Assembly: GCA_002269645.1 (NCBI GenBank)
Contig: NIVC01000254.1
Location: forward strand, 496,001-560,000
Source of the DNA: Macrostomum lignano
Taxonomy: Eukaryota
Direction: 5' to 3'
Length of the DNA stretch: 64,000 bases
The translations under genes and the position numbers were made by a program. Below the pieces are notes generated by a model, which was not told the origin of the DNA, did not search any database, and was given only the letters and a program-made list of their open reading frames with translations. Position 1 is the stretch's first letter; every line of letters begins with the position of its first letter. Below are positions 1 to 64,000 of the stretch, one piece after another.

Positions 1-66
1 TAAAACGAGAGTTGCACAAACACCACGGACCCAAGTTTAGTGTAGGGCAGGTATGCATATACGATA

Positions 67-136
67 CAAGGACTACTTAAGTATCGTTTATAGAAGGACG
101 CTGCACTCGCGGTTCGTGTAATTTTTTTTGAAGGCC
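67..136 (+). repeat. P-element left terminal inverted repeat (carries a 9-bp insertion)
   Basis: Matches the reverse complement of 5022-5082 apart from an extra TCGTTTATA and a few inner mismatches. Confidence 0.9.
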
Positions 137-1138
137 AATTTTCGCCGAAAAATACATTAACGAGATACAAAAAATTCACGATTTTCATCTTCAATGGCTT
201 GCTCAGACTGACTACAACCCTGCTGAAAAGAAAAAACTGCTGAAACTTATCAAAAAGACCTAGTGTATTCGCTCCTCTATTGTATTTCGCCAAGTTAGTG
301 TCCTTGACACGTTTACTTTTAAATACTTCGTATTTTTTCGAGGGTTTTCAATTCTGTAATGTTAAATGTTAAAGGTTGGATTAAAGTGTTAGTTTCTCTC
401 AATAATCAGTAGTTTCTTTAGCATTCTATGATGACTGCTTTCTATGTCTTTATTTTTTTGGTAAATTTAAATTAGCTATAGACATTCTATATTAAATGTT
501 AGTCTATACCCTGGCTATGCCTGATATATAATAATATCTAGGGCCTACTATGCTTTTTTAGCATGTTCTACAAAAATGTTGTGTAGAAAGGACCTACTGA
601 TTAGTTTATGAGTAGATCGTTATAAAGTATTATTCTTAATTTGAAGGTAGATAGATATTAGATACTTGCATATTGTATAGAAGGTACTAATTTTACTATT
701 CTGTCAAATATCTGTAGATTAGGCTTCTTAAACGGTTCTACTGGATACAAAAGTTCTATTTTCAGACTTGTCTTGAAACTTTATATTTTATTTAAATGAT
801 AGGCCTAACAACATATTGAATTTATTTCTGCTGTTTGGAGAGCAGTTTTTTAACCTAGTCTAGTTTAATGGAACCAAGATATATTCAATACTCAGGCCTT
901 GCATTGAATTTAAAATATAAATATTTATATATAGAAAGTGATTCTAAAGGAAAATGCGTATAATAGACTTTAGAAGACAAATTTTCAACTTTAGTAATAC
1001 TATTGAAGTGATTTAGTATAGAATTGATTATATTGGCCTGTTGGGATAAAAGCAATACAGTATTGTAGCAATTTTTTTACTAGATATAATGTATAGAAGC
1101 TGTATATATTTCTTTTTGTTAGCTTCAGAATTTCTGCA

Positions 1139-4073
1139 ATGCCAATGAAATGCTGTCTTCCAAAGTGTACAAGTAACTACAAATCTGGTGAGAAGGTGAC
1201 AGTGTATAGCTTTCCAAAGGATAAAGAAGACTACAGCATGTGGATCCGAGCTTTGCCACCAAATGTTAAGGTATGGTGCTATTGCTGCTATTGCATATTC
1301 TTGTCTTGCTTAATTCACATGCTAATGGAACATTAGTACAATATGATATAATACTTACTGTTTTAGAGTCCATCTAAATACATGGGCATTTGCCAAAAAC
1401 ATTGGCCAACAAATGCACCAATGTTAAAGGTCAAGCGATTCATGCGCCCTATGGACCCACCAAGTGTATTCCCAAATCTTCCAACAGGCTCTCTTCGCCT
1501 GACTGAGCCAAGTAAGTATATCTCATAGCAAGGTTAAATATTACAGTTTGTACCAAATGATAGGCTTTCTATAATATTTTACTTAATTAAGTTTTTGTCT
1601 GATTTCATACCTTACATATTATTATTCTTACTTCAGAGCACTCTAGAGATGTTCAACGCCGCGGTATTCTGTTAAACCAGCGGGCTCAAATTGCTGATGA
1701 AATGGACTCATTCAATGAGACTGATCGGATTCACTCATGGAGTTCCTTTGTTGAGAAATCTGCCACCCTTGACTTCGTTGCAAATGAGTGGATAGTGCAG
1801 CGTGACGAATCATGTGTGCGATTTGTCCTTCTTTGGGAACTAAGAGTTGAATGCTCAATTTCAGTCATGTCCGACTTTTCTGTTATTGCAAATCGTCATA
1901 ACACCCCAGTGTCAGTGTCTGAGCTGCTGGGTTTTCAACATCGACTTGAGCGCTACAGCCAATTGGAAGCAGTACAAAATAAAGTTCGACAAGCTGAAGT
2001 AAATCCAATCAAGGAATTCAATGCATATTTGGACGCACTACAGCCACTTTGTCAGGAGCTGCAGAACCCGCGCCATTCATTCCTTGTTCGACAGCTGCAA
2101 CTGAGTGTTGTTCAGCATCATGGCGTACGGTATGCTGCAAATGATATAATGACAGCTGCCAGAATGTACTTCACCAGTCGTGCTGGCTATCGTGCAATGA
2201 GAGAGTTCGCCTGTCTACCACATCCAGACACTCTCAAACGTCATCTGGGTGGACTTGGCAGCATTGGAACCGACACCGACTGTCAGCAAATTGTCAAGTC
2301 GAATTTCGAACACAACACACCGTCTCAGTGCCTGTGCTCAATCATCTTTGATGAAGTGTATGTGCAACCTTCACTTCGTCTCAAAGGTGTCCATGTAGTT
2401 GGCTTTGCTGAGGATGTTCCACAGAAGCTTGCTCGGACTATTCTCGCCATTATGGTAAAACCATTTATGGGCGCACCTGCGTTTGTTGCCAGACTTGTGC
2501 CAATCTATAGTTTACAGCCTGCGTTTTTACACAGACAGGTTGTACGACTTATTGAAATTGTCCACGGCTGTGGTGGTACAGTTGTGAGCTTGATTTGCGA
2601 TAATCACTTCACTAACCAGAACTGTTTCAAACTGTTTCATTGCGACACAAACACACCATGGCTTGCCGAAAACCCTGCAGACGCAGAGAAACCATTGTTT
2701 CTGTTGTTTGACACAGTGCATTTGTTTAAGAATATAAGAAATAATTGGTTCACTCAAGCGCACAAGGAGATCGATTTTCACCCATCAGCAGATAAGCAGG
2801 AACGTGTTTGCCGAGCACGCTGGAATGATATTGTTGAAATCGAGGAGCGATCCCGTGGACAAGTAGTTCGCCCGACTTCAGTCAACTCTGTCGCGTGCAA
2901 TCCGTCTCCACTGGAGCGACAAAAGGTGTCACTAGTTGTCGACATCTTCAACGAGAAGACGGTTGCCGCACTTCGTGTTAACGGTCGCCATGACTCAGCC
3001 GACTTTGTGGACCATGTGGTCACCTTTTGGAAAATAGTTAATGTTAAATCACCAGAATCACACGTTGCCTTGAATGACAAACTTAGGGCTCCAATTACGT
3101 CGGAAGAATCTAGCAGCTTGACACATTTACTTAATTTCTCCGCACTGGTGGAGCGCATGCCGGGTGGACGAGGTGCGGGACGCGGTCGGTCGCTCACCAC
3201 AGAGACGCGCAACGCTTTAATCCAGACAACAAGAGGTCTGGTGGGCCTCAGCAGACACCTTCTAACCAACCATCGATTTTCTTACGTTCTTCTTGGTGAG
3301 TTCTTTGCATTATTTACATGCAGCAATCAGTTTTTGAATAATTGTTGCTAGGGAATGAATTTAATGAATTGTGGGGATGCAGGTCACGGCTATCTAATGG
3401 GTCACGAAATTGTCTTTAAGGTGTACTGCAATCAGACAGATTGGAGGCCGAGTTCGCTCTCTACCGCCAGGGCCACGGCGGGTGTTACTACATAACAGTC
3501 GAGCAAGTTATGGCCAGTGCTCGGCTGCACCGAATGAAATTGTACGGAGCGCTTCAGAACAGCTTTGAGGCTCATGAGCCGGCGACATGCTGTTCCGATG
3601 GGATGAAGGACTCTGATCTAGAGGTGTTTGATCAGCTTCAAGACAAGATCAGCCACAATACAGATGAGGAGAATGCTTCTTTGTACTATATTTCCGGTTA
3701 CGTTGCTGCTAAAGAGCATCTTCCAGAAGTTTTTGAAGCATTTGCAACTGAGTTTCCTGGCGGTAGCGAATTTACATCGCTGCTATCTCGTGGCAAGCTC
3801 CGGCACCCGCCAGAGTGGCTTTTAGTTTTCTCCAGCCTGTGCTATGCTTTTTTCTCCTCTGTCAAGATCCACTGCGTCAACTATTGTGTCCGATCTTTTA
3901 TTAACGTTTTTGAAGCTTTCATGGATGTAACTGTTTCAGATCCAGCTCAGGTTAGCCGCATTTCCAGGAGGTTAGCTAACACATTTTTTAAAGGACTCGT
4001 GCGTCGTGATTCGGACCATGTACGAGAGACGCCCGGCAGTGGACGGCGTCTGCGAAAGTTAGCATCAAGTTAG
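1139..4073 (+). CDS. P-element (THAP9-like) transposase, 4 exons: 1139-1270, 1367-1511, 1637-3295, 3421-4073 (about 862 aa)
   Basis: THAP C2CH zinc finger (CCLPKC...ICQKHW), catalytic IIFDEV, LICDN and QSDRLEAEF, and FDTVHLFKNIRNNW. All introns are GT-AG with compatible phases (0,1,1), and the spliced frame has no premature stop. Confidence 0.93.
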
Positions 4074-5021
4074 TTATGAGCTGTTTGTACGCTTTTTGAG
4101 AAATCCGTGACATTCTATCAACACACCGAGTTCGTATAAAACTTGAACACCCATTGTACACTTAGACACCTCTAATTTAAACAAACGAAGTGGACACTGG
4201 AAAATATCGAAATATCCAACCAAAAATGCAATAAGCCAAAATCGGAGGCAACATAGCTCGTAGAATTGAAGCGAACATTGTTAATTGATTGAGCATGTAA
4301 TTTGACCCATAGTCCATGGTTGTCCATGTTTTATACAGACCCAATTCACATTCACGTCATTGAATATGCTTATGCTTTCATAAGTTGGTTTATGCATCTG
4401 TTGCTGCTTTCATACGTTGGTTTAAACATTTGTTGCTGCTTTCATAAGTTGGTTTCTGCATTTTACTGCTGTTGCCTACCCAATAGTTGCCACAGTTTCT
4501 ATACACTATACACTATACACAGTCTTATATTTGCAGCCTTACATACATATTTGCCTTACTGTAGCTATCAATTGAGATTAAAGTACAATGAGCTGCTGTG
4601 CAACAAGCAACCAGTTCAGTTCAACATTTTTTGTTTCCAGTCCAACAACGATACATCGATTGTTATCAGCACTGGCATTGTGCCAGTTTCTCTGCTTTTG
4701 CTCTTTGTTATTTTATTGTTGAAAAGATCAGGGATGGCTTTTGAAAAGTACAGACTGACGGGCTTCGTTCTTTGTTAATCTCATCTCATTTTAATTGGAT
4801 TACATTAGCTCAATTGTCGGAATTATCCTTTAAATATCCTAGCTTTATTGTTCTATAATAAAGAAGGGGGTAACAGTACCTTGCTGTACATTTCTCGCGA
4901 ATACATGTAGTTGCAGCCGAAACTGTTCACTCATCTAAAAGAGGAATAAATTCTGAGCAACCCCGTGAAAAAACTAGACCTCTACATGCAACCATTTAAA
5001 AATAACAGCATTTTGAAAAAT

Positions 5022-5082
5022 GGCCTTCAAAAAAATCTACACCATTCGGGAGTGCAGCGTCCTTCTACTTAAGTAGTCCTTG
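5022..5082 (-). repeat. P-element right terminal inverted repeat
   Basis: Reverse complement reads CAAGGACTACTTAAGTAGAAGGACGCTGCACTC...TTTTTTTGAAGGCC. Confidence 0.9.
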
Positions 5083-5924
5083 ATACGATATACTTCTAAA
5101 CCAATGATTTTCTAGAAAATTCCAGCTTAGGTTTTTAGTTTTATCCACTAACTAGCAATTTCCAGTTTTTTTTTTACAATTAAAGGTAAAAACGTGGCTC
5201 CAAGACCAAGATGTCTACACACTGCATAGAGATAAACGCAAAAACTTTTGTCGAGCACCGATTGTGGTGCGGGGCATGGATGACCAGTGGGAACTGGACC
5301 TTGTTGAAATGCTGCCGTTCGCTAAGTACAATGGCGGCGTACGATATATTCTATGCTGCATTGATGTGCTCAGCAAGTTTGCCTGGGTTCAGCCAGTGCG
5401 CCGCAAGACAGCCGAGGAGGTTGCAGCCGGATTCGAAGCGATCCTAAATCGAGCTCACCCTCGATGCCCACGAGCAGTTCGGACCGACCGTGGAAAAGAG
5501 TTTTGCAACACCCAGTTCCGAGCCCTCTGCGTAAACCACAAAATTCATGCATTCACATCAAGTAGTGACCAGAAATGCGCAGCCATTGAGAGATGGAACC
5601 GCACACTGAAATCCCGAATGTGGCGGTACTTCCTTCACAAGTCAACATTAACCTGGACCGATGTGCTTCAACCCTTAGCAAAAGCATACAACCAGAATAT
5701 TCATCGGAGTATTCAAAGCCGACCAGTTGATGTCGACAAGTCAAACGAGATGGAAATTTGGCAGCGGCTTTACGATGGGAAGCTTCCTGAGACTCGTGAA
5801 AAGGTCTCCAGACCAAAGTTCAAGGCAGGAATGATGGTGCGAATCTCTCTTCGCAATCTGGCCAACCCATTCACCAAGGGATACACAAGGGGATGGAGTG
5901 AGGAAGTATTTGAAGTCAAGTCCC

Positions 5925-6185
5925 TCCACCCCAATATTGAGTAAAAATATGAAGAGCTGGTTAAAGAAAACTAAACCGACGCGGATGGTGCTACAATGGA
6001 ATACGGTCCCTGTTCAGCCCAGTTCGTCAACTCTATGCGGCTGGTATTGCATTTTTTACTTGATCCATCGACTACATAAGAGAATGTCATATAATGCCTT
6101 GTTCATCAAGGTTTTGCACCCGGCAGCTGTGGCTCAAAACGATGCAATCATACTCAGACTCAAAAATCAGTTGCAAGGTGTTTGA
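5925..6185 (+). pseudogene. Adenain-type (Polinton) cysteine protease, C-terminal fragment only
   Basis: WNTVPVQPSSSTLCGWYCIFYL contains the Q..S..CG.YC catalytic Cys motif and a downstream ND motif. The N-terminal His/Asp part is missing; the fragment abuts the integrase. Confidence 0.75.
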
Positions 6186-6801
6186 TTCCAGACTGCGGAT
6201 GGGAGGCTGCATGATGGTTTCGGGCCCTTCTCGAGCGGGAAAATCAACATTCTGTTTGCGGTTGCTGTCCCAACGACTGCTTCTGTTCGACCAACCTCCC
6301 AAGCGGATGATTTGGTATCACGGATGCCCGCAGCCGGAACTCCACACGACTCTGCGGCGGCTAGGAGTGCAAGTATGTGAAGGATTATCGAATTTGGATC
6401 TGCAGCCCCATGACCTGATTGTGATTGACGATTTACTGGATGAAGCAGCTGCAAGTCGAGAGCTACGACATCTGTTCACCCGTGAGGCTCACCACAAGCC
6501 CTGCTTTGTCATTCTCATCACGCAAAATCTATTTTTCAAAGGCAGAGAGTGGCGCACAATTAGCATAAATTGCACCTACATTGTGTTGTTCAACAACCCC
6601 AGAGACGCCTCTGCGGTCCAAGCTTTAAGTCAGCAATGCTTTCCCAAACGGCGCACTCTGCTAGTAGAACTGATGGATCGATTGGTGCGAGATGGAGATC
6701 AGCGCTATCTGCTGCTTGATTTTCACCCCGCTTCACCCCATGAACTGCGCCTGAGAGCCAATTTTCTCCCCGATGAGGCCCCGCAGCGAGTTTATCTATA
6801 A
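6142..6801 (+). CDS. Polinton/adintovirus A32-like (FtsK-HerA) genome-packaging ATPase
   Basis: FDSRL, Walker A GPSRAGKST, Walker B LIVIDDL, FTREAHH...ILITQNLF and RTISINCTYIVLFNNPRD. First in-frame ATG is at 6142. Confidence 0.92.
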   Translation: MQSYSDSKISCKVFDSRLRMGGCMMVSGPSRAGKSTFCLRLLSQRLLLFDQPPKRMIWYHGCPQPELHTTLRRLGVQVCEGLSNLDLQPHDLIVIDDLLDEAAASRELRHLFTREAHHKPCFVILITQNLFFKGREWRTISINCTYIVLFNNPRDASAVQALSQQCFPKRRTLLVELMDRLVRDGDQRYLLLDFHPASPHELRLRANFLPDEAPQRVYL

Positions 6802-6816
6802 GAATGGCTCAGTCTC
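6797..6816 (+). promoter_or_regulatory. TATA-containing motif TATAAGAA-TGG-CTCAGTCTC upstream of ORF 6832
   Basis: 35 nt before the ATG; the same bipartite motif recurs at 7664. Confidence 0.45.
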
Positions 6817-6831
6817 TGCACTGAGTTAAAC

Positions 6832-7164
6832 ATGGATAAACACATTGCACTAATAACTGTCTTTTGTGAGGGCACTATATCCTTGCGTCGCTGCATACTT
6901 ACCTATGCAAATAAAAGCACCATTTGCTTTTTGGTCGAGTGTATTATCAACTTACTAGCAGGAAAAGTTGGCTGTGAAGATAGCTTGAAGCGGAGACTCA
7001 GGCGATATCGAAATACTCTCCGGCTTGTTGCACAAAGCAAAAGTGTGAAAGAGGCTCGGCGCAATCTCTCACACCCGCATATCCTTCGTTGTCTTCCTCT
7101 GATTCTCACCTGTATAAAAAGACATGTACAAGGAAATGATACTGGTACCCCGGTTGCAGTATGA
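6832..7164 (+). CDS. Conserved small basic Polinton protein (the ORF typically next to the ATPase)
   Basis: Pattern LVECIINLLAGKV...LKRRLRRYRNTLRLVA resembles the recurrent Polinton motif ICECALNVLKGNV...KLKRHK..LR.LA (recognised from memory). Confidence 0.7.
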   Translation: MDKHIALITVFCEGTISLRRCILTYANKSTICFLVECIINLLAGKVGCEDSLKRRLRRYRNTLRLVAQSKSVKEARRNLSHPHILRCLPLILTCIKRHVQGNDTGTPVAV

Positions 7165-7720
7165 GGCACTTGTGAATCAGAGGGGCATGGAGACAGTCTG
7201 TGAACCCGAGCTAGAGGCGGAAAAACGGTTGCGCAAGATTAGGGACGAGCGTTGCGTGCAGCAGCTGCAGGCAAGTGCGACCCAAGAACAGCCTCCAGTA
7301 ATTCACAAAGAACCGCAGTGGAAGGAGGTTTTATATCTGACGGTGAATCAGAAATGGCATCATCGTCTGCAGGCATTGATTAGCTTCATAACCGTAAAGT
7401 GCAAGTCGATTAGCATAGATGATACGTATGAAGTTTCTGTCAATGGTAAACCGTTGTACAACTTAAATATCGTGGACCTGCTGCATTTCATAGTTAAAGA
7501 TACGTACTCTAAGTACCTTCAGCCACCGAATGGGATTAATGAGTTTGTTACGTGTCTTCAAGAAAACCACGTGCCTCTGTCTGCAGTTGGTCTGAACACT
7601 ACAAAATTGCTGGAAAAGCCTCGGGAAGAAAAGTCTAGTCCTAAAAAACCTCGACTGCAAGACTATAAGAAGACTCAGTCTCAGAAAGGATACGGCAAGT
7701 GGATCAAGTGGCCAAGATGA
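7124..7720 (+). CDS. Conserved uncharacterised Polinton core protein
   Basis: N-terminal MILVP, then GKPLYNLNIVDLL...PPNGINEFVTCLQENHVP, which matches the remembered Polinton family pattern G..I.GSNI.DL...P.G...F...L...NVP. Confidence 0.7.
   Translation: MYKEMILVPRLQYEALVNQRGMETVCEPELEAEKRLRKIRDERCVQQLQASATQEQPPVIHKEPQWKEVLYLTVNQKWHHRLQALISFITVKCKSISIDDTYEVSVNGKPLYNLNIVDLLHFIVKDTYSKYLQPPNGINEFVTCLQENHVPLSAVGLNTTKLLEKPREEKSSPKKPRLQDYKKTQSQKGYGKWIKWPR
7664..7682 (+). promoter_or_regulatory. TATA-containing motif TATAAGAA-GA-CTCAGTCTC upstream of ORF 7717
   Basis: 53 nt before the ATG; shares 17 nt with the motif at 6797. Confidence 0.45.
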
Positions 7721-8538
7721 TTGTCATTGATTTTGAAGGATTTCCGCACCTCTACAAAACAGAGGACTTTGTGATTAAGGAAATTGCATGGGTTGAGTTT
7801 GCATGCGGTCAAACGACGGCTCATTACTATTGCTACCGACCGCCGCACAGCTTTGAGCTCTTTGATCGAGGACAGCGACGAACCTGCTACTGGCTCACCA
7901 ATAAGCGGCACGGTCTAGACTGGGACAGGAGTGGGTTCCGACCCTACTCTTGTCTCTGGAGCGATATCTCTCACTTGCAAGGCCCGATATTTAGCAAGGG
8001 GGATGTCAAGTGCCAGTTCCTGTCGCGTCTGCTGCTACAGCCTGTCTACGACCTCGCACACCTGGCCTTTCCGAGTGCCTCGAAGTACGTGCTACCCTAC
8101 GCCCTGGCCAAGGTGGCGCTGTACGCTGATTGGCTGCGGCCTCGCGGCTACGGGTCTATAAAAGTAGCGATCTGCAGCAGGCACTGGCATTTCTCTCGAT
8201 TGTCTAAAGATGGCCGCAGCAATTCGCGTAACAAACATCGTGACAGGAGCCGACCTGGCGACCCGGGTGGCTCTGCCACAACTAGCGAATTTCCTGACTC
8301 TTCATCTGCCTCAGTATCACACAATCCGCCATCGCCTGGTTCATCCTCGAACACTGGCTGTGGTGATGAAGAGCGGGCAGCATCGAGTAACCGCGCTGGT
8401 GTATCCGACCGGACAAGTGTCTGTCTGTGGAGCCAAAAGCATGGAGGAAGCTCTCGCAGAGACGGAGAAGATTGTGAAGCTGTGTGCGGACTTCTTGCGA
8501 TTGACCAGTCTGCCCCAGGTTCGCATCAAGACTATTAA
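7717..8538 (+). CDS. DEDD/DnaQ-like exonuclease-fold protein of the type found in Polinton-like elements; long tail overlaps the TBP-like ORF
   Basis: MIVIDFEGF...FVIKEIAW...RPP...WLTNKRHGLDW..G.RPY...SKG..K..FL. The recognisable domain ends near 8150; the rest is hydrophilic and low-complexity. Confidence 0.65.
   Translation: MIVIDFEGFPHLYKTEDFVIKEIAWVEFACGQTTAHYYCYRPPHSFELFDRGQRRTCYWLTNKRHGLDWDRSGFRPYSCLWSDISHLQGPIFSKGDVKCQFLSRLLLQPVYDLAHLAFPSASKYVLPYALAKVALYADWLRPRGYGSIKVAICSRHWHFSRLSKDGRSNSRNKHRDRSRPGDPGGSATTSEFPDSSSASVSHNPPSPGSSSNTGCGDEERAASSNRAGVSDRTSVCLWSQKHGGSSRRDGEDCEAVCGLLAIDQSAPGSHQDY
8129..8164 (+). promoter_or_regulatory. Putative Pol II promoter of the TBP-like ORF (inverted CCAAT plus TATAAAAG)
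   Basis: ATTGG at 8129-8133 and consensus TATAAAAG at 8157-8164, 53 nt before ATG 8210. Confidence 0.55.
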
Positions 8539-8809
8539 CTCTGTGACGGCCTTTCCCGCGGGTCGGCATCCACTCCGGTTGGGGGAAGTCAAGTCTAAAT
8601 GGCCGCATCGGGCCACCTACGAGCCGGAAATGTTTAACGGACTTGTGCTCGAGTTTACTGCCTCTGTAAAGTTGATTTTGTTTCATTCATATCGCTGTAT
8701 AATAGCTGGTGCTCGCAGCGTGGTTGAGGCTCAGACTGCAGCTGATGCCCTCTCCCGCATTTTGCTACCAGATCAAGCATCCGAACCTACTTTGCTGGAC
8801 TCTGACTGA
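8210..8809 (+). CDS. Divergent TATA-binding protein (TBP)-like factor, intronless, encoded inside the Polinton
   Basis: Two TBP repeats: IRVTNIVTGADL...TALVYPTGQVSVCGAKSMEEA and IKTINSV...YEPEMFNGL...LILFHS..CIIAGARS. These align with TBP NIV..DL, TALIF.SGK...TGAKS and YEPELFPGL...LIF.SGK..LTGAK. Confidence 0.88.
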   Translation: MAAAIRVTNIVTGADLATRVALPQLANFLTLHLPQYHTIRHRLVHPRTLAVVMKSGQHRVTALVYPTGQVSVCGAKSMEEALAETEKIVKLCADFLRLTSLPQVRIKTINSVTAFPAGRHPLRLGEVKSKWPHRATYEPEMFNGLVLEFTASVKLILFHSYRCIIAGARSVVEAQTAADALSRILLPDQASEPTLLDSD

Positions 8810-8859
8810 GCTCCTCTACGGCATAACAGTAGTAGTGAGATCTGCCTATGCACCGAGTA

Positions 8860-9238
8860 ATAATAATAATAATAATAATAATATTTTTCCTATAACTTTA
8901 CTTCTATATTTTTGTGTACAAAATATAAGAAAAAATAAACGCGAATGCGACTATGTTTGTGCAACAATGCTTACGAAAATGAAATGTTTTTTTTTTGTTT
9001 ATTTTATTGGCAGGTCCATGGATTGAAAAGCATAAAATTACATTTTAAAAGCTCGTATTAGCACAAAAAAGTTTATTAAGAATGGAAGGGCAGTATTAAG
9101 GCCCGTCGCCTGTATTTACAAAACAGTATTATCGCCCGGAATCAAAGCATGATGGGGCAATATTATAGCCAGTATTGACAAAGCAGTATATACAACAGTG
9201 CATGATCAGTACTATGGTTCAAAACTATATTAAAAACG
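8860..9238. terminator. AT-rich convergent 3' region with polyadenylation signals on both strands
   Basis: AATAAA on plus near 8934, TTTATT (minus-strand AATAAA) near 8998-9006 and 9072, and a (TAA)n run. It lies between the convergent TBP-like and PC4-side ORFs. Confidence 0.45.
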
Positions 9239-9514
9239 TTAATTGACGAAATGACCAGTTGTCGCTTCATGCATTGCGCGTCGCTTCATTGGTGGCTGGT
9301 GGAATGAAGGCTGTTGGTTCTTCTCAGCTGTTGGTGGCTCTTCCAGAGTTTCGGATGCAAATCTCTTTCTAAATTCAGCCTGAACTGCCTGGAAAGCCTC
9401 CCAGTGGTCGTCCCACTCTGCCGGCTGCCTGTCAGGTACTTGTATAAGTTGGTCGATTGTAAGCCTTGCTGCCCATGCTGCACACTCTTCAGGCTCCGTA
9501 GGGTGGTATCCCAT
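9239..9514 (-). CDS. Hypothetical 91-aa Polinton ORF (MGYHPTEPEECAAWAARL...)
   Basis: ATG-initiated with helical-looking composition; ends at the polyA region. No family recognised. Confidence 0.35.
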   Translation of the reverse strand: MGYHPTEPEECAAWAARLTIDQLIQVPDRQPAEWDDHWEAFQAVQAEFRKRFASETLEEPPTAEKNQQPSFHQPPMKRRAMHEATTGHFVN

Positions 9515-9927
9515 GGATCGCCGATCGGTGGCTTGACCGGAGGTTCTCGCTTGACAATTTTGTCTAGGACCCAATGCTTTTGAGCCCAGACTTCGCGCCA
9601 AAGTTTTGTAGGAAGCGGTAAGGCGTGCCTTAGGTGCACCGGCGGTCCGAGTACAGTTGGAAGGCGCCAGAGTGTGATTACGCCATTTTGCACAACCACT
9701 TGCCTGTTGCCACCCAGAAGGCATTGCGCATCGATACACTTTCTTGCAAACTCTTCCAGTCGTTCCTTCAGGCTGCCCAAGTGGCAAAACTGGTGGACGG
9801 TGAGCTCCATGCCAGGCAGACCTGGTCGATACTCTTCATCAAATTTGTACCACTTTCTGATGCTGATGCACTTCGAGTGCGACCTGACGCCGATTCGAAA
9901 TCTGTTCGATAATGTCTTGAAGTTCAT
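9286..9927 (-). CDS. Protein with two tandem PC4/Sub1-like (ssDNA-binding transcriptional coactivator) domains
   Basis: LSNRFRIGV...ISIRKWY..DEEYRPGLPGMELTVHQF..L matches PC4 IDIRE.W...GEMKPG.KGISL...QW..L. A second, weaker repeat is LGGNRQVVVQNGVITLW...ALPLPTKLWREV. Minus-strand TATATAA lies at 9967-9973. Confidence 0.7.
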   Translation of the reverse strand: MNFKTLSNRFRIGVRSHSKCISIRKWYKFDEEYRPGLPGMELTVHQFCHLGSLKERLEEFARKCIDAQCLLGGNRQVVVQNGVITLWRLPTVLGPPVHLRHALPLPTKLWREVWAQKHWVLDKIVKREPPVKPPIGDPWDTTLRSLKSVQHGQQGLQSTNLYKYLTGSRQSGTTTGRLSRQFRLNLERDLHPKLWKSHQQLRRTNSLHSTSHQ

Positions 9928-9995
9928 TTTGTTCACTGTGAGCTTTCCTTCCGGCTGTGTGCGAGATTATATACGACGAGAGTTGGTAAGTAACA

Positions 9996-10194
9996 CCAGC
10001 TCCCGCTCCATAGCAATAACCAATCCGAACCCCGAATCCAACCCCACACAACAGCCCTCTCACAGGAACTCTCGGCAAATCAGGAGCCCTTCCGGGGACC
10101 ACTCAGCCATTTAGAAACCAGCTCCTGTTCCATAGAAATAACTAATCCGAACCCCAAATCCAACCCCCACACAGCAGCCCTTTCGCAGGAACTC
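9996..10194. repeat. Imperfect direct repeat, two copies of about 77 bp (period about 122) in the Polinton subterminal region
   Basis: ACCAGCTCC..TCCATAG.AATAAC.AATCCGAACCCC.AATCCAACCCC...AGGAACTC at about 9996 and 10118. Confidence 0.8.
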
Positions 10195-10479
10195 GGGCCT
10201 TAACAAAGTCTCAGCCATCAACGTAACAGGAGGTGGCGGGACCTTCTTGCGGCCCTCTGGCCGCCAAGAAGTAGCGTTCTAGGTCTAACGACCTCACGCT
10301 GTACCCGCCACAGCAAGATACAGTACAACCAAAGCATGGAATGAGGGTTTTGCCTTGGCTAGCTTTAAAGGCGGTAAGTGAGACAGGTAATAAGACTTGG
10401 GTTTAGGAATTAGGAGGGGGAATTGGTTTTGGTTAGGGTACAGGATAGAAGGACCTTGCTACATGGGATGGGGCAAGGC

Positions 10480-10760
10480 GTAGGATAGGAGGGGGCCTTG
10501 GTATGGGATGCATGGGGTGCAGGACAGGAGGGGGTCTTGGTATGGGATGCACGGGGTGCAGGACAGGAGGGGTGTAGGACAGGAGGGGGTCTTAGTATGG
10601 GATGCATGGGGTGCAGGACAGGAGGGGGTCTTGGTATGGGATGCACGGGGTGCAGGACAGGAGGGGGTCTTGGTATGGGATGCACGGGGTGCAGGACAGG
10701 AGGGGGTCTTGGTATGGGATGCACGGGGTGCAGGACAGGAGGGGTGTAGGACAGGAGGGG
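10480..10760. repeat. 39-bp G-rich tandem repeat in the Polinton terminal region
   Basis: GGGGTGCAGGACAGGAGGGGGTCTTGGTATGGGATGCAC, about 6-7 copies. Confidence 0.9.
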
Positions 10761-10966
10761 GCCTGGTTTGGGGTCGGGGGTGGGTGCGTGGGTTTGGGGT
10801 CGGGATTGGGTGCGTGGCGGTGGTGGGTTTGGGGTCGGGGTGGGTTTGGGGTCGGGGTGGGTTTGGCGTCGGGGTGGGCGTCTTCGGGGCGCCCTCTCCC
10901 CTCATTGGCCGGGTGCCCCGGCCAATCCCGTGCGATGGCGGTAGAGGGTACCACTTTCCTACTACT
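10761..10966. repeat. Polinton right terminus (probable TIR) with G-tracts and a hairpin
   Basis: GGTTTGGGGTCGGGGTGG repeats, perfect hairpin ATTGGCCGGG-TGC-CCCGGCCAAT at 10904-10926, and terminal CTACTACT. Confidence 0.7.
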
Positions 10967-12070
10967 CTTATCAATCAGTCTCAATGAATGTTATCAATCA
11001 GTCTCACTGGATCTTATCAATCAGTCTCAATGAATCTTATCAATCAGTCTCAATGAATCTTATCAATCAGTCTCAATGAATCTTATCAATCAGTCTCAAT
11101 GAATCTTATCAATCAGTCTCAATGAATCTTATCAATCAGTCTCAATGAATCTTATCAATCAGTCTCAATCAATCTTATCAATCAGTCTCAATGAATCTTA
11201 TCAATCAGTCTCAATCAATCTTATCAATCAGTCTCAATGAATCTTATCAATCAGTCTCAATGAATCTTATCAATCAGTCTCAATGAATCTTATCAATCAG
11301 TCTCACTGGATCTTATCAATCAGTCTCAATGAATCTTATCAATCAGTCTCAATGAATCTTATCAATCAGTCTCAATGAATCTTATCAATCAGTCTCAATG
11401 AATCTTATCAATCAGTCTCAATGAATCTTATCAATCAGTCTCAATGAATCTTATCAATCAGTCTCAATCAATCTTATCAATCAGTCTCAATGAATCTTAT
11501 CAATTAATCAATCTCACTGGATCTTATCAATCTAACTGGATCTTATCAATCTAACTGGATCTTATCAATCTAACTGGATCTTATCAATCTCACTGTATAT
11601 TATCAATTAATCAATCTCACTGGATCTTATCAATTAATCAATCTCACTAGAATTCCATCAAACAATTTCACTGAATCTTATCAATTAATCAATCTCACTG
11701 GATCTTATCAATCTCACTGGATCCTATTAATCTCACTGGACTTATCAATCTCACTGGATATTATCAATCTCACTAGATCTTATCAATCTCACTGGATCTT
11801 ATCAATCTCACTGGATCCTATCAATCTCACTAGATCTTATCAATCTCACTGGATCTTATCAATCTCACTAGATCTTATCAATCTCACGGGATATTATCAA
11901 TCTCACTGGATATTATCAATCTCACTGGATATTATCAATTAATCAATCTCACTGGATATTATCAATTAATCAATCTCACTAGAATTCTATCAATCAATTT
12001 CACAGGATCTTATCAATCTCAGTGAATCTCATCAATCAGTCAATCTCATGCCTGGATCTCATCAATCAAT
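10967..12070. repeat. Host intronic minisatellite, 23-bp unit degenerating to about 19 bp
   Basis: TCTTATCAATCAGTCTCAATGAA tandem copies, then ATCTTATCAATCTCACTGG. Confidence 0.95.
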
Positions 12071-12085
12071 ATCCCAAAATCTCAC

Positions 12086-12423
12086 CTTGCCCCCTCTGCG
12101 TCCAGCGCCTGATCAGCGGTGGGTCCAAAGATCTTCGGAAACTGATCCGGGAGCAGCCGGCCCAGCACCAGGTTGGCATCCGTGACGGTCAGGGGGCCGC
12201 CTTTCCTGTAGCAGACCGGGCCGGGGTGCGCGCCAGCCGACTCGGGCCCGACGACGAACAGGCCGGAGCGGAAGAACAGGCGGGAACCGCCGCCTGCGGC
12301 CACCGTGTTGATGTCCAGCTGGGGGGCCTGAGATGTGAGATACATACATATAGATTAATATTAATATAGACAGACAGACAGACAGACAGACAGGCAGACA
12401 GACGGGCAGACAGACAGACAGGC

Positions 12424-12480
<57 letters not shown>

Positions 12481-12585
12481 GGCAGGCAGGCAGACAGACA
12501 CACAGACAGACAGACAGACAGACAGACACACAGACAGACAGACAGACAGACAGACACACAGACAGACAGACACACAGACAGACAC

Positions 12586-12636
<51 letters not shown>

Positions 12637-12639
12637 GGC

Positions 12640-12676
<37 letters not shown>

Positions 12677-12677
12677 C

Positions 12678-12708
<31 letters not shown>

Positions 12709-15109
12709 GGCAGGCAGACAGACAGACAGACAGACAGGCAGGCAGACAGACAGGCAGGCAGGCAGACAGGCAGGCAGGCAGACAGACCTGAATAGCCACT
12801 CCAGCAGTTGTAGTCTCGAACACGTGCTCCAGCTGGCCATCGAACCTGCTCACATCGGTGCTGGTGCCGCCCATGTCGAAGCCAATGACTGGCGCACCGC
12901 CCGCCTGTCGATGCGTTGTCAGGGCGTAGCCGACCACGCCGCCAGCTGGACCAGACAGAATTGCTCGGGAACCGTTGAATCTGAGGTTATCGATTGACAA
13001 CGGCAAGTTCTCATGTGCACATAGGTGTACTATATCATATCTCATGTGTACTCACTGATGTCAAGTGTACTCACTGATGTCATGTGTACTCACTGATGTC
13101 ATGTGTACTCACTGATGTCATGTGTACTCACTGATGTCATGTGTATCACTGATATTATTTGTACTCACTGATGTCATGTGTACTCACTGATGTCATGTGT
13201 ACTCACTGATGTCATGTGTACTCACTGATGTCATGTGTACTCACTGATGTCATGTGCACTCACTGATGTGATGTGTACTCACTGATGTCATGTGTACTCA
13301 CTGATGTGATGTGTACTCACTGATGTCAAGTGTACTCACTGATTTACTGGCGCAAGCCCGCCGTCACTCTGCATAAACAGTACCTTTAAATTCTAAAAAT
13401 AAAAGTACATGGATGAAAATCAATTAATAAAACATTTTTATTTTTTGTAAAGTACAACAAAAGTACCCTTGTCTGACCTTTAAACCTCCAGCGAATCCGG
13501 ACGCAAATCCTTCGATGTACTTATCGATGCACGGCGTCAGGTAGGCGTCCGCACAGGCTGTGTGACCACGCGGAACAGCCCGAACCATCTGCATCACTCG
13601 GTGCGACAGGGACACCTGGATACGTGCATTGCAGTGGGTGAGTGCGCTGTGTTACGGAGGCAAACCTAAAACATTGTCAGCGATTTCTAATGATCTGACA
13701 TTACCAGAACGATGTCAGATACAACCCAGCGACTTTACTGACATCACCTGGCACACCTGAATGATGTCAGATCCAACCCAAGCTGTCAGTGACCCTACTG
13801 ACATCACCTGACACACCTGAATGATGTCAGATCCAACCCAAGCTGCCAGTGACCCTACTGACATCACCTGACACACCTGAATGATGTCAGATCCAACCCA
13901 AGCGGTCAGTGACCCTACTGACATCACCTGACACACCTGAATGATGTCAGATCCAACCCAAGCTGCCAGTGACCCTACTGACATCACCTGACACACCTGA
14001 ATGATGTCAGATCCAACCCAAGCTGTCAGTGACCCTACTGACATCACCTGGCACACTTGAATGAGGTCAGATCCAACCCAAGCTGTCAGTGACCCTACTG
14101 ACATCACCTGGCACACTTGAATGATGTCAGATCCAACCCAAGCTGTCAGTGACCCTACTGACATCACCTGACACACCTGAATGATGTCAGATCCAACCCA
14201 AGCTGTCAGTGACCCTACTGACTTCACCTGACACACCCGAATGATGTCAGATCCAACCCAAGCTGTCAGTGACCCTACTGACATCACCTGACACACCTGG
14301 ATGATGTCAGATCCAACCCAAGCTGTCAGTGACCCTACTGACATCACCTGGCACACTTGAATGATGTCAGATCCAACCCAAGCTGTCAGTGACCCTACTG
14401 ACATCACCTGACACCTGTCAAAGAGTTGCCTAAGAGTCAATTTACGAGCTATTTGAGACTTTTTATTGTCTGCAACTCTGAAACGAATCTTAGGCGTGTC
14501 AGAGTTGTTTTGCATTTATAACAATAACAACACTATTTAGTCTACTTGAGTTAGTAGACAGTAAAGCGCTACCACAACGACTATTGGACGACTTTTTCAG
14601 GGCCGTTTGAGTCGTTAAAAAGTCACAAGTCTCCCTAGATTCGCCAGAGTCAATAGTGACTTGTTTGCAATGACTCTGGCGATTCTTGTCACGGTAACGC
14701 TTTCAACGGGTACTAGTCTATCTGCAATCTTCTACCTGGCTAAACCCGAGTTTTTCAGCCAGTTTGCCGGCGGCCAGCTCGTGCTCCGGGTACAGGTAAG
14801 AGTGCAGAAACAGCACGGCTACGCAGCGAATGCCGTCAGCAAGAAGGCTGGTCAGTTCGGTGCGCAGCGACTCCATGTTCAGCGGCTGGCTGACGTGGAC
14901 AGACTCCCCAGTGACACCGGTGGCCAGGGGGCCGGGCTGGGGGTCCAAGCGGCAGGAGGACGGCTGGGCCAGCAGGACTCGTTCGTCAACTTCGATGACG
15001 CGTTCGTACAGCATCTCTGGCATGGAGATTGACTGGGAGAGGAGAGAGGAAGGCTGAGGGTAGACAGACAGACTGGAACTCTAACAGACAGACTGGAACT
15101 CTAACAGCC

Positions 15110-15182
<73 letters not shown>

Positions 15183-18100
15183 CAGACAGACAGACAGAGA
15201 GACAGACAGACAAAACAGACAGACAGTGCCAGCTTCAGACTAAACAATCAGTAATCCTACCAGATCAAAAATGTCAGGCCTAGATTGATTTCCAATGTAC
15301 AACAGGTCGCGAAATCCTTTAGTAACTAACAGGGCGAATCGTTCGCCTTTGCGCTCTAGCAAAGCATTTGTAGCCACTGTGGTGCCCATGCGAATCCATT
15401 GAATCTGCTCTGTTGGAATTGGAGATCCTTTGGGCACATCAGTGCCGGACTAAAATTAGAAAGTTATGTTTGGTACTTTAAGAGGGCATATGACATGATG
15501 CTAAACTTAAGATTTTCTAGTTATCTAGATTATTAGACAAATCTAGATTGTTAAATATATAACTATTAGAGATAAATAAAATACTGTACCTATATATATG
15601 GGGAAATCCAAAAATCGGGGGCAAGTTTTATGAAAATTCGTTTTTTGGCAATTTGAAAGCAATAAAGCTATAAAATAAATTTATTCAAGTTTTTAAAAAG
15701 TAAAAAAGTCTATTAAAGCACAAATTATTTTCGTATAGCTTTATTTTTAATAAAATGATTTGTTAAAACGGTAAGTTTAATTACGACCTAAAATGAGTCT
15801 AATGAAAATGATTGAAAAGCTATAATAATGTATTTTATTAACTTTAACTATCTTATAATGTTATACTCTATAATTCTACAACATATTTAACATTATTTTA
15901 AGGTTTTATTTGTTTATCACTTTTGTTACTCTTGACAACGTGTATTTTGTAGAGTTCGTTTGCAATAAATTGTATTCAACGTAAGTTTATTATTTAAACA
16001 TACAAATTCCCGTAAGGATCGGAAAATTGCATTTTACTCAGCTTCTACTAAAGCGATTTGGAAAATTCTTTTTTTCCTGCATACACGCCGCGATGATACA
16101 TGTTTTAGTGTAATTTCATTGTTCTTCGTCGCTTAATAAGCATACAGTAAGCATCTGATTTGGAAGCCAGGTAACACATTGGAATTCCCATAAGGATTGG
16201 AAAATTGCATTTTACTCAGCTTCTACTGAAGCGATTTCGAAAATTCTTTTTTTCCTGCATACACGCCGCGATGATACATGTTTTAGTGTAATTTCATTGT
16301 TCTTCGTCGCTTAATAAGCATACAGTAAGCATCTGATTTGGAAGCCGGGTAACACATTGGAATTCCCATAAGGATTGGAAAATTGCATTTTACTCAGCTT
16401 CTACTGAAGCGATTTGGAAAATTCTTTTTTTCCTGCATACACGCCGCGATGATACATGTTTTAGTGTAATTTCATTGTTCTTCGTCGCTTAATAAGCATA
16501 CAGTAAGCATCTGATTTGGAAGCCGGGTAACACATTGGAATTCCCATAAGGATTGGAAAATTGCATTTTACTCAGCTTCTACTGAAGCGATTTGGAAAAT
16601 TCTTTTTTTCCTGCATACACGCCGCGATGATACATGTTTTAGTGTAATTTCATTGTTCTTCGTCGCTTAATGAGCATACAGTAAGCATCTGATTTGGATG
16701 CCGGGTTCACATTTTGTGGTACCATTTTTTACCCAAAATTTTTAAGTCTAAATATAGGCATATTACAAATACTAATACTATGCAAGTTGATATTTAAATG
16801 AAAGAAAACAACTTAAAGATTATTTTGCAACAAGGAATTAGCGATATATTTACTTTTAGAAAAAGATGTTTGCTGGCAAACTTTGCACTTTATATTAGTA
16901 TGAATTTTTGCGAGTTTATATGGTTTTAGAAAAACTTTGAAATCCTTAGAAATACTTCATCTTTTTGAATTGAATAAAAAGTAAAACACAGATTACTTTC
17001 TGTTTTGTAACTAGTAAAAAAATTAGCCTTCTCTAAGGCCTACAAGTCTTAAAATTAATTGTTTAATAATGAAAAAAAGTGAAACAAAAAATTGCAAATC
17101 GGTCAACTCGGACTTTCAAAATGCTTTTTTGTGGTTTTTTCTTATTTATTCAACAATATAAAGCATGAAAACAATAGTTTTTATCCAGAACTATTTTCTA
17201 AAGACCTATCTATCTTTCAAAAACCTTTTTTAGATACATTACTTTCCATCGAATGTCCGCAGATTTGTTTTACCGTTTTATCCCACGTTTTTGGATTTCG
17301 CCATATATTAGCAAATATTAGCTTGTATCTTATTGCTTAAGCCAGGTCACCTGTAGGGTGCTGCCAAAGCTACAGCTATGAGTTTTAAGTTATAAGAACT
17401 TTTTCTTATAAGAACTAAAGCTTTTCTAGATCTAGCTGCCATATTGTTATATTGTGAGAAAAAGTTATTACTATTTGGGTCTATGAGAATTTCCCATAGG
17501 AAGTTTTCTTACTAACACTAAGGTTTGCCAGTGCAAGCTTTTCCAATAGCAAAGCTTTCCTATTGAGCCTTTCCTAGGGGCCTACCAAGATTTCCCCATT
17601 TAGATTTTTCTACAACAAGGTTTTCCTATAACAGGTTTTTTGCAGAGGTTTTCCCATTAGAATTTTAAGTCAAATCCAATCAGATTTGAAATTGCTAGTC
17701 TAGTCTAGTTCTAATTGAGTCTCATATAGTCTATAATATTAAAATTTTTGTTTATGCAATATCAAAGTGCAATTGAGATATTGCATTTTATAAAACAGCA
17801 ATGCTTAATTATATAAAATAATTTAAAATCATATATTATTATACAAATTCAAATTACAAATATGTTAGAAACTATTTTGCATCTAATAAAAATTGCTAAA
17901 CCTAGGCCTAAACATACTAAATACAAGAATTTTATCCTTTAAATGTAATAAAAAATACTAGGATAGTTTCTTGCTAATTGTGTTTTAGACTAGCAGGTAA
18001 AAAGTTCAGATTTGCATTAAAATTCAACTTCATTTATTAGCAAAGAAAATTATATTTCAACTTTACTAGCACAATAAAAAATTATAAGATTTTTTTAAAA

Positions 18101-18976
18101 CTGAAATTGGAAATAGTTATTTCCTAAAATATGAATAAAATCAATTAGAAAAAATATTAAAATAAATTTGAAATTAGTTTCTATAATTTATTTATACCTC
18201 TTGTTATTAACCCTAATTCCTATTGATAGGCCCTAGCTATAAATTAAATAGTTAAATAACTAATAGACTTGGCAAACATATAATATGGCATATGAAAGCA
18301 AGCCCACTATTTATTATAGACTGATGATGCTGTCTAAATAAACCCTTTATTTAAGTTTTAATTTGTTATACTAAAAATTATTATATAATTATAAAAATTG
18401 TTATATATAATTATAAAAACAAAAAACTCATTATGATAATGATAGAAGCTTAGATATATTTTTCTATTGTTGATTGTTTAATGTTCAAATCTGCTCTAGA
18501 CAAGGCTAATAATGCTGCTAAAATGGATTTATCATATAAGCATTGATATCCAGGGGTGTAGGGAGGGGGGATAGGGAGGATCTATCCCCCCAAAGAGCCT
18601 GACCAAAACTTTTTTGTTGTCCTTTGTTGCAATACATGCTACCACATGACTCTGTCATAGCACTTTTACCTTGGTGTGTCCCCCCATAGAAAATTCACCT
18701 TGGTGTATCCGCCCCGTAGGAAATTCCTGGCTACGCCCCTGTTGATATCCTTTATTTGTGAGTCATACTAAAGTGAAACGCAAATAGCATCAAATCAAAC
18801 AGAAACAGAATAAAACTTACAAATTCAGACAAGATCCTTCTAATGGCTTCTCTGGGAGCATCGTCGTAATTCTCTGGATCCTCACTAAGCAACTTTCGTA
18901 CTATAACTTTTCCTGATGGGATTTTGCACCAGACATCAGTGAAAGTGCCTCCACGATCAATAGCAAAGCTAAACAT
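12086..18976 (-). CDS. OPLAH: 5-oxoprolinase (ATP-hydrolysing), exons 1-7: 18976-18821, 15449-15261, 15032-14736, 13615-13478, 13392-13340, 12980-12788, 12327-12086; remaining exons expected left of the window
   Basis: [68 protein letters not shown] and [12 protein letters not shown]...[29 protein letters not shown] junctions have consistent phases. Confidence 0.96.
12368..12787. repeat. (GACA)n/(GGCA)n microsatellite filling OPLAH intron 6
   Basis: Tetranucleotide run starting at the GT donor. Confidence 0.95.
13045..13345. repeat. 19-bp minisatellite in OPLAH intron 5
   Basis: TGTACTCACTGATGTCATG tandem copies. Confidence 0.95.
13722..14418. repeat. 60-bp minisatellite in OPLAH intron 3 (about 11 copies)
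   Basis: Sequence lines repeat with period 60. Confidence 0.95.
15060..15225. repeat. (GACA)n microsatellite, OPLAH intron 2
   Basis: Direct reading. Confidence 0.9.
16010..16710. repeat. About 178-bp tandem repeat, roughly 4 copies, OPLAH intron 1
   Basis: GGAAAATTGCATTTTACTCAGC at about 16021, 16199, 16377 and 16555. Confidence 0.92.
18551..18741. mobile_element. hAT-type MITE (191 bp)
   Basis: Termini CAGGGGTGTAG and CTACGCCCCTG with a perfect 8-bp TSD TTGATATC. Confidence 0.85.
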
Positions 18977-19274
18977 GCTAAGATTACGTGTTAGTAGGCC
19001 TATTCCCTTAATAGATAGATATCAACACAATACAATTGTTATTTGTGAAATTAAATTTTTCCTATTAAAATAATGCTTGAGAGTGACAAGAGAACATACA
19101 AATCGATTATTTTTATTTTGGGTGATTGCGTGCGGCAGGGAGGTCCATCATCAGTGCCATACGGCACGCCACTTCGCGTTTCAGAACGTTTGAATATTTC
19201 CGGGAACTTGTAAATTCACAGAATTACGATGTCAAACGAAAAATGTTACGTGCTAGATCACTTTTGGCGATATC

Positions 19275-19619
19275 TAGGCTTTTTACAAAGATTGGTTCCA
19301 GAACCAGAATAATTCTAATTCCAGAACCAGAATCGGCAGGAAAATGAAAAGATTCTTTAATTCTACCTTAATTTTATCTTCAATTAATTAAAAATAATTT
19401 AATTTTGTCTTTTTTTTACTTTGCTTTGTCTCGTTTGATATGACAAAAAACAAAGAGTACTTAATATATCAATAATAAAAAATTGACGATTACAAATATA
19501 TTTTACTGTTAAAGTGTAATACATTAGTGAATCACGGTTCTGGAACCGATTCTGAAAACGGAACAGACATTTAAAAAGCTTCGAACCGATTCTGGTTCTG
19601 GAAACGATAGAAAAGCCTA
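19275..19619. mobile_element. Possible MITE upstream of OPLAH
   Basis: Imperfect inverted ends TAGGCTTTT...TTCCAGAACCAGAAT; no TSD found. Confidence 0.4.
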
Positions 19620-19877
19620 ATCACAGCAGTTACACTAAAACACCGGCGCGTTAGCCCATCATTTCAATGACAGACGCGCCTTTCGATGATTTCGTCTTTG
19701 CAGCGTACTCTATTTTTTTCTCCTATCCCTCTTCATCTTCTATTTTTTTCAGGCACCTGTCGCTAGTTTTTTAACGCCTTGACAAAAATACTATCATAAC
19801 ACTTTGAGTCTGGCTTAATTGGGTCATTTCCGTGTCGGGACGATTGGGATTAGAAGTTTATTCTTCTCTCTCTCTCC

Positions 19878-19932
<55 letters not shown>

Positions 19933-20714
19933 TCTCTCTTTCGTTTTTCGTTCCGTCTTTCATTTCTTTCTCTCTTGTCAAACAATTCGAACATGCATCA
20001 TATGTACCATGTACCTACCTAGAACATTTGTTAATGCATTTAATATAGGTGAATCGAATTGGAGAGAGCCGCAGGACGACGCAAGGATCTACTGGGTAAT
20101 TTCCATTTTTCATCGAATGTGGTACCTTCAAGCTGATCGTTTAAACGTACATGTACTTTTGAGCAGAAAATAATTCTATCATAGATCGCAAGAGTCGATC
20201 GCGTCCTTCGATCTACGTAGTCCTTGGCAAATACATGTACATTAATTATACATACTTATTGTAGATACATGTAGTATGCGTCAAGTGTCATGTAAAGTCG
20301 GTCTTGGTCAACAAAGTACATGGTAGTTCTAAGCAAAGCAATGTGACAGTGTCGGAGTGACAGCGTCGTAAGTGACGGTGTCGAAATAAGAATTGAGATA
20401 TTAGGAATAAAATATTAGTAATGACTAATTATTGCAGCTAGATTAGTAAATATATATAATGTACAAGTCCAATTAATCGAAGCAGATAAATGTGAGTTAG
20501 AAGCTGAGCCTACTTATTATTCGTATTTCTACATGTAGGAACAGTTATATATCATTCACAATTAATGTTTGGGAACTTACAGCAGCTGGTAGAAGTATAA
20601 AGAATAAATTCCGTCTGAAATTCATATCCAGACATACATGTATGCTGCTATCTTTTGGTTACAGTGGCTCACTTTGTATGAGCAGATTCCATTAAGAGAA
20701 TAAACACTGTTCAT

Positions 20715-21060
20715 ATGCGGCCCTCGAAGCCTCTCTATCTGGCCCTTCATGGGTCCTTTGAAACTTCACAACAGCCATCGATCCGCGGCCTTCTCAATGC
20801 TTGTGTCTCGTCCGCTAAGTAAGCTCTCTCCCTCTCTCCTCTCCCCTCTCCTCTTCTCTTCCCATCTCTCGCCTCTACTCCTCTCTTCTCCTATCTCTCA
20901 TCTTCTATTCTCTCTCCTTTCCACTCTAATCGGGCCCGCAGACATGAGCCCTTATCTTATCTGATAGCGCCACAGACACTCATTTTGGCGCCGCAGGCAC
21001 TCACCTTATCTTATCTAATTCCTTATCTGGCCCAATTGAGGTGAAAAAAAGGTTTGCACG
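20715..21060. mobile_element. Truncated copy of the CT-rich hAT-like MITE family
   Basis: Shares AGCCTCTCTATC.GG.C...GGGTCCT.TGAAACTT.ACAA and CTGGCCC..TGAGGT.AAAAAA with the copies at 34998 and 44709. Confidence 0.65.
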
Positions 21061-21546
21061 GAGTTCATGGAATGACGCCAATCATTATAATTTGTACTAT
21101 ACTGCCCATGTATAGAATTTTCGCTTGTACTTTTACTAGTACAGCTTCAAGAACCGCCATCCCCATACATGTACTTGTATACACCACTTAAATCCACATA
21201 CTCAATTTTCTCTTCTCAGGCAATTTGCCCAACCATGCAAGGAGGCCCAAAAGCGTGAGTCTGGATTAACAAAACTCTCTTTACCCAAAAACCATGACTT
21301 CGTCCCCATTTTCAGACAACTGTATTATAGCCTTGACTTCAGGTTGTTTCATTTCGGGTTTACTTCATACACCGCGGTAGTACCCGGAAAAATTTCAACA
21401 ATATTGAACTTTTAAAGTTGGGTGCGTTAAAATTCAATAAGTTTTAACCTAAGCTACGGAGATTTTATGATCAGCTTTAAAATGGGACCATAAGCTTACA
21501 GAATTTATGCTTTATACGTGTGTGTGTTATTCTTCGTAGACTGAAT

Positions 21547-22236
21547 CAGGGGCAGGGGGCAGGGGGACATGTTCCCCTCCAGTACAAGCTCTGGGGGGAT
21601 ATGCCAATGCTTTGTCCCCCCATCCCACCTTGTGACCCGTTGTGGCAATCAAAAATTTTTCTTCACGGCGCCACAATATAGTGCCGGTGGCGCTAAAATG
21701 AGTGCCTGCGGCGCTAAAATGAGTTCCTGCGGCGCTAAAATGAGTGCCTGCGGCGCTAAAATGAGTGCCTGCGGCGCTAAAATGAGTGCCTGCGGCGCTA
21801 AAATGAGTGCCTGCGGCGCTAAAATGAGTGCCTGCGGTGCTAAAATGAGTGTCTGCGGCGCTAAAATGAGTGCCGGTGGCGCTAAAATGAGTGCCTGCGG
21901 CGCTAAAATGAGTGCCGGTGGCGCTAAAATGAGTGCCTACGGCACTAAATGAGTGTCTGCGGTGCTAAAATGAGTGCCTATGGCACTAAAATGAGTGCCT
22001 GCGGCGCTAAAATGAGTGCCTGAGGCGCTAAAATGAGTGTCTGCGGCGCCAAAATCAAAGCCTGGAGCGCTAAAATGAGTGTCTGCGGCGCTAAAATGAG
22101 TGCCTAGAGAGTCAAAATGAGGGACTGACAAAACCGCTTCTCAAAATAATGGACATGTAGGAATTCAGTAGTGTACATGTAGATGTTGAATTTTTGGCTT
22201 TGTCCCCCCACCATAAAATCCATGGCGACGCCCCTG
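21547..22236. mobile_element. hAT-type MITE with an internal 21-bp minisatellite (about 21685-22110)
   Basis: Termini CAGGGGC and GCCCCTG, degenerate TSD GACTGAAT/GACTAAAC, internal GGCGCTAAAATGAGTGCCTGC array. Confidence 0.65.
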
Positions 22237-23219
22237 GACTAAACCATTGCAGTCAGCCTCTGCAGTTTACCTGAGAATTTTGTTAATCTAATTGGCTCTG
22301 CTCTCGTTCGATCTGGGGTTCCTTGGGCCTCAACTAACTTTTATAACTACATGTATACACTAAACTCTGTGAAGAATGGCTAAGGACATTTATTAGAAAT
22401 TGTTTGCCAACGACTATATGGTTTCAGCCCTGCCGCAGCTAGAGCTCCTGCTGCAGAAACAACACAACAAGCCTTATAGCTAAAAGCTGGAAGCAAATTG
22501 CCTGCCTAAAAGAGCTGGAACGGGGCAAGAAAAAGGAGACGGGAGACGCCTTTCCCGCACTTGAAAAGCGACATGCATTATTGAAGATTCTGCTGCACCT
22601 ACGCGATTGCATGCTGAAAAATTGCTGTGCTAGTTAAGAATGAAAAAGTCGTCAGCATTGCAAGAGGAAGGCTTTTTCTTCTGTTGTACTTGAGAATGAA
22701 GACTGCAAGAATCCATTGTTAAACACAAGCCAAGAGTCCGATGCGCGCTTGTAAACCGTGTGGAAAAACAGGCATTTTAACAAAATAACTCTTGAAGAAA
22801 ACTTTGCTATAGTTTTTTTTAATTAATTAGCTGCATTTGATGTTTAAGTTGATTTCTGAGCGTGTATTTCATAAATTTAACAACGATATTTTGTTTAACA
22901 AATGCACCAATAATGGTGTTGGAAACTGTGCGCTTGGTTGTCGATCACACTCACCTTTTGACACTTACCATGGTTTGAATTGCTAGCCTTGCTCGCTTAT
23001 AATACTCTATTGCTATAATACTCATATTTGGGTATTTCAGTGTTTTTTAAATCGATCAATAAGGCTTACCTCGTGCTTTGTAGCCTGCCATTGACGCTGA
23101 ATTCGAGTGCTTCATCCCCTTGACTAATAAATGCGTTCTTGAAGGCTAATTTCGATTGCTAAATAATGTTGCAAAAATTTTGAATTTTACTGGGATGGGA
23201 AGTATGGGATGTGATAATG

Positions 23220-23740
23220 AGATGGGGAGACTGGGATGGGGAGACTGGGATGGGGAGACTGGGATGGGGAGACTGGGATGGGGAGACTGGGATGGGGAGA
23301 CTGGGATGGGGAGACTGGGATGGGGAGACTGGGATGGGGAGACTGGGATGGGGAGACTGGGATGGGGAGACTGGGATGGGGAGACTGGGATGGGGAGACT
23401 GGGATGGGGAGACTGGGATGGGGAGACTGGGATGGGGAGACTGGGATGGGGAGACTGGGATGGGGAGACTGGGATGGGGAGACTGGGATGGGGAGACTGG
23501 GATGGGGAGACTGGGATGGGGAGACTGGGATGGGGAGACTGGGATGGGGAGACTGGGATGGGGAGACTGGGATGGGGAGACTGGGATGGGGAGACTGGCA
23601 TGGGAGACTGGGATGGGGAGATTAGGATGGGGAGACTGGGATGGAGAGACTGGGATGGGGAGACTGGGATGGGGAGACTGGGATGGGGAGAATGGGATGT
23701 GGAGAATGGGATGAGGAGACTGGGATGGGGAGACTAGGAT
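23220..23740. repeat. 15-bp minisatellite GGGATGGGGAGACTG
   Basis: Direct reading. Confidence 0.95.
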
Positions 23741-23832
23741 GGGGTTGGAGGACCGTGAGGAAATGAGAGATGATGAAAGTGAGGCTAAATGAACAACTGA
23801 ATGCCAAGTCAATCCATTGTGATGCATCTTAC

Positions 23833-26800
23833 CCATTCCTGTGCAGTTGAGCAGCTCTGAGCTCTGCCACAGGCTCCGATTATCGCTAGCCGCCAGAGGG
23901 ATCCAAACTCTGCCAGTATCGTTGCAGACCACAGTCTGGTAAGCGTCCGGGACTAGAGAGCACTGGATCAATAGTTGATACCCTGGCGGTAGTTCCACTG
24001 TTGCCATAGTAACTGCAGCAGTCGCCGAAGCGTCCCTGGTCCAATTGGCTCCTGTGGATGCGTTGGCAGCTTCCAGAACTCCAGTCACTTCAGTCCGCGG
24101 CGGAGTTGCGAACGCCGGGCAGGTCTCGTACTGGCAGGTAATTTCCAGATCCGATTCGTAGCCGAGAGTCTCCTTGTAGAACACTTGAACTTCACCGTCA
24201 GGACGGCACAGTAAGTAATAACTCCGATTGACGCTGGCCGAAGACCTGTCCTGCACTCGAGTGGCATTGCACGCGATTGTCAGGGTGGAATTTGGTGGCA
24301 AATGGTTGTCATGGTGACGCGGGTGCGGCCATCCAACTTCGCTGTTGTTAGTGACGATCACGTTTCTGTAGCTTAGCATGTCTGGCGTCACTGCGCAAGT
24401 CTTTAGGGCCTGGTTGACGCATCTGCAGAGTGGTGTTGTTAAAACTCCTTTAATAATTTATTGTGTTTGAACTTTGATGTTCGCTACATGATCCGTTAGA
24501 CAAGAGTGACAAGATCCGTTAGACAATGGTGACAAGATCCGTTAGACAATGGTGACAAGATCCGTTAGACAATGGTGACAATATCCGTTAGACAATGGTG
24601 ACAAGATCCGTTAGAAAATGGTGACAAGATCCGTTAGACAAGAGTGACAAGATCCGTTAGACAATGGTGACAAGATCCGTTAGACAATGGTGACAAGATC
24701 CGTTAGACAAGAGTGACAAGATCCGTTAGACAAGAGTGACAAGATCCGTTAGACAATGGTGACAAGATCCCTTAGACAAGAGTGACAAGATCCGTTAGAC
24801 AAGAGTGACAAGATCCGTTAGACAAGAGTGACAAGATCCGTTAGACAAGAGTGACAAGATCCGTTAGACAATGGTGACAAGATCCGTTAGACAAGAGTGA
24901 CAAGATCCCTTAGACAAGAGTGACAAGATCCGTTAGACAAGAGTGACAAGATCCGTTAGACAAGAGTGACAAGATCCGTTAGACAATTGTGACAAGATCC
25001 GTTAGACAAGAGTGACAAGATCCGTTAGACAATGGTGACAAGATCCGTTAGACAATGGTGACAAGATCCGTTAGACAAGAGTGACAAGATCCGTTAGACA
25101 ATGGTGACAAGATCCGTTAGACAATGGTGACAAGATCCGTTAGACAATGGTGACAAGATCCGTTAGACAAGAGTGACAAGATCCGTTAGACAAGAGTGAC
25201 AAGATCCGTTAGACAATGGTGACAAGATCCGTTAGACAAGAGTGACAAGATCCGTTAGACAATGGTGACAAGATCCGTTAGAAAATGGTGACAAGATCCG
25301 TTAGACAATGGTGACAAGATCCGTTAGACAAGAGTGACAAGATCCGTTAGACAATGGTGACAAGATCCGTTAGACAATGGTGACAAGATCCGTTAGACAA
25401 TGGTGACAAGATCCGTTAGACAAGAGTGACAAGATCCGTTAGACAATGGTGACAAGATCCGTTAGACAAGAGTGACAAGATCCGTTAGACAATGGTGACA
25501 AGATCCGTTAGACAATGGTGACAAGATCCGTTAGACAATGGTGACAAGATCCGTTAGACAATGGTGACAAGATCCGTTAGACAATGGTGACAAGATCCGT
25601 TAGACAAGAGGGACAAGATCCGTTAGACAATTAGATACAAGATTCGTTCGACAATTAGATACAAGATGCATTAGACAATTAGATACAAGATGCATTAGAC
25701 AATTAGATACAAGATCCGTTAGACAATTAGATACAAGATCCATTAGACAATTAGATACAAGATCCGTTAGACAATTAGATACATGATTCATTAGACATTT
25801 AGATACAAGATGCATTAGACAATTAGATACATTATTCATCAGACAATTAGATACATGATCCGTTAGACAATTAGATACATGATTCATTAGACAATTAGAT
25901 ACAAGATGCATTAGACAATTAGATACAAGATCCGTTAGACAATTAGATACAAGATCCGTTAGACAATTAGATACAAGATCCGTTAGACAATTAGATACAA
26001 GATCCATTAGACAATCAGATACAAGATCCGTTAGACAATTAGATACAAGATCCGTTACACAATTAGATACAAGATCCGTTACACAATTAGATACAAGATC
26101 CGTTAGACAATCAGATACAAGATCCGTTAGACAATTAGATACAAGATCCGTTACACAATTTGATACAAGATCCGTTAGACAATTAGATACAAGATCCGTT
26201 AGACAATCAGATACAAGATCCATTAGACAATCAGATACAAGATCCGTTCGACAATTAGATACAAAATCCATTAGACAATCAGATACAAGACCCGTTAGAC
26301 AATTAGATACAAGATCCGTTAGACAATTAGATACAAGATCCGTTAGACAATTAGATACAAGATCCGTTAGACAATTAGATACAAGATCCGTTAGACAATT
26401 AGATACAAGATCCGTTAGACAATCAGATACAAGATCCGTTAGACAATTAGATACAAGATCCGTTACACAATTAGATACAAGATCCGTTACACAATTAGAT
26501 ACAAGATCCGTTAGACAATCAGATACAAGATCCGTTAGACAATTAGATACAAGATCCGTTAGACAATTAGATACAAGATCCGTTAGACAATTAGATACAA
26601 GATCCATTAGACAATCAGATACAAGATCCGTTAGACAATTAGATACAAGATGCATTAGACAGTTAGATACAGGATGCATTAGACAATGGTGACAAGATCC
26701 GTTAGACAATATTAACAAATAAGATTTTTTAGACAATATTGACAACATCCCGCTATACAGGAGTGACAACTCTTAATGTAATCGTAATTGTGGGATGCAC

Positions 26801-29800
26801 TAACCTAACCACCGTAAACCGCCTCCGCCAAAAGTTTTCTAATTCTCACCTTTCCTGAAGGTCAGCCAGGAAAACGCTGAAATTTCCACCCGTCCTGGTT
26901 TCAGGATTGTTGCTGCCACTATCAGCAAATGAGATGCCAAATTCGTATGAATAGTTAGCGAACAGAAGGCACTTGATGTTGATAATGGGTCTCAAATAGT
27001 ACAAAAACGGATTCGAAGCGTTTTTGCAGGCTACTTTCACACTTTCGCCAACTTCCATGAACGCTGCTGGATCCAATTCTGTTGTATTGATGAGCGATAT
27101 GTTGAAAAAACTTGACACGGGACATTTGACTCGGCGACAGCGATAGAGAGGTGTCGCCTCTGCTGGCTGCTCGATAGAGTCCACGGCCAGCGTGGTAGCG
27201 TTGCTGAAGAAGGCACAAGTGGGGTTGGGCTTGTGTTGTGTTAGTGCGTCAGTCACTCAACCGCCTGTGCGCCAATTGCACGCACTGTACTGTAAGAGTT
27301 GGGCTTGTGTTGTGTTAGTGCGTCAGTCAGTCAACCGCCTTTGCGCCAATTGCATGCACTGTACTGTAAGAGTTGGGCTTGTGTTGTGTTAGTGCGTCAG
27401 TCACTCAACCGCCTTTGCGCCAATTGCACGCACTGTACTGTAAGAGTTGGGCTTGTGTTGTGTTAGTGCGTCAGTCAGTCAACCGCCTGTGCGCCAATTG
27501 CACGCACTGTACTGTAAGAGTTGGGCTTGTGTTGTGTTAGTGCGTCAGTCAGTCAACCGCCCGTGCGCCAATTGCATGCACTGTACTGTAAGAGTTGGGC
27601 TTGTGTTGTGTTAGTGCGTCAGTCAGTCAACCGCCTGTGCGCCAATTACGCGCACTGTACTGTAAGAGTTCAGATGGAACGGTTGGACCTTCGGATAAGT
27701 CGGATAATCAGATAAACGGTTAAAGCGTTGTACGAATTGAGAATGTGACGCGTGGTCACATATACGAGCTAAATCATGATACTGCTCAACTTCTGTGAGT
27801 TAGGGTGCGGAATGGAGCCGTTGTTGAGTTTAGTCGCACACGCAGAGTCAGGATTGTTCCAGGAAGTCAAGCAAGGGCTTTTATTCTCCGAAATTCATTT
27901 CTATAAATTAAACAGAAGTTGAACTCTTCACACCTTTATCTCTTATTTATACACACTGAACTGTGTGTCTGATGCTGAAATCAGACAAAAAAGTGCCTCC
28001 TGAGATGAGACTATAATAGCGCGCCTGTACACCCGCTGTGCCTTGGGGGGTTGGCCCTCATGGTTGCAAATCGCACAACAACAACCCCATGGGCCAGTTT
28101 ACCTGCACACAAGTCCCAAATGAATGTCTACAAGTGGTCCTTGGTTTACCGATGACCTGCTCTGTCCCGAACGGCATGTAGATAAGCCAAAACACTCACC
28201 AGAAATAGGACACATTGAACTTCCACCTATCGCTGGAACAGTACACGCCGGGGGACACTCCGTACTGACTGGCAAAGCTGTCGTTTGCTGGCACCAGGTT
28301 TGCACCCGGTAGGCACAGCGCCTGTACCTGGGTATTGTTAGGAACCAGCCAGCTGCCGGAGACCATATCCGGAATAAATCTCAGATACTTCTGCGTGTCC
28401 ACATCGCCCATTAAAATGAGCTGACGCAAGTCGCAATGGCTGCTTCGACAGGAAGACGTGTTGCTCAGCTGGGACCAGTTCATGGAGCCTGGATAGGCCT
28501 GACAGGTGCTGTAGACTACGGGAGCGACGGAACTGAGTGAGCCCGTCTCTGGCAGGTTGCAACCGTAATAGACACTGGAATCTATGCGAACGCTGGCCGG
28601 ATCCATCTCGCTGCAGTTCACCGTCAGCATGTCAACGATTAACGATGTTGAAGACACGTTGAACCATCCTACGCCACTCAGGTAGCCGTCGGGATAGGCT
28701 GGCGGAGACTGCGAGCACGATGAACCTTGATGGAGAAGAATAAGGAAGAGCTGGGTGAGTGACTATTTGTTAGATCAGGTAGATTAGACATCGGGCAGAT
28801 TAAACATCGATTAAGATTAGACACCAGATAGATTAGACATCAGGTAGATCAGACATCAGGTAGATTAGAGATATGGTAGAAAACAAATCGGGAAAATTAG
28901 ACATCTGCTAGATTAGACATCAGGTAGATTAGACAGCAGGTAGATTGGATATCGGGTAGATTAGACATCAGGTAGATTAGATATCAGTTAGATTGGATAT
29001 TGGGTAGATTATTGATATGGTAGATTAGAAATCGGGTAGATTAGGCATCGGCTAGATTAGATATCGGGTAGATTAGACATCAGCTAGATTAGACATCAGG
29101 TAGATTAGACATAAGGTAGATTAGAGATATGGTGGAAAAAATCGGGAAAATTAGACATCTGCTAGATTAGACATCAGGTAGATTAGACGTCAGGTAGATT
29201 GGATATTGGGTAGATTAGTAATATGGCAGATTAGAAATCAGATCGATTAGACATCAGGTAGATTGGATATCAAATAGATTAGACATCAGGTAGATTAGAC
29301 ATCAGTTAGATTGAATATTGGGTAGATAAGAGATATGGTAGATTAAAAATCGAGTAGACTAGACATCGGCTAGATTAGATATCAGGTAGATTAGATATCA
29401 GTTAGATTGGATATTGGGTAGATTATTGATATGGTAGATTAGAAATCGGGTAGATTAGGCATCGGCTAGATTAGATATCGGGTAGATTAGACATCAGCTA
29501 GATTAGACATCAGGTAGATTAGACATAAGGTAGATTAGAGATATGGTGGAAAAAATCGGGAAAATTAGACATCTGCTAGATTAGACATCAGGTAGATTAG
29601 ACGTCAGGTAGATTAGACATCAGTTAGATTGAATATTGGGTAGAAAAGAGATATGGTAGATTAGAAATCGAGTAGACTAGACATCGGCTAGATTAGATAT
29701 CAGGTAGATTAGACATCAGGTAGATTAGATATCAGTTAGATTGGATATTGAGTAGATTAGTGATATGGTGGATTAGAAATCGGCTAGATTAGGCATCGGC

Positions 29801-32800
29801 TAGATTAGATATCGGGTAGATTAGACACCAGATAGATTAGACATCAGGTAGATCAGACATCAGGTAGATTAGAGATATGGTAGAAAACAAATCGGGAAAT
29901 TAGACATCTGCTAGATTAGACATCAGGTAGATTAGACGTCAGGTAGATTGGATATCGGGTAGATTAGACATCAGGTAGATTAGACATCAGGTAGATTAGA
30001 CGTCAGGTAGATTAGACATCAGGTAGATTAGATATCAGTTAGATTGGATATTGGGTAGATTATTGATATGGTAGATTAGAAATCGGGTAGATTAGGCATC
30101 GGCTAGATTAGATATCGGGTAGATTAGACATCAGCTAGATTAGACATCAGGTAGATTAGACATAAGGTAGATTAGAGATATGGTGGAAAAAATCGGGAAA
30201 ATTAGACATCTGCTAGATTAGACATCAGGTAGATTAGACGTCAGGTAGATTAGACATCAGTTAGATTGAATATTGGGTAGAAAAGAGATATGGTAGATTA
30301 GAAATCGAGTAGACTAGACATCGGCTAGATTAGATATCAGGTAGATTAGACATCAGGTAGATTAGATATCAGTTAGATTGGATATTGAGTAGATTAGTGA
30401 TATGGTGGATTAGAAATCGGCTAGATTAGGCATCGGCTAGATTAGATATCGGGTAGATTAGACACCAGATAGATTAGACATCAGGTAGATCAGACATCAG
30501 GTAGATTAGAGATATGGTAGAAAACAAATCGGGAAATTAGACATCTGCTAGATTAGACATCAGGTAGATTAGACGTCAGGTAGATTGGATATCGGGTAGA
30601 TTAGACATCAGGTAGATTAGACATCAGGTAGATTAGACGTCAGGTAGATTAGACATCAGGTAGATTAGATATCAGTTAGATTGGATATTGGGTAGATTAT
30701 TGATATGGTAGATTAGAAATCGGGTAGATTAGGCATCGGCTAGATTAGATATCGGGTAGATTAGACATCAGCTAGATTAGACATCAGGTAGATTAGACAT
30801 AAGGTAGATTAGAGATATGGTGGAAAAAATCGGGAAAATTAGACATCTGCTAGATTAGACATCAGGTAGATTAGACGTCAGGTAGATTGGATATTGGGTA
30901 GATTAGTAATATGGCAGATTAGAAATCAGGTCGATTAGACATCAGGTAGATTGGATATCAGGTAGATTAGACATCTGGTAGATAAGAGATATGGTAGATT
31001 AGAAATCGGGTAGATTGGATATCGGGTAGATTAGACATCAGGTAGATTAGACATAAGGTAGATTAGAGATATGGTGGAAAAAATCGGGAAAATTAGACAT
31101 CTGCTAGATTAGACATCAGGTAGATTAGACGTCAGGTAGATTGGATATTGGGTAGATTAGTAATATGGCAGATTAGAAATCAGGTCGATTAGACATCAGG
31201 TAGATTGGATATCAGGTAGATTAGACATCTGGTAGATAAGAGATATGGTAGATTAGAAATCGGGTAGATTGGATATCGGGTAGATTAGACATCAGGTAGA
31301 TTAGAAATCAGGTAGATTAGACATCTGGTAGATTAGAAATTTGAGATTAAACATCTACTAGATTAGATAGCAGCGCACAGCTCACCACTGCGACACACAA
31401 TCGAAGCCAGTGCGCTACACGAAAACAGTTTAAAATTCCCATCTCTCGATCCGTTTGCATAGGCTGTCACAGTAAATACTGTGCACTGTTCAACATTGAA
31501 TTCGATATTGGTATCGTAGATGAACCGGTTCATTAATTTTGAACTGGCGAGCAGACTGTTGCTAGACAAATAATAATCGTACATCGCCTCGCCGTCAGCG
31601 TTCGTCCAATTCTGATATTCGTAGCCGTCCAGCCAGAATGACGAACTGCCCGAGGCAGGAAATATTGATAAGCCTCCTGGAATTTCATGCGATTAGGAAA
31701 CAAAACGTAAAAATGCCTTCCTAAGAACTGTTAATGCGCCTGCTTTGAGACTTGCTTTGCTGTTTTGTTTGACTCTATTGTTTCAATGGTCTGTTAGAGG
31801 TATGACCAGAGTGCGGCTAATACTATCTGTATCTGTAGCTGTATCTGTATTTGTGCCAGTCAGTGTCTGTAGATGTGTTTCAGTTATTTTCTGCCGGTTT
31901 TTGTAGCCAATTTGTCGGAGTTAGTTTCTCTGTCAGTGTCTACGTCACTATCAGTATCTATATCAGTGTCTACGTCACTATCAGTATCTATATCAGTGTC
32001 TACGTCACTATCAGTATCTATATCAGTGTCTACGTCACTATCAGTATCTATATCAGTGTCTACGTCACTATCAGTATCTATATCAGTGTCTACGTCACTA
32101 TCAGTATCTATATCAGTGTCTACGTCACTATCAGTATCTATATCAGTGTCTACGTCACTATCAGTATCTATATCAGTGTCTACGTCACTATCAGTATCTA
32201 TATCAGTGTCTACGTCACTATCAGTATCTATATCAGTGTCTACGTCACTATCAGTATCTATATCAGTGTCTACGTCACTATCAGTATCTATATCAGTGTC
32301 TACGTCACTATCAGTATCTATATCAGTGTCTGCGTCACTATCATTATCTGTGTCAGTGTCTGCGTCACTATCAGTATCTGCGTCAGTGTCTGCGTCACTA
32401 TCAGTATCTGCGTCAGTGTCTGCGTCACTATCATTATCTGTGTCAGTGTTTGCGTCACTATCATTATCTGCGTCAGTGTCTGCGTCACTATCATTATCTG
32501 TGTCAGTGTCTGCGTCACTATCAGTATCTGTGTCAGTGTCTGCGTCACTATCAGTATCTATGTGCGTCAGTGTCTGTAGCCGTCTCAGAAATTATATCAG
32601 TGCCTGTCTTCAAGAGGATGAATGTCGAAAATTGCTAACTAGACCTGGATAATTTTTACTTACCACCTCCTACTAAGGCCTTGGTGACATCTCCTACTAC
32701 ATTCAATGTCTCTCTCAGAAACCTGCGCTTCCTCCTTCGAGCCCCTTCGCTGCTGTTGCTGCTGCCTGTCAGCTGCCTCGGCAAATGACAGCTAAATTCG

Positions 32801-35800
32801 CCACATCTAGCCTTGCATTCCCCAGTAGCTGTCTTAAAAGTCAAATAGTTGCCCGATGCATCGAACGGCGCCATGGTTCCGTTCGGGTACTGACAGATGA
32901 GCGCGGTGGCATTGGTACTCTCGTCACATTTCGCGACAAAAACTCCCAGAGAGTGCGTCGAATTCAATCGCATCTGCAGGCAGTGCTGTTGAAAATCTTC
33001 ATTGGGATTTTTCACCTCCACTTGCACCGGATTGCTAGTTGAAGTGTTGGAGTTCAGTAAGAAAATGCGGCTCGCTCTTGGATGCTTCTTGATCCCGGTA
33101 TGGTAGGTGAAGGTACTGAAATTGGTTAAGATGGCTTTTGATTTAATTCGTACGGATTCCGGGATCATTAACACATTTACGAGTAGTTACCTAATTAATG
33201 TAGAATTTATCATTAACTTTATGTCACAATGGATAGTTATACTGGTTAATGCATATTAATACGAAATTTAATCATTTTTATCTTTAAACATCAAGTCTAG
33301 AAATATTTTAAACCAGTTGGCTGTTTTGAATCTTTACATTTTTGGTCTTTTTTGAGTTTTGAAAAAGATCTGCTGCTAGCTCGTAATCTTCAAGTGCACA
33401 GTGCACTTGGTACATAAGGACAATTCACTCACCCAGTCACACCGTCCACAGGAATGTAAATTGACCCGCTCTTCAGCTCGTCGAGCTCCATCAGGCCTAC
33501 CAGAGCTCCCGGGCATCTTTCCAAAGCAGCTGATCTTGGCGCTTGAGTCTGCCCGAAGTTCCAAAATGAATAACAGTTGGAGCCAGCGCAAAGTGAGCTG
33601 TTGACTGACATGGCTGCAATTTGAACAGTGGGGAATCGTTTTGTCCAGCCGCCAAGGTGACAGATTCCCCTCCTGCTGAGTTCCCTTAAAACGCCTAGAT
33701 TTAACGGTGCGTCCTCTGAGACCAAATAGAAAACAACGAATAATCGGACGATCTGTCATGTTTTTCACACGATCGGACGGACGTTCGGATGAAATGACGT
33801 AGGCAGAAACGAATTAACTTTACGTCCCATGAAAACAATCCAAGAGTCTACTTACGAACAGTTCGATAGCAGACCCAGTCGCTTAAAGTACAGTTTGCCT
33901 CCATTATCAGATCGCCATTAGCAACGTCAATTCTGATGCAGGCGGGGAACCGGGTAACGCGGAACCGCTCAGGAGGTGAACCTAGGCTCATGGGCTCAAC
34001 AAAGTCCGTCAGGGTATCGTTAGAGAACGGCATGACGTACTCGAGCGAGCACTCTCGCGCTTGAATGTAGTACTCGGTGCTCAGGTTAAGCGTCAGGACA
34101 AATGATCTGCAAAGCAATCGGCATCATGCAATGTCTTGAAACCTTTGTTTGATAACTTTCCTTGTCTTCCTGAGTGGTTTATGAGTATTTCCAGGTTATC
34201 TTGAAGTCTATATTCCATTCAATCGAATGGTGAATTCTATGCCCGGGATTGTAGTCCAGTGGTTGAGCATCGGACTCACGACTTAAAGGTCGGGGGTTCG
34301 ATTCTCGACCCACTCGGAACAATTGCGTCCTTGAGCAAGACACTCGACTCTGCATTCCTTCAGTTCACCCAACTGCAAAATGGGTGCCAGCATTAGCTGG
34401 GGTAATTGAGGGTGTGTGTGGCGACCCCCCCCCCCTTCCAGTCCTTGGACTGAACAGCCGTACGCAGCCTTCAGATGCGCCGCGCAATAGCTGCGGCTGA
34501 GCTGTCGGTTGCACATCTGCCTATTAGGGCAGGTGTAAGCAATTATTATTCTTACTGAAATATATACTCAAGGGTTTCATACGACATTAAAATTCTTCGA
34601 ATCTTTCTCATGGAAACTTCCGGTTCAAGGTTTACAAATTTTCTATATTCCCACAGGGCTTCACGACAGATTTCTAGAGATTGCCATTAGTAGGAGTAAT
34701 ATAAAGTCGAGAAAACCAAACCTAATTAGTGCTTCTTCGCTTGAGTCCTTGGCAAGCGCCAGCTTTCCACTGGACGAGCAGCTCCCGGAGTTGGCGGCCG
34801 TCCAATTGAACGAATTTTTAGTGACGTAATAGCACATTCCTAGCAGTTGGTAGCACACATCTGCGAATTGGGAGTTCGTGCAGCTGGATTATTTATGCAA
34901 TATAACCTGACTCTTTAAAGAGTTTTCTTCTTTAGTTTATTTACTCGTAGTTCGCACTGGGACTGTCTAAAGTAGTCAAGGCCCATTCCACGTGCGTCAG
35001 GGATCGACAAACTCCTGCCCGGGAAGCCTCTCTATCCGGTCATCGGGTCCTTTGAAACTTTACAAATACAGCGATCCCGTCCGCTTAACTTTTGTCTCTT
35101 CTCAGTCTCCCCTCTCTCTTCTCGCTCTCCCGTCTCACTTCTCTCATCTCCCGTCTCTCTCATCACTCTCCCCTCTCTCTTCTCACTCTCCCGTCTCACT
35201 TCTCTCATATCCCGTCTCTCTTCTCACTCTCCCGTCTCACTTCTCTCATCTCCCGTCTCTCTTCTCACTCTCTCCTCTCTCTTCTCACTCTCCCGTCTCA
35301 CTTCTCTCATCTCCCGTCTCTCTTCTCACTCTCCCGTCTCACTTCTCTCATCTCCCGTCTCTCTTCTCACTCTCCCCTCTCCCTTCTCACTTTCCCGTCT
35401 CACTTCTCTCATATCCCGTCTCTCTTCTCACTCTCCCTCTCTCTTCTCTCATCTCCTCTCTCTCTTCTCTCATCTCCTCTCTCTCTTCTCACTCCCCCCT
35501 CTCCTTTTTTCTTATCCCTTCCCTTATCTCATTTCTCGCATCTTCTCGCTTCTCTCATTTCTCATTTTCTATTCCCTATCCTATAATCTACTCTCTTCTA
35601 ACCCTTGATGATTCTCTACCTGGCCCTTGAGGTAAAAAAATTTGCCAATCCCTTGGTGTACGTCATTTGCAGACAGAGTACTCACTCTGCGCCTTAGAGT
35701 TTCCCATCACTGGCGTAAATAGCACAACAAAACCTCAGGCCCCAAACTAAGGAATCGAACTACTCGTAAGGATTTAGTTGGATTATTGGTTAGATCTTAC

Positions 35801-38800
35801 TTTTACCTCAGTCGCATTCGCCATTATCTTCTGATCACTAGGGAGATCAGCAGACCAACGGCAAACATCACAAACATCTACATGTAGCGTCACGACTCAT
35901 TTGTTCACAGAAATCAGCCCGTGCGGTTTTGGTGCGATTCTTAACCATGAGAGCAAGCCCCAGAGAGTTTACATGACTGACGATTAGAAAGTCAGGGCCA
36001 CTCGATGTACACCCCACGTGAGCGTGTGTTTGAGTGACGATGTCGCCAAAGGCGTTGCACCAGTGAACCCTCAAACCTGATCAGTTCAGTGCTAAAGTAT
36101 GCATGATGAAGCGGACACTCACACGCAGCCACATCGGGACTGGAGTCCAGAAAAGAAGACGAGCCCAGAAAAACTTCGCACATCAACGGACGCAGAGAGG
36201 CCGGATTAATGAGGGTTACAACAACAGCCTTTCCACCGCCTCCAGTGGCATTGGCCATCACTGTGGCAACTTTTAGTCTGTCCTGTTCAGCCGAAGGTTG
36301 GCCCGACAAAGGCGGAGTTGGCATTGTTGGCAAGTTGGTCAGCGCAGACGAAATGCTGGCGTTGCGGCTGCCAGCCCAGCAGGCAGTCTGGCTGGCGGTT
36401 GAGCGTCCTGGAGACTCGGCGATGACTACAGGCGCTCTGCGATGGGTTAAGGAGTTTCTTCATACAAAGTAAAATATTTATGGAGTAAATTTTCGTCCAG
36501 GTAGCTGTTAGCAACCTTCCCTGGTCCTAAGATACAGATGCGGGTACATATACAGGTACAGATACAGGCACATATGCAGGTACATATATACAGGTACAGG
36601 TACAGATAAAGGTACAGATACAGGTATAGGTACAGATACAGGTATAGGTACAGATACAGGTACAGGTACAGATACAGATACAGGTGCAAATACAGGTACA
36701 GATACAGATACAGATACAGATGCAAATACAGGTGGAAATGCAAGTACAGATACAGATACAGGTACAAATACAAGTACAGATACAGGTAAAGATACAGATA
36801 CAGATACAGGTACAAATACAAGTACAGATACAGGTAAAGATACAGATACAGATACAGGTGCAAATGCAAGTACAGATACAGATACAGGTACAAATACAAG
36901 TACAGATACAGGTAAAGATACAGATACAGATACAGGTGCAAATACAGGTACAGATACAGGTAAAGATACAGATACAGATACAGGTGCAAATGCAAGTACA
37001 GATACAGATACAGGTAAAGATACAGATACAGATACAGGTGCAAATACAGGTACAGATACAGATACAGGTGCAAATACAGGTACAGATACAGATACAGATG
37101 CAAATACAGGTACAGATACAGATACAGATGCAAATACAGGTACAGATACAGATACAGGTGCAAATACAGGTACAGATACAGATACAGATGTAAATACAGG
37201 TACAGATACAGATAGAGATGCAAATACAGGTACAGATACAGATACAGGTGCAAATACAGGTACAGATACAGATACAGATGCAAATACAGGTACAGATACA
37301 GATAGAGATGCAAATACAGGTACAGATACAGATACAGGTGCAAATACAGGTACAGATACAGATACAGGTGCAAATACAGGTACAGATACAGATAGAGATG
37401 CAAATACAGATACAGATACATACACATGTGCAAATACAAGTACAGATACAGATAGAGGTGCAAATGCAGGTACAGATACAGATAGAGATGCAAATACAGG
37501 TACAGATACAGATAGAGATGCAAATACAGATACAGATACATACACATGTGCAAATACAAGTACAGATACAGATACAGGTGCAAATACAGGTACAGATACA
37601 GATACAGGTGCAAATACAGGTACAGGTACAGATACATACACATGTGCAAATACAGGCACAGATACATACACATGTGCAAATACAGGTACAGATACATACA
37701 CATGTGCAAATACAGGTACAGATACAGATACAGGTGCAAATACAGGTACAGATACAGATACAGATGCAAATACAGATACAGATACATACACATGTGCAAA
37801 TACAAGTACAGATACAGATAGAGGTGCAAATGCAGGTACAAATACAGATAGAGATGCAAATACAGGTACAGATACAGATAGAGATGCAAATACAGATACA
37901 GATACATACACATGTGCAAATACAAGTACAGATACAGATACAGGTGCAAATACAAGTACAGATACAGATAGAGATGCAAATACAGGTACAGATACAGATA
38001 GAGATGCAAATACAGATACAGATACATACATATGTGCAAATACAAGTACAGATACAGATACAGGTGCAAATACAGGTACAGATACAGATACAGGTGCAAA
38101 TACAGGTACAGGTACAGGTACAGATACATACACATGTGCAAATACAGGTACAGATACATACACATGTGCAAATACAGGTACAGATACATACACATGTGCA
38201 AATACAGGTACAGATACAGATACAGGTGCAAATGCAGGTACAGATACAGATACAGGTGCAAATACAGGTACAGATACAGATAGAGATGCAAATACAAGTA
38301 CAGATACAGATAGAGGTGCAAATACAGGTACAGATACATACACATGTGCAAATACAGGTACAGATACATACACATGTGCAAATACAGGTACAGATACATA
38401 CACATGTGCAAATGCAGGTACAGATACAGATACAGGTGCAAATACAGGTACAGATACAGGTGCAAATACAGATACAGATACAGATACAGATGCAAATACA
38501 GGTACAGATACAGATACAGATGCAAATAGAAGTACAGATACAGATACAGGTGCAAATACAAGTACAGATACAGATACAGGTGCAAATACAGGTACAGATA
38601 CAGATACAGATGCAAATACAAGTACAGATACAGATACAGGTGCAAATACAAGTACAGATACAGATACAGGTGCAAATACAGGTACAGATACAGATACAGA
38701 TGCAAATACAAGTACAGATACAGGTGCAAATGCAGATACAGATACAGATACAGATGCAAATACAAGTACAGATACAGATACAGATGCAAATACAAGTACA

Positions 38801-39265
38801 GATACAGATACCGGTGCAAATGCAGGTAGTTACGCTCGTATCAACTTTCCCAGTCGCCAGTGTATTACAAGAATCGCATTTTGCAAGTTATTGTATTCGA
38901 ATACACAAAATTGAGCTTTATAACAGTAGCAAATATGTAATGCAAAATCCAGCTCATCCCTTCAGTCTTTTGGAATTATCAACCTTAGAAATCGGCATCT
39001 ATGAGCCGCTCTCTTACGAGCTATTAAGCGCCGCCCTCAAAGCCGGAGAAGTTTGCAAATATTGCAGAATATTTTTCGTTATGGGTTGAAACCCGCCGGG
39101 ACCGCACGGGTCGCTAAACGAGTTGGTTGTTGAACTCCTCTGCACAGTGACGTAACAGTTCGTGTCGCCGGTGGGACAGTGAAACCCCATCGGGTCGCCA
39201 GCTGCCGCTCCTACTAGAGACACCAGCAACAGTTGCAGTGCCAGCGAAACAGCTCCGCTAGCCAT
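23833..39265 (-). CDS. Large secreted multidomain protein with C-type-lectin-like and Sushi/CCP-like cysteine modules. Exons 39265-39018, 36436-36123, 34860-34722, 34106-33856, 33715-33433, 33115-32664, 31676-31386, 28725-28200, 28156-28103, 27203-26850, 24422-23833; the 3' end may continue to about 22600
   Basis: Signal peptide [22 protein letters not shown]; CTLD-like CYYV..SFNWTAA...C...GKLA, FWLDG and RPLMCE; CCP-like C..PP/C.VTP modules; many N-glycosylation sequons. Exon phases chain consistently by hand. Confidence 0.75.
24487..26712. repeat. Composite 23-bp then 24-bp minisatellite
   Basis: GACAAGATCCGTTAGACAATGGT to about 25620, then ATACAAGATCCGTTAGACAATTAG. Confidence 0.95.
27225..27670. 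repeat. 74-bp tandem repeat, 6 copies
   Basis: TTGGGCTTGTGTTG at 27225, 27299, 27373, 27447, 27521 and 27595. Confidence 0.95.
28780..31366. repeat. About 16-bp TAGATTAGACATCAGG satellite with higher-order duplications
   Basis: The variant block TTAGACACCAGATAG recurs at 28817, 29821 and 30458. Confidence 0.92.
31930..32565. repeat. 30-bp minisatellite
   Basis: TCAGTATCTATATCAGTGTCTACGTCACTA tandem copies. Confidence 0.95.
34241..34550 (+). mobile_element. tRNA-derived SINE with a conserved central (Meta/V-like) domain
   Basis: A-box TAGTCCAGTGG, B-box GGTTCGATTC, TCCTTGAGCAAGACACT...CACCCAACTG..AAATGGGTGCC core and (ATT)n tail; a second partial copy lies at 45130-45245. Confidence 0.8.
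34998..35655. mobile_element. hAT-like MITE with expanded CT-rich interior
   Basis: Termini CAGGGATCGACAAACT and TTTGCCAATCCCT; family motif shared with 20715 and 44709. Confidence 0.7.
36530..38822. repeat. 6-bp-based (TACAGA/TACAGG/TGCAAA) satellite, about 2.3 kb
   Basis: Direct reading. Confidence 0.95.
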
Positions 39266-39375
39266 GGATGTTGGTTCAGTTTTTATAACTCGATTTGGTC
39301 AGAAAATTGTACCTGAAAAAATTGGAAAGCAATTTGAAACTTTTTGGCACATTTGACACAAGCTCCGTAAATCGT

Positions 39376-41370
39376 TTTGACGTTTGTAGCACATTGTTCT
39401 ATCACTGTAACACATACTTCCACCACTGTAGCACATTGTTCTATCACTGTAACACATACTTCCACCACTGTAGTACATTGTTCTATCACTGTAACACATA
39501 CTTCCACCACTGTAGCACATTGTTCTATCACTGTAACACATACTTCCACCACTGTAGTACATTGTTCTATCACTGTAACACATACTTCCACCACTGTAGT
39601 ACATTGTTCTATCACTGTAACACATACTTCTAGCACAACAACACATACTTCCACCACTGCAATACATATTTCCACCACTGCAACACATACTTCCACCACT
39701 GCAACACATACTTCCACCACTGCAACACATACTTCCACCACTGCAACACATACTTCCAGCACAGCAACACATACTTCCACCACTGTAACACGTAGTTCTA
39801 CACTGTAACACATACTTCCACCACTGCAACACATACTTCCACCACTGCAACACATACTTCCACCACTGCAACACATACTTCCACCACTGCAACACATACT
39901 TCCACCACTGCAACACATACTTCCAGCACAGCAACACATACTTCCACCACTGTAACACGTAGTTCTACACTGTAACACATACTTCCACTACTGCAATACA
40001 TATTTCCACCACTGCAACACATACTTTCAACACTGCAACACATACTTCCAGCACAGCAACACATACTTCCACCACTGTAACACAAACTTCCACCACTGCA
40101 ATACATATTTCCACCACTGCAACACATACTTCCACCACTGCAACACATACTTCCACTACTGCAACACATACTTCCAGCACTGCAACACATACTTCCACCA
40201 CTGTAACACAAACTTCCACCACTGCAATACATATTTCCACCACTGCAACACATACTTCCACCACTGCAACACATACTTCCACCACTGCAACACATACTTC
40301 CAGCACAGCAACACATACTTCCACTACTGCAACACATGCTTCCACCACTGCAACACATACTTCCACCACTGCAACACATACTTCCACCACTGCAACACAT
40401 ACTTCCAGCACAACAACACATGCTTCCACCACTGCAGCACATACTTCCAGCACAACAACACATGCTTCCACCACTGCAGCACATACTTCCACCACTGCAA
40501 CACATACTTCCACCACTGCAACACATACTTCCACCACTGTAACACAAACTTCCACCACTGCAATACATATTTCCACCACTGCAACACATACTTCCACCAC
40601 TGCAACACATACTTCCACCACTGCAACACATACTTCCAGCACAGCAACACATACTTCCACTACTGCAACACATGCTTCCACCACTGCAACACATACTTCC
40701 ACCACTGCAACACATACTTCCACCACTGCAACACATACTTCCAGCACAACAACACATGCTTCCACCACTGCAGCACATACTTCCAGCACAACAACACATG
40801 CTTCCACCACTGCAGCACATACTTCCAGCACAACAACACATGCTTCCACCACTGCAGCACATACTTCCAGCTTAACAACACATGCTTCCACCACTGCAGC
40901 ACATACTTCCAGCACAACAACACATACTTCCACCACTGCAACACATACTTCCACCACTGTAACACAAACTTCCACCACTGCAATACATATTTCCACCACT
41001 GCAACACATACTTCCACCACTGCAACACATACTTCCACCACTGCAACACATACTTCCAGCACAGCAACACATACTTCCACTACTGCAACACATGCTTCCA
41101 CCACTGCAACACATACTTCCACCACTGCAACACATACTTCCACCACTGCAACACATACTTCCAGCACAACAACACATGCTTCCACCACTGCAGCACATAC
41201 TTCCAGCACAACAACACATGCTTCCACCACTGCAGCACATACTTCCAGCACAACAACACATACTTCCACCACTGCAACACATACTTCCACCACTGCAACA
41301 CATACTTCCACTACTGCAACACATACTTCCACCACTGCAACACACACTTCCAGCACTGCAATACATACTT
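39376..41370. repeat. 21-bp (partly 42-bp) minisatellite CACATACTTCCACCACTGCAA upstream of the lectin-like gene
   Basis: Direct reading. Confidence 0.95.
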
Positions 41371-42626
41371 GTAACCATTTTAGTAACCATTGCATTATTG
41401 GGGATATTATATCGATATTTAAACTTACTTGCGGATGCCAGCCAATTTGTAAGTTCCAAGCAAATAAAGCTTCTTCTCCTCTGCAGGAAAAGTGGAGAGA
41501 ATCCTTCCACAGCTCTTCTACAGGCTACTGTGTCTATTTACCTCTCGACGGACCGCAGCTTTGGGTTGATTGGTTGCCAATGGTGACCGGGCATGCCGGG
41601 GTTGGCTTTGCAGCTTGGATAGAGCTTAAGTTAGAGCTGCTGGAGCTTTGGGTGTGCTGTGTCTAACAAGTGTTGTGGGGTGGAAGAAGCCTCTACAAGC
41701 GGGAGGGCCATTTTTTCCCTGGGAATTTTCCACTTTTCATGCAAAAGATGAACCGCTAATTTATCAGGTCTTGCGAGCAATCTCTCCAAAAAATTTTAAC
41801 AAAAAAATTTTGTTTATGTTCAACTACACCTTTAAATTTTGAATGCATGGCCAGTCCAGACGTCAAACTTAAGGCGTCCTTAACTAAGAGAAGGTGAAAC
41901 AATTAAAGAGGAATTTACTTGCTAAAAAATAGCGAGAATCCGACAATGCTAAGTTGCTAAGAGGCCTTCGAATTCAGGGTGGGAATAAGGACTGCGTGTA
42001 ACAAATAACTGCTCAGGATACTGCAGGATAGCAGAGTACATGGCAGTGTCAGAATACATGTACGAAAGACAGAACTGCCTGAATAGTTTTTCTCAAGGAG
42101 TTTCGCTGGGGGCTTCACCCTCCCTCTGGTGAATGCATTGTATTCAGGCTTGTCTTTGCATCAACACTGCTCAGAACTCAGACATCCATGGCATAGAAGA
42201 CAAAAGCTATACCTAGCTAAAGAAGTCTCCATTGAGGACAAATGCAGTTTAAGCAGTAGCTCAGCCCTGTCACTCAAGCTATAATTCCTAATTGCATCTT
42301 TGGACAGAATCGTTTCTAGCATCAAAAGTAGCTACTGGACCTATTGAAATAGATGTTCCGCTTTTCTCTACTTAAAGTAGTCAAACTTGACTAAAACTGG
42401 CCTTAAACCATGGAGCCACAGCGGCCGTTCAGCCAATGAAAATTAAGTAGCACAGTATCGATTATTCCGTTGTTACATTATATAGACGTCTCAGTCTTGA
42501 GATCAGGACTCCAAATTTGACAATCTACCAGACTGGAACGTTGAGACATCAGGCCATCCTGTCGGATCCCTCAAAGCCTGAGTGGCAGCCGCCGATGCCG
42601 CTCTGACTGATGGCCAGCGCTGCGGC

Positions 42627-45600
42627 ATGGGCAGGCGGATTCAGTGCATCGGCAAGTACGCCATGTGCGGCCACACTCTTGGCAAAGGCAGCTTTGCTCG
42701 AGTTGAATTGGCGGTGCACGATGTCACTAAGTGCAAGGTGAGCTTGTTTCTGATGCACAGGGTTACTATTGTGCTTCGAATGCTTGTTATTTTGAAGTTG
42801 TTAGCTGCATGTGTCCCGAGGGTGAGTCAAGTAGCTTTGGTCAACTGAAGAACCCGAGGGTTGAGTAGCTATGGTCAACTGAAGAACCCGAGGGTTGAGT
42901 AGCTTTGGTCAACTGAAGAACCCGAGGGTTGAGTAGTTTTGGTCAACTGAAGAACCCGAGGGTTGAGTAGCTTTGGTCAAATGAAGAACCCGAGGGTTGA
43001 GTAGCTTTGGTCAACTGAGGAACCCGAGGGTTGAGTAGCTTTGGTCAACTGAGAGAACCCAAGGTTGAGTAGCTTTGGTCAACTGAGAGAACCCAAGGTT
43101 GAGTAGCTTTGGTCAACTGAGAGAACCCAAGGTTGAGTAGCTTTGGTCAAATGAAGAACCCGAGGGTTGAGTAGCTTTGGTCAACTGAAGAACCCGAGGG
43201 TTGAGTAGCTTTGGTCAACTGAAGAACCCGAGGGTTGAGTAGCTTTGGTCAACTGAAGAACCCGAGGGTTGAGTAGCTTTGGTCAACTGAAGAACCCGAG
43301 GGTTGAGTAGCTTTGGTCAACTGAAGAACCCAAGGTTGAGTAGCTTTGGTCAGCTGAAGAACCCAAGGTTGAGTAGCTTTGGTCAGCTGGAGAACCCAAG
43401 GTTGAGTAGCTTTGGTCAGCTGAAGAACCCAAGGTTGAGTAGCTTTGGTCAACTGAGAGAACCCAAGGTTGAGTAGCTTTGGTCAACTGAGAGAACCCAA
43501 GGTTGAGTAGCTTTGGTCAAATGAAGAACCCGAGGGTTGAGTAGCTTTGGTCAACTGAGAGAACCCGAGGGTTGAGTAGCTTTGGTCAACTGAGAGAACC
43601 CGAGGGTTGAGTAGCTTTGGTCAGCTGAAGAACCCGAGGGTTGAGTAGCTTTGGTCAGCTGAAGAACCCCAAAAGGTTGAGACAATCGTACAAAAGACAA
43701 TAGGATGGATAACACATCTGATACAAGAAGGAATTAAGCATTGCATTCTAGGCTCAGTGCGCCACCTGTTCAACAACTGTAAGTGTCCAGGAAATGGCAG
43801 CGTGCAAAAGTGTAATTAGTGCGCCAGTCAGCAGCCAAGTGATTAGACACCCGTGCCTGAAACTCTCCTCCATCGCTCGCTCTGCTCATAGTTGGGAACT
43901 TATCGAAGGGTCTCATGGGAAATCAGGGGAGGGTAGAGCATATCAGACCAGGGAGGTCACATCCCCTCACTGTGACCCCTTGGGGACCAGGAATTAGTTT
44001 GGAAAACAGATCCCAATCATCTCCGAGAGCCAATGTAGCTGACAAATACACAAAATTCTTTTTGGCAAAGTGGAAAAGTTGTTAATGAAAATGACTTCGC
44101 AGCGGCAGGGTGTATAACTTTTCGGTTGATGCGACTGCGAAGCCGAACTGATGAAAGGACACATTTATCGATCGAATATTTCCCACAAAACTCTATTTTG
44201 ACTTAAATTTACCGTTTTTCCTCAATCCTCAAGGTGGCTGTAAAAATAATCGACACGAAAAAAATTAGTGACGACTACGTGCGAAACAATTTGTACAGGG
44301 AGGCGCGGATCCTCTCCCAGTTGCGCCATCCCAATATAATTCGTTATTTTGAATCGCTCAAGGTAAGTTTTAAAACTCTATTAGTTATTTAGTACAAGTT
44401 AATTAGAGCGATCGATAAAACCCTTGCTTAGCTCCCATTGGCTGGCTCGAACGCGTACAATCGCGCCGCACATTGCACATTGCTCCCCCGCCGGACCCAC
44501 CACCTCACTCCTTGCTTCAAATTTTACAAGATTCGCTATACTTTACAACTTTAATGACAAAAGACTAAACAAAGACTAGACAAGAGATTTGCTTTTGCAC
44601 AACGTTGCTCGTACAAGGAGCTTTACCGAGGAAAAATCTGTCTCGGAACTTTACACAACTTGAGAGTACTACAATGTCATTCTACTCATAATCTAGTTAA
44701 TCATAGATCATGTGGGTCGTCAAACTCCGGCCGCAAGTGGCCAGCAGAGCCTCTCTCTATCCGGCCCTCGGGTCCTCTGAAACTTCACAATAGCAATCCG
44801 GCCCGCTTGCGTCTCTTCTCAGCTCTCCTCTCCTCTCCTCTCCTTTCCTCTCCTCTACTCTCCTCTACTCTCCTCTCCTCTCCTCTACTCTACTCTACTC
44901 TACTCTCCTCTCCTCTCCTCTCCTCTCCTCTCCTCTCCTCTCCTCTCCTCTCCTCCCTCTCCTCTCCTCTCCTCTCCTCTCCTCTCCTCTCCTCTCCTCT
45001 CCTCTCCTCTCCTCTCCTCTCCTCTCCTCTCCTCTCCTCTCCTCTCCTCTCCTCTCCCTAGTTTGCCGACAGCTGCCATAAATGTTAAACATCACTTTTT
45101 AAACATAGATATGTTTATAATAATAACTGATTACCCCTGCCCTGATGGACAAATGTGCAACAAATGTACGGCGCATCTAAAGGCTGCGTACGGCTGTTCA
45201 GTCCAAGGACTGGGGGGGGGTAAATGCTGGCACCCATTTTACGCACAGGAATTAACCTGTGCAACTGTTCTCTCAACTGTAGGCGGGCACATTCTACTGT
45301 CTGGTATCCGAGATGGCTGGCGGTGGCACAATCACCAGCTTCATGAAAGGTTTCAAGGACAACCGGCTGCCGGAACACTTGGCTAGAAACTTTTTCCGCC
45401 AGATGGTATCGGCTCTGCACTACATGCACGAACGCGGCGTTGTGCACCGGTTTGCGAATTTTTTTTACAACTTGTCGATTTCGGCACCAATTTAAATGCG
45501 TCGCAAATCAAATCCAGTCGTAGCTCTCAATTTGCTGCTAATTTTTCAGAGACTTAAAAATGGAAAATATTCTGCTAGACGAAAAGCGAAGAAACGTAAA

Positions 45601-48600
45601 AATATGCGGTAACTGTCGTCCGTTGGCTGATCTTTAACTTTTAACCTACTGAAATATAAATAACAGATTTTTTTTAACCATTTTTTGGTTTGGTTTTTAA
45701 AACTTAGGCGTAGAAATCAGCTCTCTTTTTACGTGGTAAATTAAAAATCTTCTCAAACTGACCTGCTCAGATTTCGGCTTGAGCAACATATTCGACCAGA
45801 ATCGTCAACTGAGAACTCATTGCGGCTCCCCGGAGTACGCCGCGCCTGAGCTGTTCTCAGAGGACGCCATGTACGGACCGGAGGTGGACCTGTGGAGTCT
45901 GTAGGTGCAACGATTACTTTTTTGTTATGTATAAATATAACTTGACAGCTGGTGAATCAGCTCTCGTTCTCTGCTTCTCGTCTCCTTGAACTCTTTGCTG
46001 GCTCTTCTAACTACTCAATCTCTTTTCTCCCTCCCCAACTTTCCTTCACTACCTCCTCTACTCGAATTCTCCCTCTCTACCTCCTCTACTCGAATTCTCC
46101 CTCTCTACCTCCTCTACTCCATTTCTCCCTGTCTACCTCCTCTACTCCATTTCTCCCTGTCTACCTCCTCTACTCCATTTCTCCCTGTCTACCTCCTCTA
46201 CTCCATTTCTCCCTGTCTACCTCCTCTACTCCATTTCTCCCTGTCTACCTCCTCTACTCCAATTCTTACTCTCTACCTCCTCTACTCCAATTCTCCCTCA
46301 CTAACTCTCCCTGCCCACCTCTCCCTCTCTATCTCTCCATCTCCCTCTCCACCTCTCCATATCTACCTCCTCTATTCCAACTCTCTTGTCTCTCTCCAAC
46401 TCTGCCTCTCTAACTCTTCGTCTTCAACTTTCGCTAGATAAGACAGTTACTTTGGCCAGAAACAACCTCTTGACATGCTTCCTCAATCCCCTTTTTCAGA
46501 GGCATCATCTTGTTCACCTCAACAGTCGGCCACCTGCCATTCAACTCGCCCTATCACGATCACAATCGGAACAAGAGGCTGATTGGCCTCATCCGACAGG
46601 GACTGCAGACCAGGCACTACCAGGACATGGCGCACCTAACTGCTGGTGCGACCTACTTCAGTATCTTCTGTTGTTGGGATCTTGGGTGGGTCGGAAAAAA
46701 TTCCAGTGAGATTGGGTCAGATAAATAGGTCGTAGCCTTAATGGTTTTTAATCGGTCAAGATGCGTCAAGGTAGGTCAAAATAAATATAAAGATGTCATA
46801 ATGGCTCCAAATGGGCGTGAGTCAAGATTGAATGGGTCATGATGAGTCAGGATTGTCAATGAGTCGAGATGGGTCACAATGAGTCAATATGGTCACAATG
46901 GGTCAATATGGTCACAATTAGTCTAGAAGAGTCACTATTAGTCAATATGGATCAAAATTTGAGTCAAGCTGGCTCACAATGAGCCAATATGGGTCACAAT
47001 GAGTCAAGCTGGGTCACAGGAATATTGCCAAAACAATTCTTTGCAGACCTTCAAAGCCTGATTCGCCAGCTGGTGGAGCCAAGTCCTAACTTACGACTGC
47101 CTCTGTGCGAGATCCCCAAGCAGAGCTGGGTAACCAAGGGCAACCGGATACCCTTCGCATTCTACTTGGGGCAACCCAAAGACCCGGCGCTCAGAACGGA
47201 AGTGAGTAGTAGTCTTTGTTTCATTTGCATCTCATGTTTTGAAGGAAATATGATTTCATTTTCACATTTTCAAGTGCGTAAGAAGCCGCAATCTATTTGT
47301 GATGAAAGTCGCGGAGATGAGGCAACTAACAAAATTAACGAAACAGCTTGCGTTTTAAGCGCTTATATTTGGATAGCTTAGGCATTCGTTTTGTTTAACC
47401 GCAAGCATGTCACAACTACCATCAATGTAAATTTTAATCCTTACAATTCGATCGAATCACCTTGTAAATAAAAATTGCAGTTGCAGTGCACAAATGGAAA
47501 CAGTGACAGCAGCTTTGCGAGCGACAGCAGCAGCGACAGCACCCCTCAGAATGATCTGTCTTTGAGCTCATCAGTGCGCTGTCAGCCTGGTAGCTGCTGC
47601 CAGGATGACTCTGTGCGTGTCACGGTTCTGACCGGTTTGGGTAGTCAGTCAGTCAGTCAGTCAGTCAGTCAGTCAGTCAGTCAGTCAGTCAGTCAGTCAG
47701 TCAGTCAGTCAGTCAGTCAGTCAGTCAGTCAGTCAGTCAGTCAGTCAGTCGGTCAGTCGGTCAGTCAGTCAGTCAGTCAGTCAGTCAGTCAGTCAGTCAG
47801 TCAGTCAGTCACCCACTCCCTCAAGTCAGTCAGTCAGTCAGTCAGTCAGTCAGTCAGTCAGTCAGTCAGTCACCCACTCACTCAAGTCAGTCAGTCAGTC
47901 ACCCACTCCCTCAAGTCAGTCAGTCAGTCAGTCAGTCAGTCAGTCAGTCAGTCAGTCAGTCAGTCAGTCAGTCACCCACTCACTCAAGTCAGTCAGTCAG
48001 TCAGTCAGTCAGTCAGTCAGTCAGTCAGTCAATCAGTCAGTCAGTCAGTCAGTCAGTCAGTCAGTCAGTCAGTCAGTCAGTCAGTCACCCACTCACTCAA
48101 GTCAGTCAGTCAGTCAGTCAGTCAGTCAGTCAGTCAGTCAGTCAGTCAGTCAGTCAGTCAGTCAGTCAGTCAGTCAGTCAGTCAGTCAGTCAGTCAGTCA
48201 GTCACCCACTCACTCAAGTCAGTCAGTCAGTCAGTCAGTCAGTCAGTCAGTCAGTCAGTCAGTCAGTCAGTCAGTCAGTCAGTCAGTCAGTCAGTCAGTC
48301 GGTCAGTCAGTATATAAAAAACAAAAGCACACCACAGGACAGCGTCAAAGAAGCAGAAGTCCGTTTGCCTTCTGACTCTCAGCAGCATCCGCCAAGCGCC
48401 CCATCAGCCAGCAGGCGCAGCCGGTCGCCCTAAACTTTCCAAAACGCTGTCCACTTCTCCACACTCCCCCAAAAGATGATTGGAAAGATTATCGCCAGCT
48501 GCCTCTAACCCCATCTCTCTCTTAGAAGCAGAAATCCTGACCAAGACTGTGAGAACCATGGGCGGGCGGGCTGGAAGCACTTCAGCCTAAACCTTCTCGA

Positions 48601-51600
48601 CTCAACCCTTCGACTCTCTGCCTCCCGCCTCCTCTCTCTGGCGCCTCCTCCCATGGGCAATTCCAAGTCGTTAATTCCCAGGCAAGGCTAAATATCCATT
48701 GCTAGGAGGAATACCAGCTCCTATACAATATGGTGCCTTGCTGCACTCTCACATTTAGACTCGACTGAAGTCCCTCAAGCAGTCTATCGATTTTTTGTTG
48801 GAAATAAAACCCAAAAAATCGTTTCCATATCGAGATTTAATCAACATCTGCAGTTGCTATGGTTGAATATAGCAATCCATGTCGCATGGGGGGCAGTGCT
48901 CAGGGCTCAGTAAGCTGGATAAAATGATGCAGTACAGATGCTGACTGCAAATATGTTGGGGCAGCGCTTAATAAGTGTTGAATTTCGAATAATTATCAAC
49001 GAAATTCTAAACTGCCCCGTGCCGCAGCTCTTGTAGGTCTGCCTGTTCAAGTATATTAGAGGCTACTAGGCTACTAATAGACTACAGACACTATCCCATA
49101 CACTACCACAAACACTATCGCAGACAACTACTACAAACACCACGACAGACACTAACAAATAAACTAAAAACTACCATAGAAACTACCACATAAACTAAAA
49201 ACTACCACAGACACTAACACATAAACTAAAAACTACCACAGACACTAACACATAAACTAAAAACTACCACAGACACTACCACATAAACTAAAAACTACCA
49301 CAGACACTACCACATAAAATAAAAACTACCACAGACACTAACACATAAACTAAAAACTACCACAGACACTACCACATAAACTAAAAACTACCACAGACAC
49401 TACCACATAAAATAAAAACTACCACAAATACTACCACATAATCTAAAAACTACCACAGACACTACCACAGGCACTACCGCAGACACTACCACAGACACCA
49501 CCACAGGCACTACCACAGACACTACCACAGGCTCTACCACAGACACAAAAAACTACCACAGACTCTAGCTACTAAAAAAATTAGAAGACAAAAACGTTAA
49601 AGACGAAAAGAATTGAGTAGAACTGAGCCATGAGCGCAAAGGCAACTGTTCCACTTAGAACGGGTTCGACTGGCCCCTCCAGCCGTCCCCCTTAGCGAGT
49701 ACAGTAGAATTCGGGCTACACTGGCCTAATCCTGATGCAGATCAGATTTCGGAATAGGGCTAGCTGAGCAGAGAGGCTGGGACGGCCGCCTCGCGCATTC
49801 CTCATCGCAGATGGTACAGGCGGTGGGTCAACTCCAGCATATAACACTGCTGTATTCGGATGAAAAATTCAGATTATGATGGCATTGATTATAGAGGCTG
49901 CTGAGCTGATCTGTACTGCGTCCGGAATTCGTTGTGTCCACATCTAGAGACCGGGGTGTCCACATCTAGAAACCTGGGTGTCCACATCTAGAAACCTGGG
50001 TGTCCACATCTAGAAACCTGGGTGTCCACATCTAGAGACCGGGGTGTCCACATCTAGAAACCTGGGTGTCCACATCTAGAAACCTGGGTGTCCACATCTA
50101 GAGACCGGGGTGTCCACATCTAGAAACCTGGGTGTCCACATCTAGAAACCTGGGTGTCCACATCTAGAAACCTGGGTGTCCACATCTAGAGACCGGGGTG
50201 TCCACATCTAGAGACCGGGGTGTCCACATCTAGAAACCTGGGTGTCCACATCTAGAAACCTGGGTGTCCACATCTAGAAACCTGGGTGTCCACATCTAGA
50301 AAACTGAGGTGTCCACATCTAGAAACCTGAGGTGTCCACATCTAGAGACCGGGGTTTCCACATCTAGAAACCTGGGTGTCCACATCTAGAAACCTGGGTG
50401 TCCACATCTAGAAACCTGGGTGTCCACATCTAGAAAACTGAGGTGTCCACATCTAGAAAACTGAGGTGTCCACATCTAGAAACCTGAGGTGTCCACATCT
50501 AGAAACCTGAGGTGTCCACATCTAGAAACCTGGCTGTCCACATCTAGAAACCAGGGTGTCCACATCTAGAAACCGGGGTGTTCACATCTAGAAACCTGTG
50601 TCCACATCTAGAAACCTGGGTGTCCACATCTAGAGACCGGGGTGTCCACATCTAGAAACCAGGGTGTCCACATCTAAAAACCTGGGTGTCCACATCTAGA
50701 AACCTGGGTGTCCACATCTAGAAACCTAGGTATCCACATCTAGAAACCTGAGATGTCCACATCTAGAAACTGGGGTGTCCACATCTAGAATCCTGAGGTG
50801 TCCCCATCTATAAATTTAAACCATTAAACCATTCACTAATCACTTGCATGTTCTTTATTATGGAACTATAAATAGAAAATTTATTTTATGCTTAAGTTTC
50901 GATATTAATCATTGATAGCATCATTATAATTAACATCATTTACTTGTCGTGCGCAAACTTCGAGCTCGAAAAAAACCTATAAAAAATCGATATTCGATAT
51001 TATTATTTATGAGAGAACATAGTCGAATATGCCAACGTCCGTCGCGTCTTCACCGCGCAGTGGGCGGTTTGCGGACACCCGGGTCACGCTCGAAGCACCG
51101 ACCGAGCGACTTGCAGGCCGACTCCGCCTTCGGAGGCAGCTCAGATCTGCAGTTGGAGAGCCAGGTTAGCGAGTTATGAGTTCACTTTGATTGGGTCCTG
51201 CTTAGATACGGAGCTTTACTCGTAAGTAATGGGGGTCTATTGAGAAAAGGGATTCCCATGTGTTTCTGAAAATGGGGGATTCCTGTGTGTTTTCTAAAGG
51301 GGGATTCCCGTGTGTTTTTTTCTAAATGGGGGATGCCCGTGTGTTTTTCTAAATAGGGGATTCTTATGTGTTTTTCTAAATGGGGGATTCCTGTGTGTTT
51401 TTCTAAATGGGGGATTCTCATGTGTTTTTCTAAATGGGGGATTCCTGTGTGTTTTTCTAAATGGGGGATTCTTATGTGTTTTTCTAAATGGGGGATTCCT
51501 GTGTGTTTTTCTAAATGGGGGATTCTCATGTGTTTTTTAAACGGGGGATTCCCGTGTGTTTATCTAAATGGAGGATTCCCGTGTGTTTATCTAAATGGGG

Positions 51601-54600
51601 GATTCCCGTGTGTTTTTCTAAATGGGGGATTCCTGTGTGTTTTTCTAAATAGGGGATTCTTATGTGTTTTTCTAAATGGGGGATTCCTGTGTGTTTTTCT
51701 AAATGGGGGATTCTCATGTGTTTTTTAAACGGGGGATTCCCGTGTGTTTATCTAAATGGAGGATTCCCGTGTGTTTATCTAAATGGGGGATTCCCATGTG
51801 TTTATCTAAATGGGGGATTTCAGTGTGCTTATCTAAATGGAGGATTCCCGTGTGTTTATCTAAATGGAGGATTCCCGTGTGTTTATCTAAATGGGGGATT
51901 CCCGTGTGTTTATCCAAGTGGAGGATTCCCGTGTGTTTATCTAAATGGGGGATTTCAGTGTGTTTATCTAAATGGAGGATTCCCGTGTGTTTTTCTAAAT
52001 GGGGGATTCCCGTGTGTATTTTCTAAATGGGGAATTCCCGTGTGTATTTTCTAAATGGGGAATTCCCGTGTGTTTTTCTAAATGGGGGATTCCTGTCTGT
52101 TTTTCTAAATGGGGGATTCCTGTGTCCTTATAAAAATAGGGGAATTCCTGTATGTTTATAAAAATGAGGGATTTTGCATGTTTAAGAAAAGGGAAAATTC
52201 CCATGCGTTTAAGAGAATAAGGCTCTCTAAAGCTTCTCAAAATGAAAGGAATTGAAAGTGTGTCCAATGTTCTAAGTGAATTATCAAGTAATATATTCGG
52301 GTACTACAGTATACTCAAATAATTTTATGACACAAATCGACTCCTATAGTAAACATAGGCCGGAGACTTGAGCGATAAAATTTAGTACGGAGTGTATTTT
52401 ATGATGCCAAAGAAAGTATCCCTTACTTATAAAGTGCGCTAACTTCTGTAACCGAGTACAGTTCAAGGTCATGTTGTAGAGTAAAGTACAGAACAAAATA
52501 TACTAAGTATTGATAAAAGTATTTAAAATTCAGGTTTAATTTTTTTAATATTTTCAGCTATTTGTACTTTTGGAAAATTCTTACCCTCCACCTCCACCCT
52601 CCACCCTCCACCCTCCACCCTCCACCCTCCATCCTCCAGTCTGTTCTATTCTATTTAAACTGTCGTTTAAAAATAACTTTTTTAGTTTCGAGCCTGGCAA
52701 AAGCCTGATTTTGCTTTTACTAGATGTAAAATGCTGCACAGAAGAATCTAACACAATAACAATTAGTGCTTTTTCTAAAAGTTAATTAATCTAAAATTGA
52801 TTTTAAATAAACTAGAACGCCAACACTCGAATCAGGTTGCCGAAGAACTTTCCCACATGGTGAAGATGTCGAAAGCTGATTTGGAACGCGCGGTGAGCGA
52901 GTCCAAAACTAGCGAGCTCTCAGCCATGTTTTGCATGCTGATGGAGAAGAAGAAGCGCGATACTGGTGGGTCTGGGATCACAACGAAGTCTGGGAGTTTG
53001 GGGTCATTGGAGAATCTGGGAGTTTGGGATCATTTCAGAGTCTGGGAGTTTTGGATCATTTCAGAAATTGGGAGTTTGGGATCATTTCAGAATCTGGGAG
53101 TTTGGGATCATTTCAGAATCTAAGAGTTTGGGATCATTGGAGAATCAGGGAGTTTGGGATCATTTGAGAAACTGAAAGTTTGAGATGATTGGAGAATGTG
53201 GGAGTTTGGGATCATTTCAGAATCTGGGAGTTTGGGATCATTTCAAAATCTAAGAGTTTAGGATCATTGGAGAATCAGGGAGTTTGGGATCATTTGAGAA
53301 ACTGAAAGTTTGAGATGATTGGAGAATGTGGAAGTTTGGGATCATTTCAGAATCTGGGAGTTTGGGATCATTTCAAAATCTAAGAGTTTAGGATCATTGG
53401 AGAATCAGGGAGTTTGGGATCATTTGAGAAACTGAAAGTTTGGGATGATTGGAGAATGTGGGAGTTTGGGATCATTTCAGAATCTGGGAGTTTGGGATCA
53501 TTTCAAAATCTAAGAGTTTAGGATCATTGGAGAATCAGGGAGTTTGGGATCATTTGAGAAACTGAAAGTTTGGGATGATTGGAGAATGTGGGAGTTTGGG
53601 ATCATTTCAGAATCTGGGAGTTTGGGATCATTGAAGAATCTGGGAGTTTGGGATTATTTCAGAATCTGGGAGTATGGGATCATTTCAGAATCTGGGAGTT
53701 TAGGATCATTTCAGAATCTGGGAGTTTGGGATCATTTCAGAATCTGGGAGTTTGGGATCATTGAAGAATCTGTGAGTTTGGGATTATTTCAGAGTCTGGA
53801 AGTTTGGGATCATTTCAGTATCTGGGAGTTTGGGATCATTGAAGAATCTGGGAGTTTGGGATTATTTCAGAATGTGGGAGTTTGGGATCATTTCAGAGTC
53901 TGGGAGCTTGGGATCATTTCAGAATCTGGGAGTTTGGGATCATTGAAGAATCTGGGAGTTTGGGATCAGTTCAGAATCTGGGAGTTTGGGATCAGTTCAG
54001 AGTCTGAGAGTTTGGGATCATTGGAGAATCTGTGAGTTTGGGATTATTTCAGAGTCTGGAAGTTTGGGATCATTTCAGTATCTGGGAGTTTGGGATCATT
54101 GAAGAATCTGGGAGTTTGGGATTATTTCAGAATGTGGGAGTTTGGGATCATTTCAGAGTCTGGGAGCTTGGGATCATTTCAGAATCTGGGAGTTTGGGAT
54201 CATTGAAGAATCTGGGAGTTTGGGATCAGTTCAGAATCTGGGAGTTTGGGATCAGTTCAGAGTCTGAGAGTTTGGGATCATTGGAGAATCTGGGAGTTTG
54301 GGATCATTGAAGAATCTGGGAGTTTGGGATTATTTCAGAATCTGGGAGTTTGGGATGATTGAAGAATGTGGGAGTTTGGGATCATTTCAGAATCTGGGAG
54401 TTTGGGATCATTGGAGAATCTGGGAGTTTGGGATCATTTCAGAATCTGGGAGTTTGGGATCATTTCAGAGTCTGGGAGCTTGGGATCAGTTCAGAATCTG
54501 GGAGTTTGGGATCAGTTCAGAGTCTGAGAGTTTGGGATCATTGGAGAATCTGGGAGTTTGGGATTATTTCAGAGTTTGGGAGTTTGGGATCATTTCAGAG

Positions 54601-57593
54601 TCTGGGAGCTTGGGATCATTGAAGAATCTGGGAGTTTGGAATCAGTTCAGAGTCTGAGAGTTTGGGATCATTGGAGAATCTGGGAGTTTGGGATCATTTC
54701 AGAGTCTGTGAGTTTGGGATCATTTCAGAGTCTGGGAGCTTGGGATCATTGAAGAATCTGGGAGTTTGGAATCACTTCTTGAGCTTTAAGATCTCAGACA
54801 AACATTTTGTCTCAAACTGCAGGTTTCTACTCACGAGACCACACGGTCAGGCGCCCAGCCGCCGACCCGAGCAGGAGCGCGCCTTGCGCTCCCAAGCGCG
54901 CCAAAAATGGCGCCTACTAAGCAGTAGCGTTCGAGCCAGCGCGCGAACATTCAAAGAGCGCGTGAGAGACAAAGCAAAAGAGAGCACCGGTGACAGCCGA
55001 GCTGCTGGACTTCGAGAATGGCAGGTAAAAAAACAGATTTAATTAAGCTCACAAAGGAGAATTCAGCTACTCAGACTCTCAAAGCGACAGGTGACCCGTA
55101 GCAAGGCACAGGCGATCACACAGGGTGTACAGCTAACATTTGATATGTTAGACCTATCCATTTTTTTACAATTTTCAAACAATAAAAATTGAAATTTCTC
55201 GAAACCCGTGGAAACCGGCGACAGCTACGAATGGACTTTTCTGAGGTTCCGGATCGAGAGGAGGCAGCAGCATCATCCGCATCTGCTGCTGCTGGAGCTG
55301 CTGGAGCCTCATCAGCGGCCGCAGCTTCTGACGCGCTCAATGATGAAGGCTGCAGCGGCTTGGCCCTCCAGCTGCCTCTGGGAGCAACCGCTGCCAGCGT
55401 GCACGGGTGCAGACCGCCGGATGAGGGTGAGGCTTCTTTCCGGGTTGGCAACAATGGCCGGGAGAGAGTCTTTAGAATCCCAGGAGAGAACATCTAGAAG
55501 ACCTAGAAGAGAACATCTAGAAGACCTAGAAGAGAGCATCTAGAAGACCTAGAAGAGAACATCTAGAAGACCTAGAAGAGAGCATCTAGAAGACCTAGAA
55601 GAGAGCATCTAGAAGACCTAGAAGAGAGCATCTAGAAGACCTAGAAGAGAGCATCTAGAAGAAGTAGAAGAGAGCATCTAGAAGACCTAGAAGAGAGCAT
55701 CTAGAAGACCTAGAAGAGAGCATCTAGAAGACCTAGAAGAGAACATCTAAATGACCTAGAAGAGAGCATCTAGATGAGTTAATAGAACCTCTGGGTGACC
55801 TGAGAGGGAGACTATTCAAATGACCCAGAAGAGAAGCTCAGGAAGGCTCGACAGGGACTTGCCAAGAAGCTAATTAAGGGCCAATGAAACTTCCCAAAAG
55901 TTTATTTAGAGTTGACTACTAAACCCACTAGCTGACACTTTGGTTCCATCTCTTCCACAGTGATAAAGTACACGTCTTCGAGACGACTTTTGTATAATAT
56001 ACGAGTGTATGTAGTCCAAGATAATAACTAGATATAGATACTAGTTGATTTTATCTCCGAAGACAGTCGGTGTACTTGGCCCGTCCATCTTCGCATTTCC
56101 CTGTCTCTTGCCTCTCTGACTATCCGCAAGTCCACAAGTCTTACTTTGAGTCAATTCGGAATTTCAGCCGCCTCAGACTCCATCCAGTTGGTTGCGTCTC
56201 CAGTTCGCAGACCGACCAGCCTGAGTGTGCAACCGTTTGCTCCCTCGACTTCATCAACTGCTGCAGCTCAGCATTCGAGCGTAAGATGGAGCACAGTTCA
56301 TCTTTTGAACACAGATTTGTTATTTTATTTGGTGAAAGCTCCTTATTTGCCTACTGTATAGTATGACGAAAAGTACCAAAAGAGTACAGAGCCACAACAA
56401 TGGGTCGTAGAGAGCCTCCAAAATTGGGACAGCCACCAAATTCAGATGAGCTAACAGCTGTCTTTAAAGAACAAGAATAGGATCCCCAGCGCAAAGCACA
56501 GTAGCAGAGGCTGAGTTGCACGAGTTCGTAGAGAGCCCCCTTATGTAGAGGAGTAAAGGTGCGGTAGAGAGCTCATCAAACATGCATGTAGGATTAGAGA
56601 CTTTGGAGGGGGCTATTGGCTAGAATGGAGCCACGGAGGACAGGGTAGAGATGACAGCATCATATTGTGGTCTACGGAGCAGCTACATGGAAGAGCCCTC
56701 GGTGATCAAGTGCGTTTGTAAGCCTAAACATTGTAGAAATATTTGTGTAGAGAGCCTTAAAACTATAAGTATATGGTAGGGAGCCTAAAAACTGTATAAA
56801 CACAAGGTAGAGAGCCTAAAAACAAAAAAATTATATAGTACAGAGCTTAAATACTGTAGAACTATAGGATGAAAGTCTAAACCCATAGAGTTATAGGGCC
56901 GGCACGCTCGTAGAGAGCCTTAAAAACTCAAAACCTTGCTGAATTAAAGCGCAACTTCTTCAAAAGCAGACCCAGTTAACCAATCGTCGCAAGTCCCGCT
57001 CGCCCGACTCCGGGAAGAGGCGGCAACAGCAGCAAAGCAAGAAGAGCCACGTCAATCCTGTGGGAGTCTACGTCCCCCCGAAGAAGAAGGAGTTATTCCC
57101 GCAGCGTAGGAATCCGTTCGCAATGACAGACGACTCGCCGACAACTGCTGGCGACAACAGCGGCTTCAGAGATCGTCGCGAACGTTCGTCTAGCCGGCGA
57201 AGTCAGCAGCGTCATCATTCCCACCATCATCATCAGCAGCATCGAAAGTCGACAGCGGCTCAGCAGCAAAAGCCAGCGGAAGCGCCGCAGACTTCCAGTA
57301 AAGTGGAGCCTCAGGACGATCGAGCAGCCGTCGGCCGTCGGCTGCTCAAGGAGGCCCTGCTGGAGGAGGCCGCCGACGCGTTGACTGCTCGACTTGGTCG
57401 GCCAGTCGATTTCCGACGGGCGCCGCGCGCCGACGCCGAGGATTTCACGACGCCCGGCTCGCCGACGCCGACAGTTGCCGCGGCGACTTCGTTGATCACC
57501 GTCGAGGCGGTGGTCGTTGGCGACGCCACGGTCATTGGGAACGGGCCGACTCTGGCTGAGTATGGGCGCGACTCAGCCGCGGCCCGGATGTGA
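42627..57593 (+). CDS. SNF1/AMPK-related (CAMK group) Ser/Thr kinase, HUNK/MARK-like. Kinase exons 42627-42737, 44234-44362, 45283-45449, 45550-45608, 45771-45900, 46500-46645, 47047-47201; UBA-like exon from 52836; low-complexity tail exons about 54823-55024, 55246-55426, 56131-56280 and 56975-57593 are tentative
   Basis: [52 protein letters not shown] and [11 protein letters not shown], with consistent splice phases through the kinase domain. Phases of the tail exons could not be fully reconciled. Confidence 0.88.
42820..43672. repeat. About 34-bp minisatellite, kinase intron 1
   Basis: GGTTGAGTAGCTTTGGTCAACTGAAGAACCCGAG tandem copies. Confidence 0.95.
44709..45075. mobile_element. hAT-like MITE with (CTCCT)n interior
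   Basis: Termini ...GTCGTCAAACT and AGTTTGCCGACAGCTG, degenerate TSD TCATAGAT/CCATAAAT. Confidence 0.7.
45130..45245 (-). mobile_element. Partial SINE copy (3' part of the 34241 family)
   Basis: Reverse complement of CAGTCCTTGGACTGAACAGCCGTACGCAGCC...GATGCGCCG and AAAATGGGTGCCAGCATT. Confidence 0.8.
46040..46300. repeat. 28-bp CT-rich minisatellite
   Basis: CTACCTCCTCTACTCCATTTCTCCCTGT tandem copies. Confidence 0.9.
47644..48310. repeat. (CAGT)n microsatellite
   Basis: Direct reading. Confidence 0.97.
49090..49565. repeat. AC-rich ACTACCAC-based minisatellite
   Basis: Direct reading. Confidence 0.85.
49940..50810. repeat. 22-bp minisatellite GTGTCCACATCTAGAAACCTGG
   Basis: Direct reading. 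Confidence 0.95.
51250..52140. repeat. 27-bp minisatellite CTAAATGGGGGATTCCCGTGTGTTTTT
   Basis: Direct reading. Confidence 0.95.
52970..54780. repeat. 26-bp minisatellite TCTGGGAGTTTGGGATCATTTCAGAA filling a kinase intron
   Basis: Direct reading; begins at the putative donor. Confidence 0.95.
55490..55780. repeat. 23-bp minisatellite CATCTAGAAGACCTAGAAGAGAG
   Basis: Direct reading. Confidence 0.93.
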
Positions 57594-57679
57594 GGCTGAG
57601 GGAGCTGGATGGGATGAACTTGGGTGCGATCGGATCATATAAGATTAGGAATAAATGCGAGTGGGATGAGATGGGATGG

Positions 57680-58340
57680 GGTCGAATTGTAAAAGATGAA
57701 AATTTGAAGGGGTGGGATGAAGATTGGATGAGAATGGGATGGGATGAGGATGGGATGGGATGGGATGGGATGGGATGGGATGAGAATGGGATGACGATGA
57801 GATCTGATGGGGATAGGATGGGATGGGGATGAGGATGGGGATAAGGATGGGATGAGGTTGAGATGAGGATGGGATGGGATAAGGATTAGGATGGGATGGG
57901 GATGGATGCAGATGGCGATGGATGCAGATGGGGATGGATGCAGATGGGGATGGATGCAGATGGGGATGGGGATGAGATGGGGATGGGATGACGATGCGGA
58001 TGCGGATGGGGATTGGGATGGGATGGGATGTGATGGGATGGGATGAGAATGGGAAGAGGATGGGATGAGAATGGGAAGAGGATGGGATGAGGATAGGGTG
58101 GGAGGGGATGAGAATGGGAAGAGGATGGGATGAGGATAGGGTTGGAGGGGATGAGAATGGGAGGGTATAGGATGAAGATGGGAGAGGATGGGATGGGGAT
58201 GAGGATGAGGATGTGATGGGATGGGATAGGATACAGGGATGAGGATGTGATGGGATGGGATAGGATACAGGGATGAGAATGGGAGGGGATGAGGATGGGA
58301 TGGAATGGGATGAGGATGAGGATGGGATGGAGATGGCACC
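57680..58340. repeat. GGGAT/GGATGA-rich degenerate simple repeat
   Basis: Direct reading. Confidence 0.9.
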
Positions 58341-59254
58341 TAAACGGCATGGAATTTTGATCGATTGTGTTGCATCATGATAGATAGCTACACAGAGTCG
58401 GTCTTGTCAGCCTGTACAGTCCCCGTTCCCGCCGCCGCCCCCTCAGGCCGCAGACGCTGCTCGCCAGTCACCCAAACGGCTCCCTGCTGGCAAATTCAGC
58501 CGCCGCTGCCCAGCCTGAATCGGTCACGGCAAATAAGGTCCGAGAAAACAAATTATTCTAACAATATTCTTTAATTTCTACTGCTCACTGATAATAGTAG
58601 TATTAATAGAGCAGGATTACTGAAAATGGTGGCAATCTTTTTATGACCTATTTTTTTAGAACGCAACGAATTCGTTCGCGAACTCTTCGGGAATTTCTAA
58701 GAAACCGCCTAATCCGGCTTGAGAATTGCCGAACAATGCCATGTCTGCAAAAATCAATAACTACTCGTCGACCTTTGAGCGGCATCAAAGCTTCAAGACT
58801 TTTGTGCAGCTTCTTCAGAGCTTATCTCTATGCTCAATTCTTAAATCTAATCGATAATTCCCCTACAGGTGGCTCATCATTTCTTGATTAAAAGATATCA
58901 GTAACTCACACCAGCTTATTGTGCTTATCTCTTTAACTTGTTTAATGCATTGGGGGAGGCTGGCTGCTTCCTCATCATAATTCACTGCGCTAAAAGTACT
59001 TCGGCAATTGCGTGTAAGAGTTCAAGCATCATACAAAAATTAAATAATAGTTTTTGTCTTGCTGAGAAATTGTGCTGGTCGCAAGCTGAGTCCAGCTCAA
59101 TTCATTTCGTGTTTTTTTACAGACAGAGAAAATAACAATTCTATATGAGCCATTGTTTCACGGAACTGAAATTCAGTACTTGCTTTTGGCTTTGTATTTT
59201 TGTGAAAATATGAAAAAATATTTTGCTTCTGAAGGGAAGAGAAGGACTGAAGGA

Positions 59255-60120
59255 TCTGAGGGGAGGGGCAGCAGCCACTGAAGGATCTGAGGGGAGGGAA
59301 AGCAGTCCCTGAAGGATCTGAGGGGAGGGACAGCAGTCCCTGAAGGATCTGAGGGGAGGGGCAGCAGGCACTGAAGGATCTGAGGGGAGGGGCAGCAGGC
59401 ACTGAAGGATCTGAGGGGAGGGGCAGCAGGCACTGAAGGATCTTAGGGGAGGGGCAGCAGGCACTGAAGGATCTGAGGGGAGGGGCAGCAGGCACTGAAG
59501 GATCTGAGGGGAGGGGCAGCAGGCACTGAAGGATCTGAGGGGAGGGGCAGCAGGCACTGAAGGATCTGAGGGGAGGGGCAGCAGGCACTGAAGGATCTGA
59601 GGGGAGGGGCAGCAGGCACTGAAGGATCTGAGGGGAGGGGCAGCAGGCACTGAAGGATCTGAGGGGAGGGGCAGCAGGCACTGAAGGATCTGAGGGGAGG
59701 GGCAGCAGCCACTGAAGTATCTGAGGGGAGGGGCAGCAGGCACTGAAGGGTCTGAGGGGAGAGGGGCAGCAGCCACTGAAGGATCTGAGGGGGGCTGCAG
59801 CCACTGAAGGATCTGAGGGGAGGGGCAGCAGGCACTGAAGGATCTGAGGGGAGGGGCAGCAGGCACTGAAGGATCTGAGGGGAGGGGCAGCAGCCACTGA
59901 AGGATCTGAGGGGAGGGACAGCAGGCACTGAAGGATCTGAGGGGAGGGGCAGCAGTCCCTGAAGGAACTGAGGGGAGGGGCAGCAGGCACTGAAGGATCT
60001 GAGGGAGGGGCAGCAGCCACTGAAGGATCTGAGGGGAGGGGCAGCAGGCACTGAAGGATCTGAGGGGGGCAGCAGCCACTGAAGGATCTGAGGGGAGGGG
60101 CAGCAGGCACTGAAGGATCT
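59255..60120. repeat. 31-bp minisatellite CTGAAGGATCTGAGGGGAGGGGCAGCAGGCA
   Basis: Direct reading. Confidence 0.95.
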
Positions 60121-61139
60121 GAAAGGAGGTTAATTTCTCAGCCTCTGCCCTAGTAGCCTAACAGTGAGCTAGCATAGAAACGATTCACAATAGCGGGGCT
60201 GTCTGCATGCAGTCTGACTCAGATCAGACAATCTATGACTATAACGCCGCTATCTATAACATTGTCGGCTGATTTTCCATGCAAGAATGGCATTCTTGCA
60301 CTCTTTTGCGTGCAGGAATGGATGTCTATGGTAAAATCTCACTGAAAAAGCATTAGGCGCAGAAATGCATTCCTGCACGATGAATCATCCGACAATGGAA
60401 TTCCTTCACGTTCACTCGTGCGTGAAGGACATCGTGCACTCGTGCGCTAGCGCGCACTCGTGCAGATGTCATTCCCGCACTCGTGACCGTGCAGGAATAT
60501 ATCATTCTCGGATTTTAAGGGTTTCAAACAGTTGAACTTATAGTCTTCTAATCAAGAAGAGGCGCTTCATACAAAGGAAAAAAACCCTGTCACGTAGGTA
60601 AAGGCTTTAATCCGTGCTCACACCATTGCATCATCACATAATGGTCAAGTCATATTGAAATCGACTGAGTCAGTTAGTGAGGGATTACGCGTCAGGATAT
60701 AGAAGGGATTAAAGAAGACTATATATTTTGAGGTAGGTAAAAAAATTTTAGGCCCTTGTCTAATTTTTAGTTAAACTTCTGTGTTGCATTCATAATTCTA
60801 ATCGGAACTGAGACTAAAAATATGTTTGGCAACTTCTTACTCATATCGTATCTTAGCGCCATGCGGCATGTTACCAGTAACTATTGGTTGTATCTGCTTC
60901 CTTCTAGTTTTCGTGAGAATATTGCGCTGCCTCAGCTTATCTTATCTGAAACTTTTGTGTGCATACTATAGGGACGTCTGGAATCCTGGCATGGGCTGGA
61001 TGCATAATCTTTTGTGATTTCTAACTTTATTAATCTCACATACAGAACAGACAGTGAGAAGATAGGTGAGCAATGTTGCAGGAAATGCAATAATTGTAAA
61101 GCAGTTTGCTTGAATTCTAACAAACAGTGGAGTTTACTG

Positions 61140-61985
61140 AAGAGATGGAGAGGGGAGTGGAGAGACAGGGGAGATAGACAAGAGTGGCAAGAGTGCAAAA
61201 GTGGGACGGAGGGAAAAGGGAAAGAGGGGAAAGAGGGGAAGAGGTGGAGAGGGAAAGAGGGGAAGAGGGTAAATAGGAAAAGAGGAAGAGGGGAAAGAGG
61301 GGAAGAGGTGGAGAGGGAAAGAGGGGAAGAGGGGATGGGGAAATAGTGGAGTGGTTAGAGGGGAAAGAGGGGAAGAGGGGATGGGGAAATAGTGGAGTGG
61401 TTAGAGGGGAAAGAGGGGAAGAGGGGATGGGGAAATAGTGGAGTGGTTAGAGGGGAAAGAGGGGAAGAGGGGATGGGGAAATAGTGGAGTGGTTAGAGGG
61501 GAAAGAGGGGAAGAGGGGATGGGGAAATAGTGGAGTGGTTAGAGGGGAAAGAGGGGAAGAGGGGATGGGGAAATAGTGGAGTGGTTAGAGGGGAAAGAGG
61601 GGAAGAGGGTAAATAGTAAAAGGGAAAGAGGGAAAGAGGGGAAGAGGTGAAGAGGATAAAGATGAGGAGAGAAAAGAGAGGAAAGATTGAAAGAGGTGGA
61701 GAGGGAAAGAGGGGAAAGAGGGGAAGAGGGTAAATAGGAAAAGGGGAAGAGGGCAAAGAGGGGAAAGAGGGGAATGGGAAAGAGGGGATGAAGGTAAAGA
61801 GGAGACTGAGGGGAAGAGGGGTTAGAGAGGAAAGGGAAAAGAGGGGAAAGAGGGGAATGGGAAAGAGGGGATGAAGGTAAAGAGGAGACTGAGGGGAAGA
61901 GGGGTTAGAGAGGAAAGGGAAAAGAGGGGAAAGAGGGGAAAGAGGGGAGAGATCTTGATGGAGCAGGCAGGAAGATAAGAGAAAA
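61140..61985. repeat. Polypurine (GA-rich) repeat tract
   Basis: Direct reading. Confidence 0.9.
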
Positions 61986-62709
61986 AGGAAAAGAGAGAGA
62001 GCTAGAAAAGAGATTGCGTCGGAATGGAAGCTATCGCATTTCAATTGACAACAGGCTTTCCAATCCGAAAGCGTGTTACGATAAGAGTCCCTGGCCAGGC
62101 CTTATGAAAAAAATGGCTGGATTTCGAGGCACGGAAGCAAACAAGAGAAAAATGGCATAATCTATAAGCATAAGATAAACAAATAGAAGATCAAATGCTG
62201 AATAATTGCATGCCGGCCCCAAACGGTCAAACCGTGAAATATTAAAGCTTTCTACGATATAGTATAAGCTAAAATTTGAGCACAATATATGGGGCTATAA
62301 TGCAGAGTTACCGGGGGCATTGTAGACTCAATTTAATCACTCAAGTCTCTATAGGGTGGGTCCGAGCCCAAGCGGAGGGGGTGAAGCACATAATAACCTT
62401 TATGATTTGCTAAAAATGTCACTGTGGTTTATCGGTGCCATTATCATATCGGACTATACTCAAGTCACTGCGCGGTGTCAAGTGTTTGAGCACTCCAGAT
62501 ATTGAGCTCAGTAACCAGAATTGAACTTATCAGTTCAAGATATGCAATTGGTTTCGAGTATTTTGACTGCGTGCGCTCAAAAAGTTTATTAAGTTTTTTT
62601 AATCTGAGATTTTTTAAAGTCAATTACTGCAAAACTCGTATATTCAGGAATTGCATGGAGGATATACTCGTAATAGGATTCAGATATTAATGAAGACACA
62701 AAACATGCA

Positions 62710-63490
<781 letters not shown>

Positions 63491-64000
63491 GGAAAAAGCG
63501 GAGAGGGGTAGGGGTGAGAGTGGGAGAGATTGAGATGAGAGAAGTAGGAAGAGAGAATTAAGTAAGAAGAAGGTAAGGAAAGATCAAATACGTGAAGAGC
63601 TGAAGAAGAGACTGGGAGAAAAGCCAGAGCATAACTAAGAAAGCTTATCGTCTTAGCAAAAGAGTATAAGGACAAGAAGAAGACAATGGAATCGCAGTGA
63701 AGATCAACTCTCCAAGCTGTAGACAGGCAAGCATTGTTTACCCAACTCCAATCTGCCTATCAATCCAATTGTTTGTTTAAAAAAAGTTTATCAACCACGA
63801 CAAAAATGCGTTTTCATAAATTAATCTTTGTTTACGAGTATGGATATACGTTCCTATGAAACTTAACCGCAATATGCAAACAGCTATGGAAGAAGTGTGC
63901 CTTGTATATTATTACTATACTGAGCCCCCCCCCCCTGCGGCGTGGTGATTGCCATCTCGGGGTAAACTCCATATACGTATTAGCAATGACGCAACGATTC

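Follow-up and report, generated by a model that had tools for sequence, protein, structure and literature searches.

A tandem PC4-like gene beside the terminal inverted repeat of a Macrostomum lignano Polinton: a candidate single-stranded DNA-binding factor with a promoter link to the polymerase gene

PC4-like proteins bind single-stranded DNA and unwind duplexes without ATP, and those in which the dimer is formed within one chain are classed as type I, according to the available text of PMC7549692. Human PC4 and fungal Sub1 are homodimers, and in human PC4 an N-terminal SEAC/K-rich region regulates coactivator activity, as set out in the accessible part of PMC9409219. Viruses also make use of the fold. 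The phage T5 homologue (4bg7) is a single-repeat homodimer implicated in DNA replication, which is recombination-dependent in the portion of PMC7549692 that deals with it, and not protein-primed. Tandem PC4 in one chain is likewise found in green-algal proteins (P0013, P0016, P0034), cellular by source name, although these contain three or four well-conserved repeats and match the protein described here mainly via its repeat 1.

Among viral proteins the closest by structure is MOSUB of a Branchiostoma lancelet adintovirus (UniProt A0A5H3CIS2). In the available portion of Starrett et al. 2021 (PMC8502044) MOSUB exists as a map label only, absent from the main text; in Supplementary Fig. S2 the label adjoins the ITR at the end opposite PolB, and other maps of the same figure carry SSDBP labels. 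Adintovirus maps, in other words, already name a gene of this type, though it is uncharacterised. Within the literature as accessible, no description of tandem PC4 in Polintons was found, a statement on which the unreadable slides of Starrett Fig. S1 may bear. PC4 appears together with Polintons there only as a cluster label, the partial texts of PMC11071296, PMC11071308, 10.1101/2023.08.22.554363, PMC11131425, PMC8363768 and PMC11662393 hold no relevant mention of PC4 or MoSub, and the available text of the bioRxiv version of Starrett yields nothing relevant under TBP and ssDNA terms.

The window analysed here is a stretch of 64,000 nucleotides of M. lignano DNA (contig NIVC01000254.1, positions 496,001 to 560,000), to which all coordinates refer unless a locus is named. 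As the sequence-only reading had claimed, a minus-strand PC4-like ORF lies at 9286..9927; it is 213 aa long and matches PF02229. A decayed Polinton ends with this gene, which faces inward from the terminal inverted repeat (TIR). Polintons are recognised by TIRs together with a target-site duplication of 5-8 bp (10.1101/2023.08.22.554363, in its available part), and here the right TIR (9935..10966) measures 1,034 bp, is 99.7% identical to the left TIR, found upstream of the window at L054 4287-5319, and is followed by the 6-bp duplication CTTATC (10967..10972), which is also present at the left end. A pPolB ORF of 1,236 aa (L054 5378-9088; PF03175, E 6e-12) follows the left TIR, and the Polinton integrase (5276..5944, plus strand; rve match) is present too, though truncated in this copy. 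This copy also lacks some 2.2 kb after the integrase, a stretch that in a sister copy contains the capsid and protease genes; the protease of sister copies matches PF00770, and the genes recognised there as capsid genes are named by position and sequence, without a Pfam match. A packaging ATPase-like ORF (6094..6801, plus strand) has been kept. The INT...TBP block ends with a TBP-like gene (8210..8809, plus strand; PF00352, E 7e-20), which has a TATAAAA at 8157. Among named proteins its nearest relatives carry the label M. lignano, in agreement with a flatworm host.

Several features around these genes deserve separate mention. Between pPolB and integrase sits an unrelated P-element/THAP-type DDE transposon (91..5067; PF21787) with 53-nt inverted arms and transposase ORFs split into 1702-3351 and 3510-4073. 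The TBP-like gene is overlapped, in both of the families described below, by a plus-strand ORF (7717-8538 in the window) that has no Pfam match and whose equivalent in L012 and L024 continues in frame into TBP; its N-terminal motif we take to be DEDD-like, and it may be the counterpart of the MAEL label on adintovirus maps. Exon-like pieces of a probable host gene, presumably a 5-oxoprolinase/hydantoinase judging from motifs, flank the element on the minus strand (12082-15023), such that the element appears to sit in an intron of that gene.

Matches to the PC4-like gene elsewhere in the genome (150 scored of 268 candidates, which are not copy numbers) form two families, that of the window and a larger sister family; between the two, identity is about 25-30% in PC4 and 36% in TBP. 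Extra PC4 and TBP Pfam matches were considered as a second Polinton lineage and rejected, the matches in the 20 stretches checked being decayed copies of the same families or apparent host genes. Two mini-elements with TIRs, L049 7503-8836 (1.3 kb) and L035 790-3293 (2.5 kb), have the PC4-like gene as their only recognisable ORF and are probably internal-deletion derivatives. In L023-L025 (G000:C862, about 327800-339500) a PC4-like gene lies inward of both TIRs and there is no pPolB match. Sister-family elements also contain, between left TIR and pPolB, a Cys/His-rich ORF that contains repeats (L042 5243-6565, L052 6092-7519, L053 8810-9721), which has its own TATATAA in two of the three.

The tail of the 213-aa ORF was considered as real protein and rejected, since the tails of three independent database homologues (P0004, P0005, P0009) align with another frame of the window copy (E about 1e-20) rather than with the ORF's own tail; residues ~140-213 are off-frame with respect to homologues. 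The original tail coding (9239..9511, minus strand) is now part of another ORF, 9239-9724, and specifies a conserved acidic helical tail with a basic end. The frame was shifted by a short deletion on the minus strand, at approximately 9511..9515 by comparison with sister copies, which is common to L002-L004 and sets the window apart from 14 of 25 alignment rows, some of these rows being the same copy twice. Among the 20 best loci the 213-aa form occurs in four, the window included, a 145-aa form in six and one of 228-236 aa in six, the other four being otherwise altered. Unbroken sister copies encode about 231 aa, for which a helical tail domain is predicted (helices 148-196). The two-repeat domain ends at about residue 126 and is intact in the window. 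What the copy has lost is the tail, and the element around it is decayed.

Of the one clear and one weaker PC4 repeat that had been proposed, the first is borne out directly. Repeat 1 (aa 1-60; 9748..9927, minus strand), a PC4/Sub1-like beta-sheet plus helix, resembles human PC4 and fungal Sub1 (PF02229; 1pcf, 6ycs, 4bhm) by profile (E 7e-7) and by structure. Pfam matches it at aa 6-50 (E 5.6e-5, 23 bits), with the window protein scoring 23-24.6 bits across runs against a curated cut-off of 25; all nine family members match PF02229 (best E 8e-10), the sister-family member L033 scores above the cut-off at 26.8 bits, and many genome copies exceed it. The Arg and aromatic residues aligning with the I-R-E-Y-W strand of PC4 are retained, and the window family has a shortened loop in this repeat. 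Repeat 2 (aa 61-126; 9550..9747, minus strand) comes from the structure model and is invisible to PC4 profiles. It is degenerate in sequence, with Pro at the position of the repeat 1 aromatic in a register set by eye, and it was detected neither by Pfam nor by a generic PC4 profile, nor by hhalign against repeat 1 (probability 2.5%). A profile alignment running through both repeats (109 columns) to the metagenome contig L142 gives E 1.2e-4 and a probability of 55%, such that repeat 2 is supported by the model and, weakly, by this alignment. L142 itself encodes, at 175-852 on the plus strand, a tandem PC4 protein of 225 aa with two Pfam repeats, upstream of a Polinton ATPase.

Purifying selection acts on repeat 1 and repeat 2 of the Polinton domain alike, with dN/dS of 0.05-0.23 in the seven of 14 comparisons that had unsaturated dS, the remaining seven being saturated. 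Most branches stayed unresolved when a tree was built from 35 single repeats (59 columns); its L142 rows were poorly cut, and it was set aside. Word-indexed protein searches gave only 6, 2 and 9 relatives; an Atlas search gave no lead for the tail and, for the domain, only PC4 leads below 0.9; a first metagenome scan gave no match; and in viral contigs the queries PC4, TBP, pPolB and ATPase had a single weak match, L085, which lies on a tailed-phage-like contig and was discarded as a relative because it looks spurious.

AlphaFold, run on a 9-sequence alignment, predicts two sheet-plus-helix repeats in one chain (pLDDT 89, pTM 0.80), with repeat 2 completing an intramolecular dimer. Residues 1-126 are thus predicted to form a type I PC4-like domain, and the model departs from the single-domain homodimer (type II) architecture of PC4/Sub1. 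This agrees, at the level of prediction, with the single-chain PC4 pseudo-dimer and the PC4/whirly fold anticipated by the sequence-only reading. The whole 126-aa model aligns with Pur-alpha repeats I-II (3k44; Z 10.8, rmsd 3.9, 117 residues, with Z 11.1 for a model from a second alignment), with MRP1/2 (Z 7.6) and with Whirly (Z 6.2), all treated in PMC7549692, and with the phage T5 homologue at Z 5.2. Residues 2-64, in essence repeat 1, superimpose on human PC4 over 63 residues at rmsd 1.3 A, and the top 10 rows of a Foldseek search of the PDB are all PC4/MoSub1, none of them reaching E 0.001. Identity to Pur-alpha, MRP1/2 and Whirly is about 10% and the Polinton protein has no Pfam match to these families; the sequence affinity to PC4 suggests a duplication independent of theirs.

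The best viral structural match is MOSUB (E 1.7e-4, TMq 0.62, 177 columns), a protein of similar size (203 aa) and 15% identity, followed by a weaker match to a Drosophila-associated adintovirus 2 protein (E 7.7e-3). A single repeat gives a lower TMq against MOSUB, about 0.46, and MOSUB is therefore probably tandem too. In this comparison by structure the gene shares with MOSUB both a PC4/MoSub1-like fold and the character of an adintovirus accessory gene near the ITR.

With respect to human PC4 the protein differs at both ends, and it is Polinton-encoded, the host's own PC4 being a separate gene (L132). The PC4-like domain begins at residue 2-6 of the protein, leaving no N-terminal SEAC/K-rich region, and a C-terminal acidic tail is present instead. 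The domain is basic (net +5 to +11), and the tail in unbroken copies is acidic (net -2 to -13) before a basic stretch at its end. A basic core with an acidic tail is the typical pattern of phage single-stranded DNA-binding proteins (SSBs). In the sister family the tail has a further feature, in that all 11 tails (L026, L029, L031, L033, L045, L047, L051, P0001-P0003 and P0007) carry, after the basic cluster, a C-terminal L-x-R-[QLH]-x-[AT] motif that is found also in the unrelated L142 protein and which we take to resemble a CaMK/Chk-type kinase pseudosubstrate.

The TATATAA that had been assigned to the PC4-like gene as its own is present (9967-9973, minus strand), 46 nt before the ATG, but it is not specific to this gene. 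It is part of the TIR, set back 39 nt from the inner end of that repeat, and its twin in the other TIR precedes pPolB; the idea of a PC4-specific box was accordingly dropped. The same spacing holds in 30 of 30 loci (30 examined of 42 matches), with the PC4-like gene downstream in 24 and pPolB in six. By way of comparison, about 0.011 TATATAA per 120 nt are expected in five sister-family element bodies, and 11 of 14 PC4-like loci have a TATA[AT]A[AT] in the 120 nt before the gene. Since the box sits in the TIR before both genes, PC4 and pPolB have identical upstream DNA. This link between the PC4-like gene and the polymerase gene through a TIR promoter is new; in the available text of Starrett et al. 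no shared TIR promoter is described for the MOSUB element, unlike the window family. The sharing is specific to the window's family, because sister-family TIRs are short (about 145-600 bp), their TATA lies outside them (in all three elements that could be followed to both ends), and at the end opposite PC4 a different ORF, not pPolB, comes first. PC4 is still the inward-facing terminal gene in that family, usually with a TATA. As to expression, no locus holder is on record as RNA, and contigs of four runs guessed to be RNA cover genes, TIR and spacers alike and are uninformative on this point.

Taken together, the reading that we favour, with a probability of roughly 0.55, is that the protein is the element's single-stranded DNA-binding factor in protein-primed, strand-displacement replication, one of two roles that the sequence-only reading had offered and one which gains support from the TIR promoter shared with pPolB. 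It is favoured because the TIR-borne TATA is common to the two genes, because the basic domain is joined to an acidic tail and lacks the N-terminal region of PC4, and because the fold is predicted, selection is purifying and MOSUB lies beside the ITR opposite PolB. In such a scheme the two promoter copies would co-express polymerase and binder early, and the binder would coat or melt displaced strands and hairpin or panhandle intermediates. Features that may serve ssDNA or RNA binding are the basic domain and the conserved Arg and aromatic, the latter confined to repeat 1; the degenerate repeat 2 may be mostly structural, which would leave one main DNA-binding sheet, as in MRP1/2. Against this stand the family-specific nature of the promoter sharing, the loss of the PC4 aromatic from repeat 2 and the lack of a PC4-like gene in L152 (12.8 of 13.8 kb), by which the gene is not universal in Polintons; moreover, a shared fold alone shows no function.

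The other proposed role was that of a partner of the TBP-like gene, on the ground that the two genes converge across a shared polyA region. The convergence is real, and AATAAA occurs back to back in the spacer as candidate polyA signals (8934..9077; 8934 on the plus strand, 8998 and 9072 on the minus), but a 476-nt spacer of 67% AT should hold about 0.6 of them on each strand, so that the signals by themselves are not above chance. Nor is the arrangement conserved. The window family has the order TIR-pPolB>INT...TBP> <PC4-TIR, whereas all eight sister-family elements that span both genes have TIR-PC4>INT...TBP> <pPolB...TIR, with PC4 codirectional with TBP, ~6.7 kb away from it where a single locus contains both, and TBP converging on pPolB. 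The adjacency in the window therefore follows from the orientation of the INT...TBP block, whose last gene, TBP, converges on whichever gene follows, and convergence was rejected as evidence of a PC4-TBP module.

What survives of a partnership is the unlikely, though still serious, possibility that the protein is a transcription cofactor which works with the viral TBP-like protein, directly or via host TFIIA/TFIIB, to open TATA promoters for host Pol II. TFIIA and TFIIB are partners of PC4/Sub1 (PMC9409219, in its available part), and TATA boxes of the element stand before PC4, pPolB and TBP. PC4 and TBP occur together in all the examined elements that cover the block in full, a pattern as compatible with transcription as with replication, and both genes are kept in the two families despite the divergence given above. 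This co-retention is, however, a matter of common descent in one lineage and amounts to a single event. Outside this genome, 21 metagenome loci found by ATPase, most of them fragments too short to show absence, include one with PC4, one with TBP and none with both. The informative outside loci, which are incomplete, hint at independent distribution of the two genes: L142 has tandem PC4 and no TBP in 3.2 kb, and in L146, covered for 14 of 27 kb, TBP and TFIIB are present and PC4 is not. In L146, an unrelated Polinton, the TBP-like (PF00352, E 1e-16) and TFIIB-like (PF00382, E 1.4e-8) genes are adjacent (10517-11763, minus strand), between the integrase and the major capsid gene. That pairing can also be turned in favour of a cofactor, since no TFIIB was found by Pfam in the scanned ORFs and PC4 could fill its slot; similarly, the acidic-then-basic tail could replace the N-terminal region of PC4 in reverse order. 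On the adintovirus maps, TBP is unlabelled in the text of Fig. S2, where MOSUB is labelled, and is named in the available parts of that paper only in the main-figure legend, for non-animal elements (PMC8502044). A complex prediction for the TBP-like protein and the 231-aa sister protein, run without alignments, scored 0.00 and is evidence neither way.

Less probable again, and in our view doubtful, is a broader role as nucleic-acid chaperone, in the manner of Pur-alpha or MRP1/2, in which the protein would anneal or melt TIR ends in excision, hairpin formation or integration, or bind element RNAs, with a tail that may act on host kinases: the closest whole-domain folds in the model comparisons are these type I proteins that bind DNA and RNA, sister-family PC4 is directly upstream of the integrase, and the pseudosubstrate-like motif ends the sister-family and L142 tails, but in sequence the protein is akin to PC4/Sub1 rather than Pur-alpha, and the motif is absent from the window's own family.

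A role as replication SSB thus remains the preferred reading. A speculative extension, to which we assign a low probability, is that the TIR is a duplicated early promoter for polymerase and PC4 binder, and that the binder, acting with the TBP-like protein, links the melting of promoters to protein-primed replication on one and the same terminal DNA. If true, captured Pol II factors would here make up a minimal viral switch between transcription and replication.

The question that this gene addresses is how Polintons protect their displaced single strands and drive their own promoters, one for which the accessible literature on Polintons, ssDNA binding and protein priming offers phage papers and one network analysis only. 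The element of surprise is limited, in that adintovirus maps already bear a label for such a gene and the window copy is broken. The family nevertheless provides a candidate SSB that is small, modelled with confidence and available in many natural variants, and whose defined promoter also serves the polymerase gene by position, so that the question is open to test with purified proteins.
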